A stretch of DNA of 64,000 nucleotides from Polyangiales bacterium. GTDB taxonomy: Bacteria > Myxococcota_A > Polyangia > Polyangiales > Polyangiaceae. The DNA lies in NCBI GenBank assembly GCA_038231275.1, contig JBBRLQ010000018.1, positions 32,001 to 96,000 of the forward strand. Direction: 5' to 3'. Position 1 is the first letter of the stretch. Every line of letters starts with the position of its first letter. Positions 1 through 64,000 of the stretch are shown one piece after another. The translations under genes were made by a program, and so were the position numbers. Below the pieces are notes generated by a model that worked only from the letters and a program-made list of their open reading frames with translations, had not been told where the DNA came from and searched no databases.

Positions 1-2
1 TC

Positions 3-524
3 CTCGCGTTCCTCACGGCTACATGTGTCTTCGGCGGCTCGCTCGGTCTCGATCGACACTTCGCTGCGCTCGTCCCGTTCACATGCGTCGCGATCGGATT
101 CGGCGCGCTGCGCTTGTCAACGGCATGGACTCGCGCGGGTGCCGCCGCCCTCGGCGCGACCCTCGCCGTTCACGTCGCTTGGTACGCATCGTCGACGCAC
201 GCGCGATGGGGCTCGCAGCAAGCGGCCGCAGGATGGGTCGACGCAAATTCGGCAGGCGCTCCTGTCGTGTGCCCGAGCGTCGCATTGCAGCTCCTCACGC
301 ACCTGCCCGACGCGAGGTTCGTCGATTCGCTGCCGCTCTCCGGCCCCGCCGTCGTTCTCGGGTGGGAGTCTCAACTCGGCAGGCTCGCTTCGGCGGGGAG
401 GCTCGCCGGAAGATGGCGTCAATCGGGTGCCGCGGGCGACTGCGTCGTCGTGAGGGTCGTCGGCGACGCGCGCGACTTCGAGACACGCTCCCAGAGCAGA
501 AGCGCCACCAGCGGAACGAATTGA
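3..524 (+). CDS. C-terminal part of a membrane protein, possibly a GT-C glycosyltransferase (5' end outside window)
   Basis: Frame of ORF 114..524 is open back to base 3 (LAFLTATCVFGGSLGLDRHFAALVPFTCVAIGFG); hydrophobic helices followed by a soluble tail. Confidence 0.5.
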   Translation, partial: LAFLTATCVFGGSLGLDRHFAALVPFTCVAIGFGALRLSTAWTRAGAAALGATLAVHVAWYASSTHARWGSQQAAAGWVDANSAGAPVVCPSVALQLLTHLPDARFVDSLPLSGPAVVLGWESQLGRLASAGRLAGRWRQSGAAGDCVVVRVVGDARDFETRSQSRSATSGTN

Positions 525-1735
525 GCTGCGTCGAACCAGAGTCGCGCGGTTGGATTGTGCGGTGCGTAGTAGAGGAGGGCGGCGGCACTTGAGAGGTAGA
601 GCCACGCGGGCCGCGGAGCCACCGTAGAAAGCGCGATGAGCCAAAGCGCGTACCACGCGTAATGCGGTGTCCCGAGGACGAGCGTGAGTGCGGCGAGCGT
701 CGCGGCCGCGCGCGCTTCCGTTCGGAGATCTTGGTGCTCCCGCCTAAGGGAGGCAATCGAGACCCACGCGAAGATCGCCGCGACGATTGCGAAGTAGGCC
801 AGCGTCGGAAGCGGAACCGCGAGCCGAATCAGGCGGAGCAGAACGAATCGTTCGCCCGTATCAATTCCCTCCTCCCGAAAGTACGTCGGCAAGAACCCGA
901 GGACCTTCGACCCCACGCCGGCGTACGGGAGATAGAGGAGGAACGTCGCGAGGAACGCCCCAACGAGGCGCACGCCGCCGCGACGTGCGAACGCCGGTAC
1001 GAGAACGAGCGGATAACCTTTCACGAGCGTCGCCGCGCCGAGCAACAGCCCCGTGAGCGCGCGCCGCGACGAGCTCGCCGCGAGCATCACGCCGGCGAGC
1101 AGCGCCACCGCGATCGCGTCGACGTGGCCGCTGTGGGCCACCTCCCAACACACCAGCGGATGCCACGCGTAGACGATGACCTTGCGCGGGTCTTCTTTCA
1201 GCCGGCGCAACAAGAGGACGAGGATGCCGACCGCCGCGAGGTCGACCGCGACCATCACGAGCTTGGTCCCGAGGAGCGATCCGCCGCCGATGAAATAGGC
1301 GCTGAGAAAGGCAAGCTGCGCGAGGGGCGGATAGATCGTCGGCGCGTAGGATCGACGGTTGATGTTCGGGAAGATCTCCGCGTCGCGCAGCGGCGCGAGC
1401 TCCGGCGCCTCCGGAACATGGCGATACGGGTTGATGCCCGACGCCTGGACTCTTCCGTCCCAAACGTACCGGTACACGTCGTCCGACAGGAACGGCGGTT
1501 GCCAGACGAGCGCCAATCGCAGGAGGACAGCCGTGCCGAGAATGAGCACAAGCTCGCGTCGCGCCATCTTCGGGTCGGCGGGCGCGAAGCGCCACACGAC
1601 GATCGCGGCGAGCACGAACAGCGCGAGCTCGATCGCGTAGACGATCGTGAACGCCCGAAATCCGAGCTGCGCGTGGAGGGAAGGCCAAGCGAGAGAGGCC
1701 GCGATCGTAACGAGACCTAGCGCGGCGAGCCGCAT
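419..1735 (-). CDS. GT87/DUF2029-like membrane glycosyltransferase
   Basis: LSDDVYRYVWDG, NPY, TIYPP, YAWHPL, GHVD motifs; multiple TM helices. Confidence 0.8.
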   Translation of the reverse strand: MRLAALGLVTIAASLAWPSLHAQLGFRAFTIVYAIELALFVLAAIVVWRFAPADPKMARRELVLILGTAVLLRLALVWQPPFLSDDVYRYVWDGRVQASGINPYRHVPEAPELAPLRDAEIFPNINRRSYAPTIYPPLAQLAFLSAYFIGGGSLLGTKLVMVAVDLAAVGILVLLLRRLKEDPRKVIVYAWHPLVCWEVAHSGHVDAIAVALLAGVMLAASSSRRALTGLLLGAATLVKGYPLVLVPAFARRGGVRLVGAFLATFLLYLPYAGVGSKVLGFLPTYFREEGIDTGERFVLLRLIRLAVPLPTLAYFAIVAAIFAWVSIASLRREHQDLRTEARAAATLAALTLVLGTPHYAWYALWLIALSTVAPRPAWLYLSSAAALLYYAPHNPTARLWFDAAQFVPLVALLLWERVSKSRASPTTLTTTQSPAAPD

Positions 1736-1754
1736 GCCCGGACTCTACGAGAGA

Positions 1755-2273
1755 TCAAGTCAAGGCGAGCAGTATCTTGCCGAGTCGCGGATGGGTCTCG
1801 CCAAGACGCTCTATGCGCGGCACGAGGAGCTGGTCGACGCCGACGTAGCGACCCGCGCGCGTGGCTCCGTAAATCGCGCCGAGGAGCGCGATGAAGACGT
1901 AGCTCCAATACCACTCGTGCGGGATCTTGCTGTTCGCCAGGTAGAGGTTCACTCCCATGAGAAAGCAGAGTGCCCCGCCGAGCCGCGTGAACACGCCGAA
2001 CACGAGCGAGATCGCGATGAATGTCTCGCCGAGCCAAACTTGCGGCGCGAAGAGGCTGAAGTTGGGCAGGACAACTCCGTTCACGAACGCGCGATACCAA
2101 GGCACCGCGTACTTTCCGGACTCCTCGACCCAATGCCGAAGCCCGCCGGCGCCGCCCCAATCCGGAGGCAGCTTCCACAGCGTCTGCTGGTACCACATGT
2201 ACCCGACGATGACGCGCGAAGCCGCGAGGGCCCACCACCCTGCCGGTCGTACCAACTGCGCTTTGGGACTCAT
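1755..2273 (-). CDS. DoxX / TQO small subunit DoxD family membrane protein
   Basis: R..VG.MW....WK, PWYRAFV..VVLPN, GE..I...LVFG.FTR pattern; start taken at second Met. Confidence 0.75.
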   Translation of the reverse strand: MSPKAQLVRPAGWWALAASRVIVGYMWYQQTLWKLPPDWGGAGGLRHWVEESGKYAVPWYRAFVNGVVLPNFSLFAPQVWLGETFIAISLVFGVFTRLGGALCFLMGVNLYLANSKIPHEWYWSYVFIALLGAIYGATRAGRYVGVDQLLVPRIERLGETHPRLGKILLALT

Positions 2274-2616
2274 GCCTGAGACTACGCCGGAGGCCTCTTG
2301 CGGTTGCAAGAAAAGCCCGATGGCGCGGAACGTTGGGGCGCGAGCCCCATGGCATGACGGCGTGGAGGACGTCGACGCGCTCGGCCCGTCTCCGAGGGCG
2401 ACCGGCGAGGCGGCGCCCCGTCGAGGCGGCCACGAGTGGAAGGAAGGCTTTGTCTGTTCGGCGGCGAATCCTGCCGCGGGAGGGCTCGCTCCGCGCTCTT
2501 CGTCTCAAAGCTCCCACGCAGCTCGGGCAGGTTTGCCGACAGTGGCTGAACTCCCGCTTGGGTAGCGCGAGCACGTCCATCGGCTCGGTGCTTCGTCGGA
2601 GTCCTTTCGAGCGGCG

Positions 2617-2870
2617 TGCGTGCCCGCGTGCGTCGGTCAAGCGTGCGGCGCAGCGGACGGCTGCGGCGGTTCGTGCGCCGCCGCGTGCGGGAGCGGATCG
2701 GGGTGCGACGGTGGCGCGTGTGACGGTGGCGGCCGCGCGCCCCTTCTCGCCGACTGCCAGATCGCGTTCGTGCAGACGTGCTCGTCACTCTGCGCTTGCG
2801 ATCGGCGCGACGCGCACGCCAGCATGCGGCCCGAACAGCGCCGCAGGCGGCGTACGTGCGTTGCTGTTGC
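2617..2870 (+). pseudogene. Probable remnant of a Cys-rich myxobacterial repeat protein
   Basis: CVPACVGQACGAADGCGGSCAAACGSGSGCDGGAC repeat unit; in-frame TAG at 2563-2565 upstream, no signal peptide, frame degenerates downstream. Confidence 0.4.
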
Positions 2871-3034
2871 CGATGACGACCGCGTCCGGGGTGTACGTCC
2901 CGCACCCCCTGAGGGGGCGCCGCTACGACGAACGTTCGCCCTGCGGGATCGATTCGATCCCATGTGCTCTCTGGCGCCTTCCCGTCTCCCCAGAACTTGG
3001 CGCAAAGAAGGCTCGGCGGAGCGCCGACCAACGA

Positions 3035-3050
3035 CGGCACGTGGCGTGCA
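3035..3050 (+). promoter_or_regulatory. Candidate sigma54 -24/-12 promoter
   Basis: CGGCACG-TGGC-GTGCA (GG-N10-GC), ending 13 nt before ATG 3064. Confidence 0.5.
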
Positions 3051-3063
3051 CCGCCGCTGGCCC

Positions 3064-3450
3064 ATGAGCGAGTGCGCAACCCCTCTCGAGGACACGACGT
3101 TGCCCACGCTTCATCCGGTGGAGCGGGAGGATCCCGACGCGCGCGCGCGGGTTCTGCTCGCGGTGGTGCGCGGAGAGCTCGACAGTCAGGCCGCCGCCTG
3201 CGCGATGTGGAGGATGCCCGAGGTGGTCGAAGACATGGTGCGCGCGCTGTCGCTGGCGCTCCGCGAGGAAGACGCACAACGCGAGCTCCTCCACGCGGAG
3301 ATCGAGAGCCTCCGCAAGCGCGTGCGATCGCTCGTGGGGCAGGTCATGGAGTCGGTGCCTCCGTCGGCGTCTCCGTCCGCCCCGCCTGACGAGGGGACCG
3401 CGTCGCCGTCGACGCCACCGTTCTCGGTGAGCCGCCTTCGCATCCTCTGA
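3064..3450 (+). CDS. Small HTH + coiled-coil protein (DUF1153/transposase-HTH-like)
   Basis: RARVLLAVVRGELDSQAAACAM helix-turn-helix-like segment, then ELLHAEIESLRKRVRSLVGQV coiled coil; GC3-rich codons from 3064. Confidence 0.55.
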   Translation: MSECATPLEDTTLPTLHPVEREDPDARARVLLAVVRGELDSQAAACAMWRMPEVVEDMVRALSLALREEDAQRELLHAEIESLRKRVRSLVGQVMESVPPSASPSAPPDEGTASPSTPPFSVSRLRIL

Positions 3451-3478
3451 GCGCTTCAGCCGACGTCGTCGGCGCGGC

Positions 3479-4525
3479 TCAGAACGTGACGAAGCCGAGC
3501 GTCGCGCCGGCGTAGATGCTCTCCGCCATCGTGCCCGGCGGCGGGCCTGCGGTGACGACGCCGACCGGCTGCTGATCGCCGCGCAGCCACATGCCGTCGG
3601 CGCAGAGCGCCACCGTCTCGGCGAAGTACACGCACGCCATGCCGCGCGCGACGTCGACCGGCGTGCCGGGATCGGTGTGGTGTGCCTCGACGCGCGTGAA
3701 GCTCCCGTCGAGGCGACCATAGCGCGTGTGGACGGCGAGGTATCCGCCCCACGCGAAGCTCGTCCCGAGCTCACGGCGCGACGTGTCGCCGGTGTTGTAG
3801 CGACCCGTGAGGATCGGCGTGGCGCGCGCGCCGAGCTCGAGGACCGTGCGATCGTGGACGTATTGGTAGCCCACCTCGCCGAGCGGGAGATCGATGTGCG
3901 AGTAGTAAAATTTCGAGTTGCCGAGGAGCTCGCCGCCGAGGCCGACGCGGGCGAAGGGGCCGTGCGTGTCGCCGAGCGGCGCGCGAAGGCCGAGGGTGAA
4001 CGCGGCAGACAGGCTCCCCTCGACGCCGCCCGAGCCGCCGCCGAGAGAGAGCGCGCTCGCGCCCCGCATCGTGAAGATGCTGCCCTCGTCGGTCCTCCAG
4101 CCCTCGCTCTGCCCGAAGAACATCACGCCGCCCGCGCGCACGCGCTCGGGGCCGTCGACGCTGGTGAAGCTGCCGCGAACGCCCCACACCGTGCCGTCCC
4201 ACGCCTTGTGCGCGCACGTGCAGCAGCTCCCGCACGACCCGCAACGGCCGCAGGTCGTGCCGGAAGAGCTGCACGACGAGCCGTCGCACCTGCACTCCTT
4301 CTTCTTCGAGCAGTCGTCCTTCGACGGAGCTGCGGGCTCGGCGGGGGACGGAGGGGGCGGCGTCGCGGCGACAGGATCCGATGCCGTCGGGGGAGGCAGC
4401 GGCGGGAGGGGCACCGTTGGGGAAGCGCCCGGATGAGCCGTCTGGGCGCTTCCGGCGCCTGCGCTTGTGAAGAAGGCCGATGCAGCGAGCCCCGCGTGCG
4501 CGGCGCGCCAGAAGCGTGAAGCCAT
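3479..4525 (-). CDS. Secreted probable outer-membrane beta-barrel protein with Pro-rich and Cys-rich N-terminal linker
   Basis: Signal peptide, amphipathic beta-strand pattern, C-terminal YAGATLGFVTF ending in Phe. Confidence 0.6.
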   Translation of the reverse strand: MASRFWRAAHAGLAASAFFTSAGAGSAQTAHPGASPTVPLPPLPPPTASDPVAATPPPPSPAEPAAPSKDDCSKKKECRCDGSSCSSSGTTCGRCGSCGSCCTCAHKAWDGTVWGVRGSFTSVDGPERVRAGGVMFFGQSEGWRTDEGSIFTMRGASALSLGGGSGGVEGSLSAAFTLGLRAPLGDTHGPFARVGLGGELLGNSKFYYSHIDLPLGEVGYQYVHDRTVLELGARATPILTGRYNTGDTSRRELGTSFAWGGYLAVHTRYGRLDGSFTRVEAHHTDPGTPVDVARGMACVYFAETVALCADGMWLRGDQQPVGVVTAGPPPGTMAESIYAGATLGFVTF

Positions 4526-4571
4526 CGGGCAGATGGACGAACGCGGACAGGCTGAGATTCAAGCCGTTTGG

Positions 4572-4937
4572 TCAGATCAGGACGTCGTCCGGCTCCGGGA
4601 TCTCCAGGTGCGACTTGAAGCTGAATAGGACGCGCGCCCAGCTCGTCGCGCACTGCGCCATGAAGTCCGTCGACGCGCGCCAGTTGCGGTGGCTGAAGCG
4701 AACGACGCTCTCCTCGCCCTCCGACGCGACGTCGAAGGAGACGCACGTGCCGACCCACTCCGAAGGACCCTCGACGCACGACCACGCGACGGTGGAGGCG
4801 CTGTCCTCGGCCGAGGCGCGCATGCTGAGCTTCGTCGCGACCGGCCAGAACGCGACACGAAGCGCCTCCTCGCGCAGCGCGCGAACGACGTCTGCCGGTG
4901 CGGCGTTCACGTGAACTCGATGAACGATCTCTGCCAT
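4572..4937 (-). CDS. SRPBCC/AHSA1-like domain protein
   Basis: IVHRVHVNAAPADV, VAWSCVEGPSEWVGT, FSHRNW, W..VL.SFKSHLE; AAGGAG SD upstream. Confidence 0.8.
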   Translation of the reverse strand: MAEIVHRVHVNAAPADVVRALREEALRVAFWPVATKLSMRASAEDSASTVAWSCVEGPSEWVGTCVSFDVASEGEESVVRFSHRNWRASTDFMAQCATSWARVLFSFKSHLEIPEPDDVLI

Positions 4938-4971
4938 GACGGGCTCCTTGTACGAACGGATGACTTTCGAA

Positions 4972-6525
4972 TCACAGGCAGCTGGGCTTGAAGACCTTGC
5001 GAGAGCCCGCGTAGTAAAAAGGGGGGTTGCAGTCGTTGGCGTTGGGGTCGCCGGGGGCCGCGGTCGTCCCGGCCGGCGCGGGGGCGTGCGAGGGCGGCGG
5101 GGGGCTCGGACGCGGAGCGGGTCGCGGCGCGTGCGTCGGAGGCGGCGCGGCGCCTTGGGCGTTGCGGGCGGGAGTCGCGGTCTGCGCCGCGTCGACGGCG
5201 TCTGCCCGAGCGGGCGCGGGCGCGGCCGTGGGCGGCGGGATCGCGATCGGCGCGGGCGCCATCGCGCGCGCGTCACTCGCGATGGACGTCTCCTCCGCTC
5301 GACCGCGCGCATCTCCGAGCCACCGCACGAGCACCAGATCCACGACGACGAAGGCGAGCGCCGCGCAGACCACCCACGGCACGAAGCGCCACGGACTACG
5401 GCGCGCGTCGGCGACCGGCTGCGGATCTCGCTCGGGCGCGATCGCCGCTACCGCGTCCTCGTTCGGCGCGACGAGGCCGCGGCGAACACCGGAGCCGAGC
5501 GTCGGCGCGGCGGCCGTGATCCGCGAGTTGCTCCGCCAGCTCTCTTCGTTGGCCGCGAGCATCTTCTCGCGCCGCTCCAGATCGTCGGTCCCCATCGTGC
5601 GGACCCATCGCGAGACCTCGAGCGAGGTGGACGGCGGGCACACGGCGAGGATCGCCTCCAGCATCGCGGCCGCGCCGTCGTAACGATCCTCGGGCGCCAT
5701 CGCCATCGCGCGCGCGGCGATCGGCTCGAGGGTGAGAATCTCCTCGCGTCGCATGCCCGTAGGGGCCGCGCCGCGCGCCTCGAGCGCCGCGCTCACGGTC
5801 GGCGCGGTGCCGTGGAGGACGTTCGACAGGAACGCCGCTTCGTTCTCGCGGTTGTAAAAGCGCCGGTTCACGAGCATCTCCCAGAGCAGGACGCCCGCCG
5901 CGTAGAGATCCACGCGCCGCGTGACCGGCTCCATCCGGAGCTGCTCGGGCGCCATGTACCCCATCTTCCCCTTCATGAATCCCTGACGCGTGTGCTGCGT
6001 CCGGTTTTTCGCCTTCGCGATGCCGAAGTCGAGGAGGCGCGGCACGCCGTCGACGCTGACCATCACGTTCTGCGGCGACACGTCGCGATGAACGATCCCC
6101 AAGTGCGCGCCGACCTCGTCGCACGCCTCGTGCGCTGCGTGCAACCCCGCGAGGACGCCGGTCACGATCGCCGCCACGACGCTCACCGGCAGCGGCGCGT
6201 CGCCGATCGCCGCCGCGCGCATGAGGGCCGCGAGCGACACGCCGTGGACGTACTCCTGGACGAGGATCACCTCGGAGTCGACGACGACGACGTCGAGCAC
6301 TGGCACGACGTTGGGGTGATGGATCTTCGACGCGATCCGCGCCTCGTCGTGCAGCATCGTCACGAACTCGGGATCCTCCGCGAACTGCGCGTGGAGGCGC
6401 TTGGCCGCCACCAGGCGCGTGAACCCCTCGGCGCCGACGAGCCGCGCCGTATGCACCGTTGCCATCCCCCCTCGCGCGATCGGCTCGTAGAGGAGATACT
6501 GCCCGAATTTTTCCGCGGCGCTCAC
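4972..6525 (-). CDS. Membrane Ser/Thr protein kinase
   Basis: ARGGMATV, VAAK, HRDVSPQN, DFG, YMAPE, TM helix, Pro-rich tail; GTG start overlaps def stop (GTGA). Confidence 0.92.
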   Translation of the reverse strand: MSAAEKFGQYLLYEPIARGGMATVHTARLVGAEGFTRLVAAKRLHAQFAEDPEFVTMLHDEARIASKIHHPNVVPVLDVVVVDSEVILVQEYVHGVSLAALMRAAAIGDAPLPVSVVAAIVTGVLAGLHAAHEACDEVGAHLGIVHRDVSPQNVMVSVDGVPRLLDFGIAKAKNRTQHTRQGFMKGKMGYMAPEQLRMEPVTRRVDLYAAGVLLWEMLVNRRFYNRENEAAFLSNVLHGTAPTVSAALEARGAAPTGMRREEILTLEPIAARAMAMAPEDRYDGAAAMLEAILAVCPPSTSLEVSRWVRTMGTDDLERREKMLAANEESWRSNSRITAAAPTLGSGVRRGLVAPNEDAVAAIAPERDPQPVADARRSPWRFVPWVVCAALAFVVVDLVLVRWLGDARGRAEETSIASDARAMAPAPIAIPPPTAAPAPARADAVDAAQTATPARNAQGAAPPPTHAPRPAPRPSPPPPSHAPAPAGTTAAPGDPNANDCNPPFYYAGSRKVFKPSCL

Positions 6526-7091
6526 GCGTATCGCCGCCGCTCGAAGAGGCCGGTCTCGGGATCGACGACGCGATCGACGAAGACGATACCGTCGAGGTGA
6601 TCCATCTCGTGGAGGATGCAGCGCGCTTCCATGCCGTCGGCCGCCACGCGTACGAGGTGCCCGGTGCCCGGCGCGTACCCTTCGACGACCACCTCCGCGG
6701 CGCGCTCGACGTCGCCGGTGAGCGCTGGCACGCTCATGCACCCCTCGCGCATCACGACGTGGCCGCTCTGGTGCGTCACGCGCGGGTTCGCGAGGACCAC
6801 GAGGCCGGCGCACGAGCGGGCCTTCTTGTGGCCGGTGATGTCCATGCAAAATACACGTACCCCTGCGCCGATCTGCGGCGCCGCGAGGCCCACGCACGCC
6901 GGCGACATGTACATCGTCATCACGAGCTCCTGCGCGAGGACGACGATCGCACGATCGCGCGGCTCGACCTCGATCGCGGGCCGCGCCAGGACCGGGTGTG
7001 GTCGCTCGAGCACCGGACGTACCGGCGACCGCAGGTGGGTGCCGCTCTGCGGTTTCGAGAGAGAGGGCTGTGCCTTCTTGAACTGCTCCAT
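6522..7091 (-). CDS. def: Peptide deformylase
   Basis: CVGLAAPQIG, EGCMS, HEMDHLDG motifs. Confidence 0.92.
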   Translation of the reverse strand: MEQFKKAQPSLSKPQSGTHLRSPVRPVLERPHPVLARPAIEVEPRDRAIVVLAQELVMTMYMSPACVGLAAPQIGAGVRVFCMDITGHKKARSCAGLVVLANPRVTHQSGHVVMREGCMSVPALTGDVERAAEVVVEGYAPGTGHLVRVAADGMEARCILHEMDHLDGIVFVDRVVDPETGLFERRRYA

Positions 7092-7106
7092 CGGTCTGGG
7101 TGCACG

Positions 7107-7124
7107 AAGCACGGGTTGCGCCAA
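7107..7124 (-). promoter_or_regulatory. Candidate sigma54 promoter for def-kinase operon
   Basis: Minus strand TTGGCGC-AACCC-GTGCTT (GG-N10-GC), just upstream of ATG 7091 and downstream of an EBP gene. Confidence 0.5.
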
Positions 7125-7254
7125 CGCGGGATCGCTGGAAATTTCGACCGATCGAGCCCCAATTGCGGGGACCACCCCGCATCGCCGCTGCGTGCAACCG
7201 CCCGCGGGCGACGTGTAGGAAGACGTGCCGGATCGCGCGCCGGTGGGCGACGCC

Positions 7255-8616
7255 TCAGCGAAAGCCGTACTTCTGGGCGAGCTGGTGCAAGTACATCCGG
7301 TCCATTTTCGCCGCACGCGCAGCCTTGCTGACGTTGCCTTCGCAGCGCGACAGTAGCGGCCCGAGGTACGCGCGCTCGAACGCGGCGACGGCCGCCTCCT
7401 TCGCCACACGGAAGGGCACGGTCTCGCCGTCTCCGTCCATCGCGTCCATCGTCGGCGACGCGCCGCTGCGGGGCGCAGGAACCTCACCGACGCCGACGAC
7501 CAGGCTCCGTTCGACGTAGTTCTTGAGCTCTCGCACGTTGCCGGGCCAGTCGTGACGCGACAGCTTCTCCACGACGTCCGGCGAGAACATCGGATCACCG
7601 TCGGTCCGGCCCATCGCGGCGAGGAAGCTGTCCACGAGGAGCGGGATGTCGCCGGGACGATCGCGCAGCGGGGGAAGGCGCACGCTCATCTTGGCGAGGC
7701 GGTAGTAGAGATCCTCGCGGAAGCGTCCGCGGTTCACCTCGCGCTCGAGGTCGCGGTTCGTGGCGGCGATGACACGGACGTCGACGCGCTGCGGGTGCGT
7801 CGCGCCGACCGGCCGCACCTCACGGGCCTCGAGGGCGCGGAGGAGCTTCGGCTGGAGATCGGGCGCGAGCTCACCGACCTCGTCGAGGAAGAGCGTGCCG
7901 CCGCTCGCCTCTTGGAACGCGCCGAGACGATCGCGATCGGCGCCGGTGAACGCGCCGCGGACGTGGCCGAACAGCTCGCTCTCCACGAGCGACGGCGAAA
8001 TAGCGCTGCAGTCCACGACCACCACGGGCCCCTCGGCGCGCGCGCTGCGTTGCACGAGCTCGGTCGCGACGAGCTCCTTTCCGGTCCCGCTCTCGCCGTG
8101 CAAGAGCACGTCGATGTCGCTCGCCGCCACGCGCTCGAGCAGCGCGTAGAGCCGCTGCATGACCGCGCTGCCGCCGACGAGCCCTCCGAACGCGTGCGCC
8201 CTTGCCACGCGGACGACGCGCCGGCTGGTCGGCTGGATGCAGACCTCCGAGTCGCCGAGCACGATCGTCGCGTCGGCCCCCACCTCGGCGACCAGCACCT
8301 TCACGCCGTCGAGGCGCGTTGCGTTCTTCGACCCGGTGTCCGTGATGAGCCACGCGCACCCGTCCGTCGCCCGCGTGATCCGGCAGTGGAAGCGCGAGAC
8401 GGTGGGATCGTCGAGGACCAGATCGTTCGACGGGTGCGAGCCGATGCTGCACACGTCTCCGTCGAACGTCCGAGTCTCGTGCGCGTCCTTGCCTGCGATC
8501 CGGCGCACCGCGATTTGCAGGTTCGGCAGCTCCACCTGCGCGAGCGCGGCGTCGCCGAGCAGCGGATTTCGGTGTTTGGTGCGCGTGACCGCCGGGTCAT
8601 CGAACTCGTCGCTCAT
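7255..8616 (-). CDS. FHA-domain sigma54-dependent enhancer-binding protein (Fis HTH)
   Basis: FHA (IGS..SND, VSRFH, GSKNAT), GESGTGKE, GAFTGA, FLDEVGE, WPGNVREL, C-terminal HTH. Confidence 0.95.
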   Translation of the reverse strand: MSDEFDDPAVTRTKHRNPLLGDAALAQVELPNLQIAVRRIAGKDAHETRTFDGDVCSIGSHPSNDLVLDDPTVSRFHCRITRATDGCAWLITDTGSKNATRLDGVKVLVAEVGADATIVLGDSEVCIQPTSRRVVRVARAHAFGGLVGGSAVMQRLYALLERVAASDIDVLLHGESGTGKELVATELVQRSARAEGPVVVVDCSAISPSLVESELFGHVRGAFTGADRDRLGAFQEASGGTLFLDEVGELAPDLQPKLLRALEAREVRPVGATHPQRVDVRVIAATNRDLEREVNRGRFREDLYYRLAKMSVRLPPLRDRPGDIPLLVDSFLAAMGRTDGDPMFSPDVVEKLSRHDWPGNVRELKNYVERSLVVGVGEVPAPRSGASPTMDAMDGDGETVPFRVAKEAAVAAFERAYLGPLLSRCEGNVSKAARAAKMDRMYLHQLAQKYGFR

Positions 8617-8707
8617 CGCGCAGTGAGACTACCGTCCCAATGGCCACCCGCCAGGACGAAGCGCCGCGCACGTTTCGCGCGCACCGGGGCAGTGGTGCGA
8701 CGATTCT

Positions 8708-9295
8708 TCAGTCGTCGACGACGAGCTCCGCGCCCCACGGCGCGGTCGGCCACACCTCGGCGCGCAGGCGCGGAAGGTTCCGCTTCACGCGCCCCGTCTC
8801 GTTGGGATCGGTGACGCCGCTCCGCTGCTGCCACGAGTGCATCCCGACCTCGAACACCTGGGCCATGTGCTCCCAGCTCGTGTGCGTCGACTGCAGCGTC
8901 TTGCAGATGCGCGCCGCCTCGGTCCAGCACTCGTCCAGATCGATGTACCCCGCGGCGACACCGATCCTCAGAAGATCGAGCGCTCGGACGAGATCCCAGG
9001 CAGGGACGCCGGTGGTGCCGCTCTTCAAGTCGGTGATGACCGCGCGGAAGGCTCCGACATGCGTGGCGCCGTACCAGCTGGAGAGCGAGCTCACCGCGCG
9101 CTCGCGGGCCCATGCGCCGCTGTCGTCGCCGCCGGTCCACAGCCCGTAGGCGCCGCGCGCCCATTTGGGGATGCGCTCCTTCTTCTTCTTCGAGATCGTC
9201 ATCGTGACGATCGCGATCACGATACCAATCAGGACGACCGCACCGCCCGCGACCGGAATCAAGAAACCAGGGCTCAGGACGTCGTCGAGATCCAC
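8708..9295 (-). CDS. Membrane-anchored DUF1266-like protein
   Basis: N-terminal TM; LSSWYG, AWDLVRA, GVAAGYI, SWE motifs. Confidence 0.65.
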   Translation of the reverse strand: MDLDDVLSPGFLIPVAGGAVVLIGIVIAIVTMTISKKKKERIPKWARGAYGLWTGGDDSGAWARERAVSSLSSWYGATHVGAFRAVITDLKSGTTGVPAWDLVRALDLLRIGVAAGYIDLDECWTEAARICKTLQSTHTSWEHMAQVFEVGMHSWQQRSGVTDPNETGRVKRNLPRLRAEVWPTAPWGAELVVDD

Positions 9296-9344
9296 GCGCG
9301 TTCGTTCCTTTCGAGGGGAACGAAAAAGGTAGCGGCCCTCGCGG

Positions 9345-9965
9345 TCAACGACCAGCCGCGCTCGCGTCGCCTGCGTCCATTTGCGGGGATTGTGCACGCA
9401 ATGCACGAAGGCGCTCGCACGCGAGGCCCGCGCCTTTCTGGCAGGCGCCGTCGTACAGCGTCGCGGCCATCACGACGTCCTTCGGTACGCCCCGACCGTT
9501 CTCGAGCATGATGGCGTAGTTCGCGCACCCGACCTGGTAGCCGAGGTCGCATCCCTGCTTGTAGAAGCCGGCCGCCTTCGCGTCGTCCTTGTCGACGCCG
9601 TGATGAAACTCGAACATCTGCCCCGCCGACACGCACCCCGCCGCGCTCTTCAGGGTGCAGGCCTTCTCGTAGAACCCGAGCGCCTTCGCGTCGTCCTTCT
9701 GCGTCGCCTTGTTCCCGAACTGAAACGTCGTCCCCAGCCGCCGGCACTGCTCCGCGTCGCCCGCGTTGCACGCCTCGCCGCAGCCGCCCGCGTCCTCGCA
9801 GGTCCCGAACACGTTCGCGATCGTGATCGCTGAGGGGGCCTCTTGGGGATTTCCCTCCATGATCGAGGGAGAGCTCCTCCTCTTGTTGTCGCACCCGACG
9901 AGGAGCGCAGGAACGGACGCCAGCACGAGTAGGACGAGCAGGACGAGCAGGACGGCAGGACGCAT
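9345..9965 (-). CDS. Sel1-repeat (Cys-type) lipoprotein
   Basis: Lipobox LVGC; repeats GVDKDDAKAAGFYKQGCDLG..GC. Confidence 0.85.
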   Translation of the reverse strand: MRPAVLLVLLVLLVLASVPALLVGCDNKRRSSPSIMEGNPQEAPSAITIANVFGTCEDAGGCGEACNAGDAEQCRRLGTTFQFGNKATQKDDAKALGFYEKACTLKSAAGCVSAGQMFEFHHGVDKDDAKAAGFYKQGCDLGYQVGCANYAIMLENGRGVPKDVVMAATLYDGACQKGAGLACERLRALRAQSPQMDAGDASAAGR

Positions 9966-10020
9966 AGATGCGCGCAAGTCTAGCGGAGTCCGGCGGCTCC
10001 CGCGGCCCAACGCGCGCCGC

Positions 10021-11754
10021 TCACAGAGAGGCCACGAGCACGACCGTGCCGAGCGCGATGCCCGACATGAGCACGTGCGCCACGACGCCTGCGCGCGCGC
10101 ACGCGATCAGGAACGGGACGAGGATCGGCAGGATGTACCGAAAGTCGTTGCTGCAGGCGTACGGAGCTTCGACGCGCAACGCCGCGAGGCTGGCGAGCCA
10201 GAGGACGGCGAGCACGAGCCACGGGGCGTCGCGCCACGCGCTCGAGGCCGTCCAGCGCAGCGAGTGGCGCGGCCTCAGGATCAGGGCCATCAGGCCGAGG
10301 AGGAGAACGCCCCAGGTCCAGCACACGACGCGTTGCACGGTCTCGCCGAAATAGAACTCCCCCGAGAGCGACGAGCGCAGGAGGTAGTTCCAGAAGTTGG
10401 CGCGACCGGTGGCGTCGTCGAACGGGTCGACCCAAGGGCTCCTCACGAATGCGCGGAGGTCCAAGGGTACGAACGTGAGGGGAGTGAGCGGTACACGCAG
10501 CGCCGCCGGCAGCTTCTGGATGTTGCCGATCATCCAGTTCGCGATGTCGCCGTGCAGGTAGTAGTAGATCCGCGTCGCGAAGCTCGCGAGGAGGCCGCCG
10601 AGCATCACGAGGGCGGCCATCCTCGGGGCCGCCCACGCGCGCGCGCTCCTCCATCGCGCGCGGCGCCAAAGACGCAGCGCCACGAGCGCGCTCGCCGCGA
10701 CGACGAGCACGAGCGCGTTGCTCTTGGCGAGGAGCGCGAGCGCGACGAACGCCGCCATGCCCATGAGGTGGGCCCGTCGTCCGCTGCGCCACCAGCGATG
10801 CAGAAACCAAGTGGCCACGGCGGCGGCGGCGTAGAGCGTCGAATCGTTGCCGACGGACACGGCGTTCATGATCCCGGCGGGCCAGAACGCGAGCGCCACC
10901 GTGGCCACGGCCAGGCTCCGCGGCGACCGGTGCAACGTCAGGCGCAACGCACCCGCCGATGCCGCGAGGAAGACCAGCCACAGCGAGAGAGAGAGGAGCT
11001 GCAGGCCCTCGAGGGCGGGGCGACCGAGCCACTGCGTCGCGCGCCACGTGGAGGCGCCGAGGACGTAGTAGAGCGGCGGGTGGTAGAACGTCCAACCGGC
11101 GTCGGGGCGTGGCAAGGCCAGGTGCTCGGCGAGGAAGGTCACGTACGCGACGTGGCGGCCGTCACCCGGAACGTCGTGCGCCCGAACGTTCCACGCGGTC
11201 GCCACCAAGTATCCGCAGAGCGGAGCCAGCGCGGCGACGAGGATCACGATCTGCGCGCGCCTCAGGCGGAACCACGCCGACAAGAGCAGGACCCACGGGA
11301 CGAAGCCCGCGGCGATCACCATCCAGCGCCAACCGAGCAGCGGCCGTATGACGACGCCGCCCGGACCGCCCCCGTTGTCGAGAATGAGCTCCAGCCGGTG
11401 GTCGCCGTCGGGGAGCCACTCCGAGAGATCGAGCGTGAAGCCGACCACGAAGTCGCCCAAGGCTGCTGCGCGCACGCGCCCCAACGGCACGTCGCGTCCG
11501 TCGATGCGCACGGCGCGAAGGCCATCGTCGGGGTAGAATGTCCACCGGCGCGGCGTGAGCCAAGAGGTGTGGACGTCGAGCGCGAGCCGATGTCCAGTGC
11601 CGGCCTCCTCGAAGGTCCACGGCATGGCGACGGGGCCCTCGCGCCCGCTCGCGAGGTGCTGCACGCCGACCATGCGCGGCTCCACGAGGCAGATCGCCAG
11701 AGCGATGGCGCACGCGCAGGCCACCGCCAGCGAGAACGCGCGCAGCAGTCGCAC
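10021..11754 (-). CDS. GT-C (ArnT/GT39-like) membrane glycosyltransferase
   Basis: AHD..H..YV, FYHPPLYY, VGND, LAK.N, DFRYILP; many TM helices. Confidence 0.75.
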   Translation of the reverse strand: MRLLRAFSLAVACACAIALAICLVEPRMVGVQHLASGREGPVAMPWTFEEAGTGHRLALDVHTSWLTPRRWTFYPDDGLRAVRIDGRDVPLGRVRAAALGDFVVGFTLDLSEWLPDGDHRLELILDNGGGPGGVVIRPLLGWRWMVIAAGFVPWVLLLSAWFRLRRAQIVILVAALAPLCGYLVATAWNVRAHDVPGDGRHVAYVTFLAEHLALPRPDAGWTFYHPPLYYVLGASTWRATQWLGRPALEGLQLLSLSLWLVFLAASAGALRLTLHRSPRSLAVATVALAFWPAGIMNAVSVGNDSTLYAAAAVATWFLHRWWRSGRRAHLMGMAAFVALALLAKSNALVLVVAASALVALRLWRRARWRSARAWAAPRMAALVMLGGLLASFATRIYYYLHGDIANWMIGNIQKLPAALRVPLTPLTFVPLDLRAFVRSPWVDPFDDATGRANFWNYLLRSSLSGEFYFGETVQRVVCWTWGVLLLGLMALILRPRHSLRWTASSAWRDAPWLVLAVLWLASLAALRVEAPYACSNDFRYILPILVPFLIACARAGVVAHVLMSGIALGTVVLVASL

Positions 11755-11761
11755 GACTACC

Positions 11762-12994
11762 CTAGAACGACCGCAGATCCGTCAAGAGCCGCTTCGAGAT
11801 CACGATGCGCTGGATCTGCCCGGTGCCCTCGAAGATGTCGTAGACCTTGATGTCGCGGAACCACTTCTCGAGGAGCTGGTGGTCCTCGGAGATCGTCCCC
11901 TCGGCGCCGCAGATCTCGATCGCCTCGATGCACGCGCGGATCGCCGCCTGCCCGGCCATCGCCTTGCAGATGCTCGCCTCCTTGGCGTTCTCGAGACCTT
12001 CGTCGGCCATCCACGCCGCGCGCCACGTCACCGCGCGCGCCGCCTCGAGCCCACGCCCGATGCGCGAGAGTCGCTCGGCGATCTGCGCGTACCTCGGCGT
12101 GTGCCGGGAGAGCGCGTAGTTCTCCTTCACGAAGTCGCGCGCGTACTCGTACGCCGCGCGCCCGATCCCAATCGCCATCGAGGCCACGAGCGGTCGCGTG
12201 CTGTCGAAGGTCTTCATGGCGGTCATGAAGCCCTCCTTGGTCACGTAGCGATTTTCGCCGCCGAGCAGGTTCTCCTCCGGCACGCGGCAGTCCTCGAAGA
12301 CGAGCTCCGCCGTCTCGCTCGCGCGGAGACCCATCTTCTCTTCGAGGCGACCGACGCTGAACCCCGGCGTCCCCTTCTCGACGACGAACGCGCGATGCCC
12401 CGCGCGGCCCAGCGTCGGATCGATCGTCGCGAACACCACGTTCCACGACGCCTTCGCGCCGTTCGTGATGTAGCACTTGCGCCCGTTCAGGACCCAGTGC
12501 TTGCCGTCCTTGCGGCAGCTCGTACGAATGCCGGCGACGTCGCTCCCCGCGCCCGGCTCGGTCAGCGCGTAGGCGCCCCAGCGAAGGCCGTTCGAGTAGT
12601 CCTTGAAGATGCCGAAGAAGCGCTCCTTCTGCTCCGTCGTGCCGGACGCGCGCACGGGCGGACCGCCGAGCCCCGGGCCCGGCAAGCAGAGCGGCAGCGC
12701 GGCGTCACCCCACGCCATCTCTTCGCTGGCGATCGACGTGTTCACGTTCGCGGTGTTCTTTTTGGACGGATCCTTGGCCGCCATCTCCTCGCCGGCGCCG
12801 CGCACGCCCTGCGTCATGGTGAGGCCGCTGCCCAGGTTCGACGCGAGCATCGTGAGCTTGAGGAGGAAGTCCTCCGGGATGCCGCCGTTGCGATCCCACG
12901 CGAGGCTCTGCGGACGGATGATGTTCTTTGCCAGCCCGCGGATGGCCTCGCGCGTCTCGTGCTGCCGCGGCGTCAGCTGAAATTCGATGGTCAT
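11762..12994 (-). CDS. Acyl-CoA dehydrogenase (catalytic, FadE23-like)
   Basis: ALTEPGAGSD, LNGRKCYITNG, KMGLRAS, RDIKVYDIFEGTGQIQ. Confidence 0.93.
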   Translation of the reverse strand: MTIEFQLTPRQHETREAIRGLAKNIIRPQSLAWDRNGGIPEDFLLKLTMLASNLGSGLTMTQGVRGAGEEMAAKDPSKKNTANVNTSIASEEMAWGDAALPLCLPGPGLGGPPVRASGTTEQKERFFGIFKDYSNGLRWGAYALTEPGAGSDVAGIRTSCRKDGKHWVLNGRKCYITNGAKASWNVVFATIDPTLGRAGHRAFVVEKGTPGFSVGRLEEKMGLRASETAELVFEDCRVPEENLLGGENRYVTKEGFMTAMKTFDSTRPLVASMAIGIGRAAYEYARDFVKENYALSRHTPRYAQIAERLSRIGRGLEAARAVTWRAAWMADEGLENAKEASICKAMAGQAAIRACIEAIEICGAEGTISEDHQLLEKWFRDIKVYDIFEGTGQIQRIVISKRLLTDLRSF

Positions 12995-13003
12995 GGCGGG
13001 CTC

Positions 13004-14218
13004 CTAGACGAACGTGCTCTGCGACGTGGGGGAGGGAAGCACGAGCGCCGGATCGATCGGGCGCCCGAGCTCGATCGCGGCGGCGAGCTGATCGGCCTGC
13101 TCGGCCGTGAGCGCGCAAACCTGGAGCTGCTTCGCGTCACGCATGAACTTTTCGACAGGGTAGTCGCGGACGAAGCCCGAGCCGCCGTGGAGCTGCACGC
13201 CGTCGTCGCCGCAGCGCATCGCGGCCTCGTGCGCGAAGCTGACGGCCCAGCCCGTGCGCTTGAGCGCGTCCTTCTCGTCCGTCCCGCCGTCCCAAGCGGC
13301 CGCCGCGCGCCACACCAGCGCGCGCGCGGCCTCCACGTCCATCGCGCGATCGGCGAGCGTGAAGGCCACGGCCTGAAAGTGCCCGATGGGCTTTCCGAAC
13401 GCGCGTCGCGAGTCGCAGTAGTCGCGCGTCGTCTCGAACGCCGCGCGCGAGAGCCCGACCCCGCGCGCCGCGACCAGCAGCGCTTGCTTCGCGAAGAAGC
13501 GGATCGTCGCCGCGAGGAAATCCTTCGCGCCGGTGAGCCGATCCGCCTCGCTCACCTTCACGCCGTCGAGCGTGAGGCCGCCGAAGCTCGCCACGTCGAG
13601 GCCGAGCGTCGTCTTGCGCTCCTTTACCGTCAGGCCCGGCGCACCCTTCTTGACGACGAACGCGCCGAGGCCGCTCCACCCCTTGCTCGCGTCGACCTGC
13701 GCGAAGACGACGAACGTGTCCGCGCGATCGGCGGCGACGACGTACGACTTTTCGCCGTCGAGCTTCCATCCCGCGGCGTCCTGCGTGGCGGTGGTCGCGA
13801 GGCCATCGCGGCCCTCCGGCGAACGGCGCTCGCCCCACGCGACCGCGCCGAAGCGCGCGTGCCCGTCGTCGCCCGCGAACGGCTCCAGCAACGCCTTCGC
13901 CTGCTCGGGCGTCCCTAGCTCCGTCAACGCAAGCCCCATCGCGCCCGGACCGCCGAAGCCGAACGCCGCCGCCGGATCACCCCACGCGATCTCTTCTTCC
14001 AAGAGCACCGCCGTCGTGAGGCCGAGCCCTGCGCCGCCCACCGCCTCCGGCAGCGCGACGAGGCCGAGCCCGAGCTCGTGCGCTTGCCTCCGCACCTCCT
14101 CGGGCACGCCGCGCGCCTTCTCGAGCTCGCGCATCGCCGGACGCAGGCGCGCCTTGGCGAACTGCGCCGCGGATTGCTGCATGAGCTTTTGGTCTTCGGT
14201 CGGATCGAAGCTGATCAT
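13004..14218 (-). CDS. Acyl-CoA dehydrogenase-like partner subunit (FadE24-like)
   Basis: ACAD fold motifs (LDGEKSYV, R.AFGKPIGHFQ, GGSGFVRDYPVEKFMRD) but no EGT motif. Confidence 0.88.
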   Translation of the reverse strand: MISFDPTEDQKLMQQSAAQFAKARLRPAMRELEKARGVPEEVRRQAHELGLGLVALPEAVGGAGLGLTTAVLLEEEIAWGDPAAAFGFGGPGAMGLALTELGTPEQAKALLEPFAGDDGHARFGAVAWGERRSPEGRDGLATTATQDAAGWKLDGEKSYVVAADRADTFVVFAQVDASKGWSGLGAFVVKKGAPGLTVKERKTTLGLDVASFGGLTLDGVKVSEADRLTGAKDFLAATIRFFAKQALLVAARGVGLSRAAFETTRDYCDSRRAFGKPIGHFQAVAFTLADRAMDVEAARALVWRAAAAWDGGTDEKDALKRTGWAVSFAHEAAMRCGDDGVQLHGGSGFVRDYPVEKFMRDAKQLQVCALTAEQADQLAAAIELGRPIDPALVLPSPTSQSTFV

Positions 14219-14249
14219 CTCGGTGTTTCCTCGCGGAGGGCTCGAAGCG

Positions 14250-14275
14250 GAATTGTTTTACGTGCGAAACAATTC
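14250..14275. promoter_or_regulatory. Inverted-repeat operator candidate upstream of ACAD operon
   Basis: GAATTGTTT-N8-AAACAATTC, perfect 9-bp AT-rich arms. Confidence 0.65.
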
Positions 14276-14306
14276 ACGCGCAACCTCGGAAACGCCGAAA
14301 AAGACG

Positions 14307-15398
14307 CTATTTCGTGGGCACATCGAGGAGATCGTCCTTCTTGAAGGAGTACTTTTCCACCTTGGAGGCCTGTCCCCCGCGCGTCACGGCGACGTTCGCG
14401 AACACCGGATTGACGCCCCATCCGCCCTCGAGCGTGGGCGCGTCTTGGAGGTGGACGTGGAGGTGCGGCTCCGTCGTGGTGCCCGAGTTGCCGACGGCGC
14501 CGAGGACCGCCCCTTGCTTCACCTTGGCGCCGGGCTTCACGCGCATCTTGCCGGGCTGGAGGTGCGCATAGACCGCGTAGACCGATCCCGCGTGCTCGAC
14601 GATGATCATGTTGCCGGCGGCGAAGAACGTGTCGATGACGCCGGGCGCGTTCTCGGGAATTCCGTCGACGACCACCGTGACGGTCCCGTCGGCCATCGCG
14701 AGGGCCTCCTTCCCGTAGGCGAGGTAGTCGTCGTTCTTCTTACCGTCGGTCTTGAAGTGCTTGCCGTCTGCGCCCCCGATCACGAGGTCGGCGGCGCGGC
14801 GCTGCTCTCTGTTGGTGTGCGGGTTGTGCTCCGTCGCGTCGCTCGCCCACGCGACGATCCATTTTCCGCGCACCGGCAGCACGAGCGGGATCGTCGAGTC
14901 TTTCACCGGCGGCTGGGGCGGCGGAGGCTCGGTCACCGCGAGGCCAATCACCTGACCGGCGTCGTCGAGGTGAAGCTCCAGGCGCCAGTCGCCGCGCTCG
15001 GCCTTCGCCGCGTACGTCGCGAAGCGCGGATCGCCGTCGTCGTGGGTGCGCATCGTCGACGTGATCGTGCCCTTGCTCGATCGAACCCCCTCGACGAGCT
15101 GCGCGAGCACCGGCGGAGGAAACGTCCCCTTCATCGACGATGAGAACATCGCGTAGAGGCCCGTCGCGTCGCCCGCATTGAGGCGCTTCACCACTTCGTC
15201 TTTCGTCTCCTCGAGGCTCGGCTCGCGCGTGGTCGCCACCGGCGGACCCGCGTCGGCACCCACGCAGCGCGGCGCTGCCGCGACGATCGGCGTCGGCGAC
15301 GTCGCTCCGCCGCACCCCGCGATCACGAGCACGACGAAGGGAACGAGAGCGAGAGAAGAGGAACGAGAAGGAGGAGAGGAAGGAGAGAGGCGACGCAT
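14307..15398 (-). CDS. M23 family metallopeptidase lipoprotein with DUF3887-like domain
   Basis: Lipobox IAGC; H....D, YAHL, GNSG...PHLH. Confidence 0.85.
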   Translation of the reverse strand: MRRLSPSSPPSRSSSLALVPFVVLVIAGCGGATSPTPIVAAAPRCVGADAGPPVATTREPSLEETKDEVVKRLNAGDATGLYAMFSSSMKGTFPPPVLAQLVEGVRSSKGTITSTMRTHDDGDPRFATYAAKAERGDWRLELHLDDAGQVIGLAVTEPPPPQPPVKDSTIPLVLPVRGKWIVAWASDATEHNPHTNREQRRAADLVIGGADGKHFKTDGKKNDDYLAYGKEALAMADGTVTVVVDGIPENAPGVIDTFFAAGNMIIVEHAGSVYAVYAHLQPGKMRVKPGAKVKQGAVLGAVGNSGTTTEPHLHVHLQDAPTLEGGWGVNPVFANVAVTRGGQASKVEKYSFKKDDLLDVPTK

Positions 15399-15414
15399 TC
15401 GCGCGAGCGTACAC

Positions 15415-17007
15415 CTACGGCCAAACGAGCGGGCCGCTCGCGGAGGCGTTGCCAGCAAACGTCGGCCACCCGCCCGCGTAGACGATCGGCTCCAAGAGGT
15501 CCCACCGCCCGGCTCCTGCGTTGCGCACGCCGGCGCCGTTGGTGGGCCACGCGTGATGGAAGAAGAAATCCGCGCCGTGCGCGACGACGACCGATCCGTG
15601 GCCGGGGCCGACCCAGTCCGCGTCGTTGTTCAAGATGGGCGCGCCCTTCTTCGCGAAGGGGCCGAGCGGCGATGTGCCCTTCGCGACGCCGGTGCGGTAC
15701 CGCTCGTCGTAGACGTTGCCGCTGTAGAAGAGGAAGTACGTCGCGCCGCGCCGGATGACCCACGGCCCCTCGACGACGCCGCCTTCCCACGTCGCCGGAT
15801 CGTTTCGCAGCACCTCGCGCGGCGACGAGCCCGGCGCGAAATTCATTCCGTCGGCCGTCAGCTCCTGCGCGAGGATCGGCGTCGGCTGGCCCACCGCATT
15901 TCCGTCGAGCTTCCAGTAGAGGTACTGCCGCCCGTCGTCGTCCGCGAAGAAATGCGCGTCGATCGCCCCGAGGTTCGCGTCGCGCACGATCGGCGTCGCC
16001 CTCTGCGTCCACGGACCCGTCGGGCTCGGCGCGGAGGCGGCGCCGATCGCGAGGCGGCCCGTCGTGTCCGACGCCGTGTAGTAGCCGACGTACTGCGTCT
16101 TCGCCTTGTGCAGCTCCGGCGCCCAGTTCCGCCCGCCGTCTCCGGCCCACGGCGCGAGCCCACCCGGGAGGAGCGCGACGCCCGTGCCCTTCCACGTCAC
16201 GAGATCGTTCGACACACGAAGCGGAAAGCTCCCGCCCGTGCACGCCATGTAATAGGTCGCCGGCTCCCCATCGACGCGCATCACGCCCGGATCCGGGCAG
16301 TCCGACGCGATCACCGCGTTCGTGTAGTTGGGCCGCGGCCCCACGCTCGGCGGCGCGGGGACCTTGGGCTTCAGCGCCTCGGTCGGCACGATCTCCTTCG
16401 CCTGGCTCTTGCTGCTCCATGCGAGGGCAATACGTGCACCTTGCATGTATTGAAAATACTCGACGCGCAGATCGTGAGGGTGGCCCGCGGTCAGCGCCAC
16501 GGTCTTCGCGTCGTCCACCGCCGCGTGCACGTCCCAATGATCGACGAGCGGCTTCCCGTCGACCCACACGCGCACCCCGTCGTCGCTCGTCACGGTCAGG
16601 GTGTACGTCTCGCTGAACGTCGGCGTCATCGTGCCGGTCCACCTCACGGAGTAGGCCTCCGTGCGGAGGCCGGGCCCCGGCGCCGCCGTCCACGTGAAAT
16701 CGATCTGCGCGTCGGTGCGGGTCACCTTGCTCGTGGTGAAGTCGTCGAAGTACTCCGCCGCGAGGCCATGCGTGGGCGGGGGAGGAGGAAGAGGAGGAGT
16801 GACCGCTCCGTCCGCCCCAGGCCCGCCGCCGTCCGCGCCCGCCCCATCGTCTTGCCCGCCGTCGTCTCCCGTCGGCGCGGCCCCCGGACCGCCCAACGGA
16901 TTCGCGTCTGAGCCATCCCCTCCGCTGCATGCGACGACCGCACACGCGGCACACGCGAGCACCGCCACAACGCCGCGGGATCTCACGCGATCCATCCTTC
17001 GCCTCAT
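15415..17007 (-). CDS. PA14 + GH43 glycoside hydrolase lipoprotein
   Basis: Lipobox VVAC; PA14 (YSVRWTG, SDDGVRVWVDG); GH43 (PDPGV, WAPE, IDAHFF, EGPW, GPGHGS); start could be 16995. Confidence 0.88.
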   Translation of the reverse strand: MRRRMDRVRSRGVVAVLACAACAVVACSGGDGSDANPLGGPGAAPTGDDGGQDDGAGADGGGPGADGAVTPPLPPPPPTHGLAAEYFDDFTTSKVTRTDAQIDFTWTAAPGPGLRTEAYSVRWTGTMTPTFSETYTLTVTSDDGVRVWVDGKPLVDHWDVHAAVDDAKTVALTAGHPHDLRVEYFQYMQGARIALAWSSKSQAKEIVPTEALKPKVPAPPSVGPRPNYTNAVIASDCPDPGVMRVDGEPATYYMACTGGSFPLRVSNDLVTWKGTGVALLPGGLAPWAGDGGRNWAPELHKAKTQYVGYYTASDTTGRLAIGAASAPSPTGPWTQRATPIVRDANLGAIDAHFFADDDGRQYLYWKLDGNAVGQPTPILAQELTADGMNFAPGSSPREVLRNDPATWEGGVVEGPWVIRRGATYFLFYSGNVYDERYRTGVAKGTSPLGPFAKKGAPILNNDADWVGPGHGSVVVAHGADFFFHHAWPTNGAGVRNAGAGRWDLLEPIVYAGGWPTFAGNASASGPLVWP

Positions 17008-17127
17008 GCCATCTTCAACTGCACGTGGCGCGCCACGCCGAACCCTGCGAAAACCCCTGCGGCGAGCGTGCCGCTCCGCCGAGAACCTCGCGAAGATCGC
17101 GAGCCTCCGCGGGATCCCCAAACGCGC

Positions 17128-17156
17128 TTGACACGTCCAATCCTGCCGCGTAAGTT
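17128..17156 (+). promoter_or_regulatory. sigma70 promoter of rplM-rpsI
   Basis: TTGACA-N17-TAAGTT. Confidence 0.8.
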
Positions 17157-17251
17157 CCGCGCCCCCGAACGTTCCGGGGGATTTTTCCGGCCGCTTCTCG
17201 CCGCCTTCGGTGAAAAGCGCCCGATCCGTGATGAAAGGCTTGTCTCCGGTC

Positions 17252-17698
17252 ATGTCTCAAAAGACCTTTGCCGCCAACGACGTCAGCGCCCAAGCCAGCC
17301 GCGTCTGGTTCGTCGTCGATGCCGCCAACAAGCCCCTCGGCCGCCTCGCGAGCGAAATCGCAACGGTTTTGCGCGGCAAGCACAAGCCGACCTTCACGCC
17401 CCACGTCGACACGGGCGACTTCGTCATCGTCGTGAACGCGGACAAGGTTCGCCTCACCGGCAACAAGCTCGACAACAAGTTCTACTACCGCCACTCCGGC
17501 ATCCCGGGCGGGTTCAAGCAGGAGAGCTACCGCCACCTCCTCGCCCGCAACCCCGAGTTCCCGATCGAGAAGGCCGTGAAGGGCATGCTCCCCAAGAACG
17601 TCCTCGGCCGCGAGATGCTCACCAAGCTGAAGATCTACGCGACGGCCGACCACCCCCACGCGGCGCAAAAGCCCCAGCCCCTGAACGTGAAGCTCTAA
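17252..17698 (+). CDS. rplM: 50S ribosomal protein L13
   Basis: [37 protein letters not shown]. Confidence 0.98.
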
Positions 17699-17701
17699 GC
17701 C

Positions 17702-18097
17702 ATGGCAACCGATCCCCGCACCTACGCGACCGGCAAACGCAAGACCGCCATCGCCCGCATCTGGGTCAAGCCCGGCACCGGCGTCATCACCGTCAACACG
17801 GTCCCCGCCGATCAATACTTCGAGCGCCCGACCTCGCGGATGATCATGCGCCAGTCCCTCGAGCTCATCGAGGCGATCGACCAGTACGACGTCACGGCCA
17901 CGGTCATGGGCGGCGGTCACTCGGCGCAGGCCGAAGCGATGCGCCACGGCATCTCCCGCGCCCTCATCGCCATCGACCCCGAGCGCCGCAGCGTCCTCAA
18001 GCGCGCCGGCTTCTTGACGCGCGACGCGCGCAAGAAAGAGCGCAAGAAGTACGGTCAGCCCGGCGCCCGAAAGCGCTTCCAGTACTCGAAGCGCTAA
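17702..18097 (+). CDS. rpsI: 30S ribosomal protein S9
   Basis: [36 protein letters not shown]. Confidence 0.98.
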
Positions 18098-18100
18098 AGC

Positions 18101-18763
18101 TCAGAAGCGCTCGGCCACTGCCACGACTCCGAGGCCGCCGAGGACGGCGTGCGCGGAGATTGGGCGGAGGCCTGCGTCTGCGAGCAGCGCGGAGAGCGTT
18201 TGCTCGGTGAATCGCACGTTCATTCGCGCGGCGATGCGCCAGAGGGCGATCGATGTGAGAAACCTCGGGTCGGTTCCGACCGAGAAGAGCTCGCGCAGCG
18301 AGACGCGTCCGCGTCGTGGCTCCATGAAGATTGCGCGGCCGCCGGGTCGAAGCAGGCGCACCACTTCGCGGAGGACCGCCACGCGGTGCGGGACCAAGTA
18401 GAGGAAGCTGTGGCCCGTCACGACGTCGAACGATCCGTCGGGGAACGGCAGCCTCGCTGCGTCCTCCACCCGGAGATCGATGCGCCCCCGAACGTCCTCG
18501 GTGCACGCCGCCACGTTGCGCTTTCCGTTCGCGATCATCGCCGGCGAGATGTCGATCCCGACGATCTCCGCGTCGGGACACGCCTTCGCTTCGGCGATCG
18601 CGGTCGCGCCTGGGCCGCACCCCATGTCGCAAATCCGCCGCGTCCGGTCCGGGAAGTGCGCCACGAGGTCCGCGTTGGCGCGGTCCCAAACCTCTTGCGA
18701 CGTCAAATAGCCGTAAATTCCGGCCCCGACGTCGAACACCTTGACGCGCCAATCGATCGCCAC
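18101..18763 (-). CDS. Class I SAM-dependent methyltransferase
   Basis: DMGCGPG, GIDISPAM, DAARLPFPDGSFD, LRPGG. Confidence 0.9.
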   Translation of the reverse strand: MAIDWRVKVFDVGAGIYGYLTSQEVWDRANADLVAHFPDRTRRICDMGCGPGATAIAEAKACPDAEIVGIDISPAMIANGKRNVAACTEDVRGRIDLRVEDAARLPFPDGSFDVVTGHSFLYLVPHRVAVLREVVRLLRPGGRAIFMEPRRGRVSLRELFSVGTDPRFLTSIALWRIAARMNVRFTEQTLSALLADAGLRPISAHAVLGGLGVVAVAERF

Positions 18764-18795
18764 GACCGCCCACCTACCATGCTAAAACCCTCTTC

Positions 18796-19791
18796 GTGAA
18801 GACGGTCGCCCTCCGAAAGTGGCTCGCCTCCGCCGGCCTCGTCGCTGCGTGCGTCTTCACGACCGGCGTTCCGCGCGACGCGGAGGCGTCCATCGTCGAG
18901 CGCGTCGTCGCCGTCGTCGGCGAGCGCCCCATCCTCCTCTCGGAGCTCCGACACCGCGCGCGCCCGCACCTGTACCGCATCCTCGCGACGACCCCCGACC
19001 CCACGCGCCAGGCCGCCCTCGAGACCGAGCTGTTCCGCGATTTGCTGAACCGCATGATCGACGATCGCCTTGAAGAGCAGGCCGCCGACAAAGCCCACCT
19101 CGCCGTCTCGCCCGACGAGATCGACGCCGCGCTCAAGAACATCGCCACCGCGGCGCGCATCCAGGTGAAGGATCTCGTCACCGAGGCGAAGAAGCAGGGC
19201 CTCACCGAGCAGGACTACCGCGACGAGCTGCGCCGCCAGGTCCTCGAAGGCAAGCTCGTGAACCTCCGCGTCCGCGGCCGCGTGCGCGTCACCGAGCAGG
19301 ACGCGCGCGCCGCGTATTCACGCGTGCTCAAGGAGATGGACAAGGAGCAGCCCGTCGACGTCAACATCCTCGCGCTCCGCATCATGCCGGGCGGCACCAG
19401 CGAGCAAGCGAAGGCGCGCGAGGTCCTCGCCGCCGATCTCGCCGCCCAGGCGCGCGCGGGCAAGGACTTCTGCCAGCTCGTGAAGGCGTATAGCGACGAT
19501 CAGACCACGCGCGAGACATGCGGCTCACGCGGCCCGCAGCCGATGAACATGCTCGTCCCCGAGCTCCAGGCCGCGCTCCGCGTCATGAAGTCGGGCGAAG
19601 TCTCGGATCCGATCAAGATCGGCAACGAAGCGCTCCTCGTCGTCCGCCTCACGCAGGAGGTCCGCGTACCCGCCTTCGAGCAAGTCAAAGATCAGATGAT
19701 GGAGCGCGCGTACGGCGAAGCGATGGAGCGCCAGCGCAAGCAGTGGTTGCTCGAGCTGCGGCGCGGCATCTACATCGACGTCCGCTTGTGA
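18796..19791 (+). CDS. SurA-like periplasmic chaperone / parvulin PPIase
   Basis: Signal peptide; IVERVVAVVGERPILLSEL SurA N-domain; F..LVKAYSDD, GEVSDPI parvulin remnant. Confidence 0.85.
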   Translation: MKTVALRKWLASAGLVAACVFTTGVPRDAEASIVERVVAVVGERPILLSELRHRARPHLYRILATTPDPTRQAALETELFRDLLNRMIDDRLEEQAADKAHLAVSPDEIDAALKNIATAARIQVKDLVTEAKKQGLTEQDYRDELRRQVLEGKLVNLRVRGRVRVTEQDARAAYSRVLKEMDKEQPVDVNILALRIMPGGTSEQAKAREVLAADLAAQARAGKDFCQLVKAYSDDQTTRETCGSRGPQPMNMLVPELQAALRVMKSGEVSDPIKIGNEALLVVRLTQEVRVPAFEQVKDQMMERAYGEAMERQRKQWLLELRRGIYIDVRL

Positions 19792-20807
19792 GCCGCTAAC
19801 CCTCTCCGCGCCCACGGCGGCCACCGACGGAATGCCGCACTGAGCGGTCGCTCGACGAATTTGGCGCTGAGTAGCGCGACGGCCACCGACGCCGCGATGC
19901 ACACGGCGAGGCGTGCCGCGATCGGAACGCCGCGTGTCACCTTCATCGCTGCGCCGATCACGTTGGGGTGAAGGAGGTAGAGCGAATACGACGCATCCCC
20001 GAGCACGCGCAGCGACGGGAGCGAGCGAAGTCCGTGTCGCGCTTCGATGGTTACCGTCCCCAAGACGACGAGAAACGCCGGCACGCCGCACCAGAGGAAT
20101 CGCCTCGGGCCGAACGCGTCGAGCCCGCTCGACGCGACGAGCGTGAACCCCGCGATCCCGACCGGGACGAGCGCGGCGCCCGTCCCGAGGCGAGGCAGAG
20201 CGCCGGCCAGCCACGCGCGCCCGAGGAGAACGCCTGCGATGAACTCGAGCAGGAGCGGGCTCGTCAGCTCGACGAGCACGATGTGCGTCGGTGGAAATAG
20301 CCACCGAAAGACGACGAGCGCGCCGAACGCCGCGGCAAGCGCCGGAATGCGCGCGGGCCGGCGGAGGAGCATGCTCGCCGCGAAGCATGCGTAGAAAAAA
20401 ATCTCGAGGTTCAACGTCCAGCCCGGCGCGACGACCGGGAAGGGTGAGCCATCGGGCGCGATGTGCGGGATGAAGAGCAGCGAGAGGACCAGATGTCCGA
20501 GGGAGAGCTTCAGGTTCGGAAACATCGCCGGCACGATCGTGGCCGCTGCCGCCGTCCCGCCCGTGACGAGCCAATAGAATGGAATGACGCGCGCGGCGCG
20601 GCGGTGAAGGAACGTCGCCGGCGTGATATCGCTCGCGGTCGTGTACTGCATGATGAAGCCGCTGATGACGAAGAAGACGTCGACCCCGGCGGCGCCGATC
20701 TCGAAGCCGAGATTGAATCGCGACGCCGCATGGAAGGCGACAACCGCGAGGGCGGCGAACCCTCGCAGCCACTGGATGCTCTCGATCGATGCGGCCTTTC
20801 CCGCCAT
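19770..20807 (-). CDS. Acyltransferase-3 (ExoZ/OafA-like)
   Basis: IQWLRGFAAL, GVDVFFVISGF, RRAARVIPFYW, GWTLNLE, GDASYSLYLLH. Confidence 0.9.
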   Translation of the reverse strand: MAGKAASIESIQWLRGFAALAVVAFHAASRFNLGFEIGAAGVDVFFVISGFIMQYTTASDITPATFLHRRAARVIPFYWLVTGGTAAAATIVPAMFPNLKLSLGHLVLSLLFIPHIAPDGSPFPVVAPGWTLNLEIFFYACFAASMLLRRPARIPALAAAFGALVVFRWLFPPTHIVLVELTSPLLLEFIAGVLLGRAWLAGALPRLGTGAALVPVGIAGFTLVASSGLDAFGPRRFLWCGVPAFLVVLGTVTIEARHGLRSLPSLRVLGDASYSLYLLHPNVIGAAMKVTRGVPIAARLAVCIAASVAVALLSAKFVERPLSAAFRRWPPWARRGLAAHKRTSM

Positions 20808-22006
20808 CACGCCCGCCGCGGGTTGCCCTTCGAGAGGTGCGAGACCGCCTCGGCGAGCCCGTCGAGCGTGAGCGGGCACATCGTGAAGACCTTCGACAGC
20901 ATCTCCGCGGTGCCGCCCCTCCAATACGACGGCGGGTCCGGGTTGATCCACACGCTGCGGCGGAAAAAGTCGGAGAGATCGGTCATCCACTTGATGCCGG
21001 GCTTCGACACGTCGCCGCTCGTGCCCGACGCGTAGTATTCCCAGTCGCCGGCGCCGAGGAGCTCCGCCGGGTGCATCGCCGCGTCGCCCACCACGACGAG
21101 TTTCCACTCGTGGCTCACGGTGTCGAGCACGTCGCGCACCTTCACCGGTTCGCTGAACGACTCGGTCTGGTAGAGGCGTCCGTAGATGCAGTTGTGGAAG
21201 TAGTAGGTCTTGAGCTCGCGGATGTTCGACGCGCGCTTGGCGGCGGAGAAGAGGCGCGAGACGAGGTGCGCGTGCGGGTCCATCGAGCCGCCGACGTCCA
21301 TGAGGAGGAGGACGCGCACGTTGCTCTTCTTCGGCGGCCTGAGGACGATCTCGAGCTCGCCGGCGTTCTTCGCGGTCTCGCGGATCGTCTCTTCGAGATC
21401 CAGCTCGAGCTCGCTCCCTTCGCGGCGGAGCACGCGCAGGCGCCGGAGCGCGACCTCGATTTGCCGGACGTCGAGCACCAGATCGGAGCGGTACGGTTTG
21501 TAGCGACGCGCGTCGGCGATCCCCATCGCGCTGCGCCCGCCGCCCTTCGCGCCGACGCGCAGCCCGCTGGGGTGTTGGCCGCCGGAGCCGAACGGGCTGG
21601 TGCCGCCGGTGCCAATCCAGCGGTTGCCGCCGTCGTGACGCTCCTTCTGCTCCTTCAGGCGCTGCTCGAAGAGGCGCCGCAGCTCCTCCATGTCGATCGA
21701 CTCGAGCATCGCGAGCTCCGCGGGCGACAGCTCGCGGCGCTTAAGCGGATCTTGGAGCCACTGTTCGATCTCGTCGAGCAGCGTGATGCTCGTCGACTGG
21801 ATGCCGCGGAAATGGCTGGAAAACGCTTCGTCGAACGCGTCGAGGTCCGCCTCGCGGTGGATGCAGAGCGCGCGCGCCACGTGGTAGAAACCGTCGAGCG
21901 AGCTCTCGTGAAGGCCGATGCCGAGCGCCTTCGCGAGGCTCATCGCCTCTTGCGCGCCGACCTTCACCTTGCGCGCGCGGAGCTCGAAGAGAAACTCGAC
22001 GAACAT
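20807..22006 (-). CDS. VWA domain protein (CoxE-like)
   Basis: GGNRWIGTGGTSPFG, MIDAS-like DVGGSM, YFHNC, VGDAAM, WINP. Confidence 0.88.
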   Translation of the reverse strand: MFVEFLFELRARKVKVGAQEAMSLAKALGIGLHESSLDGFYHVARALCIHREADLDAFDEAFSSHFRGIQSTSITLLDEIEQWLQDPLKRRELSPAELAMLESIDMEELRRLFEQRLKEQKERHDGGNRWIGTGGTSPFGSGGQHPSGLRVGAKGGGRSAMGIADARRYKPYRSDLVLDVRQIEVALRRLRVLRREGSELELDLEETIRETAKNAGELEIVLRPPKKSNVRVLLLMDVGGSMDPHAHLVSRLFSAAKRASNIRELKTYYFHNCIYGRLYQTESFSEPVKVRDVLDTVSHEWKLVVVGDAAMHPAELLGAGDWEYYASGTSGDVSKPGIKWMTDLSDFFRRSVWINPDPPSYWRGGTAEMLSKVFTMCPLTLDGLAEAVSHLSKGNPRRA

Positions 22007-23655
22007 CAGGGGCCGCCGCCTCTTCCGCAGCGGGCGTCGCCGGCGGTCTGCGCGAAGACATCGTAGTCGCCGAGCGGGACGCCGGCGGGGATGACGAGCG
22101 CGCCGGAGTACGCACCCTTCGCGTCGGTCGCGACGGTGCCGATCGGAACGAGGTGACCCTTCCTCGCGTCACGCAGGACGATCTCGACTGGCGTGTGCGC
22201 GCAGGGCTCGCCGTCGGCGATCACGTCGCCGGTGACGTGGAGGGGCGCGCCGCGTCGTGCGTCGGCGTCCACGCTCGCGAGCTTCACGGTCGACGCCGGG
22301 CGCTCGTCCTTCTCGCTCCCCGGGCTCGCGATTTGCGGCGTGCCGAGCGCGCTCGAGGACGCGCCGGGCTTCGCGACCGCGCTGCTTCCACTTCCGCTGC
22401 CGGCCGGACTCGCCGAGCCGCCGGGCGTCGCGCCGCCGGAGCTTCCGTTGCCGTTGCCGTTCGCGCCGTTTCCGCCGGGCTGACCCGGCGCGCCCTGACG
22501 ACGCGTGCGATCGGCGAGATCCTCTCCGCGCGTCGAGCCGGGCGGCCACGCGAACGGATCGGGCGGCGGATCGTGCGCGACGCTGCTCTGCACCTGACCG
22601 CCGAGCGTGCGGCCCGCGCCGCCGAGGTCGATTCGCCTCCAGAGGATCGTGTCGTGCACCTCGACCCAGGCGTGCGCCTCGTTGACGATCATGCGCGACG
22701 GGATGCCGAGGTACTGCGCGGTCACGAGGAACGCGAACGCGCGGTGACGGCATACCCCTTTGCGGGACAGGGCGAGATCCGTGTAGATGTCGCGCCCGCC
22801 GCGCGGGGGCTCTTCGGAGTCGGCGAAGCTGCGAAAATAGGTGACGAGCTTGGCGACGGCCTCACGTGGGCGCATCGCGCGGCTCACGCCGATCTTCTTC
22901 GACACGTCCGCGGCCGATGCGGTGACGTTGGGCGGGAGCGGGGGGATCGAGGACAGCCCCTCCCACGACGCGTCGGCGAACTCGCCTCCGAAGACCGCGC
23001 GCGGCACGGTGATCTGCATCACGAGGCGCGCACGACCGGCGTAATCCGAGTCTGCGAACCAGTTCTCGGCGCCGTCACGGCCAATGCGGAGCGTGACCTC
23101 TTGCGCCTCGATGCCCGCGCGCGCGTGCACGATCCGCGCGCCGGGGCCGACGCTGGGAATGCGCACGCGTCGACCGGGCACCAGATCGAGGACCATGTTC
23201 GCGTAGAACTGCTCGTCCGAGCCGTCCGCCATCGGCACCGCGTGCGTCGACATCGGCAAGAGGTGCGTGTCGCGAACGGCCAGCGTGAAATCGGCGAGGA
23301 CCGTGTCGTACGCAATGAGCCGCTTGAAGGGCGCCGTCGAGGGTACGAACGGATCGTCGTACGGCAGGACGTCGGGCCTGCGCGTGTCGCGATCGGGGCG
23401 GAACGTCGTGTCTTGCGCGTCCCGGCTCGACGTCGGGTCCTCGCGCGTCACGGGCTTGCGCGGATCGGGCGCGCGCACGAGGCCGCTGGGCGTGTTCATC
23501 GCCGCAGGCATGTCGCCGTCGACGGCGATCGAGAGCGCGAGGTCCTCCTGCGGATCGGGCGGGATGTGCTCGTGGAGGATCGGCGCGTACGCCCCCGCGG
23601 GCGGCGCGACCGCCAGCATCGCCAGCGCGAACAAGAGGAGGACGTGCCGGCGCAT
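22006..23655 (-). CDS. Secreted transglutaminase-like domain protein
   Basis: Signal peptide; GVCRHRA (Cys), HAWVEV (His), W..ID (Asp) triad; Gly/Ser linker and Ig-like tail. Confidence 0.85.
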   Translation of the reverse strand: MRRHVLLLFALAMLAVAPPAGAYAPILHEHIPPDPQEDLALSIAVDGDMPAAMNTPSGLVRAPDPRKPVTREDPTSSRDAQDTTFRPDRDTRRPDVLPYDDPFVPSTAPFKRLIAYDTVLADFTLAVRDTHLLPMSTHAVPMADGSDEQFYANMVLDLVPGRRVRIPSVGPGARIVHARAGIEAQEVTLRIGRDGAENWFADSDYAGRARLVMQITVPRAVFGGEFADASWEGLSSIPPLPPNVTASAADVSKKIGVSRAMRPREAVAKLVTYFRSFADSEEPPRGGRDIYTDLALSRKGVCRHRAFAFLVTAQYLGIPSRMIVNEAHAWVEVHDTILWRRIDLGGAGRTLGGQVQSSVAHDPPPDPFAWPPGSTRGEDLADRTRRQGAPGQPGGNGANGNGNGSSGGATPGGSASPAGSGSGSSAVAKPGASSSALGTPQIASPGSEKDERPASTVKLASVDADARRGAPLHVTGDVIADGEPCAHTPVEIVLRDARKGHLVPIGTVATDAKGAYSGALVIPAGVPLGDYDVFAQTAGDARCGRGGGP

Positions 23656-23756
23656 TCGACCCTTAGACCGTAGCAAAAGCGCCGCGCTTTGGCGCATTGC
23701 CCCAAACGCCGAGCGCCGTACGCGATGTTCGGCTTCAACTGGCCGGCCGCGGTGCC

Positions 23757-24140
23757 TCAGTGGAAGGCGTTTGCCCGCTGATTTTGGGGTGTCTGAGGCG
23801 ACGCGTGCCACGCGCCGGGCTCGTAGAAATAGGCGCCATCGCGGGTCACGTAGCGCGGACCTGCCCAGGTGCTCCCGGCGGGGGCCTGCTCCCAGTGTCC
23901 CGGAATCCAGGCGTAATGCACCCCGGTCCAGTGCCAGTACCCGGGCACCCACGCGGCTTGCGCCGATGGCGAAGGTGGCCTCTCGTCGTTGAGCGGCGCG
24001 GGCGGCGGACCGCTCACGGACACGCCGCGCGCCGGGGCCGTCGTCACGTTGGCCACGCAGCCGATCGCACCGCACGCGCACGCGCTCGCCAGCACGAGGA
24101 TCGCCACCGTCCACCCCTGCATCGCCAAAGCACGCGTCAT
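23757..24140 (-). CDS. YXWGXW-repeat protein (probable lipoprotein)
   Basis: WVPGYWHW..HYAWIPGHW repeats, PPPAP, hydrophobic N-terminus with Cys. Confidence 0.8.
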   Translation of the reverse strand: MTRALAMQGWTVAILVLASACACGAIGCVANVTTAPARGVSVSGPPPAPLNDERPPSPSAQAAWVPGYWHWTGVHYAWIPGHWEQAPAGSTWAGPRYVTRDGAYFYEPGAWHASPQTPQNQRANAFH

Positions 24141-24262
24141 GTCGCGCACCTCCTGGACTTCACCCACCGCCTCGACGACGACGGACTTGCGCCGCCGATC
24201 GTACGCCGCACGAGCCTACCATCTTCCCCGGCCCTGCGCCCGGACGGTGTAGGATACGGGCC

Positions 24263-25477
24263 GTGAGCAACGACACGCTCAAGTCGACGGATTTCACCGG
24301 GGTCGCCGCCGAGGTGGCCTCGGAGGTCGCGGCGCTCGATCCTGCCTACCGCGCGCGCCTCGCCGCCGTGGGCTTCGAGCCGCGGAAGCTCATCCAGCTT
24401 GCCGGCACGATCGATCCCTCGCGGAGCGCGGACTCCGCGCAGCGTCGTGACGTACGCAACCGCGTCGAAGGTGACGTGCGCGCGCCCGCCAAGGGAGAGA
24501 TCCTCGCGGCGTCGGAGGTGGGCTCCATCGAAGAGAAGAAGCTCGGCGCGATCGGCGAAGCCGCGATGCGCCGCGGCGAGCTGGCGTTCTGCGTCATGGC
24601 AGGCGGAATGGCGACGCGAATGGGCGGCGTCGTGAAGGCGCTCGTCGAGGCGTTCGACGGCCGCACCTTCCTCGACCTTCGCCTCGCCGAGAACGCGACC
24701 ATGAGCGCGAAGGTCGGACGCTCCATCCCGCTCTGGCTCATGACGAGCGAGTCGACCGACGGCCCCATCAACGCCGCGCTCCGCGCGAAGAAGGCGCCGC
24801 CCCACGTCCGCACGTTCCCGCAGGATCTCAGCCTCCGCCTCACGCCCGACGGCCACCTCTTCCTCGGAGAGGACGGCCTCCCCAGCGCGTACGCGACCGG
24901 TCACGGCGATTTGCCCGACGCCCTTCGTCGCGCCGGCCTCCTCAGCCGCTTCGTCGCCGACGGCGGAAAGTACCTGTGGATCGCCAACCTCGATAACCTC
25001 GGCGCGTCCATCGATCCGGCGATCCTCGGCCGCTTCATGGCCGAGGGCGGCGCGCAGGTGATGGTCGAGGTCTGCGACAAGGTGAAGGGCGATCGGGGCG
25101 GCATCCCCGTGCACGCGCGCGGGCGCCTCCAAGTTCTCGAAGAGTTCCGCCTCCCGAAGGGCTTCGACGCCACGACGGTCACCGTCTTCAACACGAACAC
25201 GTTTCTCGTCCGCGCCGCCGCCCTCGACGCTGCGCAGATCGCTTGGACGTACTTCGAGGTCGAGAAGAAGGTCGAGGGGCGGTCGGCGATCCAGTTCGAG
25301 CGCCTCCTCCAAGAGCTCACGGCGACGTTGCCCTCGACCTACCTCCGCGTCCCCCGCGACGGCGCGATCTCCCGTTTTTTGCCGGTGAAAGACAACGACG
25401 AGCTCGAGAGTCGCCGCGCTCAGATCGAGACGATCGCGCGAAATAGGGGCATGGCTCCGAAGTCCGAGACGGCCTAG
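24263..25477 (+). CDS. UDPGP-family sugar-1-phosphate uridylyltransferase
   Basis: MAGGMATRMGG..K, LMTS, FPQ, GHGD, NLDNLG, FNTN, RFLPVK. Confidence 0.85.
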   Translation: MSNDTLKSTDFTGVAAEVASEVAALDPAYRARLAAVGFEPRKLIQLAGTIDPSRSADSAQRRDVRNRVEGDVRAPAKGEILAASEVGSIEEKKLGAIGEAAMRRGELAFCVMAGGMATRMGGVVKALVEAFDGRTFLDLRLAENATMSAKVGRSIPLWLMTSESTDGPINAALRAKKAPPHVRTFPQDLSLRLTPDGHLFLGEDGLPSAYATGHGDLPDALRRAGLLSRFVADGGKYLWIANLDNLGASIDPAILGRFMAEGGAQVMVEVCDKVKGDRGGIPVHARGRLQVLEEFRLPKGFDATTVTVFNTNTFLVRAAALDAAQIAWTYFEVEKKVEGRSAIQFERLLQELTATLPSTYLRVPRDGAISRFLPVKDNDELESRRAQIETIARNRGMAPKSETA

Positions 25478-25506
25478 ACCTCCAGGCGCTACTCTCGGTC
25501 CCCCAC

Positions 25507-26013
25507 GTGCATTTCGAGATCGTTCACGAGTTCGACATCTCGCTCGACGCCATCGAGCTCGCGGTGCTTTCGCCCGGCCTCGTCGACAAGCTCGCCGCGC
25601 GTCTGCGCAACATCGAGAAGGTGGAGCAGAAGACCCACGAGCTCACGGGCGGTCGCCTCGCGCGCGTCTGGAGCTACCAGGCGAACATCAAGATCCCGAG
25701 CTTCGCCAAGAACTACGTCACCCGCGAGATGTGCGCGTGGGACGAGGTGTCGACCTACGATCTGAAGACCCACTCCTCCGCGTGGACCATCGATCCGCAC
25801 GTGAAGCCCGAGTGGAAGAAATATTTCGCGGCGCAGGGCCGCTACGAGCTCATCCCGATGGGCGACGGGCGGACCAAGCGCGTCGTCCACGGCGATCTCG
25901 AGCTGAAGGTGCCCGTCGTGCAGAAGGTCGCGGAGAGGATGATCGTGAACGAGGTGAAGAAGACGTTCGAAGCCGAGGCCGAGACGCTGCGCGATCTCGC
26001 GACGCTCGTATGA
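25507..26013 (+). CDS. DUF2505 / SRPBCC-like protein
   Basis: FEIVHEF start, helix-grip fold pattern, C-terminal helix; stop overlaps sppA start. Confidence 0.7.
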   Translation: MHFEIVHEFDISLDAIELAVLSPGLVDKLAARLRNIEKVEQKTHELTGGRLARVWSYQANIKIPSFAKNYVTREMCAWDEVSTYDLKTHSSAWTIDPHVKPEWKKYFAAQGRYELIPMGDGRTKRVVHGDLELKVPVVQKVAERMIVNEVKKTFEAEAETLRDLATLV

Positions 26014-28580
26014 GCGGCATGAGGCGCATGAGAGGGAGCGCGGCGAAGAGAGGCGTCACGACGCAGGCGTTCGTCGTCGCGGGCCTCGTCGGCCTGGCGT
26101 GCGGGAGCGCGTCGGCGAGCGAGCCGATGCCGACGCGCGCGGAGCGGATCCCGTCGCCGGGGCGCAGCATCGTGAGTGATGAGTCGGGCGAGGCCGTCTC
26201 GCTGAACCCCGCGAACCTGGCATTTTCGCCGGGGGCCGAGCTTCGCTGGACCGGCGTGCGCTGCCCCGACACGCACAAGGTCGGGTGCGGTCACGCCTTC
26301 ACCGTGTCGTCGCCGCTCTTCTTCGGCCTCGCGACCGGATTTCGCGTCGACTACGTGACGCCGCCCGGCGGGCCCGACGGTCCTGGGTTTCCGTACAACG
26401 GCTTCGACTACACCTGGATCACGTGGGGCCTCGGCTACCGGTACGGCGAGAAGCTCGCGGCGGGCGTCACGCTCCAGCGCTCTTACTCGACGAACTCGTA
26501 CACCGACGCGCTCTTCGGGATCACCGCGGGCGTGTCGTATCGGCCGTACACGCGCTTCGGCTTCGCGGCGGTCATTCGCGACTTCAACGGGCCGTCGATG
26601 CAGACGCTCCAGCCCAACGGACAGCCGATCCTCGATCGCAGCTACGCGCTCGGGATGGCGTTCCGGCCCACCGCGACGCGCGCCTTCGAGCTCGGCGTCG
26701 AGGCGAAGTACCTCGAGGGGAGCGACCAGGTCGTGCCGCGCGGCACCGCCGTCGTCGAGATCCCCGGCGTGGGCCGTGCGCGGGGTGACATCGAGGTCGC
26801 CAACCTCGGCAACGATCAGCGCCGCGGCATCGTCGCCTCCGCGGGCCTCGAGATCTCGTACCAGAACATCACCGCGGGCGGCGGAGCGCTGTTCGGCAGC
26901 GGGCTCGGCACGCCGCAGAGCACCGGCCAATACGCGACCGTCGCGATCTCGGCGTACACGAACCCCGGCGTGCCGCGCCTCGCGCGCGCGGTGTGGATCC
27001 GCAACGAGAGCGTCCCCGGCCCACGCAGCCACACCGCGCTCCTCCGTCGCCTCTGGCGCATCGCCGACGAAAAGGACGTCTCGGTCGTCACGATGGTCAT
27101 GCGCGCCGAGCCCGCCGCGTCGTACGCGCACGCCGAAGAGCTCGCCGACGCGTTCCGCCTCCTCCGCGCGAAGGGCAAGAAGGTCCTCTGCTCGTGGGAG
27201 AGCGCCGGCTCCAAGGCGCTCTACGCGTGCGCGAGCGCCGATCGCATCGTCATCAACCCGAGCGGAACCTTGCACTATGCAGGTATCCGCACGACCTACT
27301 TCTACATCGGCAAGCTCCTCGCGAACCTCGGGATCAAGGCCGAGATCGTGCGCATCGGCGTGTACAAAGAGGCGCCCGAGCAGTTCACGAACGAGGGCGG
27401 GAGCGACATCAACCGCGCCAACCACGAAGACTTCCTGCGCCAGCACGAGGCGGTCAGCGTGAAGAACCTCTCGGTCTACCGGAAGATCCCGGAGGAGCAG
27501 GTCCGCGCGTCGGTCGCCAAGGGCCCGTTCGTCGCAACCGACGCGCGCGAGGCGGGTTTCGTCGACGGGTTCGCCTTCGACGACGAGCTCGAGCGCGTGA
27601 GCAAGGAGCTCGCGGGCCGCAACGTGTCGTACACCAAGTGGGAGGACGAGACGAAGTCCCACGACTACTTCGGCGCGAAGAAGAAGGTCGCCATCCTCTA
27701 CGTCGACGGCGACATGGTCGACGGTCGTTCGTCGCGCATCCCGCTCATCGACATGCACCTCGTCGGCGGCTACACGATCGCCGAGACGGCGAAGCAGCTC
27801 CGCGAGGACAACGAGATCAAGGCGGTGGTCCTGCGCATCGAGAGCCCCGGCGGCTCCTCGCTCGCAGCGGAGGTCATGTGGCGCGAGCTGTCGCTCCTCG
27901 CCGCGAAGAAGCCGCTCATCGTGTCGATGGGCGGCGCGGCGGCGAGCGGCGGGTACTACATCGCGTCGGCGGGCACGCAGATCTTCGCGCTCCCTCTCAC
28001 CCTCACCGGTTCGATCGGGATCTTCTCCGGCAAGGCGGACATCAGCGAGCTCTTGAAGCGTATCGGCCTCAACGTCGAGACGTTCAAGACGAGCGAGCAC
28101 GCCGACGCCGACTCGTACTTCCGGCCGTACACCGAGGACGAGAAGGCGGCCGTGATGCGCCAAATCCGCCACTTTTACGACATTTTCCTCGATCGCGTCG
28201 CCACCGGGCGTCACATGACGAAGGAGCAGGTCGACGCGGTCGCGCAAGGGCACGTGTGGACCGGACAGCAAGCCGTCGAGCGAAAGCTTGTCGACAAGCT
28301 CGGCGGAATGCGCGAGGCGCTCGAAGCCGCGCGCGCCGCCGGAGGGCTGCCGAGCGACGCGCCGATCTCCGAATACCCGGTCGTCGAGCCGACGCTCCTC
28401 GATCGCGCGCTCGAGCTCGTGGGCGTGCGTGCCGGCGCGCTCACGATCGATGGGCTCCCCGTTCAGGTGAAGGACGTCGCGCGGGCGATCGCGCCGCTCG
28501 CCATTCACTCGAGCAGAGTGCCGCTCGCGCGCACGGAGTGGACGGCGCTCGAGGACGTCACCGGGACGGATCCGGAGTAG
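26010..28580 (+). CDS. sppA: Signal peptide peptidase SppA with N-terminal predicted beta-barrel
   Basis: Two S49 domains (IGVYKEA; LRIESPGG, VSMG..AASGGY, TGSIGI, GHVWTG); N-terminal ~300 aa of amphipathic strands with NPA motif. Confidence 0.88.
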   Translation: MSGMRRMRGSAAKRGVTTQAFVVAGLVGLACGSASASEPMPTRAERIPSPGRSIVSDESGEAVSLNPANLAFSPGAELRWTGVRCPDTHKVGCGHAFTVSSPLFFGLATGFRVDYVTPPGGPDGPGFPYNGFDYTWITWGLGYRYGEKLAAGVTLQRSYSTNSYTDALFGITAGVSYRPYTRFGFAAVIRDFNGPSMQTLQPNGQPILDRSYALGMAFRPTATRAFELGVEAKYLEGSDQVVPRGTAVVEIPGVGRARGDIEVANLGNDQRRGIVASAGLEISYQNITAGGGALFGSGLGTPQSTGQYATVAISAYTNPGVPRLARAVWIRNESVPGPRSHTALLRRLWRIADEKDVSVVTMVMRAEPAASYAHAEELADAFRLLRAKGKKVLCSWESAGSKALYACASADRIVINPSGTLHYAGIRTTYFYIGKLLANLGIKAEIVRIGVYKEAPEQFTNEGGSDINRANHEDFLRQHEAVSVKNLSVYRKIPEEQVRASVAKGPFVATDAREAGFVDGFAFDDELERVSKELAGRNVSYTKWEDETKSHDYFGAKKKVAILYVDGDMVDGRSSRIPLIDMHLVGGYTIAETAKQLREDNEIKAVVLRIESPGGSSLAAEVMWRELSLLAAKKPLIVSMGGAAASGGYYIASAGTQIFALPLTLTGSIGIFSGKADISELLKRIGLNVETFKTSEHADADSYFRPYTEDEKAAVMRQIRHFYDIFLDRVATGRHMTKEQVDAVAQGHVWTGQQAVERKLVDKLGGMREALEAARAAGGLPSDAPISEYPVVEPTLLDRALELVGVRAGALTIDGLPVQVKDVARAIAPLAIHSSRVPLARTEWTALEDVTGTDPE

Positions 28581-29373
28581 CGCGGAACAAACCGAGGACG
28601 CGATCGGTGAGCGTCGGGCGCTTGCTCGTCGTCGCGTCGCCTTCGGTGTCGATCACGATCGCCAGCGGCATTCCTAGCTCACGCGCGCGGAGCGTCGCCC
28701 GGCGGCAGAGAACCTCGGCCTCGCTCCGCGGGCAGCGCCCGACGACGGCGTGACCTTCGTAGTGCGTGGTGAGCATCAGATGGAGCGCCTCGGCGCTGCC
28801 CTTCGCGAACGTGTCGCGCAGGACGACGAGGACTCCCTCCATGGTGCTCGTGTCGTCGTTGAGGAGGAGGAGGCGCGCGACGTCGCTCGCGGCGGGAGCG
28901 CGGTACGGCGCGCCGACGCGATCGCCGGGGCGGCTGATCGGAGGGCGCTCGGCGGCGTCGAGGAGCGCGGCGACGTGGCGATGGCTGCGCAGGCGCTCGA
29001 GGACGTCACGCAGTGAGAGCGGCGAGCTCCGCCTTCCTGCCGCGTTCGCCGCCGCATTCATCGCCGCCATGATCTCGCGCCCGAGCGGCGCCTCCGGCGG
29101 GACGTGCGCGGTCGGGAGCGCGTCGAGGTGCGCCTCCAGCGTCTCGCGGACGAGCGAGAGATCGGGGCCTCCGTCGCGCTCGAGCGCGAACACCGCGGCG
29201 TGCGCGAAGTGCGCCGGCGAGACGGGCCCCTGCGCGCGCCGCGTCGCTTCGAGCGCAGCGACGGTGAGCGCGATCGTCAGCGCCGCTTCCTGCCGCAGCA
29301 TCTGCCTTCGCGCGGACGTCAACGCGCCCATGACGCCGAGCGACAATCCGACGAGCGCGAGCCACGCATCCAC
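28558..29373 (-). CDS. ClpS-domain protein with N-terminal TM and Clp-N-like helical domain
   Basis: LLLNDDTSTMEGV..VL...F, A.HLMLTTHYEG.AVVG, PL. Confidence 0.75.
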   Translation of the reverse strand: MDAWLALVGLSLGVMGALTSARRQMLRQEAALTIALTVAALEATRRAQGPVSPAHFAHAAVFALERDGGPDLSLVRETLEAHLDALPTAHVPPEAPLGREIMAAMNAAANAAGRRSSPLSLRDVLERLRSHRHVAALLDAAERPPISRPGDRVGAPYRAPAASDVARLLLLNDDTSTMEGVLVVLRDTFAKGSAEALHLMLTTHYEGHAVVGRCPRSEAEVLCRRATLRARELGMPLAIVIDTEGDATTSKRPTLTDRVLGLFRATPDPSR

Positions 29374-29451
29374 ATCGACAAGCGTAGCGCCTGGAAACGC
29401 TGCGCGCCCGAGCGGCCGACAGGGAAGACGACGCAGCTCACGGACGAGGTG

Positions 29452-30678
29452 TCACGCGGCCTCGAGCGTCAGGATCACCACGGCCGGCGCGACTCCGAGG
29501 CGCATCGGCGGCCCGGTCGTGCCGAGACCCGGATGCACATAGAGCGTCGAACGACCCTTGGTATAGAGGCCCTGGTGAAAATGGTGCGTCAGGTGCGACA
29601 GGGAGAGCCGCTTCGAGAGGAACGGGACCGCGATCTGGCCGCCATGCGTATGCCCGCTCAGCGTGAGCTCGACGTCACGCTTGGCGGCGGCGCGGAACCG
29701 CTCCGGATCGTGCGCCAGCAGGACCGTAGGAACGCCGTCGACGCGCCCCGCCAGCGCCGCGCCCATGTCGTCGCGCTTGGTCCAGGTGTCGTCGATGGCG
29801 CAGAGGTAGAGGCGACCCTCGCCGCGCGTCAGCATCACGCCCTCGTTGCGGAGGACGCGCGGCCCCTTCTCGCTAATTTTTGCGATGAGCGGCTCGCCGT
29901 CGCCGAAGTAGTCGTGGTTGCCCATCGACACGAAGACGCCGTCCTTGGCCTCGAGCACGCCGAGCACGTCGGCGACGTCGTCGTAGAACTCGGTGCCGCT
30001 CGTGACGAGATCGCCGGTGACCACGGTGAGATCAGGGGAGCGGTTGTTGGCGGCGCGTGACCACCGTTGGCCCCACTCGCGCGGCGTCGTCGCGCCGATG
30101 TGGAGATCGGAGAGCTGCGCGATCTTGTAGCCGTGAAACTCCTTCGGCAAATTCGGGATCTTCACGGTCACCTCGCGCATCTGGAAGACGCGGCGTCGCA
30201 CGAGGATGCCGTAGCCGGCGACGACAGCGCCCATCACGTAGAGCCACATGAAGAACGCCGCGGGGGGGAACACTGGCATGCCGCGCGCGAGCTGCACGAG
30301 CGGGTAGACCGTGACCATCAGCGCCGACGGCACGATCGTGAAGACGCATGCGCACCAATGAATGAAGTACGGGATGTCGACGAACTTCACGAAGAGCGGG
30401 TGCTTGCGGCGGTCGTACATGCCCGCGCGCGCGCGACCGAGGAAGAAGCCGATGCCGACCGCCGATACGGTGAGCGCAATCCAGAGCGGGGCCGGCGCGG
30501 AGAGCTCGGCGCGTCGCGCGGCCTCGTACACGCCGACGCCGAACGGCACGTGGACGATCGCCGTGATCGTCACGAGCATGCGCAGGAAGCGCGACATGCG
30601 CGGCTTCCTACCAATGGCGCGCCCCGCCGCGGTGGGCGGCGGCATGCTGGATTTGCGCGGGATCGTGGAGTCGGACAT
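29452..30678 (-). CDS. Membrane metallophosphoesterase (YkuE-like)
   Basis: SDLH, TGD, GNHD, AHDP, SGHTHGGQ; N-terminal TMs. Confidence 0.92.
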   Translation of the reverse strand: MSDSTIPRKSSMPPPTAAGRAIGRKPRMSRFLRMLVTITAIVHVPFGVGVYEAARRAELSAPAPLWIALTVSAVGIGFFLGRARAGMYDRRKHPLFVKFVDIPYFIHWCACVFTIVPSALMVTVYPLVQLARGMPVFPPAAFFMWLYVMGAVVAGYGILVRRRVFQMREVTVKIPNLPKEFHGYKIAQLSDLHIGATTPREWGQRWSRAANNRSPDLTVVTGDLVTSGTEFYDDVADVLGVLEAKDGVFVSMGNHDYFGDGEPLIAKISEKGPRVLRNEGVMLTRGEGRLYLCAIDDTWTKRDDMGAALAGRVDGVPTVLLAHDPERFRAAAKRDVELTLSGHTHGGQIAVPFLSKRLSLSHLTHHFHQGLYTKGRSTLYVHPGLGTTGPPMRLGVAPAVVILTLEAA

Positions 30679-30711
30679 CGGAGGGGGTGCTTGATCGCGG
30701 ATGCCCGCCTG

Positions 30712-32994
30712 TCAGCCGAGCCGCCCTTCGAGAATGGCGCCGTCGTCGCACACCGCGCGGACGACGCGCGCGCTCGCCCACACGGCGACGACGTTCGGCG
30801 TGATGCCGATGTCGCCGGTCATGCGGAGCCACCCCGACTGCGTTCGCCGCAGGAGGCGCGCTTGAGCCGAGCCGGCCCACACCGCGCCGTCGTCGCTCAC
30901 GGCGAGCGCGTAGAGATCGCGCGTGGTCTGGACGGCCTCGAGCTGCGCCTCGACGCGCGCGTTCAAGTAGAGCGCGTGGCCGCCGACGCCGATGGTGACA
31001 GCCCCGCCGTCGGCGAGCGCGGTGATCGCGTGGAGGTGCCCGCCGCAGATCGCGCCGAGGTGCGCGGCGACCCCCATCTCGAGGCGCACGAGCGTCCCCC
31101 AATCGCCGCACGCGAGGACGGTTCCGCCGAGCGTGCGCGTCACGGCGCGGAGGCGCGTGACCGAGGGCGCGTCGGCCACAAGCGTGAGGCGCTCGTGGGT
31201 GAGCTGCGCGATCGCGCCAATCGTGTTGCCGGGGACCGAACGCGGCTGGTTGGGTCGCGCCGGCCGCTCGCCGACCAGAGTGACGACGCCGCCTTCATCG
31301 ACGTGCGCGCCGAGGAACGTGAGCTCACGATCGGCGATGTTCAAGACCTCCGGCGCGCCGGCGCGCGGCACCGACATCGCGAGGCCGCCCTCGCCCGCCA
31401 TCAGCGCATCGTGCTCGCGGAGCCACTGGACCGTGCGCAGCGCGCGCACGTCGATCGCCGCGGGGAGAGGCACACCCGACCACCCGCCGCGCTCCCACCG
31501 CGCGACGCCGTTCGGGCCGGCCGCGACGAGCACTTCGCCCGACGGCGCGAACGCCGCCGCGCGCACGGTGCCGCTCGCGAGGGGGCGCGTGACCACCGAC
31601 CACGTCCACGCGGCGGGGTTCGACGCGGGCCCTTCGAGCGCGCGCAGTCGCTCGCTCGGGCGTTGGTTCGGCGGCTGAGGAGTGTTCGAGAATGCGCCTT
31701 GCACCGGGAACGGCGTGGGCGCGGTTGGCGAGGGGCCGGGGATCACCGCCATCGGAGCCGTCCTCGGCACCGGACCGGGCCCTCCCATCGGACCGCCGCC
31801 TCCTGGCCCATGCGATGGCGACGGGCCGGGCGTGGGGATGGGACCGACGCTCGGCGATGGCTGACCGACCGCGTTCACGACACGCACGCCCGAGCCGGAG
31901 GGGGCCTGCGGGTTGCGCGACGAGTTGCGAAACGCCGGCTCCGTCGCGATGAACGGCGACACTGCCGAGTCGGGGCTGCCCAATCCTGGCACCACCGAGC
32001 GACGCGAGCCGTCCTGCGCTTGCCTCAAGATGGGCTCGAGGCTCGCGAAGAAGTCCTTCACGTTGTCGAACCGCGCCTCCGGATCGATCGCCGTCGCGCG
32101 CGCGATCCGCAGGTCGAGCTGCTCGATGAGATCGTTCTGCCCCGCCAGCTCCGCCGGGAGGCTTCCTTTGTGCTTCATGCACGAGGGCCGCGGATCGACG
32201 AGGATGCGCTTCACGATGAGCAGCGGATTTTCGCCGTCTTTGTAGGGAAACGCCGGCTTGTTCGTGAGCATCTCGAACACGATCGCCGCCAGCGAGAACA
32301 CGTCCGTGCGCGGGGAGACGCGCTTATTTCCCTGCTCGTATTGCTCGGGCGGCGCGTAGCCGAGCGACGCTCCGGCGAGCGCTGCGGTGCGGTGGAGGTT
32401 GATGTCGGCGAGCTTCACGAGACCGAAGTCGGTGACCTTCGCGACCTCGCTCCCCGCCTCGTTCGCGAGCAGGATGTTCGACGGCTTCAGGTCGCGGTGG
32501 ACGACCTTCTGCTGGTGAACCGCGTCGAGCGCGAGGCACACTTGACGCGTGATGCGCCGGACGCGCTCGACCGGCAGGCCGCGGCTCGGTGTCTGCGCGA
32601 GCACCTGCTCGAGCGTCGGACCGTTCACGTACTCGAGCACCGTGAACGGCAAGCTGATCCGCTCGCCCCCCACGGGCACCGGCATCTCCACCACCGAGTG
32701 ATCGAAGAACCGCACGATGTGTGGATTCGGCCGCGCCTGTTGCGACAGCATTCGGAGCGTGTCCGCCTCGCGCTGGAACCGTCGCAGCGCCTCGCCGTGG
32801 ACCGCGTCGGGCCGGAGGACCTTGACGATCACGACCAGGCCGCCCGGCTCGTCCCAGTTGGCCTTGTAGACCCAGCCCTGCCCGCCCTCGCCGATGCACT
32901 CGCGGACGTGGTAAGCGACCCCCCCGGAGCCGCGCAGGACTTGCCCGACGAACGAGTCTCGAATCGAGACCAGACGCGGGTCGAACGGAATCAT
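30712..32994 (-). CDS. Soluble Ser/Thr kinase with C-terminal beta-propeller
   Basis: GEGGQGWV, IVK, HRDLKPSN, DFG, YAPPE; repeated L.AV....G...A.G..G blades. Confidence 0.9.
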   Translation of the reverse strand: MIPFDPRLVSIRDSFVGQVLRGSGGVAYHVRECIGEGGQGWVYKANWDEPGGLVVIVKVLRPDAVHGEALRRFQREADTLRMLSQQARPNPHIVRFFDHSVVEMPVPVGGERISLPFTVLEYVNGPTLEQVLAQTPSRGLPVERVRRITRQVCLALDAVHQQKVVHRDLKPSNILLANEAGSEVAKVTDFGLVKLADINLHRTAALAGASLGYAPPEQYEQGNKRVSPRTDVFSLAAIVFEMLTNKPAFPYKDGENPLLIVKRILVDPRPSCMKHKGSLPAELAGQNDLIEQLDLRIARATAIDPEARFDNVKDFFASLEPILRQAQDGSRRSVVPGLGSPDSAVSPFIATEPAFRNSSRNPQAPSGSGVRVVNAVGQPSPSVGPIPTPGPSPSHGPGGGGPMGGPGPVPRTAPMAVIPGPSPTAPTPFPVQGAFSNTPQPPNQRPSERLRALEGPASNPAAWTWSVVTRPLASGTVRAAAFAPSGEVLVAAGPNGVARWERGGWSGVPLPAAIDVRALRTVQWLREHDALMAGEGGLAMSVPRAGAPEVLNIADRELTFLGAHVDEGGVVTLVGERPARPNQPRSVPGNTIGAIAQLTHERLTLVADAPSVTRLRAVTRTLGGTVLACGDWGTLVRLEMGVAAHLGAICGGHLHAITALADGGAVTIGVGGHALYLNARVEAQLEAVQTTRDLYALAVSDDGAVWAGSAQARLLRRTQSGWLRMTGDIGITPNVVAVWASARVVRAVCDDGAILEGRLG

Positions 32995-33030
32995 CGGGGG
33001 AACCCCAGCATAGGACCTATCGGCCCCCGC

Positions 33031-33066
33031 CGCCTACCCCCGCGCCTACTCCCGCGCCGACTCCCC
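33031..33066. repeat. Three imperfect 12-bp tandem repeats
   Basis: cgcctacccccg cgcctactcccg cgccgactcccc, intergenic. Confidence 0.5.
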
Positions 33067-33087
33067 CGCGCATCGACCCGCTCGGCT

Positions 33088-33411
33088 TCAGGCGAGCAGC
33101 TTGAGCAGGGTTTCTTTGTTCGTCACGCCGACGTGCTGGCCGGCCTTCTGGCCCGCCTTGAAGATGATGACCGTCGGAACGCCGCGGATCCCATAGCGTT
33201 GCGTGACGCCGGGCGCGTCGTCGATGTCGAGCTTGCCGACCTTGAACTTGCCGACGTTCTCGTCGGCGATCTTCTCGACGATGGGAGACAACATCTTGCA
33301 GGGGCCACACCACGTCGCCGTGAAGTCGACGAGGACGGGGACTTGCGACTCGAGGACCTCCTTGTCGAAGTTGCCGTCTGTGAGCTCGATCACGTTCTTG
33401 CTGGCCGCCAT
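33088..33411 (-). CDS. trxA: Thioredoxin
   Basis: VLVDFTATWCGPC, YGIRGVPT; AGGAG SD. Confidence 0.96.
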   Translation of the reverse strand: MAASKNVIELTDGNFDKEVLESQVPVLVDFTATWCGPCKMLSPIVEKIADENVGKFKVGKLDIDDAPGVTQRYGIRGVPTVIIFKAGQKAGQHVGVTNKETLLKLLA

Positions 33412-33554
33412 GGGGTCTCCTGAGGTGCTGCGCCGTTGCCTTCGCCGTCTTGGCGCGATGGGTTCAGACGGGCTTAACAACTTAATCGTCCGGACCCCGT
33501 TTGTCACTCCACGCGAGGGCCCTTGTTTACAAGCGTTTCGTCATTTTTCGATGC

Positions 33555-34670
33555 TCAGGGGGCGCGCGAGGAGTCTCGCGGGGCGGCGTCGCGGGCGGGC
33601 AGCACCTCGTCCGGAGGGGGCGGCGGCCGAGGCGGGGTCGACGCTTTTTGTGGCGGGGCAGGGCGACCGCGGAGCTTTTGAATACGGTCGAGGCTCGCGC
33701 CAAGATCCGCGGAGCGGGCGTGCGTCGTCGCGGTCAACGTCGGTCCGTCGACCTTGGCGTCGAACGCGTCGATGACGGGACCGAGCCCGACGAGGCGAAG
33801 CGCGAGGTCCTGCGAGAAGCCGAGGCGCTTCGCGAGGGCGAGCTTGCGGACCTCGTCGCACGCGCTCGCGGAGTCGCAGCGCAGCTCGGCCTTCGCTTCG
33901 AGCATCCCGGAGTCGGTCTCGCGGAGGGCCACGCCGGCAGCGCGAACGCCGAGGACGCCGCCCATCGTCGCGTTGCTCCCGGCGACGCCGAGCTCCGCGC
34001 CCATCTCGCGCTTCAAGCGGTCGCGAAGGTCGCGCGGGAGGATCGCGGTGACGACGAGGAGCGGCTTGGTCCCCGACGGGGCGAGCGTCTCGCGAAGCTC
34101 CATGTGGTCGCGGCTCTCTCGCGCGCTCGGCGCCCGTCGCTCGGCGGTGGCGATCATCGCGCGAACGAAGGCCGCACGCCCCACGACGATCGGGCCGGTG
34201 TCGCGTACGGCGAGCGCGTGGCCCTTCTCGTCGGCGACGAAATAGAAGGCGCCGATCTGCTCGACCTTGCGCGTCTCGCCGCGCGCGCCGGCGACGTTCT
34301 CCGCACATCGGACCAGTTCCTCGCGCGTGAGCTGTGCGCTCGCGGCGACACCGAAATCGCCGGACTCGCCTCCTTCGGGGATCGCGATGGCCAGCTCGTC
34401 GATGCGCCCCAACGGGTCGAAGCCGCACGCCAGCGCGAGGTCTGCGAGGCCTGCGGTCTGCGTGAGCGGCCCGTCCTTGTCGAAGACGGCCGTGTAGAGA
34501 GGTGAGGCGCGGAGGCGGGCGACGTCGATGGTCGCGACGAGGAACGAGCCGGCGGGGACCGCGTCGAAGGGCCCGGTGCCGGGGCCGTGCAGCAGCGCCG
34601 CGTACGCGAGCGAGCCGGCAGCCAAGACCGCAGCCGCGAGCGCGAACGGACGAAGGTTGCCGGCGGGCAT
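33555..34670 (-). CDS. Hypothetical exported protein
   Basis: N-terminal hydrophobic helix, GC3 bias, CGFDPL motif; start approximate. Confidence 0.7.
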   Translation of the reverse strand: MPAGNLRPFALAAAVLAAGSLAYAALLHGPGTGPFDAVPAGSFLVATIDVARLRASPLYTAVFDKDGPLTQTAGLADLALACGFDPLGRIDELAIAIPEGGESGDFGVAASAQLTREELVRCAENVAGARGETRKVEQIGAFYFVADEKGHALAVRDTGPIVVGRAAFVRAMIATAERRAPSARESRDHMELRETLAPSGTKPLLVVTAILPRDLRDRLKREMGAELGVAGSNATMGGVLGVRAAGVALRETDSGMLEAKAELRCDSASACDEVRKLALAKRLGFSQDLALRLVGLGPVIDAFDAKVDGPTLTATTHARSADLGASLDRIQKLRGRPAPPQKASTPPRPPPPPDEVLPARDAAPRDSSRAP

Positions 34671-34741
34671 GGGACGAAGCTGTAGCGCATTGACAGACCG
34701 GCCGCACCGGACCACGCTGGCCGTCGAGGGGATCCGGCACC

Positions 34742-34981
34742 ATGGCGCTCGTTCTGGGAATGGTCGCGTTGGGCGTCGTGCTCGTGGGCGTCGTCGTCGC
34801 GATCGTGTTCGCGGGGCGACAGGCCGATCACGAGGCGGCGCCGCGCAGCGAGCCCGGCGACTTCGTCGGGCCGGTCAGCTCCGGCGGCTACGCGTTCCGG
34901 CGCACGGACGAGACCCAAAAAGACTTCCACGACCGCATCGCGCGCGAGAACGCGCCGCCGCAGAGCTCGCCGAAGACCTGA
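34742..34981 (+). CDS. Small single-TM protein
   Basis: GAGG SD, TM helix, GC3 bias. Confidence 0.6.
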   Translation: MALVLGMVALGVVLVGVVVAIVFAGRQADHEAAPRSEPGDFVGPVSSGGYAFRRTDETQKDFHDRIARENAPPQSSPKT

Positions 34982-35641
34982 TCACGCCGGTTTCCAGCCC
35001 GCGGCCGCCGCCTCCGCGAGCGCTGCCTCGGGGGCCGTCGCGGCGACCGATGGACGGGCGGCGAAGCGCGCCACCCGCGCCGCGACCCGCGCATACCGTT
35101 CGAGATCGCGCACGAAGCCGTAGTGGGCGACGTGCTGCCACATGCAGACGGCGGCGACGTCTCCGTAGTCGAAGCGCTCGAGATCCGGATCGGTGTTGCG
35201 ATCGAGCCACGCGAGCCCGGTCTCGATGGCCGCTGCGAGCTTGCGGAAATAGGCGACGCCGTCGACGTCCGGCAGGCCAGCGCGCTTCGCGAGGATGAGG
35301 ACGACCTCGTTGTTCATGATGCCGTTGGCGACGGCGAGGCGGTTCAAATCTTCGGCGCGCTCGCTGCGCACGCCGAAGCGGTCCGCGGGGTCGAACTTCC
35401 CGACGACGTAGCGCGCGATGTGGTCGGATTCGATGAGCGCGGTGCCGTCGTGCACGAGCGTAGGGACGCGCATGAGCGGGTTGTCGCCGTACCCCTCGGG
35501 CGTCGCCGACAGGACGCTCGTGGCGCGGACGAATTCGTAGTCCACGCCGAGCTCGGCGAAGAGGATGCGGATTTTTCGGGTGAAATGGGAAAGCGGAGTT
35601 CCGTGAAGCCGAGGCGTGCCCGAGGGGTATACTTGGTACAT
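34982..35641 (-). CDS. Glutathione S-transferase family protein
   Basis: LHGTPLSHFTRKIRI, NPLMRVPTL, IESDHIARY; start uncertain (see findings). Confidence 0.85.
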   Translation of the reverse strand: MYQVYPSGTPRLHGTPLSHFTRKIRILFAELGVDYEFVRATSVLSATPEGYGDNPLMRVPTLVHDGTALIESDHIARYVVGKFDPADRFGVRSERAEDLNRLAVANGIMNNEVVLILAKRAGLPDVDGVAYFRKLAAAIETGLAWLDRNTDPDLERFDYGDVAAVCMWQHVAHYGFVRDLERYARVAARVARFAARPSVAATAPEAALAEAAAAGWKPA

Positions 35642-36536
35642 GAGCGCCTCGACGAACGTGCGTCAGCAGGCGGGCGCCCGCAAGACGTTCGATGCCATCT
35701 GTGTGGGAGAGGCGGCGTGGAAGCTCGTCGGCGACGGCGCCACGGGTCTTCGCCTTCGTCCGAGCAGCGGCGCGGTCAACATCGCACTCCACTTGTGCAA
35801 GGAGGGCATGCGCGTGGGGCTCTCGACGGTGCTCGTCGACGATGCGAACGGGCGCGCGGCCATGGCGCGGGTTGCGGCGGCGGGCGTCGACGTCACGGGC
35901 GTAACGTTCACCCGGCCGCGCGCGGGGCTGGTGGTCGTGGACGCGCGCGGCGAGGCGAACCCACTCGCCGCGGAGCTCGAGGCGACGCCGGCGTTCGACG
36001 TCCCGCCCGCATGGTCGTCGCAGGTGGTCGTGTTGTCGGGCCTCTCGCCCGTCGTGGCGCACGCGGCCGCGCTCTGCAAGGCGGCGCGACGCGCGCGTCG
36101 TGACGGATCGGTCGTCCTCCTCGACTTCAACGCCGCCCTCCACGCGTGGGCAGGGCGTGACGCGCGCACCATTCGCATGGTGCTCCGCAAGGTCGACGTC
36201 GCGCGATGCAGCGTCGCGGATCTCGCCGTTCTCGGCATGTCCGCCGACGAGGCGAGCGCGGCGTTGCGGCCCACGGCGACATTGGTCGTCGGCGAGCCCG
36301 GCGGACGCGTGAGCGCGGTCGGGCCGTTCGGCGCCGTCGTCTTCGCTCCGCCCGGGTCGGCTCACGAAGGCGCGGCCGCGCGGCCCGGCGCTGGCGACGC
36401 GCTCACGGCGTCGATTTGCCATGAGCTCACCGCCCGCCGCGACTCCGGTGAGAGCGTGGAGGCTCTTTGGGAACGCGCGCTGCGCCGCGGCAACGAGCTC
36501 GGCCGTCGCGCCGCCGCGCTACCTCGAACCCCTTAG
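35640..36536 (+). CDS. PfkB family carbohydrate kinase
   Basis: ICVGEA, GAVNIA, LLDFN, GAGDA; TATACT 6 nt before ATG. Confidence 0.8.
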   Translation: MSASTNVRQQAGARKTFDAICVGEAAWKLVGDGATGLRLRPSSGAVNIALHLCKEGMRVGLSTVLVDDANGRAAMARVAAAGVDVTGVTFTRPRAGLVVVDARGEANPLAAELEATPAFDVPPAWSSQVVVLSGLSPVVAHAAALCKAARRARRDGSVVLLDFNAALHAWAGRDARTIRMVLRKVDVARCSVADLAVLGMSADEASAALRPTATLVVGEPGGRVSAVGPFGAVVFAPPGSAHEGAAARPGAGDALTASICHELTARRDSGESVEALWERALRRGNELGRRAAALPRTP

Positions 36537-36553
36537 CCGGCTATGCTTCGGTC

Positions 36554-37828
36554 GTGGGCTTCGCCGCAGCGCGCATTGGAATCGGGACGACGGTCCTGCT
36601 GCTCGCATGCTCGACCTCCTCGGCACCGAAGGCCGCGGCAGATCCCGACGCAGGCGCCGACGCGAGCGTGCGCGATGCGGGTCCAGACGGGGGCGGCACG
36701 CTCGACGTCGCGATGTCGGCCGCGGTGAAATCCGGCGACGACTTCTACCACTGCAAGTACGTGACGCTCCCGCGCGCCGCTTCGGGGGCCACGACGTTCT
36801 TCGTTGCCGCCTCGCACACGTACGGGGGTTGCCATCACATCCTCGTCTTTCGCACGAACCTCACGGCGATCCCGGCGGGCCAGGAAGGCGAGCGAGATTG
36901 CTTCGCGCCCGACGACGTGATGCCCCACGCGCGCGCGCAAATTTACGGGTCCGAGCTGCGCGTCGACTCGTTCACGATGCCCGACGGTGTCGGGCTGCCG
37001 CTTGCAGATGGTGAGGTGCTTCTCGTGCAAGTGCACTACCTCAACGCGGCGGCTACGTCGTCGGATGCGAACGCGTCGCTCACGCTTCGCACGGCGACCG
37101 TCGGGGTCACTCAGCGCGCCGGCGCGTTCTATTTCGCCGACCCGTTCATCGACGTCGGTGTTGGCCAACGGGGTCAAGCGTCGATGCGTTGCGTGATCCC
37201 GCAAGACGCCACGTTGCTCACGGTTGCGGGTACCGCGCACGCCCGCGCGACCGATTTCTCGGCGTTCCTCGATCCGGCCGGGGCTCCACCCTCGACCTCT
37301 CCGCTTTACCGCGCGCCCGGCACGGCCAACCCACTTCCGCTGCGGACGAGCAAGGCCGTCGCGGGCGGGGAGCACGTCCGCTTCTCGTGCACGTTCGACA
37401 ACGCGCGCGGCACGACGGAGATCCTCGGCGGACCGCGCAACGACGCCGACGAAGCGTGCGCGCTCTCCGGTCTCTACACCCCGGCGCAAGGCGATGACGT
37501 CGACGCGTGCCGCGCCGCGCCCGACGGCTTCGGGACCGGCGCCGCGACCTGCGCACAAACGCGCGCGTGCGTCGACGCGTGCCCTGCGGCGAGCGCGCCT
37601 CCTCCCGATCTCGGGCTCGGGGACGGCGGCGCCGCCGATCCCTGCTGGCAGCGCTGCATGGTCGCGTCGTGCTCGGACGCGTCGCGGCTGCTCCTCACGC
37701 TTCGCGCGTGCGTCGCGGCGCGGTGCGCGTCCTCGTGCGCGGGCGGACCGAGCGCGCCGTGCACGACGTGCATCCAGTCGTCGTGCACCGCCGAGAGCAA
37801 CGCATGCGACGCCTACGCCTGCCCCTGA
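36554..37828 (+). CDS. Copper type II monooxygenase (PHM/DBH)-fold lipoprotein with Cys-rich tail
   Basis: Lipobox LLAC; HH, PDGVG, QVHYLN, C.FDN, DE.C; TATGCT 6 nt before GTG. Confidence 0.75.
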   Translation: MGFAAARIGIGTTVLLLACSTSSAPKAAADPDAGADASVRDAGPDGGGTLDVAMSAAVKSGDDFYHCKYVTLPRAASGATTFFVAASHTYGGCHHILVFRTNLTAIPAGQEGERDCFAPDDVMPHARAQIYGSELRVDSFTMPDGVGLPLADGEVLLVQVHYLNAAATSSDANASLTLRTATVGVTQRAGAFYFADPFIDVGVGQRGQASMRCVIPQDATLLTVAGTAHARATDFSAFLDPAGAPPSTSPLYRAPGTANPLPLRTSKAVAGGEHVRFSCTFDNARGTTEILGGPRNDADEACALSGLYTPAQGDDVDACRAAPDGFGTGAATCAQTRACVDACPAASAPPPDLGLGDGGAADPCWQRCMVASCSDASRLLLTLRACVAARCASSCAGGPSAPCTTCIQSSCTAESNACDAYACP

Positions 37829-39171
37829 TCCTCGCGAGCGTCCCCGTGCTCGCGGGCGTCGTCGTCGCGTGCGAGCGTGGAGGCGATCCGCCACGGCCCG
37901 ATCCGCCGATCGCGCCGTCCGCGCCGCCTCCCGCGAGCACGGCCGCCATCGATCCCGAGACGTGCCGCGGGTGCCACGAAGGGCACGTCACCGCGTGGTC
38001 CGGCAGCATGCACGCGTACGCGACCGACGATCCGGTGTTCCTCGCCATGGAAGCGCGCGGACAACGTGAGACGGGAGGCGCGCTCGGAAACTTCTGCGTC
38101 TCGTGCCATGCGCCGCTGGCGGTGGCGAACGCGCGCGGCGCCGCCGTCGATCCGAAGAGCCTCCCGCGAACCCTTCGCGGCGTGACGTGCTTCTTCTGCC
38201 ACTCGGTGGACGCGACGCTCGATCTCCATGACGGCGCGCTTCGCCTCGCGGGCGATGGCGCGTTCCGTGGCGCGATCACCGATCCTGTACCTTCGAGCGC
38301 GCACGCGTCCATGTATTCGCCCATGCACGATCGCGCGCGCCCCGAGGCGGCGGCGACCTGCGGCGCGTGCCACGACGTGCGTATGCCGAGCGGCGCCGAT
38401 CTCGAGCGAACGTACGCCGAGTGGGCGACGACGGTGTTCGCGCAAGCCACGCCAGAGGCGAAGACGTGCGGGGGCTGCCACATGCCCGGCAGCCAAGGCG
38501 CCGCGGCCTCCGTCGCGGCCTCGCCGGTCCGGACGGTGCACGATCACACGATGGCGGCGCTCGACGTCCCGCTCGGATCATTCCCCGAGACGGCGCCGCA
38601 GCGGAAGGCGGTGCAGCTCGCGCTCGACTCGGCGCTCACGGCGAAGCTCTGCGTCATCGCGCCCGGCGACGTCCAGATCACCCTAGAAAATAGCCGGATC
38701 GGCCACGCGTGGCCAACCGGCGCCACGCACGACCGCCGCGCGTGGGTGGAGCTGCGAGCGTTCGCCGGCGGCGCCGAGGTGTGGTCGCGCGGAGCCGCCG
38801 CGAACGATCTGCCGCCGGATCCTCGGACCGAGCCCGACGCGATCCTCCTCGGCGGTACCCTCTTCGACGCGCACGCCGCTCCCGTGAAATTCTTGTGGCA
38901 AGCCGCCTCGACACGCACGGTCGTCCTTGCCCCGAAGACGTCGGACGCGCCTGGCGGCACGCATCCCCTCGTGACGCGCTACGCGCCGCCGGCGAACGTC
39001 GATCGCGTGACGATGCGCGTTCGGGTGACGCCGTTCGCGCCGGAGGTGCTGGACGATCTCGTCGCGAGCGGCGATCTCGCGGCGTCCGTGCGTGGAAACG
39101 TGCCGACGTTCTCGCTGGCCTCGACGACGCTCGAGTGGACGAAGGATCGCGGCTACGCGTGCGTGCCGTGA
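37804..39171 (+). CDS. Pentaheme c-type cytochrome lipoprotein
   Basis: Lipobox VVAC; CRGCH, CVSCH, CFFCH, CGACH, CGGCH; W..SMHA, GH.WPTG. Confidence 0.9.
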   Translation: MRRLRLPLILASVPVLAGVVVACERGGDPPRPDPPIAPSAPPPASTAAIDPETCRGCHEGHVTAWSGSMHAYATDDPVFLAMEARGQRETGGALGNFCVSCHAPLAVANARGAAVDPKSLPRTLRGVTCFFCHSVDATLDLHDGALRLAGDGAFRGAITDPVPSSAHASMYSPMHDRARPEAAATCGACHDVRMPSGADLERTYAEWATTVFAQATPEAKTCGGCHMPGSQGAAASVAASPVRTVHDHTMAALDVPLGSFPETAPQRKAVQLALDSALTAKLCVIAPGDVQITLENSRIGHAWPTGATHDRRAWVELRAFAGGAEVWSRGAAANDLPPDPRTEPDAILLGGTLFDAHAAPVKFLWQAASTRTVVLAPKTSDAPGGTHPLVTRYAPPANVDRVTMRVRVTPFAPEVLDDLVASGDLAASVRGNVPTFSLASTTLEWTKDRGYACVP

Positions 39172-39178
39172 AGGTCGC

Positions 39179-40021
39179 TCACTGCTTCATCGTGATCGTG
39201 ATCGGCGCGCCCGCGACGGGACCGCTCACGATGGCGTCGTTCGCATATTTCGCCCAGTAGATGCGCACGGTCACCGGTCCCTGCAAGCTCGCGAGCGTGC
39301 TCCACGACACCGGATCGGGCGCCCAGAACGTCGTTGCGACCATCGCGCGCATCACTTCGGTGCAGCCTTGGGTGAACACGAGGACGTAGCCGTCGCCGCC
39401 GAGTGGCGTGAGCGCGTGCGCTTCGGGCAGCGCGAGATCGACGAGGTCCAGCACCGGCGAGCGTCGCGCCTGCGCTCCCTTGTTCCACGCGAAAATGGAC
39501 CACTCGTCGGCGGTGAGCGCGGTGCCGTCGGCAGGCTCGACGAAGACGGGCGCGCGGCCGCTCGCGCCATAGGAAACCGTGCCGCCGGTCTGCGCGTCGA
39601 CGAATGCGGCGCACGCGGCGCTCGTGAACGACACGTCGCCCGGCCCAACCGGCCCACAAGGATTTACTGCCGCGTCTCCGCCGTCGCCGCTCGCGCCTGC
39701 GTCGCCGCTCGCGCCCGCGTCGAGGTGCTTCGGATCGCACGCAAGCGACGGGAAGAAGACGGCGCGCGGATCGCTCCCGTCGCACGCTGCGCGAAGGTTC
39801 GCGCGGAGCGGGCAGCCTCCGCCGTCGTCGGTCGCGCCGTCCGGTCCTGGTCCGCCGTCGCCGACGGTCACGTCCGCGGCCTGCACGTCTCGCCCCGCGT
39901 CGTCGGCGGCGTTCGTGGACGAAGTGCTGCAGCTCGCGACCAGCACCGGGAGGCCCCACGCGAGCCCGGCCCCGAGGATCGTGCCGCGCGCCACACTCCG
40001 CCCGTTCATCCCTGTACTCAT
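39179..40021 (-). CDS. Hypothetical lipoprotein
   Basis: Lipobox VASC, DAG-rich linkers, GC3 bias; start 40021 or 40009. Confidence 0.75.
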   Translation of the reverse strand: MSTGMNGRSVARGTILGAGLAWGLPVLVASCSTSSTNAADDAGRDVQAADVTVGDGGPGPDGATDDGGGCPLRANLRAACDGSDPRAVFFPSLACDPKHLDAGASGDAGASGDGGDAAVNPCGPVGPGDVSFTSAACAAFVDAQTGGTVSYGASGRAPVFVEPADGTALTADEWSIFAWNKGAQARRSPVLDLVDLALPEAHALTPLGGDGYVLVFTQGCTEVMRAMVATTFWAPDPVSWSTLASLQGPVTVRIYWAKYANDAIVSGPVAGAPITITMKQ

Positions 40022-40272
40022 ACCGCGCCGCCGGGAAGGGGGCCACTCGCCGCTCCGACGAGCCAGGAGTTATCTACGCCGCCTTGGGATCCGCAGCGCG
40101 GCGGCCACCGTTCATCCTGCGCCCCTCGGGCCTCGGCGGGGACTCGCGACGCTCGACGACCTGGCGGCGATCGGGGGAGCTTCGGCGTTCTTTCGTCGGG
40201 GCGGGACGGGTGCGGCGGGCCATTTTCCGACCCTCGCGCCCGCGGCCCGCGAAGGCAACTTTTCGGCGAAGC

Positions 40273-40818
40273 TCACGTCGTCATGCACGCGCGCAGCGAG
40301 GCCTTTGCGCGATGCAGGAGCACGGCGACGTGGCCCGCCGAGATCCCGAGCGCGCGCGCGACGTCCTCGCCCGGCTGCTCCTCGAGCATGCGCAGTGTCA
40401 CGACCGCGCGCTGGATGGCGCACAGCTCCTCCACGCACAACCGGAGCCGGACGTGCTCCTCCGCGCGAACGAGGAGCGCCTCGGCCACCGGCGCGTCCAC
40501 ATCGGCGAGCGCGTCGACGAGCGGCTCGTGCGGACGCGCCCGGTCGTGGCGACGTCGCCGGTTTCGCGCGGCGTTCCGCACCATGCCGGCGAGGACGCTC
40601 GCCTGCTCGACGGCGTCCCCGGGCAGCCGTCCATTCCGCGCGGCGTCGAGCCACGTGCACAGCGCCTCTTGCACGCAGTCGACCGCGTCTTCTGGAGCGA
40701 GCCCCTCCGCGCGCGCCAAGGCCGCGAGCCCCCCACGCTCACGTCGCGCGAGGTGGGAGAGTCGCCCCAGGAGCTCGTCGTCGTCGTCGGTCGCGCTGTT
40801 CATCGTGGTGGTCGTCAC
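40273..40818 (-). CDS. ECF sigma-70 family factor
   Basis: Region 2 (EDAVDCVQEA, MVRNAARN), region 4 (QRAVVTLR, EDVARALGIS..HVAVLLHRAK). Confidence 0.9.
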   Translation of the reverse strand: MTTTTMNSATDDDDELLGRLSHLARRERGGLAALARAEGLAPEDAVDCVQEALCTWLDAARNGRLPGDAVEQASVLAGMVRNAARNRRRRHDRARPHEPLVDALADVDAPVAEALLVRAEEHVRLRLCVEELCAIQRAVVTLRMLEEQPGEDVARALGISAGHVAVLLHRAKASLRACMTT

Positions 40819-40825
40819 GGGAGCT

Positions 40826-40852
40826 CAGGTCTCGAGCGGGCCTAACATTACG
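40826..40852 (-). promoter_or_regulatory. Candidate ECF promoter of the sigma gene
   Basis: Minus strand CGTAAT-GTT-AGG-CCCGCT-CGAGACCTG, 7 nt before GTG 40818. Confidence 0.7.
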
Positions 40853-40872
40853 AACGTTGTCACACGCGCTCG

Positions 40873-40899
40873 CGTAATTCGAGGACCCGGCGACACCTG
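40873..40899 (+). promoter_or_regulatory. Candidate ECF promoter of the thioredoxin gene
   Basis: CGTAAT-TCG-AGG-ACCCGG-CGACACCTG, 7 nt before ATG 40907; 19/27 identical to the divergent copy. Confidence 0.7.
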
Positions 40900-40906
40900 T
40901 CCCGTC

Positions 40907-41242
40907 ATGAAGAACCTCCCGTCCGTCACCGAGGCCTCGTTCGCCGCCGAGGTCCTCGCCTCATCCGTACCGGTCCTCGTGGATTTCACGGCCGCGTGGT
41001 GCGCGCCCTGCCGCGCCCTCGCGCCGATCCTCGAGCGCATCGCCGCCGAGGCGGAGTCTCGCCTGAAGGTCGTCACGGTCGACGGCGACGAAGAGAGCGG
41101 CCTCGCGTCCCGTTACGGCGTGCGCGGCTTCCCCACGATCCTCGCGTTCTCCGGCGGCAAGGAGGTCGGACGTCAAGTTGGCGTCGCGAACACGGAGAAG
41201 CTCCTCGCGCTCCTCGAAGGTCAGCGCGCGGTCGCGCCGTAA
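40907..41242 (+). CDS. Thioredoxin (WCAPC)
   Basis: VLVDFTAAWCAPC, YGVRGFPT. Confidence 0.93.
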   Translation: MKNLPSVTEASFAAEVLASSVPVLVDFTAAWCAPCRALAPILERIAAEAESRLKVVTVDGDEESGLASRYGVRGFPTILAFSGGKEVGRQVGVANTEKLLALLEGQRAVAP

Positions 41243-42138
41243 AATCGGACGGTCGTGCGCGTCACGAGCGCCCCGCGCGCGGTGGCGACGTCAATCGTGA
41301 GGACGTTGCCCTCGCAGGTCAGCCCGTAGAGCGTCGAACCGAACGCGGCGAGGCCGTAGACGCACGCGAACCCGATGGGGCCGAGCGTCTTCGCGGCGCC
41401 CGTCGTCCGATCGAACTCCACCAGCGCGTCGCCTCCCGACGCCGCGCGGGCCGTCGCGAGCAGCCGCCCTTGGTAGAACGCGAGGTCTCCGCTCGACGTG
41501 AGGCCCAATGGAAACGCGGCGAACGGAGTCGACACGCCGGTCGCGAGATCGATCGTCGCGACCTGAGAGCTCCCGGCGCCGTACAGCGTGCCCTCCGGCG
41601 AGACATCGAGCGCGTTCATGGGATCCGGCCGCGGCGCGATGACGGTCAACGCCCCCGTCGTCGCGTCGACGCGCACGAAATCGGAGAACGTCACGCCGTA
41701 CACCGTGCGATCGGGCGCGAGCGCGAGATCGTCGAGCGCCGGCGACGTCGGGCCGAGCACGCGCAGCGCCCCCGAAGGCAGCTTGACCTCGTAGAGTGTG
41801 TCGGCGCTCGACGCCAGCGCGCGCGCCTGACATCCGAGACCGGGATCGCACCCGTAGCTCAGCGGGCACTGCCCATCGTCCGGCGCGTGCGCGCACACGC
41901 GCGTGTCGCACGTGTCCTTCGTGCACGCGATCCCATCCGTGCATTCTGCATTCGTCCGGCACGGCTGCGGCGGCGGCGGCGCATCGACCCGCGCATCGCT
42001 CCCACCGTCCCGCGAACGCGCCGCGTCGCGTCCCGCGTCCACGGGCCGCACCCCCTCCGTCTCCTCCTCGACGAGGAGCGCAGTCCGCGACCCGCACCCG
42101 AGGAGCAGCGCGGCGAGAAGGACGGCACGGCGACGCAT
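41221..42138 (-). CDS. Lipoprotein with Cys-rich repeat and beta-propeller domain
   Basis: Lipobox LLGC; CTDGIACTKDTC repeat; DLA....LYG / SSGDLAF blades. Confidence 0.8.
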   Translation of the reverse strand: MRRRAVLLAALLLGCGSRTALLVEEETEGVRPVDAGRDAARSRDGGSDARVDAPPPPQPCRTNAECTDGIACTKDTCDTRVCAHAPDDGQCPLSYGCDPGLGCQARALASSADTLYEVKLPSGALRVLGPTSPALDDLALAPDRTVYGVTFSDFVRVDATTGALTVIAPRPDPMNALDVSPEGTLYGAGSSQVATIDLATGVSTPFAAFPLGLTSSGDLAFYQGRLLATARAASGGDALVEFDRTTGAAKTLGPIGFACVYGLAAFGSTLYGLTCEGNVLTIDVATARGALVTRTTVRFYGATAR

Positions 42139-42164
42139 TTTTCGCCCGCAGCCTACGCCATCTC

Positions 42165-42195
42165 GAGGCCTGACCGGAAAAGCCGGTCAGGCCTC
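42165..42195. repeat. Perfect 13-bp intergenic hairpin (REP-like or terminator)
   Basis: GAGGCCTGACCGG-AAAAG-CCGGTCAGGCCTC. Confidence 0.7.
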
Positions 42196-42238
42196 TCCGT
42201 CAGGAGTCGTTTCGCTCCGCTGCGCTTCGCTCCACTCA

Positions 42239-43816
42239 TCAGTCCGGCGTGTCGGTCGGCCCCGCGGGTCGAGGGGACGAGGGACGCGCGGATGAGGAGG
42301 AGGGCGGAGAGGGCCGCCGCACGCCCTTCGGAGTCGGCGTCGGCGTCGGAGTCGGCGTCGGCGTCGGAGTCGGCGTCGGAGTCGGCGTCGGGGTCGGGGT
42401 CGGGGTCGGCGTCGGCGTCGGGGTCGAGGTCGGGGTCGGGGTCGGGGTCGAGGTCGGGGTCGGGGTCGAGGTCGAGGTCGCGCCGCTCCTCCGGGTCATC
42501 ACTATCGCCGCCGCCCCGATCGCCAGCGCCGCAAGGGCCACCAGCGCGATCAGAAGACCGCTACGCCCTGGGGCAGAAGCGACGACGAGCGCGGGCGTCG
42601 GTGTCGGCGTCGCGGTGATCGGCGCCGCCACGCCACGCGTCGTCGCAAGGGGGCTCGTCGGATTCGAACGCGGCGGAGCCGGAGCGGCCGGGGCCATGCG
42701 GCGCACGCGATCCGCGAACGTCAGCGCGTGCGGTGGCGCGAAGGGAGCGAGGGCATCGACGAGCTCGCCGAGGCTCGCATATCGCTCGGAACGCTCCTTT
42801 TCCAGGCATTTCAGGACGAGCGCGTCGAGCTCTGGCGGGATCTCCGCGCGGAAGGACGAAGGCGTCGCGGGAGTCGCGGTGGCGATCGCGACCGACAGCG
42901 CGGAGATGATCCGCGCGGGGAAGGGAAGCCGGCCGGCGAGCAGCTGGTAGAGGATGACGCCGAGCGACCAGATGTCGGTGCGCTCGTCGACGTCCTTGCT
43001 GTCCTTGATCTGCTCCGGCGACATGAACAGCGGCGAGCCCACGATCGCCTGCGTCGTCGTCAAGCTCAGGTCGCCGCCGACGGCATCGCGGTGGAGCAGC
43101 TTCGAGATCCCGAAATCGAGCACCTTCACGAGCGACGTGCCGTCCGCGCGCTTCACGAGGAAGAGGTTCGCCGGTTTGAGATCGCGGTGAACGACGCCGG
43201 CCGCGTGCGCCTCGGCGAGGCCCGCGCACGCTTGCAGCACGTAGCTGACGGCGTCCGCGATCGGCACGTCGCCCGCGCGCACGAGGACGGCGAGATCGTG
43301 CCCCGTCAGGTACTCCATCACGAGGTACGGCAAGCCGTTCGGCAGGCGCCCGACGTCGAAGACGCGCACCACGTTCTCGCTCGTGAGGCGCGCGCACGTC
43401 TGCGCTTCGCGGAGGAAGCGCGCCATCGCGTCGGCCTCGCCGCGGAAGAGGACCTTGATCGCGACGCGGTGCCCGAGCTCCATGTGACGTGCCGCGAAGA
43501 CCGCGCCCATGCCGCCCTTGCCGATCGACTCCTCGAGCATGTACTTGCCGGCGATGCTCTGGCCGACGGTCGGAAGACCGAGCGCCGCCGCGACACCTGG
43601 CGCGAGCTGGACGTCGGTGCGTTCGCCGACTGACCCGACGCCGGACGAGGCGGCGTGCGCGGCGTCGGCGAGTCGGACGCCGCAGTTGAAGCATCCCGCG
43701 ACGTGCGCTTCGATCTCCTTCGCGCGCGACCCTTCGAGCTTTCCCGATGCGAACGCGGCGAGCGTCGGCTCGTCGAGGCACGCGGGGTCGCGATCGGTCG
43801 GCGAAGGGGTCCCCAC
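42239..43816 (-). CDS. Membrane Ser/Thr kinase with N-terminal zf-HC2-like zinc finger and (PT)n tail
   Basis: HVAGCFNC; GKGGMGAV, VAIK, HRDLKPAN, DFG, FMSPE; TM; PT repeats. Confidence 0.92.
   Translation of the reverse strand: MGTPSPTDRDPACLDEPTLAAFASGKLEGSRAKEIEAHVAGCFNCGVRLADAAHAASSGVGSVGERTDVQLAPGVAAALGLPTVGQSIAGKYMLEESIGKGGMGAVFAARHMELGHRVAIKVLFRGEADAMARFLREAQTCARLTSENVVRVFDVGRLPNGLPYLVMEYLTGHDLAVLVRAGDVPIADAVSYVLQACAGLAEAHAAGVVHRDLKPANLFLVKRADGTSLVKVLDFGISKLLHRDAVGGDLSLTTTQAIVGSPLFMSPEQIKDSKDVDERTDIWSLGVILYQLLAGRLPFPARIISALSVAIATATPATPSSFRAEIPPELDALVLKCLEKERSERYASLGELVDALAPFAPPHALTFADRVRRMAPAAPAPPRSNPTSPLATTRGVAAPITATPTPTPALVVASAPGRSGLLIALVALAALAIGAAAIVMTRRSGATSTSTPTPTSTPTPTPTSTPTPTPTPTPTPTPTPTPTPTPTPTPTPTPTPKGVRRPSPPSSSSARPSSPRPAGPTDTPD
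42331..42480. repeat. Coding 6-bp tandem repeat (Pro/Ser-Thr linker)
   Basis: (gtcggc/gtcgga/gtcggg/gtcgag)n encoding TSTPTPTP... Confidence 0.9.
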
Positions 43817-43886
43817 GGCACCCTCAGTTTGCCTCGAATTCTCGCGAGGGCAAAACGCGCGGCCGGCGAGGTGCGAGGCGAGCCCG

Positions 43887-45098
43887 CTACGGCGAGCAGA
43901 CGCCCGTGCTGACGACGTCGGCGCACGTCGTCTCGGGGGCCTGGAGCACGAGGCGTCCGCGCGCGCCGCCTCCGCCGCCGCATCGCGCGTCGCCCGTTCC
44001 TTGGGCGCCAGTGCCGGGAGGGTTCGCAGCGCCTGCCTGTCCGCCGACCCCGCCAACGCCTCCGGGGCCGCCGGTCGCGCCTGCGCACGTCCCGCCGACT
44101 CCGGCGTCTGCTCGCGAGGCCGCGCCGCCGCTCGTCCACGGATCTGCCGCCGTCGGCCGGCAGGCGCCGCCACCGCCGCCACCCCCGGACAATTTGATCG
44201 CGGCGGTCGCGCTGTCGAAGACGATCTTCTTGTCGGACTGCATCCACACGGTACCGCCCGCGCCGCCGCCGTAGCCGTCGGGGCAGCCTTGATCGGCCAT
44301 CGCGCCGCCTCCGCCTCCGCCTCCGCTCGCCTCGATCGTGCCGCGGATCGTGATCGTCCCGCAGAGCGACACGAGCTGCACGGCGCCCCCGCCGCTTCCG
44401 CCGACGCGGCACCCTTGACGCGCGTCGAGCGCGCCGCCGCCATTTCCCCCAGCGAAGAGGCCGATTTCGATCGGGGACCCTCCGGTCGCGCCGCACGTCG
44501 ATCCGCCGCCCGGCTCCGCGTTTCCCCCGCCGCCGCCCGGGCCGGTGGCCGCTCCCTTCGTGTGCGGGCCCGCGCCGGGGAACGATCCGGTGTCGCCGCC
44601 CGCGACGTCGAGGAGCGCGTTGTTCTCCATCGTCAGGTTCTGCACGGTCATGACGACGAGCGGCCGCGAGCCGGCGGTCTGGAGCTTCGCGTCGACCCCG
44701 ATGTGCAGCTCGTAGAAGAGGAGGAGGCAGTACGGCGTGCTCGGCCCGGCGACCGGAATGCATCCGGCGTACGTGTCGGTGTCGACTTGGAGCGTGCTCG
44801 TGATGTCGAGGGCCGGCGGCGCCTGGGCGGGGTACTGGATGCCGTTGGCGACGACGAAGCGCGGCGTGCAGTCGTCGATCGGGTGAGGAGCCGCGTCGAA
44901 GGCGGCGTCGATGGCGCCTCCGCCGTCGCCTGCGTCGGTCGTGATCGGCGCGTCCGTCGTGCCGGTGGCGTCGCCTGCGTCGCCTGCGTCGGAGGACGGG
45001 ACGAGGTTCGTGTAGCCGGTGAACGACTCGCCGAGGACGACCCAGCAGCCACCGAGGAGCGGCACCAGCATCGCGATCGCGGCCGCACGCCGCTTCAA
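43887..45098 (-). CDS. Glycine-rich lipoprotein
   Basis: TTG start overlapping upstream stop; lipobox LGGC; repeated GGGGG..(I/V).L strands. Confidence 0.75.
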   Translation of the reverse strand: MKRRAAAIAMLVPLLGGCWVVLGESFTGYTNLVPSSDAGDAGDATGTTDAPITTDAGDGGGAIDAAFDAAPHPIDDCTPRFVVANGIQYPAQAPPALDITSTLQVDTDTYAGCIPVAGPSTPYCLLLFYELHIGVDAKLQTAGSRPLVVMTVQNLTMENNALLDVAGGDTGSFPGAGPHTKGAATGPGGGGGNAEPGGGSTCGATGGSPIEIGLFAGGNGGGALDARQGCRVGGSGGGAVQLVSLCGTITIRGTIEASGGGGGGGAMADQGCPDGYGGGAGGTVWMQSDKKIVFDSATAAIKLSGGGGGGGACRPTAADPWTSGGAASRADAGVGGTCAGATGGPGGVGGVGGQAGAANPPGTGAQGTGDARCGGGGGARGRLVLQAPETTCADVVSTGVCSP

Positions 45099-46075
45099 AA
45101 CGCACCGCCGAAGGTGAGGCCGCCGGCCCGCGCGCCGCTCCCGCTGCTGCCGCCGTCGGGCCACACCGCCCACGCGCCGAATCCGACGGCGCCGACCGCG
45201 AACGCGACGGTGCTCGTGACGACGAGCGTACGACCGAGCGACGCGGCGTCGCTGCCCTGCGGATCGCACGCCTTGTCCGCGTTGCAGTGCGCGTGCACGA
45301 CACCTTTGCGCTCGAGCGCCCATGCGCCCGTGACGAGGCTGATGACCATCCCGCCGATGCCCGCGACGAGCGCCGCGGTGCGCAAAGGGCTCCCCGACGT
45401 CTGGGTCGTCGTCGGAGCGTTCGGCGGCGTCGTCTTCGGTGCGTCGCCTCGCTGCGGGGGAGCTGCCGGGGGTGGTGCCGCGCCCGATCCCACGGGCGAG
45501 AGCGGCTCGAGCGTCGTGGTGATCTTCTGCGGCGCCCCTTCGCGCACCGTCACGACCGTCTCGCGCGCGAGGTAGCCGCTCGCGGTCGCGACCACGACGT
45601 GTCGCCCCGCCTCGACGGCGACCGCCGACCACTCGCGTCGCGCGATCGGCGCGTCGTCGACACGGAGCTCCACCTTGTCCTCGGCCACGTTCGGGGGCGG
45701 CACGAGCTTCACGAACGAGAGGCGCGCCTCCACCGCCGCGAGGTGCTCCGACGCGATCGGCACGCGATCTGCCCGCGCGTCGCGCTTCGCGAGGGCCAGC
45801 GCGTCGCGGAGCTCGCGCCTCGCCGCGAGGAGCTTGCCTTGCTGCTCGTGGCAGAGCCCCACGCTGAGGAGCGTCCCGCCGCGCGGCGCGAGCTGGTTGC
45901 TCTCGGAGAGCTTGTCGCACGCCTCGCCGACCTTGCCCTCTGCGAGCAGGCGCTTTCCCTCGTCGAAGAGGGCATTCGACTTCGCGAGCACGTCGTCCGT
46001 CTGTGCGCCCGCCGCCGCGCCCCAGACGAGCGCCGCCGCGGTCAGGAGCGTGAGGCGCCGCGACGACCGGACCAT
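45095..46075 (-). CDS. TPR + PEGA-like domain protein with C-terminal hydrophobic hairpin
   Basis: LFDEGK.L, ACDKL.ES, GTLL..GLCHE TPRs; AG.H.VVATA.GY PEGA; C-terminal GGLTFGGAF. Confidence 0.82.
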   Translation of the reverse strand: MVRSSRRLTLLTAAALVWGAAAGAQTDDVLAKSNALFDEGKRLLAEGKVGEACDKLSESNQLAPRGGTLLSVGLCHEQQGKLLAARRELRDALALAKRDARADRVPIASEHLAAVEARLSFVKLVPPPNVAEDKVELRVDDAPIARREWSAVAVEAGRHVVVATASGYLARETVVTVREGAPQKITTTLEPLSPVGSGAAPPPAAPPQRGDAPKTTPPNAPTTTQTSGSPLRTAALVAGIGGMVISLVTGAWALERKGVVHAHCNADKACDPQGSDAASLGRTLVVTSTVAFAVGAVGFGAWAVWPDGGSSGSGARAGGLTFGGAF

Positions 46076-46119
46076 CGCTTTCGACCGTAGGAGAACCGCT
46101 CCATCGGAGCAACCCCTCT

Positions 46120-46971
46120 TCAGCCTTTGACGCCGCCTGCGGTCAGGCCGCTCACGAGCTGCCGTTGCGCCACGTAGAAGAGCGCCATGACCGGCACGCT
46201 CACCAGGATCGCGCCCGCCGCGAACGGGCCCCACGCCGCGTCGTGCTCGCCGACGAACTTCTGCAGCACCACCGGCAGCGTGAACGCGCTCTCGCGTGAC
46301 AGGATCGTTGCCGCGAGGATGAACTCGTTCCACGCGCTCATGAACGCGAACAGCGCCGTCACCGCGATCGCAGGCCGCGCCGCAGGAAGCACGACGCGCA
46401 AGAACGCCTGCGTGCGCGTCGCGCCGTCGACCATCGCCGCCTCTTCGATGTCGACGGGAATGGAGAGGAACGCGCCGCGCAGCTGGAAGATCGCGAACGG
46501 CACCGCGGTCGACGCGTACACGAGGACGAGCCCCGCGCGCGTGTCGAGGAGATGCAGCGTGTCGAGGAGCAGGTACAGCGGCACCGCGCTCGCGACCGCC
46601 GGGAACATCTGCGTCGCCAGGAGCGTGCGCATTCCCGTGCGCTGCCCCACGAACTTGAAGCGCGCGAGCGCGTAGGCCGCCGGCGTCGCGATGGCCACCG
46701 CCATGAACGCCGTCGCGAGCGACACCGCGAGCGAGTTGAACGTCTGCGTCGCGAAGAGCCACGCTTTGTCCCCGCCCCCGCCGCCGAGCACGCGCACGAA
46801 ATTGGCGAACGACGGATCCTTCGGCAGCGGAAGCGCGCCGCCCTGCATGCCAGTCGGTGACAGTGCGAGCGCGACGACCCACAAGAGCGGGTACACGGCG
46901 AAGGCCACGGCGAGGAGCACCAGCCCGTGCACCGCGACGACCTCGAACCGCGTGGGCTTCTCGTCGTTCAC
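46120..46971 (-). CDS. Sugar ABC transporter permease (MalG-like)
   Basis: AAYALARFKF, IEEAAMVDGAT EAA loop, AWNEF, LVSGLTAGGVKG. Confidence 0.93.
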   Translation of the reverse strand: MNDEKPTRFEVVAVHGLVLLAVAFAVYPLLWVVALALSPTGMQGGALPLPKDPSFANFVRVLGGGGGDKAWLFATQTFNSLAVSLATAFMAVAIATPAAYALARFKFVGQRTGMRTLLATQMFPAVASAVPLYLLLDTLHLLDTRAGLVLVYASTAVPFAIFQLRGAFLSIPVDIEEAAMVDGATRTQAFLRVVLPAARPAIAVTALFAFMSAWNEFILAATILSRESAFTLPVVLQKFVGEHDAAWGPFAAGAILVSVPVMALFYVAQRQLVSGLTAGGVKG

Positions 46972-49139
46972 GCCGCCTCCGGATCGCCGAGGCGCTTCGA
47001 CATCACGCGCGACGACACCGCGAGCAAGCCGAAGATGAGGACCGCGTAGGCCGCCGCGTAGCCGTACTGCGCATCCTTGGTGAACGCCCAGCGGTACGCC
47101 TCGCTCACGAGGATGTCGGTCGCGCCGTCGGGCTCGCCGCCCGAGACGAGGAACACGACGTTGAACATGTTGAACGTCCACACCGCGCCGAGCACGACCG
47201 CGGGCAGGAGCGCGGGCTTCAAGAGCGGCATCGTCACGAACCGGAAGCGTTGCCACCGCGTCGCGCCGTCGACCGACGCGGCCTCCAGCACGTCCTTCGG
47301 GATCGACGTGAGCGCGCCCATCGTGACGACCATCATGAACGGGAAGCCGAGCCACACGTTGGTCGCGACGTTGGCGGCAAAGGCGGTGCTGAAGTGCGAA
47401 AACCACGACACCGGCTCGGCGCCGAGCCACGTCAGGATCGCGTTGATCGCGCCAAATTGCCTATGAAACATGCCCTTCCACGCGAGCGCCGTCACGTACG
47501 AAGGCACCGCCCACGGGAGGATGAGGAGGATTCGGTAGACCGCACGTATCTTCATCCACGCGCGCGAGAGCGCCGTGCCGGCCGCGACGCCGATGGCCAC
47601 GTGGAGCGACACGTTCACGACCGTCCACACCACCGTCACCAGGAGCGTCAGGTAGAACGAGCCGTGGCCGAGCAGATCGCCGCCGCGCGCGGTCATGATC
47701 GCGAGGTAGTTCGCGAGGCCGACGTAGATGGGCGCGTCACGCGTGCCGGCAAAGAGCGACGTGAGCGCCCCGGCAGCGAGCGGGAACACGACGAGGAGAC
47801 CGACGGTGATGACGGCGTGGGTGACGTAGCGGTAGGCGGGCATCGACGCGCGGAGCTCCGCGCGAAAGCCGGGAGCGCGCGCGCGGCGGACGGCGAGCGC
47901 GGCGAGACCGAGGAGGACGAGCCCCCCGATCGCGAGGCCTGGCGTCGGCGACGCGGCGGGCGGCGGCGGGCGCATCGTGTCCTCCCAGCGGTGCTTCGCT
48001 TGCTCGAGCGCGTCTTTCGAGGTCATGTCACCGCGGAGCGCTTTCAGGATCGCCTGGTTCGCCGGCACCCACGCCGCGCGCATGGCGGGCGTCACGGGCG
48101 TCACGATCCCGGTGCGCGCCGCCTCGCGAAAGCTCTGGAGCTGAGGATCGCCTGCGATCGTCGGGTCCTCCCACGCCGAGAGCGTGGCGACCGCCTGACG
48201 ACCTTGCCGCGCGCGCACCACGCTGGCCTCGCGGCTGGCGAGCCATTTGGCGAACGCGCGCGCCGCCGGTGTGGCGTGGGGCGTCGCGCAGACCGCCTCG
48301 ATCGTGACGTACGGCCTCATCGGCTGGCCCGTCGCGCCCAGGATCGGCAGCGGCTCGGAGTGGTAGCGGAGCCCTTTGGCCTCCTCACGCAACTCGGCGG
48401 CGAGCCACGGACCGCTGATCACAGCGGCGACCTGGCCCGTCAAAAAGAGCCGCTTCACGAGCGCGCCGCTCGGCTCGTCGGGGACCGCGCCCGCGCGTGA
48501 CAGATCGCGCACGAAATCGAGCGAGCGCGCCGCGCCGTCACCGACGAACGCGAACTGGTCGTGGTCGTCGAGCATGCGCGCTCCGAATGCGTGCATGAAC
48601 GGCGCATGGAAGAACGCGCTCGTCGACTCGTACGCGAGCGGATAGCCGCCGGGCACTTTGATGGCCGCGAGCTCCTCCATCGTGCGCGGCGCGTGCAGGA
48701 GGAGCGCGTCGTTCAGGAAGAGCACGAGCGCCTTGCCCGCGAGCGGCACGCCGTACGCCACGCCGTCGATCGTTACCGCCGCGAGGCTCGCGGGATCGAG
48801 GCCGCGCCGCGTCTCGTCGTCGAGGCCGTCGCCGATCGGCGCCACGATCCGCTCGCGCAGATAGAAGCCGAGGCGCTCGTGCGGATCGACGAAGAGGTGC
48901 GGCCCGTGGCCTCGCGGGACCGCGGCGCCGAGCTTCGCCGAGTACGCGTCGTGGGGGATCGCGAGGAGATCGATCGTGACGCCCGGGTTCTTCTGTTCGT
49001 ACGTCCGCGCGACCGTCACGAGCGCCGCCTCCTCGTCGCCGCGGTACGCGTGCCAAACGACCACGGCCTCGGCGCGCGCGCGTGCGGCCCCGAGGAGCAC
49101 GGCGAGGGCCGCGAAGAGCGCCAGGAACGACCGCGTCAT
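46968..49139 (-). CDS. Fused solute-binding protein + permease (MalE-MalF-like)
   Basis: Signal peptide, VWHAY, GPHLF, ISGPW SBP domain, then LILPWAVP, EAASVDGA permease. Confidence 0.9.
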   Translation of the reverse strand: MTRSFLALFAALAVLLGAARARAEAVVVWHAYRGDEEAALVTVARTYEQKNPGVTIDLLAIPHDAYSAKLGAAVPRGHGPHLFVDPHERLGFYLRERIVAPIGDGLDDETRRGLDPASLAAVTIDGVAYGVPLAGKALVLFLNDALLLHAPRTMEELAAIKVPGGYPLAYESTSAFFHAPFMHAFGARMLDDHDQFAFVGDGAARSLDFVRDLSRAGAVPDEPSGALVKRLFLTGQVAAVISGPWLAAELREEAKGLRYHSEPLPILGATGQPMRPYVTIEAVCATPHATPAARAFAKWLASREASVVRARQGRQAVATLSAWEDPTIAGDPQLQSFREAARTGIVTPVTPAMRAAWVPANQAILKALRGDMTSKDALEQAKHRWEDTMRPPPPAASPTPGLAIGGLVLLGLAALAVRRARAPGFRAELRASMPAYRYVTHAVITVGLLVVFPLAAGALTSLFAGTRDAPIYVGLANYLAIMTARGGDLLGHGSFYLTLLVTVVWTVVNVSLHVAIGVAAGTALSRAWMKIRAVYRILLILPWAVPSYVTALAWKGMFHRQFGAINAILTWLGAEPVSWFSHFSTAFAANVATNVWLGFPFMMVVTMGALTSIPKDVLEAASVDGATRWQRFRFVTMPLLKPALLPAVVLGAVWTFNMFNVVFLVSGGEPDGATDILVSEAYRWAFTKDAQYGYAAAYAVLIFGLLAVSSRVMSKRLGDPEAA

Positions 49140-49143
49140 GCAG

Positions 49144-50340
49144 CTACTCGGCGTCGAGCGCGCGTCCCGTCTCGGGATCAAAAAGGTGCACTTTGCACGG
49201 ATCTACGGTGAGCGGCAGCGTGTCGCCGGTCTTCACGCGGCGCGCATCCTCGGCGTCGAGCCGGGCGATGACGCGCGGACCGCTCGCGCGAAGCCAACCG
49301 TGCGCGAACGCCTCGAAGCCAAGCGCTTCGACGATCTCGACCTTGAGGGAGCACGCCGCGGGACCGGAGCCCGCCGGCACGAAGTCGTGTGGACGCACGC
49401 CGAACGTGACCTTGCGTCCGGGCGTCAGCGCCGACCTGAAGCGATCCTCGTCGACCTTCACCGAGAGCCCGCCTCCTTCGGCGTAGATCGCGCCGTCCTT
49501 CGACACGAGCGTGCCGGTCTCGAGGTTCATCTGCGGCGAGCCCAGGAAGGTGGCGACGAACTTCGTGCGCGGGCGCTCGTACACTTCGAGCGGCGCGCCC
49601 TTCTGCTCGACGAGGCCCTTGTTCATGACCCACAGCGTGTCGGCGAGCGTCATCGCCTCCACTTGGTCGTGGGTGACGTAGAGCGTTGTCGCGCCGAGGC
49701 GATCGTGGAGGCGCCGGATCTCGACGCGCACCTCGGCGCGCAACGCGGCGTCGAGGTTCGAGAGCGGCTCGTCGAAGAGGAAGATCGAGGGGCGACGGAC
49801 GATCGCGCGCCCCATCGCCACGCGCTGCCGTTGCCCGCCGGAGAGCTGCTTCGGGAGGCGATCGAGCAGCGCGTCGAGGCCCAGCATCGTGCTCGCCTCG
49901 CGGATGCGCGACGCGATCTCGTTCTCGGCGGCGCCGCGGAGCTTGAGGCCGAACGCCAGGTTGTCCCGCACGCTGAGGTGTGGGTAGAGCGCGTAGCTCT
50001 GGAAGACCATCGCGACGTCGCGATCGCGCGGGGGCAGGCGCGTCACGTCCTTGCCCGCGAGGGAGAGCGTGCCCTCATCTGCCTCTTCGAGGCCGGCGAC
50101 GAGGCGGAGGAGCGTGCTCTTGCCGCAGCCGCTCGAGCCGACGAGGACGGCGAAAGAGCCCTCGGCGATCTCCAAATCGACGCCGCGAAGGATGGGCGTC
50201 GTGCCGAACGACTTCTTCACGCCGTGCACGGCGCAACGAATCGGTTTGGGCGACGCGACCGGGACCGGCGTCTCGGTGGCGGTTGTCGCCGCGCTCGCCG
50301 CCGGCCCTTGCCGCGGCGCGATCCCTGCGTCTGCCATCAT
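49144..50340 (-). CDS. Sugar ABC transporter ATPase (MalK-like)
   Basis: GSSGCGKS, LSGGQRQR, LFDEPLSNLD, YVTHDQ, TOBE tail. Confidence 0.95.
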   Translation of the reverse strand: MMADAGIAPRQGPAASAATTATETPVPVASPKPIRCAVHGVKKSFGTTPILRGVDLEIAEGSFAVLVGSSGCGKSTLLRLVAGLEEADEGTLSLAGKDVTRLPPRDRDVAMVFQSYALYPHLSVRDNLAFGLKLRGAAENEIASRIREASTMLGLDALLDRLPKQLSGGQRQRVAMGRAIVRRPSIFLFDEPLSNLDAALRAEVRVEIRRLHDRLGATTLYVTHDQVEAMTLADTLWVMNKGLVEQKGAPLEVYERPRTKFVATFLGSPQMNLETGTLVSKDGAIYAEGGGLSVKVDEDRFRSALTPGRKVTFGVRPHDFVPAGSGPAACSLKVEIVEALGFEAFAHGWLRASGPRVIARLDAEDARRVKTGDTLPLTVDPCKVHLFDPETGRALDAE

Positions 50341-50382
50341 GGTGCACTCTACCGGCCCACCCCCGCCTCGGGCGGGCGAGCG

Positions 50383-50406
50383 ACGTAACGTACCTCTGAG
50401 TTACGT
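50383..50406. promoter_or_regulatory. Inverted-repeat operator candidate upstream of sugar ABC operon
   Basis: ACGTAAC-N10-GTTACGT. Confidence 0.55.
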
Positions 50407-50459
50407 TCAGGCAAGCGCAAATTGACGGTCGCGTGTCGATCTTGGACGATCCCGGACGA

Positions 50460-51578
50460 TCACGCGGCGCTGCCGGGCGCGAGCGCCTCTGCCCAGCCCT
50501 CAGCCCACCCGACGACGCGATCGGCCGTCCAGCGCGGGACCAGCAGGCGCGCGCGGCGTCCCATCGCGCCGACGCCGCGACGGCGGACCTCGAGGAGCGC
50601 CGCGGCGATGTCGGCAGGGCGCGACGCGATCCCCGCGCCGCCGTCGACGACGAACGCCTCGTTGAGCGTCTCGTTGCCGGGCACGGCGCCGACGACGATC
50701 ATCGGGCGCCCGGCGGCGAGCGTCTCGGACACGGTCAGCCCGCCCGATTTTCCGACGACGACGTGCGCCTCGGCGACGCGCGCCGGCATGTCGCGCTCGA
50801 AGCCGAGGACGCGCGCGCGCACACCGGCCTCCGCGGCGTCGCGCTCCACTTTGGCCGCGAGATCCTTCGCAGCGCCGCATACGACGGTCAGCTCGACACC
50901 GGGCACGCCTGCGAGGGCGCGGACGATCTGGCGCATGGGGCCAACGCCGAAGCCGCCGCTCGTGACCAGCACCCGCATCGGCTCGCCGGCCGCCGGCGCC
51001 TTCACGTCGGGGATCGCGTGGAACTCGCGCCGCACGGGAATTCCGGTCACTTCGATCCGCCGCGCTTCGATGCCGTGCGCCTCGAGCTCTCGCTTCGCGA
51101 GCGCGCACGGGACGGCGAACCCGTCGACGCCGCGCTCGGCCCACACCGCGTGGCTCGTGTAGTCGGTGACCACCCCGATGAGCGGCGCATCCAGGCGTCC
51201 TTGCCGCCGCGCGCGACCCAGGACGACGAGCGGCAGGTGGTGCGTGGCCACCACCGCCCGCGGGCGGAGCGACAGGACGCGCGCGACGAGGGGCGCCAAC
51301 GCGATATGATCGACCCCGCGGCGCAGCGGTTCGAGGGCCCCACCGGTTCGATTCGCCGCGAAGTACAGCGGCCCGTAGAGCTGCGGAAGCGCGCCTTGTC
51401 CGGTGAGGTGCGCCTGCACGTACGTGCGACCGAACAGCGCGGGCGCGTAGTCGAACGCGTCGAGCACGGTGACGCCGAGACCGCGCGCGCGCGCCGCCTC
51501 GCAGACTGCGAGCGCCGCGGCCTTGTGACCGCCGCCGACGGGGCTGTGGATGACGACCAGATCGCTCGTTTGGGCCAT
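50460..51578 (-). CDS. MGDG synthase/UgtP-like glycosyltransferase (GT28)
   Basis: GGGHKAAA, VVTDY, TGIPV, KSGGLTVSE, PGNETLN. Confidence 0.88.
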   Translation of the reverse strand: MAQTSDLVVIHSPVGGGHKAAALAVCEAARARGLGVTVLDAFDYAPALFGRTYVQAHLTGQGALPQLYGPLYFAANRTGGALEPLRRGVDHIALAPLVARVLSLRPRAVVATHHLPLVVLGRARRQGRLDAPLIGVVTDYTSHAVWAERGVDGFAVPCALAKRELEAHGIEARRIEVTGIPVRREFHAIPDVKAPAAGEPMRVLVTSGGFGVGPMRQIVRALAGVPGVELTVVCGAAKDLAAKVERDAAEAGVRARVLGFERDMPARVAEAHVVVGKSGGLTVSETLAAGRPMIVVGAVPGNETLNEAFVVDGGAGIASRPADIAAALLEVRRRGVGAMGRRARLLVPRWTADRVVGWAEGWAEALAPGSAA

Positions 51579-51588
51579 GCCTTCCCAA

Positions 51589-51605
51589 AAGCAAGGCGCG
51601 CGCCG
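51589..51605 (-). promoter_or_regulatory. Candidate sigma54 promoter of GT28 gene
   Basis: Minus strand CGGCGCG-CGCC-TTGCTT (GG-N10-GC); AT-rich tract upstream. Confidence 0.55.
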
Positions 51606-51745
51606 ACCGCCAAGTACTCGAATTTACATATCGTCAGATGGTAAACTGGTTCAACCACTCAACGAGAGGTGTGTACCGTTCGCGCCACGTGCGTACGGCA
51701 GTGCCCGCCGGCCCCTCTTCACGGGCGGGCGTCAGGGGTCGCTCC

Positions 51746-53124
<1,379 letters not shown>

Positions 53125-53128
<4 letters not shown>

Positions 53129-54510
53129 GCCGCTTGCTCCGTCGAGGCAGCGGCGGCGGCGGGCAGGGTCAGCTCGAAACGTGTCGCATCGCCGTGGCGC
53201 GCGTAGGTCACCTCGCCGTCGTGCGCCCGCGCGACGGCGCGCGAGATCGCCAGACCGAGGCCGGTGCCCTCGGCCTTCGTCGTGAAGAACGGCTCGAAGA
53301 GCTCCGAGGCGCGATCGCCGGGCACGCCGGCGCCGTGATCCGTCACTGCGACCACCGCCGAGTCTCCACGTCGCGCCACCGCGACCTCGACGGTGGCGCC
53401 GTAGGGCGACGCCTCGATCGCGTTGCGGAGGAGGTTGTCGATGGCGCGCGCGATCGAGTCGCAATCGGTGGACGCGCGCGCGTCGCCGGTCACCGTCACG
53501 GTCACGCCGCGCTCCTGCGACCACGCGGCGAGCCCGTCGGCGCGGCTCCGCACGAGCGCGCCCAGCGACGCCGGGGCCTTGGGACCGATGGCGCGCCCCG
53601 CGACGACGAGGAGATCGGCCACGAGCCTGTCGAGACGCGAGATCTCCGACGACGCGTGCGTGATCGCCTTGCCGACGACGTCCGGCTGGGCGCCCTTGGC
53701 GGCGGCGAGATCGAGGCGAAGCTTGATCGACGCCAGCGGATTTCGGACCTCGTGCGCGACGCCGGCGACGACGCGGCCGAGCGCGGCGAGGCGCTCCTGC
53801 CGTGCGAGCTCGCGACCGAGGCGCTCCTCTTCGTTCTTTGCGCGCGCGAGGCTCTGCGCGAGGACGGCGATTCCATCGGCTACGTCGCTCAGCTCTCGCA
53901 CGGTAGGCCGCGGGATCGTCGCGTTCAGATCGCTAGCGAGTGCGACCATCGACGCTTGCAGCTCCGCGGCGCCGCGGTTGACCGTCACGACCGCGCGCAC
54001 CGCGCTCGCGACGAGCAGGGTGGTCGCGATCGCGAGGAGGACGACGATCCACTGCCAGCGGCGGAGCGACGGCAGCGGGCGCACGAAAAATCCCGCCCAA
54101 ACGCAGGCGCCGCGCGCTCCCTTCGGATCGGGCTCGGCGGCGACGACGAGCGTTGCCTCTCCGACGGGAACCTCTTCGACGGTTCGGGCCCCGCGCTCGA
54201 TCGCGTGGGCCAGGACGCCACGAAGCGGCGCCGCCCAGGGATCGGGGAGCGCATCTGGAGTGACGCCCGCGCCGTCCCATCTCCCGCCCCGCATCCCCAC
54301 GTAGCCGACACTGTTGGGCTCGGTGATGTCGGCGGGGCGTCGCGCCAAGCGATCCATCTCTTCGACGACGCCGTCTCGGGCGCGTTCGATACGCTGCGCA
54401 GTGCTCGTGGTCAGGAGATGCACGAGCGCCACGAGAGACAAGACGCTCGTGAGGACGCCGAGGACGACGACCGTGAGGAGGCGATGTCGAATCAGGTGCG
54501 TCTTGACCAC
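53125..54510 (-). CDS. Sensor histidine kinase
   Basis: Two TMs, HAMP-like linker, HEVRNPL, NAIEA, DHGAG, FFTTK, GTGLGL. Confidence 0.93.
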
Positions 54511-54688
54511 GTCAGCGACCTTAGCAAGGGCGGTTCCCGACCGCGACCTTGCCCGCCGCAGCTGCAAGTGCGCGACCTGCGCACCGGAGGTTGATCTCGA
54601 CCGTTCCGAATCGTTACACCTGTTCTCGCGGCGTACACGTTCGGGTGCGCCGCCGCCGCGCTGACGCTGCGTTCGGGCAAGGCTTGCG

Positions 54689-54703
54689 TGGCGCGCTTGT
54701 TGC
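54689..54703 (+). promoter_or_regulatory. sigma54 promoter of the efflux operon
   Basis: TGGCGCG-CTTG-TTGC, one mismatch to TGGCACG-N4-TTGC. Confidence 0.75.
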
Positions 54704-54720
54704 CCCAGCGGGCCCGTCCA

Positions 54721-56022
54721 ATGGTGCTTTTTCTGCCCCTCGTCCTTCCGGTGCTCCTGCAAGCCGCGCCTCCGCCTGCGCCAACGGCCGCTCCGTCGTC
54801 GTCGTCCGAGTCACGCGTGCTCGGTCTCGACGAGGCCGTCCAGGTCGCGCTCAAACACCAACCCACCATCCTCCAGGCGCAGGCGACGACCCGCGCGGCG
54901 TCGGGTAGGGCCGATCAGGCGCGCTCCGGGCTCCTTCCTCAGGTATCCGGCGCGGCATCGTACAACCGCGCGCACGGACCGATCGTCGGCGCCGCGGGGT
55001 CGCAGAGCGCAGGGACCTACGATCTCTTCAACTTCAGCGCGAGCGCCACGCAGCTCATCTGGGATTTCGGCCAGACCTACGAGCGCACGCGCGCCGCCGA
55101 AAGGTCCACCGACGCCTTCCGCGTCTCCGAGCGCACGACGGAGCTCACCGTTGTCCTCAACGTGCGCCGCGCGTACTTCCAAGCGCGCGCGCAGAAGCAG
55201 CTGATTCGCGTCGCTGAAGACACGCTCGCCAACCTCGAGCGGCACTTGAAGCAGATCCAGGGCTTCGTGACCGTCGGCACGCGCCCCGAGATCGATCTCG
55301 CCCAGGCCAAGAGCGATTTGGCGACCGAGCGCGTGGTCCTCATCAACGCGCAGAACGGCTACCGCATCGGCAAGGCGCAGCTCGCGGTCGCGATGGGGAC
55401 GCCTGGCGGCGACTTCGAGGTGTCGAACGACGAGCTCGGTGCGATCGACGTCGAGGAGCAGCCGGTCGACCAGCTCACCAAGACGGCGCTGGCGGCGAGG
55501 CCCGAGCTCGCGAGCCTCACGCGCCAGAGCGAGTCGCAGGCGCTGACCGTCAAAGGGCTCAAGGGTGCCTACGGGCCGACGCTCTCTGCGGCAGCAGGCG
55601 CGGGCGAGTCGGGCACAGCGCTCGACGCGCTCGCAGGCCGCTGGAACGTCGGCGCGACGGTGGCGTGGCCGATTTTCCAGGGCGGCCTCACCAGGGGGCA
55701 GGTCCGCGAGGCCGAAGCCAACCTCGACGTCACCCGCGCGCAGCTCGATTTGCAGAAGCTTCAAGTGCGCCTCGACGTCGAGCAGGCCGCGCTCAACGTG
55801 CGCGCTGCGAAGAGCGAGATCTTGGCGACGAACGAGGCCCTCGTGAACACGAAGGAGCGCCTTCGCCTCGCCGAGGGTCGCTACGAAGCGGGCGTCGGTG
55901 CCATCATCGAGCTCGGCGACGCGCAGGTCGCCGCCTCCGCCGCCGCCGCGCAGGTGGTCCAGGCCGAGTTCGACCTCTCCGTGGCGCGCGCACAACTCCT
56001 CACCGCGATGGGAAGACGATGA
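54721..56022 (+). CDS. TolC-family outer-membrane efflux protein
   Basis: L.LDEAV..AL..QP, LIWDFG, RPEL, PIFQGG, RYEAG. Confidence 0.92.
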   Translation: MVLFLPLVLPVLLQAAPPPAPTAAPSSSSESRVLGLDEAVQVALKHQPTILQAQATTRAASGRADQARSGLLPQVSGAASYNRAHGPIVGAAGSQSAGTYDLFNFSASATQLIWDFGQTYERTRAAERSTDAFRVSERTTELTVVLNVRRAYFQARAQKQLIRVAEDTLANLERHLKQIQGFVTVGTRPEIDLAQAKSDLATERVVLINAQNGYRIGKAQLAVAMGTPGGDFEVSNDELGAIDVEEQPVDQLTKTALAARPELASLTRQSESQALTVKGLKGAYGPTLSAAAGAGESGTALDALAGRWNVGATVAWPIFQGGLTRGQVREAEANLDVTRAQLDLQKLQVRLDVEQAALNVRAAKSEILATNEALVNTKERLRLAEGRYEAGVGAIIELGDAQVAASAAAAQVVQAEFDLSVARAQLLTAMGRR

Positions 56023-57230
56023 CGATCGAAGCGCTCGACCCGCCCCAGGACCCGCACCCGCAGCCGCAGCCGGTCCGTCGCAGCAGCGCGGCGCGGTGGA
56101 TCTTCGTCGTGCTCGCGATCGCCATCCTCGGCGGAATCGGCTGGTTTTTCCGCGGTCGCGTGATGAAGCCCGCCGCTGTCGGCCCGGTCACCGCCGGCAG
56201 CGCCGACCGCGTCGTGCCGGTGCAGACCGCCGCCGTCGCCGTCCGTGACGTCCCCATCTACCTCGAGGGCCTAGGTAACGTGATGCCGATCGCGTCGGTG
56301 CAGGTGAGGCCGCAGGTCGATGGTCGTCTCGACACCGTGGCGTTCAAAGAAGGGCAGAAGGTCAAACGCGGAGACTTGCTCGCGCAGGTCGATCCGCGGC
56401 CCTTCGTCATCCAGCTCCACAACGCCGAGGCCTCCCTGGCCAAGGACTCCGCGCAGCTCCGCAATGGGCAGCTGAACCTCGAGCGCTACAAGACGCTCCG
56501 CCAGCAGAGCCTCATCCCCCAGCAGCAGGTCGATGATCAGCAGACGCTCGCCGATCAGTACGTGGGCGCCGTCCGCGCCGACGAGGCGGCGGTCGAGGCC
56601 GCGAAGCTGAACCTCGACTACGCGCGCATCGTCTCGCCCATCGACGGCGTCGTCGGTGTTCGCCAGGTCGATCCCGGCAACTTGGTGCGCGCGTCGGATC
56701 CGACCGGCATCGTCGTCGTCACGCAGCTCGATCCGATCGCGGTCCTCTTCACGCTGCCCCAGGACGATCTCGGCGCCATCTCCACCGAGATGGCGAAGGG
56801 CACGCTCGTCGTCGACGCGCTCAGCCGCGAGGGGGACAAGAAGCTCGCGAGCGGCAAGCTCACCGTCATCGACAACCAGATCAACACGACCACCGCGACG
56901 ATCCGCCTCAAGGCGACCTTCGACAACCCCGATCGCGTCCTGTGGCCGAACGCGTTCGTGAAGGCGCGCATCACGTTGAGCACGCGCAAGGGCGCGACGG
57001 TGATCCCCGCCTCCGCCGTGCAGCGCGGCCCGCAAGGGACCTTCGCGTACGTCGCCGCCGCGGACAAGACGGCGCAGATGCGGCCGATCGAGATCGACGC
57101 GACCGTCGGCGAGGTCTCGATCGTCGCCAAGGGCCTCCAGCCCGGCGAGCAGGTCGTCATCGACGGCCAGAACCAGCTGCGTCCCGGCGCCAAGATCTCG
57201 CCGACGGCGCCGGCCAGGAGCGCTCCTTGA
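56019..57230 (+). CDS. mdtA: RND periplasmic adaptor (MdtA-like)
   Basis: VRPQVDG, EGQ.VK.GD.LAQVDPRPF, I.SPIDG, IDNQI. Confidence 0.88.
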   Translation: MTIEALDPPQDPHPQPQPVRRSSAARWIFVVLAIAILGGIGWFFRGRVMKPAAVGPVTAGSADRVVPVQTAAVAVRDVPIYLEGLGNVMPIASVQVRPQVDGRLDTVAFKEGQKVKRGDLLAQVDPRPFVIQLHNAEASLAKDSAQLRNGQLNLERYKTLRQQSLIPQQQVDDQQTLADQYVGAVRADEAAVEAAKLNLDYARIVSPIDGVVGVRQVDPGNLVRASDPTGIVVVTQLDPIAVLFTLPQDDLGAISTEMAKGTLVVDALSREGDKKLASGKLTVIDNQINTTTATIRLKATFDNPDRVLWPNAFVKARITLSTRKGATVIPASAVQRGPQGTFAYVAAADKTAQMRPIEIDATVGEVSIVAKGLQPGEQVVIDGQNQLRPGAKISPTAPARSAP

Positions 57231-60200
57231 GCATCTCGGAGCCGTTCATCCGGAGGCCGGTCGCCACGACCCTCCTCATGTTCGGCGTTCTGCTCGCCGG
57301 GATCGTCGGCTTCCGTCAGCTGCCCGTCTCTGCGCTCCCGCAGGTCGATTACCCCACGATTCAGGTCGCGACGTACCTTCCGGGCGCGAGCGCCGAGACG
57401 ATGGTGAGCGCCGTCACGACGCCGCTCGAGCGCCAGTTCGGACAGATGCCCGCGCTCGCGCAGATGACCAGCGTGTCCTCGTTCGGCAGCTCGCAGATCA
57501 CGCTTCAGTTCACGCTCCAGCGCAACATCGACGCCGCCGAGCAAGACGTGCAGGCCGCCATCAACGCCGCGTCGAGCCTGCTGCCGCGCACGCTCCCGGT
57601 GCCGCCCGTCTACAGCAAGGCCAACCCCGCCGACACGCCAATCCTCACGATGAGCGTGAGCTCCGACACGCTCCCGCTCAACGAGGTCGACGACGTCGCC
57701 GACTCCATCCTCGCGCAAAAGATCTCGCAGGTGTCGGGCGTCGGCCTCGTCACGATCAACGGCGGGCAGAAGCCGGCGGTGCGCGTGCAGGTCGATCCGC
57801 AGGCGCTCGCGGGGAGCGGCCTCAGCCTCGAGGAGGTGCGGCTCGCGCTCGTCGCGGCGAACGTGAACCAGCCGAAGGGGACCATCGACGGTCCGCGCCA
57901 GTCCTTCACGATCGCCACCAACGATCAGCTCTTCAAGGCCGCCGCGTTCAAGCCGCTCGTCCTCGCCTACAAGAACGGCGCGCCGGTGCGCCTGGTCGAC
58001 GTCGCGAACGTCTCCGACGGCGTGGAGAATTCGCAGCTCGCGGGGTGGTCCAACGAGAAGCGCGCGATCATCATGAACGTGCAGCGCCAGCCGGGCGCGA
58101 ACGTCATCGAGGTCGCCGACCGCATCAAGGCGCTCCTCCCGCAGCTCCAAGCGTCGCTCCCACCGGGCATCGAGGTGAAGATCGTCAGCGATCGCACCGA
58201 GACCGTGCGCGCGTCGGTGGAGGACGTCGAGAAGACGCTGGCGCTGACGATCGCGCTCGTCGTCGGCGTCATCTACATCTTCTTGCGGAACATCCGCGCC
58301 ACGGTGATTCCAGGCGTCGCCGTGCCGCTGTCGCTCGTCGGCACGTTCGGCATCATGTACTTGCTCGGATACAGCCTGAATAACCTGTCGTTGATGGCGC
58401 TCACCATCTCGACAGGCTTCGTCGTCGACGACGCGATCGTCATGATCGAGAACATCGCGCGCTACATCGAGCACGGCGATCCGCCCTTCGTCGCGGCGCT
58501 CAAGGGGGCCAAGCAGATCGGCTTCACGATCGTGTCGCTCACGGTGTCGCTCGTGGCGGTGCTCATCCCGCTGCTCTTCATGGGCGGAATCATCGGGCGC
58601 CTGTTCCGCGAGTTCGCCGTCACGCTCGCCGTCGCGATCGCGGTCTCCGCCGTTCTCTCGCTCACCCTCACCGCGATGATGTGCGCGCACATGCTCAAGC
58701 CCGAGCCGCCGCCCTCCGAGCGTGGATGGTTCTACCGAACGAGCGAGCGCGGCTTCGACGCCGTCCTGGCCCTCTACGATCGCGGCCTAAAGGTCGTGCT
58801 GCGCCATCAACTCACGACGCTCCTCGTCACCCTCGGAACCGTCGCCTTCACGGTCTACCTCGCGTGGGTCGTGCCGAAGGGCTTCTTCCCGCAGCAGGAC
58901 ACTGGCCTCATCCTCGGCGTGTCGGAGGCGCCGGCCGAAGTGTCGTTCCCGCGCATGCTCGGACTCCAGCGCGCGCTCGCCGACGTGATCATGAAGGATC
59001 CCGACGTCGAGAACGTCGCGTCGTTCATCGGCTCCGACGGCACCAACCCGACGACGAACAGCGGCCGCCTCTCGATCACCCTAAAGCCGCGCGATCAGAG
59101 GAGCGCCAGCGCCGACGAGGTGATCCAGCGCTTGAAGCCCCACCTCGCCGCCGTCGAAGGGGTCGAGGCGTACCTGCAATCCGTGCAAGATCTCCAGATC
59201 GATACGCGTGTAGGACGCACACAATTTCAGTACACGCTGGAAGACGCCGACGCGAAGGAGCTCGCGACATGGGCGCCGCAGATGCTCGCGAAGCTGCGCA
59301 CGCTCCCCTCCTTACGCGACGTCGCCAGCGATCAACAGACGACCGGCCTCCAGATGTCGGTCACGATCGATCGCGACACGGCGTCGCGCCTCGGCATCTC
59401 GCCGCAGCTGATCGACGACACGCTCTACGACGCGTTTGGACAGCGCCAGATCTCGACGATCTTCACGCAGCTGAATCTCTACCGCGTCGTCCTCGAGGTG
59501 AAGCCGGAGTTCCAGGATCGCCCCGAGGCGCTGCAGCAGATCTACGTGCGCGCGCAGTCGGGGGAGCAAGTGCCCCTGAGCGCCTTCGTGAAGCTGTCGC
59601 ATACCAGCGCGCCGCTCGCGATCAGCCATCAGGGGCAATTCCCGGCGATCACGCTTTCGTTCAACGTGGCCGACGGCGTGGCGCTCGGGCAGGCGGTCGA
59701 AGCCATCCACGCGGCGGAGGCCGATCTCGGTCTCCCGCCCGGCGTGCACGCGAGCTTTCAGGGCACCGCGCAAGCGTTCAAAGAGTCCCTCGCGAGCGAG
59801 CCGATCCTCATCCTGGCCGCGCTCATCACCGTCTACATCGTCCTCGGCATCCTCTACGAGAGCTACATCCACCCCGTCACGATCCTCTCGACGCTCCCGT
59901 CGGCCGGCGTAGGGGCGCTGCTCGCGCTGATGATCTGTCGCGTGGAGTTCAGCGTCATCGCGCTCATAGGGATCATCCTGCTCATCGGCATCGTGAAGAA
60001 GAACGCGATCATGATGATCGACTTCGCGCTCGAGGCGGAGCGCGACCACGGCCTGACGCCGGAGCAGTCCATCTACCAGGCGTGCCTGCTTCGCTTCCGG
60101 CCCATCATGATGACGACGGCCGCGGCGCTCCTCGGCGGCATCCCCCTCGCGCTCGGCACCGGCACCGGCTCGGAGCTTCGTCAGCCGCTCGGCATCACGA

Positions 60201-60361
60201 TCGTCGGCGGGCTCATCATCTCGCAGATCCTGACGCTCTACACGACGCCGGTGATCTACCTCTACATGTCGCGCGTGTCGGCGTTCTTCTCGAAGGGGCG
60301 GACCGCGCCGCTCGAGCACGTGGAGCAGCCGGCCGCGGAGCCGATGGGGACGGGCGAGTGA
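57227..60361 (+). CDS. mdtB: RND transporter (MdtB-like)
   Basis: FIRRPVATTL, PLERQFGQMP, GFVVDDAIVMIENI, GIVKKNAIMMIDF; TTG start overlaps stop. Confidence 0.9.
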   Translation: MSISEPFIRRPVATTLLMFGVLLAGIVGFRQLPVSALPQVDYPTIQVATYLPGASAETMVSAVTTPLERQFGQMPALAQMTSVSSFGSSQITLQFTLQRNIDAAEQDVQAAINAASSLLPRTLPVPPVYSKANPADTPILTMSVSSDTLPLNEVDDVADSILAQKISQVSGVGLVTINGGQKPAVRVQVDPQALAGSGLSLEEVRLALVAANVNQPKGTIDGPRQSFTIATNDQLFKAAAFKPLVLAYKNGAPVRLVDVANVSDGVENSQLAGWSNEKRAIIMNVQRQPGANVIEVADRIKALLPQLQASLPPGIEVKIVSDRTETVRASVEDVEKTLALTIALVVGVIYIFLRNIRATVIPGVAVPLSLVGTFGIMYLLGYSLNNLSLMALTISTGFVVDDAIVMIENIARYIEHGDPPFVAALKGAKQIGFTIVSLTVSLVAVLIPLLFMGGIIGRLFREFAVTLAVAIAVSAVLSLTLTAMMCAHMLKPEPPPSERGWFYRTSERGFDAVLALYDRGLKVVLRHQLTTLLVTLGTVAFTVYLAWVVPKGFFPQQDTGLILGVSEAPAEVSFPRMLGLQRALADVIMKDPDVENVASFIGSDGTNPTTNSGRLSITLKPRDQRSASADEVIQRLKPHLAAVEGVEAYLQSVQDLQIDTRVGRTQFQYTLEDADAKELATWAPQMLAKLRTLPSLRDVASDQQTTGLQMSVTIDRDTASRLGISPQLIDDTLYDAFGQRQISTIFTQLNLYRVVLEVKPEFQDRPEALQQIYVRAQSGEQVPLSAFVKLSHTSAPLAISHQGQFPAITLSFNVADGVALGQAVEAIHAAEADLGLPPGVHASFQGTAQAFKESLASEPILILAALITVYIVLGILYESYIHPVTILSTLPSAGVGALLALMICRVEFSVIALIGIILLIGIVKKNAIMMIDFALEAERDHGLTPEQSIYQACLLRFRPIMMTTAAALLGGIPLALGTGTGSELRQPLGITIVGGLIISQILTLYTTPVIYLYMSRVSAFFSKGRTAPLEHVEQPAAEPMGTGE

Positions 60362-63300
60362 GCATCTCGTCGCCGTTCATAAAGCGTCCGATCGCGACGA
60401 CGCTGCTCGCGATGGCGATCCTCATCGCGGGCATCGCCGCGTACACGCAGCTGCCGGTGTCGCCGCTGCCCGCCGTGGCTTTCCCGACGATTTCGGTGAG
60501 CGCGGCGCTGCCGGGGGCGAGCCCGGAGACGATGGCGTCGTCCGTGGCGACGCCGCTCGAGCGGAGGTTCGGGCGCATCGCCGGCATCACCGAGATCACT
60601 TCGACGAGCTCGCTCGGCAACACGCAGCTGACGCTCCAGTTCGATCTGGGGCGCGATACGGACTCGGCGGGGCGCGACGTGCAAGCGGCGATCGCGGCGG
60701 CGGGAGGCGAGCTGCCGCCCAACATGCCGTTCCGCCCGACGTACCGAAAGGTGAACCCCTCCGACACGCCCATCCTCATCCTCGCGCTCACGAGCGACAC
60801 GATCCCGCTCGCGCAGGTGTACGACGCGGCGAACACGGTGCTGGCGCAGAAGATCGCGCAGGTGCCGGGGGTCGGTCAGGTGTTCATCGGCGGAGGGCAG
60901 CAGCCGGCGGTGCGCGTGCAGGCCGATCCGGTGGCGCTCGCTGGCATCGGGCTGAGCCTCGAGGATCTGCGAGCGACGATCGCGTCGTCCACGATCGACG
61001 CGCCAAAGGGGAGCCTCGTCGGTGCGTCGCAAGCGCACTCCATCGGCGCGAACGATCAGCTCCTCGGGGCCGCGGCGTTCGAGAAGCTCCTCCTCCCGAC
61101 GGCGCCCGGCAAGGGCACCGTCCGCCTCGGCGACGTCGCCGACGTGTTCGACGACGTCGAGAACAACCGCGTCGCCGGCTGGATGAACGGCACGCGCTCC
61201 GTCACCGTCATCATCCGCCGCCAGCCCGACGCGAACATCCTGGAGACGAGCGACCGGATCCGCGCGCTGCTCCCCTCCTTGATGACGTCGATCTCGCCGG
61301 CCATCAAGGTCGAGGTGGCGCTGAACCGCACGCAGACCATCCGCGCGAGCGTCAAGGACGTCGAGGTCACCCTCGGGATCAGCGTCGGGCTCGTCATCGT
61401 CGTGGTGTTCACGTTCTTGCGCTCGGTCCGAAGCACCGCGATTCCGAGCGTGGCGGTGCCCCTGTCGCTCGTCGGCACGTTCGGCGTCATGTACTTGCTG
61501 CATTACAGCGTGGACAACCTGTCCTTGATGGCGCTGACCATCTCGACCGGCTTCGTCGTCGACGACGCCATCGTCGTGACCGAGAACATCTCGCGGCACA
61601 TTGAGCTCGGGATGTCGCCGCGCGATGCGGCGTTCAAGGGAGCAAGAGAGGTCGGGTTCACGATCGTGTCGATCACGTGCTCGCTTCTCGCCGTCTTCAT
61701 CCCGATCCTGATGATGGGCGGCGTCGTCGGTCGCCTCTTCCGTGAGTTTGCCGTGACGCTCAGCGTCGCCGTCGCGCTGTCGGCGGTCGTCTCGCTCACG
61801 CTGACGCCCATGATGTGCGCGCGAATGTTGCGCCACGACACCGGAGGGCACGGCCGCCTCTACAACGCGTCGGAGTGGGTGTTCCAAGGTCTCCTTGACG
61901 CATACGCGCGGAGCCTCGACTGGGTGCTGCGGCACCAGTTCATCATGCAGATCGCCACGCTCGCGACGGTCGCCGCGACGGTGTGGCTCTTCATCATCGT
62001 GCCGAAGGGGCTCTTCCCGCAGCAGGACAACGGGCTCCTCATAGGCTTCAGCGACGCGCCGCAGGACGTGTCGTTCGCGTCGATGAAGGCGCGGCAATCG
62101 GCGCTCAACGCGGCGCTCGACGGCGATCCCGACGTGGCGCACTACGTCTCGTTCATCGGCGCGGGCGGCTTCGGCGGCGCGGGAAACACCGGCACCGTGT
62201 TCATCGATCTCCGTCCCCGGCCGCCGCGCAAGGCGAGCGCCGACGAGGTCATCGCGCGCTTGCGACCCAAGCTCGCGAAGGTCCCCGGCATCACCCTCTA
62301 CATGCAAGCGGCGCAGGACGTCCGCGTCGGAGGTCGCTTCGCGCGCACGCAGTACCAGTACACGGTGCAGGACGCCGACCTCGACGAGCTGCGCCTGTGG
62401 GCGCCCAAGCTCTTCGAGCGTTTGAAGAAGGTGCCCGAGCTGAAGGACGTCGCGACCGACCAGCAGACTGCCGGCCTCCAGCTCAACGTCGACATCGATC
62501 GCGACTCCGCGTCGCGCCTCGGCATCAACCCGCAAATGATCGACGACACGTTGTACGACGCGTTCGGGCAACGTCAGGTGGCGACGACGTTCACGCAGGC
62601 CAACCAGTACCGCGTCGTTCTCGAGGTGCTGCCGCGCTACCAGCAGTCGCCCGCCGCGCTGGACAGCATCTTCGTGAAGGCGGCCAACGGCAGCCAGACC
62701 CCGCTCAGCGGTCTCACGAAGATCTCGCGCGGCTCGGTTCCGTTGTCGGTGAACCACCAGGGGCAATTCCCGTCGGTCACGCTGTCCTTCAACCTGGCGC
62801 TCGACAAATCGCTCAGCGACGCGCTCGCCGCGGTGCACAAGGCCGAGCGCGACATCGGACTTCCCGGCAGCGTGCACGCGTCGTTCTCAGGCACCGCGCA
62901 GGCGTTCCAGGATTCGCTCGCGAGTCAGCCGATGCTGATCATCACCGCGCTGCTCGCCGTCTACATGGTGCTCGGCATCCTCTATGAGAGCTACGTCCAC
63001 CCCATCACGATCCTCTCGACGCTCCCATCGGCCGGCCTCGGCGCGCTCTTGGCGCTGCTGCTCTTCAAGGTGGAGCTGTCGATCATCGCGATCATCGGGA
63101 TGATCCTGCTCATCGGTATCGTGAAAAAGAACGCCATCATGATGGTCGACTTCGCGATCGAGGCGCGGCGTCACGGCGCGACGGCGGCGGAGGCCATTCG
63201 CGAGGCGTGCGTCCTGCGATTTCGTCCCATCATGATGACGACGGCGGCGGCGCTCCTCGGCGGCTTGCCGCTCGCGCTGGGGACGGGGATGGGCTCCGAG

Positions 63301-63483
63301 CTGCGGCGGCCGCTCGGCATCACGATCGTCGGCGGCTTGCTCGTGTCGCAGGCGCTGACGCTCTTCACGACGCCGGTGATTTACCTCGCGCTCGATCGCT
63401 TCACGAAGAAGACGCGCGCACACGAAGAACCCCCCGCAACCGACGCCGCGCCCGCCGGCGATCTCGCGTACAAGAACCCATGA
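60358..63483 (+). CDS. mdtC: RND transporter (MdtC-like)
   Basis: FIKRPIATTL, PLERRFGRIAG, GFVVDDAIVV.ENI, GIVKKNAIMMVDF; GTGA overlap. Confidence 0.9.
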   Translation: MSISSPFIKRPIATTLLAMAILIAGIAAYTQLPVSPLPAVAFPTISVSAALPGASPETMASSVATPLERRFGRIAGITEITSTSSLGNTQLTLQFDLGRDTDSAGRDVQAAIAAAGGELPPNMPFRPTYRKVNPSDTPILILALTSDTIPLAQVYDAANTVLAQKIAQVPGVGQVFIGGGQQPAVRVQADPVALAGIGLSLEDLRATIASSTIDAPKGSLVGASQAHSIGANDQLLGAAAFEKLLLPTAPGKGTVRLGDVADVFDDVENNRVAGWMNGTRSVTVIIRRQPDANILETSDRIRALLPSLMTSISPAIKVEVALNRTQTIRASVKDVEVTLGISVGLVIVVVFTFLRSVRSTAIPSVAVPLSLVGTFGVMYLLHYSVDNLSLMALTISTGFVVDDAIVVTENISRHIELGMSPRDAAFKGAREVGFTIVSITCSLLAVFIPILMMGGVVGRLFREFAVTLSVAVALSAVVSLTLTPMMCARMLRHDTGGHGRLYNASEWVFQGLLDAYARSLDWVLRHQFIMQIATLATVAATVWLFIIVPKGLFPQQDNGLLIGFSDAPQDVSFASMKARQSALNAALDGDPDVAHYVSFIGAGGFGGAGNTGTVFIDLRPRPPRKASADEVIARLRPKLAKVPGITLYMQAAQDVRVGGRFARTQYQYTVQDADLDELRLWAPKLFERLKKVPELKDVATDQQTAGLQLNVDIDRDSASRLGINPQMIDDTLYDAFGQRQVATTFTQANQYRVVLEVLPRYQQSPAALDSIFVKAANGSQTPLSGLTKISRGSVPLSVNHQGQFPSVTLSFNLALDKSLSDALAAVHKAERDIGLPGSVHASFSGTAQAFQDSLASQPMLIITALLAVYMVLGILYESYVHPITILSTLPSAGLGALLALLLFKVELSIIAIIGMILLIGIVKKNAIMMVDFAIEARRHGATAAEAIREACVLRFRPIMMTTAAALLGGLPLALGTGMGSELRRPLGITIVGGLLVSQALTLFTTPVIYLALDRFTKKTRAHEEPPATDAAPAGDLAYKNP

Positions 63484-63887
63484 ACGCCATCACCGCGCTG
63501 CTCGGCTTCACCGCATGGTCGCTGCTGCTCGTCGCCGGCGTGTTCCTCTACCGCGGCGTGCGATTCTTGCAGGGTGCACCCATCAACGGGTGGCCGCGCG
63601 GCGGCAAGAGCGCGTCCGATGCGCCCATCGTCAAGCGCCTCGAGGACGCCCACGCCAACTGCCTGGAGAACCTGCCGGTCTTCGCGGTGATCGTCCTGGC
63701 TGCTGCGGCGCTCGGAAAATTGCCGGTGATCGACGCCATCGCGCCGTTCGCGCTCTACGCCCGCGTAGGACAGTCGATCGCGCACCTCTCGGGAACGGGC
63801 AAGCCGAACGTCTTCGTCCGCGCGACCTTCTGGTTCGCGCAGCTCGGTCTCTTCGGGTTCATGCTGGTGAAGCTCTTCGGCGCGTGA
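63480..63887 (+). CDS. MAPEG family membrane protein
   Basis: R..DAHANCLENLPVF, ARV..S..H; ATGA overlap with mdtC. Confidence 0.85.
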   Translation: MNAITALLGFTAWSLLLVAGVFLYRGVRFLQGAPINGWPRGGKSASDAPIVKRLEDAHANCLENLPVFAVIVLAAAALGKLPVIDAIAPFALYARVGQSIAHLSGTGKPNVFVRATFWFAQLGLFGFMLVKLFGA

Positions 63888-64000
63888 GTCGATTTCGAAC
63901 GGCGGGGACGCGGGCAGGTGCACCTCGCGAGGTTCATACGCCACGCTACGTGCGCGTAACCTCTGTGAGCTAGCGTGGTCCGGCACTTGCTGTTCAGCGG

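Follow-up and report, generated by a model that had tools for sequence, protein, structure and literature searches.

An ECF sigma factor gene and a thioredoxin gene, lying divergently in a 64,000-nucleotide stretch of DNA from a Polyangiales bacterium (here called the window), belong to a sigma/thioredoxin pairing that is kept in many soil myxobacteria. At about even likelihood in our judgement, the two genes constitute an autoregulated module of Polyangia-type myxobacteria in which the sigma factor itself senses thiol oxidation. Sequence comparisons suggest that oxidative stress is probably sensed by the sigma factor with no inhibitor protein of the usual kind. We hold somewhat more tentatively that it is a one-component, anti-sigma-free redox sensor in a minimal, leaderless, self-resetting two-gene circuit with a dedicated CPPC/CAPC thioredoxin, kept across soil Polyangia. 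On this view, the thiol switch would be the invariant sigma-4 Cys pair, joined by auxiliary Cys residues that differ from clade to clade and are interchangeable.

To our knowledge, almost every ECF sigma factor characterised so far receives its signal via another protein or a domain appended to it. If the proposal is correct, a minimal sigma factor sensing thiol oxidation via its own sigma-4 domain would represent a distinct, added mode of control, and a SigK-type Cys pair would have been separated from its anti-sigma, which would clarify what the pair does. The module spans about 1 kb, relies on a promoter that is both rare and very specific, and might work with no partner protein; because it is compact, specific and perhaps partner-free, it would be an attractive orthogonal redox-responsive switch. 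Annotation would also gain, since the sigma/thioredoxin pair is widespread in genomes and metagenomes of soil myxobacteria and has so far had no name. No publication on an ECF sigma factor paired with a thioredoxin in myxobacteria was found in a search of the openly accessible literature.

The sigma factor, the thioredoxin and the boxes between them

The sigma gene (Table 1) may begin at either of two candidate start codons, GTG 40818 or ATG 40803, the latter being the start in the public gene call. Its product matches TIGR02937 with 53.4 bits (cut-off 42.9), Sigma70_r4_2 with 40.2 bits and Sigma70_r2 with 17.6 bits, the last below the cut-off of 24. In the AlphaFold model, the fold is that of an ordinary ECF factor, with a pLDDT of about 70-80 in the sigma-4 part, and the model's sigma-2 superposes on region 2 of E. 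coli sigmaE with a Z of 10.6 and an rmsd of 2.1 over 81 residues. With sigma-2 and sigma-4 only, and within the size range of about 170-200 aa, the protein is an ECF (group 4) member of the sigma-70 family. It is present as a single copy in the genome (E<=1e-5) and was found in just 15 of 401 genomes of a phylum sample; Myxococcota is the commonest phylum for its relatives in a protein atlas.

Table 1. Positions of the features discussed, in window coordinates; Cys residues follow the 176-aa numbering
Feature	Position	Strand	Remarks
Second thioredoxin	33079-33399	(-)	WCGPC; 50% identical to the sigma's partner
ECF sigma factor gene	40273..40818	(-)	181 aa (start GTG 40818) or 176 aa (start ATG 40803)
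Sigma C173 codon	40285-40287	(-)	
Sigma C128 codon	40420-40422	(-)	
Sigma C123 codon	40435-40437	(-)	
Sigma C49 codon	40657-40659	(-)	
Sigma C43 codon	40675-40677	(-)	
Sigma-side promoter-like box	40827..40851	(-)	Putative -35 GTAAT 40847-40851; putative extended -10 CGAGACCT 40827-40834
Thioredoxin-side promoter-like box	40874..40898	(+)	Putative -35 GTAAT 40874-40878; putative extended -10 CGACACCT 40891-40898
Thioredoxin gene, divergent from sigma	40907..41242	(+)	111 aa; active site WCAPC
Ser/Thr kinase	42239-43774	(-)	HxxxCxxC N-terminus; 1.4 kb from sigma

The product of the divergent gene matches PF00085 with 91.0 bits and TIGR01068 with 97.1 bits against a cut-off of 96.8, and its thioredoxin fold and WCxPC active site make it a TrxA-type thioredoxin. 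A preliminary description of this DNA had called the partner distinct from trxA, and the second thioredoxin of the window, with its different active site, bears this out.

The 88-nt spacer between the two genes holds two inverted GTAAT-N12-CGAnACCT boxes. They had been described as mirrored 27-nt elements at 40826-40852 (-) and 40873-40899 (+), and a recount by hand gave the same 19 of 27 identical positions and equal spacing. GTG 40818 and ATG 40907 each lie 7 nt past their own element, as had been stated, with a purine-rich SD absent from both gaps; measured from the ACC of the box, each start codon lies 9 nt downstream. A search for GTAAT-N12-CGANACCT with at most one mismatch gave two matches in the window against 0.04 expected, and none of 100 window shuffles reached two. 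The genome-wide scan that had been proposed as a check returned two matches in the whole 9.28-Mb assembly, both in the sigma/thioredoxin spacer. No sigma-70-type promoter was found in the spacer.

On a weight matrix derived from loci other than this one, the sigma-side box scored 30.1 bits and the genome's next best site 18.3 bits. The thioredoxin-side box of the window is weak (8.0 bits on the full matrix and 16.6 on the core columns, within the genome's background tail) and is backed by its position and by orthologous loci rather than by its matrix score. The weight-matrix scan of the genome for further regulon members yielded nothing convincing besides the two spacer sites; core-only matches (e.g., C16:99184, 24.3 bits) lack a start codon where the conserved spacing would place one.

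Conservation of the pair and of its boxes

Clustering at 90% identity reduced the 110 loci with related sigma genes to 72 sigma clusters, 63 of them informative. A thioredoxin gene adjoins the sigma gene in 57 of these 63 (47 divergent, 9 in a sigma-thioredoxin operon and 1 in another arrangement), and no adjacent thioredoxin is present in the other 6. The pairing described for the window is therefore conserved across reference-genome and metagenome loci. The linkage was seen in all 15 reference-genome loci and in 49 of the 50 metagenome loci whose sequence extends 420 nt or more upstream of sigma; of these 49, 38 are divergent, and in the others the thioredoxin gene shares the sigma strand, lying just downstream in 10 and upstream in 1. 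The metagenome loci come from a scan run with alignment A1, which under-samples distant relatives for gene context. Among the loci of the phylum sample, 6 of 15 had no thioredoxin within 1.5 kb. When 16 loci were compared, the sigma factor and the thioredoxin were the sole families common to all, the next families occurring only in the 7 Sorangium loci, and in a quick tree the linkage persists in two sister clades that differ in arrangement.

Co-inheritance in both the divergent and the operon arrangement could also point to the thioredoxin being the sigma factor's anti-sigma, holding it, in one of its redox states, as a stable or mixed-disulfide complex. The drift of the partner's active site away from WCGPC is consistent with such a role: the 62 readable metagenome loci comprise 25 with WCPPC, 19 with WCAPC, 14 with WCGPC, 3 with WCSPC and 1 with WCTPC. 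However, the partner retains all the usual thioredoxin invariants, with W31, C32, P34, C35 and P76 invariant among 21 partner thioredoxins, and in deeper-branching relatives an adjacent thioredoxin is absent and the box fronts other redox genes instead. A thioredoxin serving as the anti-sigma is thus considered very unlikely.

The boxes are kept on both sides of orthologous loci, where the sigma-side box recurs upstream of sigma and the position of the thioredoxin-side box is also occupied. The bipartite, mirrored promoter-like elements noted in the window are thereby found in homologous loci too, at a box-to-box distance of 5 to 91 nt in the 19 metagenome loci with both boxes. Because this distance varies, two promoters fit better than one palindromic operator, and a single palindromic operator was rejected. 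Of 40 unique thioredoxin-side sites, 23 have the start codon 9-10 nt past the ACC, as do 8 of 10 sites of distant loci; this conserved spacing suggests leaderless mRNAs, as the preliminary description had supposed. The sigma factor would recognise promoters of the form (T)GTAAT-N11-(C)TCGAnACCT, placed back to back, one of which would drive the sigma factor's own gene in positive autoregulation and the other the dedicated thioredoxin. Transcription would probably start about 9-10 nt past the ACC, at or beside the start codons, which would leave the thioredoxin transcript leaderless and, in the window, perhaps that of sigma as well.

The same boxes could instead be read by another regulator or sigma factor, with the present sigma factor constitutively active, its Cys pair structural and control purely transcriptional; passages of PMC8999054 describe some ECFs that are controlled at transcription only. 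This alternative is hard to reconcile with a box that is almost confined to the sigma factor's side. Five sigma-less relatives gave one box match in total against three for a reversed-pattern control, and in two sigma-bearing genomes (G120 and G370) the sole genomic match lies directly upstream of sigma. Down to about 41% identity, the box stays the same and so do the DNA-binding segments of the sigma factor, and the variable distance between boxes also speaks against it. Moreover, the targets lean towards redox genes: in other genomes, the box also lies upstream of an unlinked glutaredoxin gene and of DUF417, CMD/AhpD-like and 4HBT thioesterase genes, which, with the exception of the thioesterase, are thiol-redox genes or, in the case of DUF417, putatively redox-linked. 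A constitutive sigma factor is regarded as highly improbable.

The cysteine pair in sigma-4 and the search for an anti-sigma

The preliminary description had emphasised five Cys residues in the sigma factor, the lack of a C-terminal extension and the lack of a neighbouring anti-sigma gene. All three are read in ORF 40273-40818 and its surroundings; as a family trait, however, only C123 and C173 are kept out of the five. In 58 relatives of 31-61% identity, C123, R165 and C173 are the sole invariant columns, and of the 73 representatives in which both Cys columns are occupied, 68 have the pair. The two (C128 and C178 in the 181-aa numbering) lie 50 residues apart in sigma-4, with C123 at the start of helix 4.1 and C173, the last Cys, 3 residues before the C-terminus (...RACMTT). 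Judged from the alignments, the family-defining element is this two-Cys pair.

The other three are found less often (C43 in 25 of 79 representatives, C49 in 11 of 78 and C128 in 8 of 77) and are confined to one clade. Sister clades bear different extra Cys residues: an N-terminal motif, either CxC or CxxC, or a further Cys at the C-terminus, four residues past C173. A fixed five-Cys metal site was rejected, as C43, C49 and C128 occur independently of each other. Since 24 of the 68 pair-carrying representatives have no other Cys, any relay role of the auxiliary residues would be clade-specific.

A linked anti-sigma gene was sought in all examined loci and none was recognised, which extends to the family what had been stated for the window. 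The +1 genes differ between lineages, with no anti-sigma recognised among them (judged by eye and in part scanned with Pfam), and in the sigma-thioredoxin operon clade no gene lies between or after the pair. The anti-sigma might still be encoded elsewhere, for example by an orphan ZAS protein or by the candidate kinase of Table 1, with the Cys pair tuning its binding as in SigK-RskA and the thioredoxin being a regulon member. There is precedent for such an arrangement in passages of the Casas-Pastor et al. supplement, which describe subgroups with the anti-sigma encoded elsewhere, such as ECF19s4. In SigK/ECF18, the same sigma-4 Cys pair acts with the RskA anti-sigma and modulates its binding, according to passages of PMC7509140 and of that supplement. 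Residues 5-31 of the kinase gave a weak zf-HC2 match (E 0.005; 17.4 bits, below the cut-off of 22.2). However, a kinase is near sigma just in the window and in two further loci (L010 and L027), the window kinase and its neighbour are missing from the other loci, and the genome's sole RskA_C protein adjoins, and is paired with, another ECF sigma factor. The thioredoxin is the sole conserved neighbour, and mere regulon membership would leave the strong, repeated selection for its adjacency unexplained. A distal anti-sigma is considered unlikely.

Because no linked anti-sigma is seen anywhere in the family, the sigma factor acting as its own thiol sensor would be the most likely mode of control. 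Oxidation of the C123/C173 pair would then alter sigma activity, auxiliary Cys residues may act as relay or metal ligands, and the co-induced thioredoxin would re-reduce the sigma factor and close the feedback loop. The favoured polarity is that the oxidised form would be the active one, giving homeostatic negative feedback.

Comparison with known systems

Group descriptions set the sigma factor apart from ECF18/19, ECF12, ECF43 and ECF238. Among the groups that the 2021 ECF classification names, ECF210 (Sorangium, Sandaracinus, Chondromyces) is listed in passages of the Casas-Pastor supplement without a description. The kinase-activated ECF43 factors have lost the acidic DAED motif in sigma-2.2 and have a conserved adjacent Ser/Thr kinase, as passages of PMC8999054 describe. 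In the present sigma factor the acidic DAVD stretch is kept (EDAVDCVQE), and a nearby kinase is restricted to the three loci named above.

With mycobacterial SigK and proteobacterial ECF18, the sigma factor shares a sigma-4 Cys pair that is 50 residues apart with the second Cys near the C-terminus. Positions 58-176 of the family profile align to residues 83-202 of 4nqw_A, with C123 and C173 as match states 124 and 174. The 4nqw chain numbering is presumed to be the native SigK numbering. SigK is a weak sequence match to the profile (E 1e-6, rank 18 among PDB sequences), and a direct phmmer search against PDB gave weak sigma-4 matches, SigK being absent among the alignments listed. By spacing and profile alignment ranges, C123/C173 appear equivalent to C133/C183 of SigK, where Cys133 and Cys183, 50 residues apart, form a redox-sensitive disulfide (passages of PMC7509140 and of the Casas-Pastor supplement). 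Several features differ. First, ECF18 and ECF19 have an RskA-type anti-sigma at +1, according to passages of the Casas-Pastor supplement, whereas none is linked to the sigma factor here. Second, the promoters predicted in that supplement are TGCATCTT / CGTA for ECF18 and ATC / CG or TG for ECF19, in contrast to the conserved GTAAT-N12-CGAnACCT. Third, thioredoxin linkage is absent from the passages of the supplement on those groups.

Streptomyces SigR-RsrA (ECF12) resembles the proposed circuit as an autoinducing feedback loop: in passages of the Casas-Pastor supplement, this ECF sigma factor induces thioredoxin and its own gene under thiol stress. The sensor there is the zinc anti-sigma RsrA at +1, whereas here the conserved Cys residues are in the sigma factor and no anti-sigma is linked; a conserved +1 gene, which in ECF12 encodes the soluble zinc-binding RsrA/RshA, is absent. 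The SigR promoter, GGAAT-N18-GTT, also differs from the GTAAT/CGAnACCT box.

CorE and CorE2 of Myxococcus (ECF238, formerly ECF44) are anti-sigma-less myxobacterial ECF sigma factors controlled via their own Cys residues, as proposed here. They carry a linker CxC and a Cys-rich C-terminal extension of about 20 aa, whereas the present sigma factor, as had been pointed out, has neither the linker CxC nor a Cys-rich tail and ends 3 residues past its last Cys. The promoters of ECF238 are reported as not conserved, in contrast to the strongly conserved ones here.

In the OxyR-Grx1 and Yap1-Trx loops, a transcription factor is oxidised at its thiols and then induces the reductase by which it is itself turned off. 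The proposed module would share with them a thiol-switched factor inducing its own reductase; OxyR and Yap1 are DNA-binding activators, whereas the factor here is a sigma subunit of RNA polymerase.

Conservation of the sigma/thioredoxin pair

The locus combines a conserved sigma/thioredoxin pair, a conserved, very rare bipartite box that precedes each gene with fixed spacing to the start codon, an invariant cysteine pair in sigma-4 of the sigma factor, and the lack of a linked anti-sigma gene. The preliminary description had named a cysteine-rich ECF sigma (five Cys, no C-terminal extension) and a WCAPC thioredoxin (trx) distinct from trxA, and both identifications were borne out by profile scores (see table). 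Region 2 of the sigma scored 17.6 bits, which is under the cut-off, and the predicted model of the protein has an ordinary ECF fold. The public gene call starts the sigma at ATG 40803 and yields 176 aa; residue numbering follows this call. The separate WCGPC thioredoxin in the window is likely the housekeeping TrxA.

Features of the window and box-linked genes in other genomes
Feature	Location	Strand	Evidence
WCGPC thioredoxin, second copy	33079-33399	-	50% identical to sigma-linked trx
Protein with copper type II monooxygenase N-domain (sub-threshold) and 554-aa multihaem cytochrome (Cytochrome_C554, MtrC/MtrF-like)	36467-39171	+	
Putative lipoprotein, family-less	39179-40021	-	
ECF sigma ORF	40273-40818	-	TIGR02937 53.4 bits (cut-off 42.9); Sigma70_r4_2 40.2 bits
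Sigma-side box	40826-40852	-	sequence reading
trx-side box	40873-40899	+	sequence reading
WCAPC thioredoxin ORF	40907-41242	+	PF00085 91.0 bits; TIGR01068 97.1 bits vs 96.8
305-aa protein, looks secreted	41221-42138	-	sub-threshold DUF4394 and DUF6923 matches
Ser/Thr protein kinase, 1.4 kb from sigma	42239-43774	-	Pkinase 164.6 bits
DUF417 membrane protein	deeper-branching relatives		box upstream; 198.5 bits
CMD/AhpD-like protein	deeper-branching relatives		box upstream; 54.2 bits
4HBT thioesterase	deeper-branching relatives		box upstream; 54.4 bits
CPYC glutaredoxin	locus L113 1199-1525, genome G215	-	box upstream; ATG 9 nt past ACC

A reference-genome scan gave 15 loci (seven from Sorangium, the rest from Polyangiaceae, Nannocystaceae and other myxobacterial MAGs), and in all 15 trx lies just upstream of the sigma on the opposite strand. 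One locus (L009, contig JANXMC010000763.1) differs from all the rest in that the sigma and trx alignments, on opposite strands, run into each other and leave no spacer; this could be a real overlap or an assembly artefact. In a phylum sample, the sigma was present in 15 of 401 genomes at E<=1e-20, with the genome of the window counted and three carriers duplicating loci of the reference scan; among 15 non-own loci with 1.5-kb flanks, trx adjoins the sigma in nine and not in six. A metagenome scan added 80 further loci, and where 420 nt or more of upstream sequence was available (50 loci), trx is divergent in 38, just downstream on the same strand in 10, upstream on the same strand in one and absent in one. 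When clustering at 90% identity condensed the 110 loci into 72 sigma clusters, trx was divergent in 47, in an operon in nine, otherwise adjacent in one and absent with both flanks seen in six, nine being uninformative. The proposed linkage therefore holds in 57 of 63 informative clusters. In a quick tree, the divergent form is placed in one clade (72 rows, SH-aLRT 99) and the operon form in a sister group (19 rows, support 86). Beyond sigma and trx, no ORF family was common to all of the 16 loci compared, and the next most shared families are confined to the seven Sorangium loci.

A rare box upstream of both genes

The two mirrored boxes reported earlier agree with the sequence: by hand count 19 of 27 positions are common to both, the spacing is equal, and GTG 40818 and ATG 40907 each lie 7 nt past their own box with no Shine-Dalgarno-like stretch between. 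The mirror symmetry continues past the boxes as far as the presumed first bases of the transcripts, where TCCCGT occurs on both sides (40812-40822 and 40900-40910) as an inverted repeat. With one mismatch allowed, the core GTAAT-N12-CGANACCT occurs twice in the window versus 0.04 times expected, a number reached in 0 of 100 shuffles. A genome scan, suggested in the preliminary description, found two copies in the whole 9.28-Mb assembly (69% G+C), both in this spacer, where a search for a sigma-70-type promoter found none. Using a matrix built without the window, the sigma-side site scored 30.1 bits versus 18.3 for the genome's next best; the trx-side box does not stand out alone, because it scored no more than 8.0 bits, or 16.6 on core columns.

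The box is also present on the sigma and trx sides of orthologous loci. Among 98 unique sites attributed to the sigma or to trx, no variation occurs in GTAA, in the G of CGA or in ACC, a constancy partly forced by the search expression, whose permitted alternatives never occur. In two sigma-bearing genomes (G120 and G370) the box matches just once in the genome, immediately in front of the sigma; three others carry a GTAAG variant and have no match. Five sigma-less relatives gave one match, and the reversed-pattern control three. The two GTAA boxes are 23 nt apart here and 5 to 91 nt apart in 19 metagenome loci with both boxes. This variable distance fits two independent promoters better than a single palindromic operator.

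On the trx side, 21 of 40 unique sites have their start codon 9 nt past ACC and two more have it 10 nt past; in distant loci the distance is 9-10 nt in eight of 10 sites. A further group of trx sites has 21-24 nt. Sigma-side distances range from 7 to 16 nt, with GTG 40818 lying 9 nt past ACC. In Sorangium, the first ATG stands at the conserved short distance, and GGAGG and a second in-frame ATG follow a few codons downstream. If GTAAT spans roughly -33 to -29 and ACCT roughly -12 to -9, the predicted transcription start coincides with the start codon, and the trx mRNA, and here perhaps that of the sigma, would be leaderless.

Several other genes in relatives carry the box (see table), including that of a DUF417 protein, the family to which RclC, encoded in the reactive-chlorine operon of E. 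coli, belongs. The CPYC glutaredoxin gene is unlinked to either of the two sigma copies of its genome. No further convincing site was found in the own genome (assembly 94% complete), and thus the detectable regulon here is sigma and trx alone. These results suggest that the sigma reads the box, and an autoregulated ECF sigma/thioredoxin module on these putative promoters is highly probable.

Sigma-4 cysteines and candidate partner proteins

The preliminary description had counted five cysteines in the sigma; of these, C123 and C173 alone are kept across the family. Among the 120 closest homologues (58-100% identity), C43 is present in 115, C49 in 108, and C123, C128 and C173 in all. Clustering at 50% gave 141 representatives at E<=1e-10, of which 80 rows of suitable length, query included, were aligned: C123 and C173 occur together in 68 of 73 with residues at both columns (24 of the 68 having no other Cys), compared to 25/79 for C43, 11/78 for C49 and 8/77 for C128. 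In a curated alignment of 58 sequences that are 31-61% identical to the query, no column is invariant apart from C123, R165 and C173. Of the 80 metagenome loci, 51 keep all five, seven lack C49 only, 21 have just C123/C173 from that set, and one is truncated at a contig end; the 21 are not Cys-poor and have other extra cysteines. All nine unique operon-clade sigmas (L091, L094, L096, L098, L101, L105, L107, L109, L111) lack C43, C49 and C128 and have a short N-terminal extension with a conserved CxC. Three sigmas (L089, L099, L100) have an extra Cys four residues past C173, and another (L026) has an N-terminal CxxC. Thus, the constant element is the sigma-4 pair, and the extra cysteines differ by clade; trx linkage occurs in the five-Cys clade and equally in clades without C43, C49 and C128. 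Purely transcriptional control is improbable, more so than a distally encoded anti-sigma.

No anti-sigma gene was linked to the sigma at the loci examined, with gene types judged by eye, in agreement with the earlier observation for the window. The gene after the sigma varies between lineages; in the operon clade trx directly follows the sigma and nothing else is shared, and in one clade lacking trx, a short-chain dehydrogenase lies upstream of the sigma. The N-terminus of the nearby kinase has an HxxxCxxC stretch with a weak match to zf-HC2, an anti-sigma-type zinc finger (E 0.005, below cut-off), and the C-terminal part of the kinase consists of a long Thr-Pro repeat; this kinase is not conserved beside the sigma in other loci. 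The 305-aa protein gene and trx are convergent, their 3' ends overlapping by 22 nt. The Casas-Pastor supplement lists DUF4394 among the conserved neighbours of certain ECF18 subgroups; the 305-aa DUF4394-like protein is missing from other sigma loci, so this parallel is probably coincidence.

The sigma-4 pair may act as a redox switch without a partner protein, and the thioredoxin would reduce it. The whole chain, made up of box recognition by the sigma, leaderless transcripts and a partner-free switch reduced by thioredoxin, is about evenly balanced between right and wrong. Its main rival, an anti-sigma encoded distally, is rather unlikely; the sole RskA_C protein of the genome adjoins another ECF sigma. 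That the thioredoxin is itself the sigma's binding partner has a slim chance, equal to that of purely transcriptional control and below that of a distal anti-sigma.

Comparison with known ECF sigma factors

Compared to the kinase-activated ECF43, the window sigma differs in retaining an acidic DAVD stretch in region 2.2. Positions 58-176 of the family profile align to residues 83-202 of 4nqw_A, a PDB chain (E 1.1e-6, rank 18), with C123 at match state 124 and C173 at 174. Going by the aligned ranges, the two cysteines would fit C133 and C183 of mycobacterial SigK, provided that the 4nqw chain has a 17-residue tag, as a native SigK length of 187 would imply. No description of this module was found in searches of openly available full texts. 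Among the group accounts covered from the 2021 ECF classification text, none combines myxobacteria, a sigma-4 Cys pair and thioredoxin, and ECF210 is undescribed there. According to the passages on SigK in the sources, Cys133-Cys183 forms a disulfide within sigma-4 whose redox state alters binding of the anti-sigma RskA, and the pair is conserved in ECF18 (94%), ECF19 (56%) and <2% of other groups (PMC7509140; Casas-Pastor et al. 2021 supplement). As portrayed there, the SigK pair is 50 residues apart and next to the C-terminus, and the same holds for C123 and C173 of this sigma.
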